Assembly: GCA_021399395.1 (NCBI GenBank)
Contig: JAAFKJ010000106.1
Location: 1 to 12,587 of the forward strand
DNA length: 12,587 nt
Source: Candidatus Heimdallarchaeota archaeon
GTDB lineage: Archaea; Asgardarchaeota; Heimdallarchaeia; Heimdallarchaeales; Heimdallarchaeaceae
Direction: 5' to 3'
The notes under the pieces were generated by a model. That model was given only the letters and a program-made list of their open reading frames with translations. It had not been told where the DNA came from and did not search any database. The position numbers were made by a program, and so were the translations under genes. Every line of letters begins with the position of its first letter. The first letter of the stretch is position 1. Shown piece after piece: positions 1 to 12,587 of the stretch.

Positions 1-1953
1 GATCTTACCTCCAGAATATAATATGAGAATAATCATCAATAATAATGAAAGTGACACTAAAACTAGTTGAATTTGTGTTCTTAATTTTGCAATCTCTAGT
101 TCTCTGATGAACTCAGAAATTGATTTGAAAGATTGAACTATTTGAGGTACAATTGTATCCTTAATGGTTCGCCCAGACCATTTACCTATGAATGTAATGA
201 ACCTCCATGTTTTCAGGATTATAATTTCAACAAGAAACTTCTGAATTATAACTTGCTTAAACCATATTGAGATAGGAATAATAGCTTTAATCCAGAGTAT
301 ACCAATGGGTGCAAAAATGAAATCAAATGTATAAACAGTTCGCAACAAGTTTTCGATTTTGATAGAAATTTGTGAAAATTTCAAACCAACATCTGAAAAA
401 TATTTCTCGATAATGATAAATGCTGATAGAACAATAAAACAACCAGCAAACACTGCAACTAAGGGAATCCATAGAACATTCGGATCAAGTAAGGGATGAA
501 AATCAAAAGGATTCATCAGATTATATTTAGGATAAAGAGTACTATTGAGAGAAAGGAAAATTACAATCAGAGCAGTGTATATTATCTCAATTTTTGAAAA
601 TTGAAATTTCAAAGCAGATTTTAGCTGTTTTTTGTAGATAAGAATCATCAGACTGAAGATGCCATAAAATAGCAATAGTGATAGTATGAAGAATCCAATG
701 TTGAACATCGAAGAATCGTGATAGAGAGTCTGAATAAGTATTAAGAATGAACTATTCAAAGGAACTACGCCTAAGATAACTGATGTCAAAACTACAAAAC
801 CTGTAAAACGAGTTATTGTTACTCCAATATTGAATTCCTTTGTTTTCTGTATTTCTTCTTCATCAACCAAATTGACATCAAATAAATATGGAACTAGTCC
901 AATAGATAGAACAGGCAATAATATCAAAATCTGAAAGGCGATTGACAGTTCTGCTAGTCCTAAAACAAAAAGAATCATACCTGATAAAATCGTATAAATC
1001 AGGATAGAAATCTCGAGTTCTCTTTTCAAAAAAAGTGAGAATGCAACACCTATCAGAGCTAGAATCAATCCATACCAAACAAAGAGAGTACATCCTTGTA
1101 TTAGGATCAATTGAGCAAATGGTGTTATGAATAAAATAGAAAGCGTAATCATAAAATGGGAGGACAGAAAGATGAATATTGAATCTTCATTTGAAGAGCT
1201 AATTTCTTTAAACCATGTATGGAAAGGAAAGAGAGAATTCTTGAAAATAATTCCTAATAGAATTAGACTTGCTAACAAAGGAACAGTTGGATTGTATGTA
1301 GAAGTATTAGTTAAAATATCATTTACTATAATTTGGAAATCTAAACTTTTAGCTGACTTTGCTAAAAGAACTGAAGCTGTAATAAGAAGTGCATCACCAA
1401 GTATGAATGATGAAATCATCTTCTTCATTGCATCTGGTATTTTCTTTTTTGATTTGAGAACCAAACTTTTTACTAAATCTAGAAGTATTAAATCAGATAT
1501 GAGTACAAAAAGAAGTATTTGAAACAGATTAGGTGCGAGAGTTAATAGAATTATAGAAAATCCATAGAAAGCTAATTTACTTGTATGTTTCTCTTTCCAA
1601 TAAGGTTTCTTCCAAGATAAATAACTGTTAGAGATAGCTAGTACAAACATAGCAGTGAGATAGATTATGCTCTGTGACAGAGTTAACTGAAGACCAAACT
1701 CAAAAGAATAGGTGAAAAACGAAAATAATGGAACAGCATCTCTAATCTGAATAATCGAGGAAAGAAAATAACCACCAATAAAGACAGAAAAATTAGCAAT
1801 AGCAAAACCAAAAAGCAGCAAAGAAGTGAGTAGAGAAAATACTTTCATTCTAAGAGCACTCTCATTGAAAAACATCATCAGTATAAACCCAGCTAATGAC
1901 ATCAGAAGGAGCAAACCACATTGAATCAGTAACATCAGAATTAGATTATTCAT
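1..1953 (-). CDS. Divergent NuoL/ND5/MrpA-like antiporter-type membrane subunit (3' end just outside window, >=651 aa)
   Basis: Manual translation from ATG 1953 gives 651 sense codons with no stop to base 1 (MNNLILMLLIQ...LILYSGGKI). Degenerate NuoL motifs occur in the correct order: LAPNLFQ (cf. LADNL), AMKKMISSFILGD (cf. AMKAF..R.GD), KSLDF, FKNSLFPFHTW (cf. GKSAQ.PL.TW), LGVVPL (cf. GIPP), YTFD plus an amphipathic lateral helix, ELEIAKLRTQ (cf. QTG.LR.Y) and a final TM. SD GGAGTGA at 1959-1965. The start overlaps the upstream stop (ATGAATAA). Confidence 0.85.
   Translation of the reverse strand, partial: MNNLILMLLIQCGLLLLMSLAGFILMMFFNESALRMKVFSLLTSLLLFGFAIANFSVFIGGYFLSSIIQIRDAVPLFSFFTYSFEFGLQLTLSQSIIYLTAMFVLAISNSYLSWKKPYWKEKHTSKLAFYGFSIILLTLAPNLFQILLFVLISDLILLDLVKSLVLKSKKKIPDAMKKMISSFILGDALLITASVLLAKSAKSLDFQIIVNDILTNTSTYNPTVPLLASLILLGIIFKNSLFPFHTWFKEISSSNEDSIFIFLSSHFMITLSILFITPFAQLILIQGCTLFVWYGLILALIGVAFSLFLKRELEISILIYTILSGMILFVLGLAELSIAFQILILLPVLSIGLVPYLFDVNLVDEEEIQKTKEFNIGVTITRFTGFVVLTSVILGVVPLNSSFLILIQTLYHDSSMFNIGFFILSLLLFYGIFSLMILIYKKQLKSALKFQFSKIEIIYTALIVIFLSLNSTLYPKYNLMNPFDFHPLLDPNVLWIPLVAVFAGCFIVLSAFIIIEKYFSDVGLKFSQISIKIENLLRTVYTFDFIFAPIGILWIKAIIPISIWFKQVIIQKFLVEIIILKTWRFITFIGKWSGRTIKDTIVPQIVQSFKSISEFIRELEIAKLRTQIQLVLVSLSLLLMIILILYSGGKI
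7..12 (-). promoter_or_regulatory. Shine-Dalgarno GGAGGT for a downstream gene starting just outside the window
   Basis: GGAGGT on the minus strand within the last codons (SGGKI) of the NuoL-like ORF, right after its terminal TM. The other junctions in this operon have the same arrangement. Confidence 0.55.
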
Positions 1954-2227
1954 GAGAGTCACTCCTTTGCTTTTCAACAGTTAATTTTATTTTCAATTCA
2001 TCTCTGAATACAAAGAGGAGAATTAATGAGATAGCATACAAGCCCAAAATCAGGAAAAGGATTGCATCTGTAGTTAGAACAGTTCCTGAGATTAAAATTA
2101 CTCCGGAAATGATCAAGAAGAAGAACCCAAATACCATTATATTTCTAGATTTTGTAAAGAGCAAAATCAAGAATCCTAATCCAAAGCACACTAGAAATAA
2201 AGCTATGATATAACTTAAGTAAACCAT
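1946..2227 (-). CDS. Divergent NuoK/ND4L-like 3-TM subunit (93 aa)
   Basis: Three hydrophobic segments with a short basic KSRN loop after TM1 (cf. RRN in NuoK). Size and position between J-like and L-like genes fit. SD AGGAG at 2237-2241 and overlaps with both neighbours. Both conserved intramembrane Glu residues are absent. Confidence 0.65.
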   Translation of the reverse strand: MVYLSYIIALFLVCFGLGFLILLFTKSRNIMVFGFFFLIISGVILISGTVLTTDAILFLILGLYAISLILLFVFRDELKIKLTVEKQRSDSHE

Positions 2228-2889
2228 GGCTCATCTCTCCTGTGTTTATTTTTTAAATCGATTAGAAATACAAATATCATTATTACAAGAAATACTAGAA
2301 AAACGATCAGAAGTGCTATGGCCTCATAATTTTGTGAGAATAAGGAATAAAGAGAAATTGTTTCGAAATATATTACTTGATTCTGAGAAAGAAAAAGTAG
2401 TATATAGATAGAGATAATTGGAAATGCTAATAGTATGATGAAACTAGAAAGTTGAGCTCTTCTTGAAACCGTTAAATCTAAGTCTGCTGATTTAGTTTTG
2501 AATATGAAAAAAGCTGTAAAAACAATCATGAGAACGTAAGCATAACAAATACAAATAATAAAGAAAATTGTTTGTCCGATTGATAGAAATATTAGTGAAA
2601 ATGAGATGAAACTAAACAGGAACAAGATTAAACTCATCCTTGAGGAGCTAATTATACCTTTTACCAGAAATCCTACACCTAGGAAACTACCTAGAAAATA
2701 ATAAGAATCTAGACTAGCATCAGAGAAAACAATTACAAGTGATATAAGAATGAGAAAAAGGGCTGTTTTGATGCTTAGCCAAATGTTCTTTTTCACTCTA
2801 AAGATATTAGGAAGAATAATAGTTACAACTAAAAACAGACTAAGAACTGAGACAATTATAGTTGTTGTAAAATCACTTAAACCAAACAT
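2215..2889 (-). CDS. Divergent NuoJ/ND6-like membrane subunit with ~60-aa N-terminal extension (224 aa)
   Basis: SLILFLFSFISFSLIFLSIGQ...CYAYVLMIVF resembles NuoJ TM2-TM3 (VYAGAIMVLF). SLFSQNYEAIALL resembles the LF..Y...FE segment before TM5. An in-frame TAG lies immediately before ATG 2889, which fixes the start. Confidence 0.65.
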   Translation of the reverse strand: MFGLSDFTTTIIVSVLSLFLVVTIILPNIFRVKKNIWLSIKTALFLILISLVIVFSDASLDSYYFLGSFLGVGFLVKGIISSSRMSLILFLFSFISFSLIFLSIGQTIFFIICICYAYVLMIVFTAFFIFKTKSADLDLTVSRRAQLSSFIILLAFPIISIYILLFLSQNQVIYFETISLYSLFSQNYEAIALLIVFLVFLVIMIFVFLIDLKNKHRRDEPWFT

Positions 2890-2895
2890 CTAAAG

Positions 2896-2926
2896 TCAGA
2901 AAAAATAAGAAAGAGAAAGATAAAAA
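2896..2926 (-). terminator. Possible oligo-T terminator of the surface-protein pair
   Basis: Pyrimidine/T-rich tract TTTTTATCTTTCTCTTTCTTATTTTTTCTG about 20-50 nt after the stop at 2945. It overlaps the next promoter. Confidence 0.35.
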
Positions 2927-2936
2927 GGTTTGGGAA
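2919..2936 (-). promoter_or_regulatory. Putative archaeal BRE/TATA promoter of the nuoJKL-like operon
   Basis: Minus strand TTCCCAAACC-TTTTTATC about 30 nt before ATG 2889, with no SD (leaderless or short leader). 15/17 identical to the element upstream of iorA. Confidence 0.6.
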
Positions 2937-2944
2937 TCAAAACT

Positions 2945-3700
2945 CTAACTTTGATTCATTTTTTTCCCTTTTTTCCGTCGTTGATAGCTGAACAGTGAGA
3001 TAATAACAAGAACAGAAATCAATCCTGCAGGACTGTCGAAGAAAGAAGTTTCTTCTAGTTCAGGTATAGGTAAGTTTGCAGTGAACAGAGGAACACTTAG
3101 ATTGTATTCCGGAAAAGTTGGTAGTTCCGGAACGAGTGGATTACCCGCACCAAAAGTAGTAAAATTACCTATAGTATAATTCAAACCTAAATCCATTCTG
3201 TATTGAAGATTACAGCCAATAGCTTTTGTTAGATTTACATAATAAACAGGAATGTTATGTACCAAATTACTTCGGATTTCCTCGTATAGGGGACTTGGAT
3301 AATATAATACTTCCCAATGAAGTGGTGATCCTTCTGGTATTCGTAGACTCCATTTTACATTCAATTTGAGTGTAAATACATCAGCTTTTACTGAGAGATT
3401 GTAATGATCTAAATCAAATGTTCCTACACCCCAGAAACCATAGTAAGTATCCATCTCAACATCTTCATTAGTATCAAAACCAAGAATATTCATGTATACA
3501 GTTGGTTTAGTGTAATTACCAACTTCGGGGTCGGTAGGAAGATGTATGACCCCTCTATAATCGTCACTAGTTTGTCGTATTACACCTGTAAAATCCCAAA
3601 CTTCTTCTTCTTCATCTTGTGCAATAGAGAGTTTGGTTGACATAAAGAAGAATGAGGAAAGCATCAATCCAATTAATAGCAGAGTAGTAGTCTTCTTCAT
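2945..3700 (-). CDS. Secreted, C-terminally membrane-anchored surface glycoprotein (251 aa), function unknown
   Basis: Signal peptide MKKTTTLLLIGLMLSSFFF...SIA|Q, six N-x-S/T sequons, Pro-rich linker, C-terminal TM and basic tail RRKKGKK. SD AGGAGG at 3709-3714 and ATGA overlap with the upstream gene. Confidence 0.85.
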   Translation of the reverse strand: MKKTTTLLLIGLMLSSFFFMSTKLSIAQDEEEEVWDFTGVIRQTSDDYRGVIHLPTDPEVGNYTKPTVYMNILGFDTNEDVEMDTYYGFWGVGTFDLDHYNLSVKADVFTLKLNVKWSLRIPEGSPLHWEVLYYPSPLYEEIRSNLVHNIPVYYVNLTKAIGCNLQYRMDLGLNYTIGNFTTFGAGNPLVPELPTFPEYNLSVPLFTANLPIPELEETSFFDSPAGLISVLVIISLFSYQRRKKGKKMNQS

Positions 3701-4569
3701 CTTTTAATCCTCCTGATTCGTTTGATAAGAGTAAATATCGTCAGTGTAATTCCAATAGTAGCTAATACAGAGATAAATTGAAAATCAACCTCTAAACTGT
3801 GAGTTCTAGGACGTGATGTTCTATCAACATTCTGTGCAACTGTAATATTGAAATTTGGCCACCATTCATCTTCTGGATAAGGGTCATGTGTGGGTCCAAC
3901 AAAAATTGGATTGTCAGGACCATAAGTTGTGAAATTACCATTGATAATTGTTTGATCTTTGTTAATTTGCTGCCAGTGCCCTACAACACCAGTTCTATTA
4001 AGCAGATAGGCTATATGAACAGGAACGATTAAGTCTAGTCCATCAAACAGAAATGGATTAGATACAAAAGCTATAGCTTTAAGCAAAACTCTTCTATAAA
4101 TAAAATCAATTTCTTGATTATATTGAGAACTGGAACTATTAACGATTGGAGAATCGTCCCATACATCTATCCATTCGATGCCACTTTCTGCACTTACGTT
4201 AAAGCCATATTCAGCACCTGGAGCTGGCTCTTCCCAGAATAGTGATGCTAAAGGCGCATTTCTTATTTCGTTTATTCCATGTAAAGCTACAATTGAATCT
4301 GGATTCGTGTCATTATCCTCAATGTCATCCAAGAAGAATATGAAAGTTCGAAGTCTATAAGGATCTTCTATAACAGATTTTGTAACCCCATCAGTTGGGA
4401 ATATCGGAATATATTTTACTCTGTGAGATTGCTGGTTAACCACACCTTTGTAATCCCAATTTTCTGTAAATATAAGCTCTCCAGAAATTGGAGTAAGATT
4501 GTCATTTACAAAGGGTGTAAATAGAAACGATAAAACAAGCGTTAGACAAATTACCTTTGGATATTTCAC
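3697..4569 (-). CDS. Secreted, C-terminally membrane-anchored surface glycoprotein, paralog of 2945-3700
   Basis: N-terminal signal (MKYPKVICLTLVLSFLF), six sequons, C-terminal TM and KRIRRIKR tail. Start GTG 4569 is preferred over GTG 4581 because GGTGG (4578-4582) sits at SD spacing. Confidence 0.8.
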   Translation of the reverse strand: MKYPKVICLTLVLSFLFTPFVNDNLTPISGELIFTENWDYKGVVNQQSHRVKYIPIFPTDGVTKSVIEDPYRLRTFIFFLDDIEDNDTNPDSIVALHGINEIRNAPLASLFWEEPAPGAEYGFNVSAESGIEWIDVWDDSPIVNSSSSQYNQEIDFIYRRVLLKAIAFVSNPFLFDGLDLIVPVHIAYLLNRTGVVGHWQQINKDQTIINGNFTTYGPDNPIFVGPTHDPYPEDEWWPNFNITVAQNVDRTSRPRTHSLEVDFQFISVLATIGITLTIFTLIKRIRRIKR

Positions 4570-4616
4570 TATTATTTCCACCAGAAATTATATTCTACAA
4601 GAATAGTTTAAGTGAC

Positions 4617-4633
4617 ATTTATAACCTTTTTCG
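4617..4633 (-). promoter_or_regulatory. BRE/TATA promoter of the surface-protein pair
   Basis: Minus strand CGAAAAAGG-TTATAAAT: a purine-rich BRE followed by a TATA box. It predicts a TSS near 4590-4595, upstream of the SD. Confidence 0.65.
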
Positions 4634-4643
4634 TTCAAAGTTG

Positions 4644-4678
4644 ATTACTCTATTAGATTAAAAATCTTCTATAGTAAT
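4644..4678. promoter_or_regulatory. 35-bp imperfect inverted repeat, candidate operator
   Basis: ATTACTcTAttAGATT-aaa-AATCTtcTAtAGTAAT, 13 of 16 arm positions complementary, located between the two divergent TATA boxes. Confidence 0.5.
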
Positions 4679-4686
4679 TCTTAAAT
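4679..4686 (+). promoter_or_regulatory. Putative TATA box for a leaderless ABC exporter transcript
   Basis: TCTTAAAT ending 24 nt before ATG 4711, with no SD. Confidence 0.45.
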
Positions 4687-4710
4687 CGTTTCAACAAAAA
4701 CTTGAACCAG

Positions 4711-6528
4711 ATGTCTTGGCTTGAAGATAAGAAACGTACTCATTCAGCAAAAGAAATAGCCAAGGTTATCTGGCCTTATGTTGCAAAACGTAAAGGCTTC
4801 TTAATTTTTGTTTCGATGGTCTCTTTTTTTGCCGCAATTATTGGATTAATAACTCCTCTTCTAATTAGGGAAGTTATCAATTCTGCTATTCCAGAAAACA
4901 ATTTAGAACTTGTGTGGATTATTGGAGCGAGTATTCTTGGAGTAGCTCTTTTTGGGGGACTTCTACAATATGTTTCTAGGTTTTATGCAGCTAAGTATGC
5001 ACAAGAAGTAATTTATGAACTCAGAAATGACATCTACGAAATTTTACAGAGATTAAGCTTAGAATTTTATGATGAAGAAAATACCGGTCAGATTATGACA
5101 AGGGTTACAACTGACTTAAATGCCATCCAGAGTCTAGTTAGTTTCACATTAAGACTGATCATGAATAGCGTCATCTACTTCATAGGAGCCTATGTTGCGA
5201 TGCTTGTCATGAGCTGGCAATTAGGTTTGATACTTGTAGCTCTGTTTCCAGGATTTATATGGCTTGTATATTGGTTTAGTACCAAAGTTAGACCTCTCTT
5301 TTACCTAGCCAGAAGACAATTTGGTGACGTTACATCGATCTTACAGGAAAATGTCACAGGAGCACATGTTGTTAGAGGTTTTGCTCAAGAAGAAAATGAA
5401 ATCAACAAATTTGATGATTCAAATACAATATATCGTGATTTAAGAATCAAAACACAAGTTTACCGGGCAATTTACTTTTCTGTAATGACTTTACTAATAG
5501 GTATAGGAACTAGTCTAGTTATAATGGTTGGAGGCACACAAATCGTCAATTATCAATTGGAACTAGGAGATTTTGTTGCATTCCTATCTTATCTAGCTTT
5601 ATTACCTGGTCCCACTAGACAACTAACTTGGCTAGTAGGTATATTTCAACGTTCTTTAGCAAGTGGAGACAGAATAATAGAGTTAATATCTGCTAAAAGA
5701 GAAGTTCAGGAAGATTCAAATGCTATTAACCCACCCAAATTTAAAGGAGATATTACTTACATAAATATCTTTTTTGAATATGAGAAGGGCAGACCAATTC
5801 TTAAAGATATTAACATCAATATTCCTCAAGGACAAAAAGTGGTTATTCTAGGAGGTACAGGGAGTGGGAAAAGCAGTTTTGTTAACCTGCTTTCACGATT
5901 CTATAATCCATCTGAAGGTTCAATCATGATTGATTCTCAGAATATCACAAAATATAAACTAAAAGAAATGAGAAAACAGATAGGGTTAGTTCTTCAAGAA
6001 ACATATCTTTTCAATGCAACATTAAAAGAGAATATAGCTTTCGGAAAGCCTGAAGCAACTGATGAAGAAGTAATCAATGTCAGTAAAATAGCTAAAATTC
6101 ACGATTTCATATCCGGTTTACCTGAAGGGTATGAAACAAAAGTTGGTGATAGAGGGATTACTCTTTCAGGCGGTCAAAAACAGAGAATATCAATTGCACG
6201 AACCTTACTGACTGACCCATCCATTTTGGTTTTTGATGATTCTACTGCTTCTGTAGATGCTGAAACTGAAGCTCAGATTCAAGATGCTTTGGATATTCTT
6301 AGCACTGGAAGAACCACTCTCATTATCTCACAAAGGATTTCATCAGTTCATTATGCTGATAGAGTATTGGTGTTTGAGAGCGGAGAAATCATACAAGATG
6401 GGAAGCATAACGACTTGATCAAAGCTCATGGGTTATATCAAGAAATTTATCACACTCTAGAGAGAAGTTTTGGAGAAATAGACACAAATTCACAGGAAGA
6501 AGAATCAACTCAAGGGAGCGACACATAA
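4711..6528 (+). CDS. Heterodimeric type IV ABC exporter, TMD-NBD half with degenerate catalytic residues (TM287-like)
   Basis: 6-TM TMD, Walker A GGTGSGKS, Q-loop VLQE, signature LSGGQ, Walker B ILVFDD (E>D), switch ISQR (H>Q). ATG 4711 is preferred over TTG 4702. Confidence 0.95.
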   Translation: MSWLEDKKRTHSAKEIAKVIWPYVAKRKGFLIFVSMVSFFAAIIGLITPLLIREVINSAIPENNLELVWIIGASILGVALFGGLLQYVSRFYAAKYAQEVIYELRNDIYEILQRLSLEFYDEENTGQIMTRVTTDLNAIQSLVSFTLRLIMNSVIYFIGAYVAMLVMSWQLGLILVALFPGFIWLVYWFSTKVRPLFYLARRQFGDVTSILQENVTGAHVVRGFAQEENEINKFDDSNTIYRDLRIKTQVYRAIYFSVMTLLIGIGTSLVIMVGGTQIVNYQLELGDFVAFLSYLALLPGPTRQLTWLVGIFQRSLASGDRIIELISAKREVQEDSNAINPPKFKGDITYINIFFEYEKGRPILKDININIPQGQKVVILGGTGSGKSSFVNLLSRFYNPSEGSIMIDSQNITKYKLKEMRKQIGLVLQETYLFNATLKENIAFGKPEATDEEVINVSKIAKIHDFISGLPEGYETKVGDRGITLSGGQKQRISIARTLLTDPSILVFDDSTASVDAETEAQIQDALDILSTGRTTLIISQRISSVHYADRVLVFESGEIIQDGKHNDLIKAHGLYQEIYHTLERSFGEIDTNSQEEESTQGSDT

Positions 6529-8444
6529 TGGGGCATTTAATGAGACAAATGGCTAGAGAGGAAGAGCACCGGGAGAAAAAATACTCAGACTGGGTTTTGT
6601 TCAAAAGAGTTTTCAGTGTATTTGGATATTATAAAGTTGAAGCAGGTTCTGTAATCGCGATTGTAATTACATTTTCTATTTTCACTACTACAATTCCTCT
6701 ACTTCTTGCAAATGTAATTGATTTATTTATCATACCTTTTGCTAAGTCGAGTGCATTTGTTACTAATTATGTTAACTCGTTTAATACTTACAATGAAATT
6801 TCTAATGGCCTTATTCAGAGCAAGTTAAATATCCTTACTCCTTCAGCTGCAGCTCGAGACATCAACTCAATTCTGATTATGGGAGGCATGTATCTAGTGT
6901 TCTTAGTATTGAATTTTGTAATGATCTTAGCAAGAACAACTTTGTTTGCACGATTAGGGCAAAAAATGATCTACAGAATCAGAAATGATTTATTTTCAAA
7001 ATTACAATATCTGTCTTTTGACTATTTTACAGAAACTGAATCGGGAAGAACGATATCAAAACTAACGAATGATGTGGACTCGTTAGGAGAACTTTTGACT
7101 ACAGGGATAATAGATATCTTTGCAGATCTTGTCAGTTTAGTATGGATACTTGTTCTAATGTTCATTCTTGATGTAACTATGACTTTATTCACCCTAACAG
7201 TTGTTCCAGTACTGTTAGTCATAGCATTTCTCTTCCAAAAGAAAGTCAGATCAGCATATAGAAGAACAAGAGTAGCAATTGCCAAAGTAACAGCAAATTT
7301 GCAAGAAACAATATCTGGTGTAAAGGTAACTAAAGCACTGTCTAGAGAAGACAAAAACATCCAAAATTTCAAAGGACTTAATAGAGAAAACTATTCAGCA
7401 AATGTTCAAGCAGCTAGTGTTTCTTCCTTGTTTATGCCAATTATCCAGATTATAGCTGCTTTAGGAAGTACAATTGTTATCATTTATGGTGGCTATGCAG
7501 TTATAACGACAGGAACGATTTCAATAGGAGAACTTTATGCATTTCTTGAATACTCAAATAGATTCTTCATGCCCGTAATCAGCCTATTTACGTTTTACAC
7601 AACAATCCAATCTGGATTTGCCAGTGCAGAGAGAATCTTTGAGATTCTGGATGAAGAACCTTCAGTTAAAAACACAGAATCACCTATAATTCCAGATAAA
7701 ATAGAAGGATATCTAAAATTGGTTGATGTTGACTTTAAGTATCAGCAAGACGTGCCAATTCTTAAAAATATTAATCTGGAGATCGAACCAGGAAAAAGTA
7801 TAGCTCTAGTTGGCCAAACTGGAGCAGGTAAAACGACAATTACAAAACTACTTTCTCGATATTATGATGTTACAGCTGGAGAATTATTTGTTGATGGCAC
7901 CAATATCAAAGAAATTGACCTAGAAACCCTACGAAAAAATATTGCTGTTGTCCCACAAGATGTCTATCTTTTCGGTGGTTCTATTATGGAAAATCTAAAA
8001 TTCGGAAATAAAGATGCTACTGATCAAGAAGTCTATGATATATGTCTAATATTAGGGCTACATGATTATATTTTGAAACTACCTGAGGGTTATGAAACAG
8101 ATGTCAAAGAAGGAGGAGCAAGATTATCTTTAGGCCAAAGACAACTAATATCACTTGCAAGAGCTGTTGTAGCTAATCCTAGTATCCTTATTTTAGATGA
8201 ATGTAGTAGCTCTGTTGATCCAATAACTGAAGCTCTAATTCAGAAAGGTATAAACTTCATTCTTCAAGATAGAACATCTATCATTATAGCACACAGATTG
8301 AGTACTATCAAGAATGTATCTCAGATAGTTGTCCTTGATAATGGTGAAATTGTTGAGCTTGGTTCTCACGAAGAATTATTGAAGAAGAAAGGGAGATATC
8401 ATGACTTGTATGAGACTCAATTAACCAGCAATCTTGTAAGTTAA
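6528..8444 (+). CDS. Heterodimeric type IV ABC exporter, TMD-NBD half with consensus catalytic residues (TM288-like)
   Basis: Walker A GQTGAGKT, Q-loop VPQD, variant signature LSLGQ, Walker B ILILDE, switch IAHR. TAATG overlap with the upstream gene and SD GGGAG at 6514-6518. Confidence 0.95.
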   Translation: MGHLMRQMAREEEHREKKYSDWVLFKRVFSVFGYYKVEAGSVIAIVITFSIFTTTIPLLLANVIDLFIIPFAKSSAFVTNYVNSFNTYNEISNGLIQSKLNILTPSAAARDINSILIMGGMYLVFLVLNFVMILARTTLFARLGQKMIYRIRNDLFSKLQYLSFDYFTETESGRTISKLTNDVDSLGELLTTGIIDIFADLVSLVWILVLMFILDVTMTLFTLTVVPVLLVIAFLFQKKVRSAYRRTRVAIAKVTANLQETISGVKVTKALSREDKNIQNFKGLNRENYSANVQAASVSSLFMPIIQIIAALGSTIVIIYGGYAVITTGTISIGELYAFLEYSNRFFMPVISLFTFYTTIQSGFASAERIFEILDEEPSVKNTESPIIPDKIEGYLKLVDVDFKYQQDVPILKNINLEIEPGKSIALVGQTGAGKTTITKLLSRYYDVTAGELFVDGTNIKEIDLETLRKNIAVVPQDVYLFGGSIMENLKFGNKDATDQEVYDICLILGLHDYILKLPEGYETDVKEGGARLSLGQRQLISLARAVVANPSILILDECSSSVDPITEALIQKGINFILQDRTSIIIAHRLSTIKNVSQIVVLDNGEIVELGSHEELLKKKGRYHDLYETQLTSNLVS

Positions 8445-8461
8445 TACTCTTCCATCTTCAT

Positions 8462-8479
8462 TTCGCAATCCTTTTTATA
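8462..8479 (+). promoter_or_regulatory. BRE/TATA promoter of iorAB
   Basis: TTCGCAATCC-TTTTTATA about 30 nt before ATG 8510. Confidence 0.65.
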
Positions 8480-8509
8480 GATTTGATTTTCTCTACTCTT
8501 GATAGCAAT

Positions 8510-10363
8510 ATGGCAAGGGTAGAAGAACTTATAGCTAACAAAGAGGGAAGGATTCTTTGTCTAGGTAATGAAGCAATAGCTCGCGGTGCAATTGAAGCAG
8601 GCGTCCAAGTATTTGCTGCTTATCCTGGCACTCCAAGCAGTGAAGCAAGTGGTGCATTAATTGCAACTGCAACAAAACTAGGTCACTATGCAGAATGGAG
8701 TACTAATGAAAAAGTGGCATTTGAGACTGCATTTGCAGCTTCAATCTCAGGAATACGCTCAATGACTGCGTGTAAACATGTTGGAGTTAACGTATTAGCA
8801 GATGCCCTATTTAGTGCAGCCTATATGGGAACAACAGGTGGTTTTGTTGTTTTAGTAGCTGATGATCCGCATTGTTTTAGTAGTCAAAATGAGCAAGATT
8901 CAAGATGGTTAGGAGTAACTGCTCAAGTACCAATTCTTGAACCTGCTAATCCTCAAGAAGCAAAAGAATTTACAAAATTAGCTTTCGATATAAGTGAAAA
9001 ATTCGAGCAACTGATAATTCTAAGAACGACTACAAGAATTTCACATGCTAGAGCAGACATACAGTTCAATGAATTTAGCTCAAATTTCAAAGAAGGAAAA
9101 TTAGTGAAAGGATTGAGATATAAATGCTTACCAGCTGTTGCTAGGGCAAATCATCCAAAATTGGTTGCAAAATTAGAGGAAATCAAAGAATGGATACCAG
9201 AAAGTGGATTATCAGTTGTTGAAGGACCAACAAACAACGATTATGGTGTTATTACAAGCGGTATCTCATATGCTTATCTGAAAGATGCACTAGAATTATT
9301 GGATAAAGATATACCAATTCTCAAACTAGGAATGATTGCGCCTTTAGATGAAAAAACCATTTTGGAATTTGCTAAAGATAAGAAGAATATCATCTTCATG
9401 GAAGAAGTTGATGCTTACTTAGAAGATAGAATTTGTGCACTTTTACTTCAAAATAATATTACGCCTAAGATTCACGGTAAATGTTCTGGAATAACAAAAA
9501 GATATCATGAACTCAATTCCAGACTTGTAGCTGAAGCACTTCAAGGTATAATTGGAGGAGAACTTCTACCTGTTACAGAAATCGAGGAGATCTCAGAAGA
9601 AACAAAAGATTTCATTCCATTTAGACCTCCAATATTCTGTCCTGGTTGCCAACACAGAGCCGCTTTCTGGGAGTTATCAAAAGTAGTTAGAAAGAACAAT
9701 GGCATATTCGCCTCAGATATAGGTTGTTACTCTTTAGATCCTTGGGTTACTGATACGATCCTTTGTATGGGGGGTGGAATTAGTATGGCAAATGGATTTG
9801 CACGCGTTATTACTGATAAACCTATTTTTGCTTTTATTGGTGATAGTACCTTCTTCCATACCGGAATGCCAGCTTTAGCTAATGCAGTTTACCAGGAAGC
9901 AAACATCAACATTCTAGTTCTTGACAACAGAATGACTGCAATGACGGGTTTTCAACCAAATCCTACAGAGATAATAGATATTGCAGATGTAGCTAAATCT
10001 CTAGGTGTTGAATATGTTGTTGAATTTGACCCTTATGATTTTGAAAAAGGAAAAGAAACCTTTGAAGAAGCGTTGAAACACAAAGGACCAACTGTCATCA
10101 TTATGCGAAAAATTTGTGCCAATGAATGGTGGAGACAAAAAAGAAGGAGGGGAGAGAAAATAGAAGTATATACAATTGACCCTGAGACTTGTATTTCATG
10201 TGGTACTTGCTTAGTTCAATATCAGTGTCCAGCAATTCACTGGAGTATAGATACTAACTCAAAAGGGAAAAACTACTCTGTAATTGACCCTTCTATGTGT
10301 ACAGGGTGCAGTGTTTGCTCTCAAATATGTCCTGTTGGGGCAATATCAAAGGTGGTAGATTAA
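8510..10363 (+). CDS. iorA: Indolepyruvate:ferredoxin oxidoreductase alpha subunit
   Basis: LGNEAIARG, YPGTPSSE, EWSTNEKVA, KHVGVN, SSQNEQDSR, RPPIFCPGCQH, SDIGCY, TPP-binding GDSTFFH...LDN, and a C-terminal 2x[4Fe-4S] domain (CISCGTC...CPAI, CTGCSVCSQICP). ATG 8510 is preferred over TTG 8483, which lies upstream of the predicted TSS. Confidence 0.96.
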   Translation: MARVEELIANKEGRILCLGNEAIARGAIEAGVQVFAAYPGTPSSEASGALIATATKLGHYAEWSTNEKVAFETAFAASISGIRSMTACKHVGVNVLADALFSAAYMGTTGGFVVLVADDPHCFSSQNEQDSRWLGVTAQVPILEPANPQEAKEFTKLAFDISEKFEQLIILRTTTRISHARADIQFNEFSSNFKEGKLVKGLRYKCLPAVARANHPKLVAKLEEIKEWIPESGLSVVEGPTNNDYGVITSGISYAYLKDALELLDKDIPILKLGMIAPLDEKTILEFAKDKKNIIFMEEVDAYLEDRICALLLQNNITPKIHGKCSGITKRYHELNSRLVAEALQGIIGGELLPVTEIEEISEETKDFIPFRPPIFCPGCQHRAAFWELSKVVRKNNGIFASDIGCYSLDPWVTDTILCMGGGISMANGFARVITDKPIFAFIGDSTFFHTGMPALANAVYQEANINILVLDNRMTAMTGFQPNPTEIIDIADVAKSLGVEYVVEFDPYDFEKGKETFEEALKHKGPTVIIMRKICANEWWRQKRRRGEKIEVYTIDPETCISCGTCLVQYQCPAIHWSIDTNSKGKNYSVIDPSMCTGCSVCSQICPVGAISKVVD

Positions 10364-10966
10364 ATGGTAGAAACATATCAAATGATGGTCTGTGGTGTTG
10401 GTGGTCAAGGGATTTTAACCATAACAGATATTATAGTTATGGCAGCTCAGAAAAAGGGATTACGAGTTTTAGGTTCTGAAGTACACGGAATGGCTCAAAA
10501 GGGTGGATCAGTGGTAACTAATCTCAAGATAGGAAAAGAGTTGCATTCTCCTGTAACACCTATTGGTAGCTGTAAAGCTCTTGTAGGATTAGAACAAAAT
10601 GAAACTTTGAGATATTTGAAATATCTAGAACCAGAAGGAACAGTAATAACTTCAAAGACAGTTCTTTTCCCAATTTCATGGAAGAAAGATAAAAAGGCAG
10701 CTCAATTAGCACGGGATAAAATAGAAGAAAATCTAGCAAAATATAATGCAAAGATTTTGAGAATTGATGCTGAAGAACTAGCAATCGAGGCCGGTTTAGT
10801 ATTGACACAAAATATCGTTCTATTAGGTGCACTATCTCAGGTAAAGGGTTTTCCATTAACAGTAGACGAATTGAGAGAAGCTCTTAAGCTAAGAGTACCT
10901 ACAAAGTATATTGAACAAAATGTAAAAGCATTTGAGTTAGGTATAATTTCTGCATCTAACTCCTAG
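10364..10966 (+). CDS. iorB: Indolepyruvate:ferredoxin oxidoreductase beta subunit
   Basis: GVGGQGIL, SEVHGMAQKGGSV, NIVLLGAL, NVKAFELG. Abuts the iorA stop, with SD-like GGTGG at 10351-10355. Confidence 0.95.
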   Translation: MVETYQMMVCGVGGQGILTITDIIVMAAQKKGLRVLGSEVHGMAQKGGSVVTNLKIGKELHSPVTPIGSCKALVGLEQNETLRYLKYLEPEGTVITSKTVLFPISWKKDKKAAQLARDKIEENLAKYNAKILRIDAEELAIEAGLVLTQNIVLLGALSQVKGFPLTVDELREALKLRVPTKYIEQNVKAFELGIISASNS

Positions 10967-11029
10967 TTTCTTCACTAGATTCGTTTGATGTATGTTCGGA
11001 AGTATCTAGATCTTATGAAGTTTTTAGCT

Positions 11030-11341
11030 TTATTTTTCCTCATCTGGAAGTAGCACAGATTCAATAATTTTTTCACCTGCAACAACCTCATCAACAGAAT
11101 GGACCGAGGATCCATAATCACGCAGAGTTTCTTGAATTTCATCAAATATCAAATTATCACCAACAATAGTAACATTGATACCTTCAGTGCTTGAATCAGT
11201 TTCAGTTCTAATAATATTAACAGATTCTACACCATGTAATTCAGCAATAGCATGCGCCAAAACATCAACTCGAGGTTGATGAGGCTTCAAAACATCTAAT
11301 ACAAGTCTTCGTATTCGAACAGTTCTAGAGGATGTAACCAT
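11030..11341 (-). CDS. DUF211 (COG1888) family conserved archaeal protein
   Basis: IRRLVLDVLKPHQP at the N-terminus, GVESVNI, and SVHSVDEVVAG near the C-terminus are the family motifs. Length about 100 aa. Confidence 0.9.
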   Translation of the reverse strand: MVTSSRTVRIRRLVLDVLKPHQPRVDVLAHAIAELHGVESVNIIRTETDSSTEGINVTIVGDNLIFDEIQETLRDYGSSVHSVDEVVAGEKIIESVLLPDEEK

Positions 11342-11395
11342 TGTTGATTCCCAATATCCTGTAATTTGACTAGTTGAGTTGATAGTACATTAATT

Positions 11396-11409
11396 CTTAA
11401 AGTTTTAGT
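11396..11409 (-). promoter_or_regulatory. Putative BRE/TATA for the DUF211 gene
   Basis: Minus strand ACTAAAA-CTTTAAGA about 55 nt upstream of ATG 11341. Confidence 0.35.
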
Positions 11410-11462
11410 TACATAAATCAGAAAGTGAAGATTATTATATCTTGGTATTGTTATTACCATTA

Positions 11463-11485
11463 CGCAAAACAATATTAATTATAAC
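11463..11485 (+). promoter_or_regulatory. Putative BRE/TATA region for the 11538 ORF
   Basis: CGCAAAACAATATTAATTATAA. GAGGT lies at 11531-11535 just before the ATG, with unusually short spacing. Confidence 0.35.
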
Positions 11486-11537
11486 AAAAATTAAGAATTG
11501 GGAACCCCTAGTAACATTGTACAATAGTGTGAGGTCT

Positions 11538-12587
11538 ATGTCAAAGAAATTTCCTTATGATTTATGGATAACTGCAGGCAGTGATGCTGGTATCAGTTTT
11601 GCTACTATAGGACGCTTAGCTAAGGATTCAAGCATGATGCAAGGAATTCTTCTCTCTCTTCAAACATTGATGACAACTGAAGTTAATGTCAGTAATTCAC
11701 AGTTTATGGCAGGAGAAAATGAATATGTCAAATTTGGAACTTTCACCCTTGCAGAAGAAGCAGATAATGTTGTTGTACAATATATTGTAAAATCAGATCA
11801 ACCTAATAAAATTTCAAAGGAAGAAGAAAAACTAGTTCAAGAATTAGCCCTCTCATTTTGTCGTTTTATCATCCTAACACCAAAATTCCATCAGCATCTA
11901 GCAACTGGAAGAATGATTTCATCTGACCATGTTTCAAAAGCTTATCTCAAAGCTTGTACTATCGCTAAGCAGAAGATTTTAGTTCAGAAAAATAACAAGG
12001 GACTGTTAGATTTAATTGAGAAAAATCTGAAGAATATTGATAAAGATAGTATCAAGTATCCAACAATAGCTCAGCTTCGTGAATTGAAGGAATGGATAGG
12101 GGAAGATGAAAATTCATGGGATAAAGGGGCCATCATACCTTTCAAACGCCAACTTCTCATTCAAATGGTCGCCCAAGATATTCTAAATCAGATAATAGCT
12201 GAGGATCCTTTTGTTCTCATTGAGTATGAAACTCCAAGATACGTGGTTGAGGAAATTAGAAATCATATTGATAGATACTTAAGAAGTAAGGAAATTAAAC
12301 CGAAAGATCTTATCGAACAATATCTAACAAAGAATTTAGATAAAAAAGTTAAATCTCAAATCAAGAATCTAACAATTGATGAAATTCATTCTGCAAATTC
12401 ATTTATTGCCCACAATTTAGCAAAGGATGTCATATTCTCCTTATCTAAAGAAAATCCTATTTGTGCACTAATTGATTTCAGAAGTGTTGATTTATACTCA
12501 GCTATCCGAAATGAGATAGGTACAGCCACAGAAGTGCCTAATCCAGGGAACATGATTTGTGATGCCTTAATTGAAGATGTGTCTCCA
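11538..12587 (+). CDS. Large soluble hypothetical protein (5' part, >=350 aa) with probable N-terminal longin-like domain
   Basis: Manual translation from ATG 11538 gives 350 sense codons with no stop (MSKKFPYDLWITAGSDAGISFATIG...LIEDVSP). The N-terminal pattern is beta-beta-alpha-beta-beta-beta-alpha, and the rest looks alpha-helical. The ORF itself is secure, the domain call is tentative. Confidence 0.8.
   Translation, partial: MSKKFPYDLWITAGSDAGISFATIGRLAKDSSMMQGILLSLQTLMTTEVNVSNSQFMAGENEYVKFGTFTLAEEADNVVVQYIVKSDQPNKISKEEEKLVQELALSFCRFIILTPKFHQHLATGRMISSDHVSKAYLKACTIAKQKILVQKNNKGLLDLIEKNLKNIDKDSIKYPTIAQLRELKEWIGEDENSWDKGAIIPFKRQLLIQMVAQDILNQIIAEDPFVLIEYETPRYVVEEIRNHIDRYLRSKEIKPKDLIEQYLTKNLDKKVKSQIKNLTIDEIHSANSFIAHNLAKDVIFSLSKENPICALIDFRSVDLYSAIRNEIGTATEVPNPGNMICDALIEDVSP

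Follow-up and report, generated by a model that had tools for sequence, protein, structure and literature searches.

[quoted passage not shown] Antiporter-like subunits are textbook proton pumps whose hallmark is a Lys/Glu relay. Judging from residue maps, nearly all Lys, Glu, and His residues of the central hydrophilic axis have been replaced in this module, mostly by hydrophobic residues, and the diverged arm probably does something other than pump. The first-pass annotation of the window had described three coupled nuoJ-K-L-like genes with an erased proton axis and had proposed a non-pumping or repurposed pseudo-complex I. The open frames, overlaps, sizes, and order of these genes were confirmed, but the cluster comprises six genes rather than three; the erasure also affects the neighboring N' and, in a single genus, M', and the residue losses appear to support the proposed change of function. 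An entire arm comprising J, K, L, N, and in some cases M that has lost this relay yet remains under selection across an Asgard family may serve as a natural test case for what a complex I scaffold can do besides pumping.

Features of the cluster are listed in Table 1. The frame of L' opens at 1977, but translation probably begins with the ATG at 1953, from which the first-pass annotation had counted, so that residue numbers given here are higher by 8. Its 3' end touches the contig edge; because alignments of its orthologues (647-663 aa) stop at the last codon of the window, L' is essentially complete, and N' (NuoN-like) of the source cluster sits beyond the contig end. The J'/K' and K'/L' pairs overlap by 13 and 8 nt, and Shine-Dalgarno-like GGAGAG and GGAGTGA lie 5-7 nt ahead of the K' and L' starts, respectively. 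No such site was found for J' when the 55-nt X1-J' spacer was read by eye. The spacer is T-rich and carries an element, TTTTTATC, approximately 30-37 nt before the J' ATG, which is possibly an internal archaeal promoter. The end of X2 and the beginning of X1 overlap by 4 nt, with AGGAGG located ahead of the X1 start, and a TATA-like GGTTATAAAT, again read by eye, is present upstream of X2 in the divergent intergenic region.

Table 1. Positions of cluster features in the window.
Feature	Coordinates	Strand	Basis
L', highly diverged NuoL/ND5/NdhF-type antiporter-like subunit	1..1977	-	profile, hhalign, and residue map
K', 93-aa three-helix protein at the NuoK position	1946..2227	-	open frame, size, order
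J', 224-aa seven-helix protein	2215..2889	-	open frame, partial fold match
X1-J' spacer, 55 nt	2890..2944	-	read by eye
X1, predicted secreted beta-rich protein	2945..3700	-	open frame, predicted structure
X2, X1 paralogue with layout identical to X1	3697..4581	-	open frame, alignment
Divergent intergenic region between X2 and the ABC exporter pair	4582..4701	.	read by eye

The L' protein of the window gave no Pfam match by itself at E ≤ 1. The profile of its family, compared with PDB, retrieved NdhF (E = 1e-19), NuoL (1.9e-12), and E. coli NuoL (1.8e-7), and hhalign paired NuoL 1-613 with L' 9-654 over 579 columns (99.0%, E = 2.6e-18); by these comparisons L' is a true but extremely diverged homologue of NuoL. 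Because the alignment reaches NuoL 613 and L' 654, L' also seems to carry the C-terminal lateral helix and last TM helix (TM16 region) of the NuoL type, an extension that is aligned to its end as in complex I. According to a residue map built on 20 family members (E. coli NuoL numbering), two of the ten NuoL axis residues are kept. The equivalents of D178 and K229, which the first-pass annotation had listed as retained (its D187 and K238), are Asp in nine, Asn in ten, and Ser in one member, and Lys in 19 and Arg in one, respectively. Unlike complex I, L' lacks the TM5 Glu, the TM8/TM11 His/Lys, and the TM12 Lys: the E144 position is hydrophobic (L/I/F/V) in 20/20 members, H254 is replaced by L/I/V in 19/20, H334 corresponds to Gln in 14, His in five, and Glu in one, H338 and K342 align to a gap, and the K399 position is L/I/V in 20/20 with D400 also gone. 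These data bear out the earlier reading of a TM11 free of His and Lys and a TM12 free of Lys and Glu, and the replacement of the PTPVSA loop by NEDSIF was reproduced. The lost GWE and the Asp said to lie about one turn later were likewise recovered, the latter as D162 (19/20), three residues past the E144 position in both HMMER and HHalign alignments. Passages of one report describe a complete loss of activity upon mutation of L_K229, M_K234, or N_K217, and likewise of E144 in either L or M (PMC3046159).

The N' profile retrieved NdhB (2.2e-14) and NuoN (2.8e-10) from PDB, and M' and N' of genus g10 score above the PF00361 cut-off (36.3 and 50 bits versus 21.5). N' and, in this one genus, M' are by sequence true, extremely diverged homologues of NuoN and NuoM, and L', M', and N' correspond to NuoL, NuoM, and NuoN (ND5, ND4, and ND2) of complex I. 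Some N' copies also exceed the Pfam cut-off (25.3 and 22.5 bits), and the case cautions against treating such genes as a capacity for respiration when Asgard metabolism is reconstructed, an exercise that informs models of the origin of eukaryotes. In phylogenetic trees, L' sits on a stem of 2.6 and N' on one of 2.3 changes per site, with support of only 40 for the forks that place them. Unlike its complex I counterpart, N' has lost the TM5, TM7, and TM8 charges (E133, K217, and K247 are gone in 9/9 members), and its core has no charged residue conserved family-wide, only H234 and E462 being invariant; K395 is Lys or Arg in five of the nine. In the axis of g10 M', only E144 is kept.

Module content differs among genera, which can be arranged as a series of progressive reduction, with J-K-L-M-N in g10, J-K-L-N in g1 and g11, and J-K, a 152-aa gene, and N in g13. 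Alignment of the 152-aa protein with L' 555-658 (E = 1.5e-4) shows that it retains P568, S621, E628, Q635, and the final Gly (L' numbering), and no residual L' DNA was found between the genes of the g13 locus; this genus has deleted the entire L' pump core and kept the C-terminal tail alone as a separate gene. Such naturally occurring deletions suggest that the L tail, J', K', and N' are the indispensable parts. In the mechanism that we propose, the J'K'L'N' assembly, judged by its residues, would no longer translocate protons canonically and would persist as a membrane complex with a structural or repurposed role, in which J', K', N', and the clamp that L' forms with its lateral and last helices may be the parts that cannot be dispensed with.

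It is also conceivable that the module is still an ion translocator, i.e., an Mrp-like cation/proton antiporter, uniporter, or channel that uses relocated or alternative residues. The TM7 broken-helix motif K-x4-P-F-H-x-W of complex I is present in L' (K246 19/20, P251 20/20, F252 20/20, H253 19/20, and W255 19/20), N150 and Q153 are conserved in 20/20 members each, and conservation within the protein is highest over TM4-8 (mean pairwise identity 0.395), the C-terminal tail being also among the best conserved parts (0.381). D162 and K246 could form a shifted carboxylate-lysine pair, and the Lys/Arg at the NuoN K395 position in part of the N' proteins and the TM5 Glu of g10 M' would be in line with ion movement. 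However, the uniformly hydrophobic TM12 position of L', the absence of the connecting residues in TM8 and TM11, the N' core without conserved charge, the loss of both Glu residues from K', the dispensability of the whole L' core in g13, and the lack of MrpE/F/G-like genes in the cluster all speak against it, and we consider ion translocation unlikely, albeit with a chance worth keeping in mind.

The assignment of the two small subunits is less direct: the NuoJ- and NuoK-like size and order noted earlier hold, but profile-profile comparison, which succeeded for L', gave no significant sequence match for J' or K'. The K' protein of the window has no Pfam match, and no K' gene was among the 25 matches of a PF00420 genome search at E ≤ 0.001, weak rows in two genomes (G014 and G019) being 519- and 587-aa frames on other contigs. 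Alignment of K' with NuoK by hhalign gave E = 0.014 and a probability of 3.1%, and a widened K' profile retrieved only three rows from PDB at E ≤ 10 (ND4L 0.27, MbhD 0.36, and NdhE 4.4). K' is NuoK-like in its length (93 aa versus ~100), in the three hydrophobic stretches of its alignments, and in its place between J' and L'. As had been noted for the window, its TM2 and TM3 lack the Glu residues found in complex I (E. coli E36 and E72 positions), now across 22 family members; many members, though not all, have Asp, Glu, or Asn where helix 3 begins.

For J', neither Pfam nor profile searches gave a significant match to NuoJ (Oxidored_q3, PF00499; hhalign E 0.034, probability 1.5%). Its helices 3-5 appear to resemble NuoJ TM1-3, and it differs from the complex I subunit by two additional N-terminal helices; its tail carries a conserved C-terminal D-E-P-W-Y/F. 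A VIA fold match superposes J' 60-133 on NuoJ 1-76 (3rko_J; Z 8.3, rmsd 1.8 Å, 74 residues), a Z value within the chance range for helical bundles and obtained with a J' model of pLDDT only 66.5. ND6, NdhG, mycobacterial NuoJ, and MbhD match the same region (always J' 58-133) with Z 6.6-7.4 (MbhD 6.6), but MrpD (Z 9.4) and ND5 (Z 9.1) outrank NuoJ at unrelated positions, and a Foldseek search with the J' model had no hit at E ≤ 0.001, the top NuoJ row reaching E 1.4. The first-pass annotation had reported a kept Tyr without the following G-A of the Y-x-G-A pi-bulge motif of complex I (E. coli Y59 and G61). The absence of G-A after Y118 was confirmed and Y118 is invariant in the genus (18/18), but the Tyr is not invariant in other genera. 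A predicted J'-K'-N' complex reached an ipSAE of 0.68 (0.64-0.72 in three runs; best of three controls 0.00), a mark attained by 58/80 solved complexes and 2/110 mismatched pairs, with input alignments that lie outside the calibration of the tool. The runs had at least 80% of contacts in common and partner pLDDT of at least 67, and they placed K' between J' and N' as in complex I, with K' helix 3 contacting N' 138-200 (TM5/6 by hhalign) and K' contacting J' 64-130 and 190-212; this score may reflect the model's memory of, or likeness to, solved complex I. Because of size and order, the partial fold match, and the predicted complex, we infer that J' and K' are equivalent to NuoJ (ND6) and NuoK (ND4L) and would pack against N' in the complex I manner.

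The module resembles complex I/NDH-1 in its gene order, J-K-L-(M)-N, and in matching sizes, and differs from it by having two extracellular anchored proteins encoded upstream and by the absence of NuoH, NuoA, and a peripheral arm; genes for NuoH, NuoA, or a NuoB/C/D/I-type redox or hydrogenase module were found in none of 10 loci from four genera. The g13 form (J', K', a small L-tail protein, and one antiporter-like subunit) presumably mirrors MbhD/E-G-I-H of the Thermococcales MBH, in which the lateral helix and anchor helix form a separate protein, MbhI, which would be equivalent to the g13 L-tail protein. MbhD also appeared among the J' fold matches and the weak K' rows, but the module, unlike MBH, has no hydrogenase, no MbhM (NuoH-like), no Mrp-type sodium module, and no charged relay. 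With Mrp (CPA3) it shares the organization, known here from genes, of a stand-alone membrane set with NuoL/N-like and NuoK-like subunits and no redox module, and MrpA and MrpD are among the weak matches of its proteins. In contrast to Mrp, the order is J-K-L-N rather than A-B-C-D, the Lys/Glu relay common to Mrp and complex I is missing, and neither the cluster nor a Pfam search of its neighbors yielded MrpE/F/G or MrpB-like genes; the cluster contains no further small membrane genes.

A second, canonical cluster of the kind the first-pass annotation had in mind is present in the same genome, with HypE-HypF-NuoH-A-J-K-L-M on one contig (C199) and a hydrogenase large subunit, NuoI, and NuoB on another (C121). 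Canonical NuoK occurs in 22/25 genomes of the genus, and a canonical hydrogenase-type complex coexists with the diverged module in the same genomes. This coexistence, seen in most genomes, could mean that the module docks, as an accessory extension, onto the canonical group 4 hydrogenase/complex I-like enzyme of the same cell and lengthens or stabilizes the short membrane arm of that enzyme. We regard such docking as improbable, since the module encodes its own J' and K', which would be superfluous for a distal extension, and the two loci are unlinked. One genome of the same genus (G017, 89% complete) has the module but no canonical complex detectable with PF00146, PF00361, and PF00420, which is weak evidence as the genome is incomplete.

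The neighbors recorded at six loci of g1 and four from other genera are X1/X2, an ABC exporter, a GGPP synthase, and inositol-phosphate synthases. X1 has a signal/N-terminal helix, several N-x-S/T sequons, a G-N-F-T-T-F-G motif, and a C-terminal membrane anchor with a basic tail (model pLDDT 74.7), and it has no match in Pfam, NCBIfam, or fold searches; X1 and X2 are predicted to be anchored secreted proteins. The X family was found in 28/30 Heimdallarchaeaceae genomes and in 0/52 elsewhere in the class. X1 consistently adjoins the module, yet X1/X2 are absent from the g11 locus, and adjacency is weak evidence for a partnership because synteny in the family extends over the entire ~20-kb region. 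The J'K'L'N' complex would probably be associated with membrane-anchored, extracellular X1 and X2, and its candidate roles include a scaffold or anchor for cell-surface proteins, the handling of hydrophobic substrates, and sensing. More specifically, we tentatively suggest, as a plausible idea held with less than even confidence, that the charge-stripped, self-standing arm forms a non-bioenergetic machine with X1 and X2, serving as an envelope or surface scaffold or clamp, or as a lipid/polyprenyl handler. That the module was repurposed to move or organize a hydrophobic substrate (polyprenyl or lipid-linked intermediates, or membrane lipids) in a membrane-biogenesis neighborhood seems quite improbable. 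A polyprenyl (GGPP-type) synthase does follow N' by 38-56 nt on the same strand in 3/4 genera, the flanks include two inositol-1-phosphate synthases, a sugar epimerase, HMG-CoA reductase, and an MsbA-like ABC exporter pair, and the axis charges of L' have become Leu, Ile, or Val; however, the family-wide synteny weakens the neighborhood as evidence, and a literature search gave no precedent in the superfamily.

The module is confined to Heimdallarchaeaceae, as the first-pass annotation had suspected: J' occurs in 27/30 genomes of the family with one spurious match in 52 other Heimdallarchaeia, and its family has 14 matches in 1.84 billion representatives, no canonical NuoJ among them. A literature search found no paper describing the module. 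It is conserved in four genera and was not seen in g12 (one genome, 89% complete). This absence, the very long stems, and the fact that certain genera have lost M' and the L' core step by step might suggest a decaying remnant with pseudogenes on the way out, a reading that we consider extremely remote and that is contradicted by the selection data. Frames are open in 20/20 L' orthologues used (one further match, in genome G022, has a single TGA), overlapping and Shine-Dalgarno-coupled genes are retained, and the g13 deletion is clean with the tail gene kept. By the NG86 method, dN/dS was 0.18-0.29 for L', 0.06-0.43 for K', and 0.21-0.33 for J' (11 unsaturated pairs, dS 0.05-0.75), values that indicate purifying selection and agree with the earlier view of genes maintained rather than decayed; canonical nuoJ/K gave 0.03-0.31 for comparison.

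The genes L', a diverged counterpart of NuoL, and J' and K', the putative counterparts of NuoJ and NuoK, are part of a family-specific complex I membrane-arm paralogue that is kept by selection and has no redox module. Likeness to NuoH, NuoA, or redox subunits is absent from all members of the primed clusters. A J' profile found 14 proteins among 1.84 billion representatives, and the closest named relative is a hypothetical protein of Candidatus Heimdallarchaeaceae archaeon (82% identity). J' was detected in 27 of the 30 other genomes of the family (23/24 in the window's own genus g1 and, in the other genera, 1/2 in g10, 1/1 in g11, 0/1 in g12, and 2/2 in g13), and across 52 genomes of six other families in the class the sole match was a 50-aa frame with two stops, which bears out the lineage specificity that the first-pass annotation had considered possible.

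The gene order is X2-X1-J'-K'-L'-N' in g1 (X1 and X2 being anchored secreted proteins and N' the counterpart of NuoN), X2-X1-J'-K'-L'-M'-N' in g10 (M' being that of NuoM), and J'-K'-L'-N' without X genes in g11. In two closed genomes of g13 it is X2-X1-J'-K'-(152 aa)-N', where the gene for the 152-aa protein occupies the whole gap between K' and N' with zero leftover DNA, and its product aligns with L' 555-658 (E = 1.5e-4) and retains P568, S621, E628, Q635, and the final Gly of L'. Since g13 keeps the L' tail alone, the pump core of L' is dispensable and its tail is not. In the 152-aa protein (encoded at 9538-9996 of locus L087), the N-terminal third consists of a low-complexity acidic/lysine-rich repeat, which L' lacks.

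The window, with a G+C of 30-38%, covers bases 1-12,587 of contig C4 in a source genome of 2.82 Mb, 201 contigs, and 81.8% completeness. L' is essentially complete despite the contig edge, because its orthologues have 647-663 aa and their alignments stop at the last codon of the window. J' and K' overlap by 13 nt and K' and L' by 8 nt, and GGAGAG, GGAGTGA, and AGGAGG lie ahead of the K', L', and X1 starts, respectively. The J' start has no comparable upstream site and is preceded by a 55-nt T-rich spacer, in which a TATA-like element was read by eye.

Coordinates of the genes and open frames in the window
Feature	Position	Strand	Length	Remarks
L'	1-1977	minus	659 aa from TTG, 651 aa from ATG at 1953	reaches contig edge
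K'	1946-2227	minus	93 aa	
J'	2215-2889	minus	224 aa	
X1	2945-3700	minus	251 aa	
X2	3697-4581	minus	294 aa	
Two tandem ABC exporter genes	4702-8444	plus	608 and 638 aa	permease and ATPase fused; divergent from X2
IorA/IorB pair	8483-10966	plus		adjacent genes, read from the sequence as what we take to be indolepyruvate:ferredoxin oxidoreductase
DUF211 gene	11030-11341	minus		PF02680, E = 4e-32
Open-ended frame	11442-12587	plus	382 aa	weak T4 RNA ligase 2 C-terminal match (E = 0.0096, below cut-off), with no family match beyond it; conserved in at least one relative

Searched alone, L' had no match at E <= 1 in Pfam or NCBIfam. Of 24 other genomes in the genus, 22 carry an orthologue, with identity down to about 25%, and a family profile (A1) built from 18 of these orthologues matched cyanobacterial NdhF best (E = 1e-19), followed by NuoL of mycobacteria (1.9e-12) and of E. 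coli (1.8e-7), with M- and N-type chains ranking below the NuoL/NdhF types. A canonical NuoL alignment, consisting of NuoL from E. coli and from the window's genome (617 aa) plus six database proteins, was paired with the L' family by hhalign over 579 columns (99.0%, E = 2.6e-18); because this pairing spans NuoL 1-613 and L' 9-654, the NuoL-type C-terminal extension is present in L'. Mean pairwise identity within L' is 0.395 in TM4-8, 0.381 in the C-terminal tail, and 0.28-0.33 in other parts.

Axis positions of E. coli NuoL, checked for the expected residues before mapping, were then followed in 20 L' family members. E144 and K399 are replaced in all 20 (by L/I/F/V and L/I/V, respectively) and H254 in 19 (by L/I/V), D400 is lost, H338 and K342 fall in a gap, and the P-T-P-V-S loop is absent. 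K229 is K in 19 members and R in one, D178 is D in 9, N in 10, and S in 1, and H334 is Q in 14, H in 5, and E in 1. All the losses and retentions that had been claimed for the L-like protein recurred in this map, with a numbering offset of 8. D162 of L' is conserved in 19/20 members, lies exactly +3 from the E144 position in HMMER and HHalign alignments alike, and could form a shifted ion pair with K246 and H253. A rival reading, in which the module is an ion translocator employing the relocated residues D162 and K246, would draw on this pair and has to be weighed against the losses along the rest of the axis.

A gene of 488-500 aa directly follows L' in five of the six longer loci of the genus, and past L' in the sixth (L030) a stretch of 1.5 kb has no called gene. 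BLAST of its product against E. coli subunits was ambiguous between M and N (N top in 5/9), and a profile search matched NdhB (2.2e-14), plant ND2 (~1e-13), and NuoN (2.8e-10). On the profile search, the gene is the NuoN equivalent, N'. The N' gene of the window's genome is located past the contig end; a search of this genome with the protein of G001, another genome of the genus, found no copy, which is uninformative on absence, given the contig end at L' and a genome completeness of 81.8%. In N', E133, K217, and K247 are lost in 9/9 members, the K395 position is K or R in 5/9, and H234 and E462 are the only charged core residues retained family-wide. M' and N' of g10 score 36.3 and 50 bits with PF00361, above its cut-off, and the TM5 Glu is the only relay residue retained in g10 M'. 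As judged from these alignments, the relay is erased in L', N', and M'. Mutation of these Lys and Glu residues causes loss of function according to passages of PMC3046159, and the module probably does not pump in canonical fashion, as the first-pass annotation had suggested in proposing a non-pumping or repurposed arm.

Selection was examined by NG86 dN/dS in 11 unsaturated pairs, the three pairs with the window's genome being saturated or nearly so. The values were 0.18-0.29 for L', 0.06-0.43 for K', and 0.21-0.33 for J', and those for the canonical genes were 0.03-0.30 (nuoK) and 0.09-0.31 (nuoJ). Simple decay, alone among the rival readings, is contradicted, by the range of 0.06-0.43 across L', K', and J', and was rejected; the earlier view that the genes are maintained rather than decayed thus held in the dN/dS analysis it had suggested. 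In several of the same genome pairs, synonymous divergence is higher in the primed genes than in canonical nuoJ/K by a factor of two to four (e.g., dS 0.57 for L' vs 0.15 for nuoK in the pair G004-G020), an excess that could come from codon bias, recombination, or different histories. In a quick IQ-TREE phylogeny of 53 rows, L' and N' are each monophyletic (SH-aLRT 100 each), and the tree fails to assign either to type L, M, or N, as the forks have support of 40 and long branches meet; duplication and transfer are both compatible with this tree as the origin of the module.

Support for J' and K' as NuoJ and NuoK equivalents is indirect. Their sizes, seven- and three-helix layouts, and place ahead of L' are consistent with the assignment made at first pass, but significant sequence similarity was found neither by Pfam and NCBIfam scans (without usable match for J', K', X1, or X2), nor by J' and K' profiles against PDB, nor by hhalign against the canonical NuoJ and NuoK of the genus (E = 0.034 and 0.014). 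With a widened K' alignment, the only PDB matches at E <= 10 were ND4L (0.27), MbhD (0.36), and NdhE (4.4). The reported lack of Glu in helices 2 and 3 of the K-like protein holds in 22 members, and the Tyr said to be retained in the J-like protein (Y118) is invariant within the genus but not beyond it. When J' was modelled with AlphaFold (pLDDT 66.5), 74 residues within 58-133 superposed on E. coli NuoJ TM1-3 with Z 8.3 and an rmsd of 1.8 A, and Z was 6.6-7.4 with ND6, NdhG, mycobacterial NuoJ, and MbhD; two antiporter-subunit matches outrank NuoJ (Z 9.4 and 9.1), such Z being indecisive for helical bundles, and Foldseek gave none at E <= 0.001. When a complex was predicted from N', J', and K' of G001, each entered as an alignment, K' scored 0.68 (runs 0.64-0.72) vs 0.00 for the best of three controls, a score that would reflect likeness to complex I rather than binding and may stem from the model's recall of complex I. 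Among solved complexes, 58 of 80 attain that mark, as against 2 of 110 mismatched pairs. The runs share at least 80% of contacts (partner pLDDT at least 67), and in the model K' helix 3 contacts N' 138-200 (NuoN TM5/6 by hhalign) and K' also contacts J' 64-130 and 190-212, a place that we take to be the NuoK site in complex I structures.

A second, canonical cluster, for which the first-pass annotation had advised a search, is present in the same genome as HypE-HypF-NuoH-A-J-K-L-M on contig C199, and contig C121 carries a hydrogenase large subunit, NuoI, and NuoB. The full canonical cluster of G001 contains one NuoL and one more antiporter-like subunit. The module might alternatively be an add-on of the canonical enzyme, a possibility to be set beside the presence of canonical NuoK in 22 of 25 genomes of the genus and beside genome G017 (same genus, 89% complete), in which the primed module is present and no canonical genes were detected by PF00146, PF00361, or PF00420, which could be due to assembly loss or real loss. 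The closed Heimdallarchaeaceae genome G045 has two canonical clusters on contig C1, at 2.763-2.771 Mb and 2.243-2.248 Mb (L093 and L094), one with four antiporter-like subunits (482-679 aa) and the other with two (597 and 520 aa). A literature search found no published description of such a module, although the genes could figure in the supplementary tables of Asgard papers, and passages of an Asgard preprint (10.1101/2024.07.04.601786) deal with canonical complexes only.

X1 and X2 are paralogues that share an N-terminal helix, a beta-rich domain in which several N-x-S/T sequons occur, and an anchor at the C-terminus that ends in a basic tail. They are present in 28/30 genomes of the family and 0/52 outside it, with two genes per genome where both were assembled, invariably at the module locus. 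A protein atlas search gave no usable match for X1, and for its whole model the VIA-wide best Z was 6.3 (due to the two terminal helices) and the best Foldseek E 0.29. X1 of g13 has 449 aa (L087 7202-8551 and L090 7246-8595), with an inserted stretch whose matches to PKD/Ig-like domains are weak (best E = 4.6e-5, below cut-off). We suggest that what has been retained would be a structural or repurposed complex with J', K', the L' clamp, and N' as its core and X1/X2 perhaps as partners. Downstream of the module are genes for polyprenyl synthase, two myo-inositol-1-phosphate synthases, NAD epimerase, and HMG-CoA reductase, which make its surroundings a membrane-lipid neighbourhood; a module acting as a handler of hydrophobic substrates would suit this setting and is a rival to the structural or repurposed complex. 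The polyprenyl synthase gene begins 38-56 nt past N' on the same strand in g1, g10, and g13, and the ABC exporter pair is kept beside the module in all four genera examined. Synteny around the module extends over about 20 kb in relatives (L027-L032 and L087-L090) and also includes genes for a 600-aa PIN-domain protein and KaiC.
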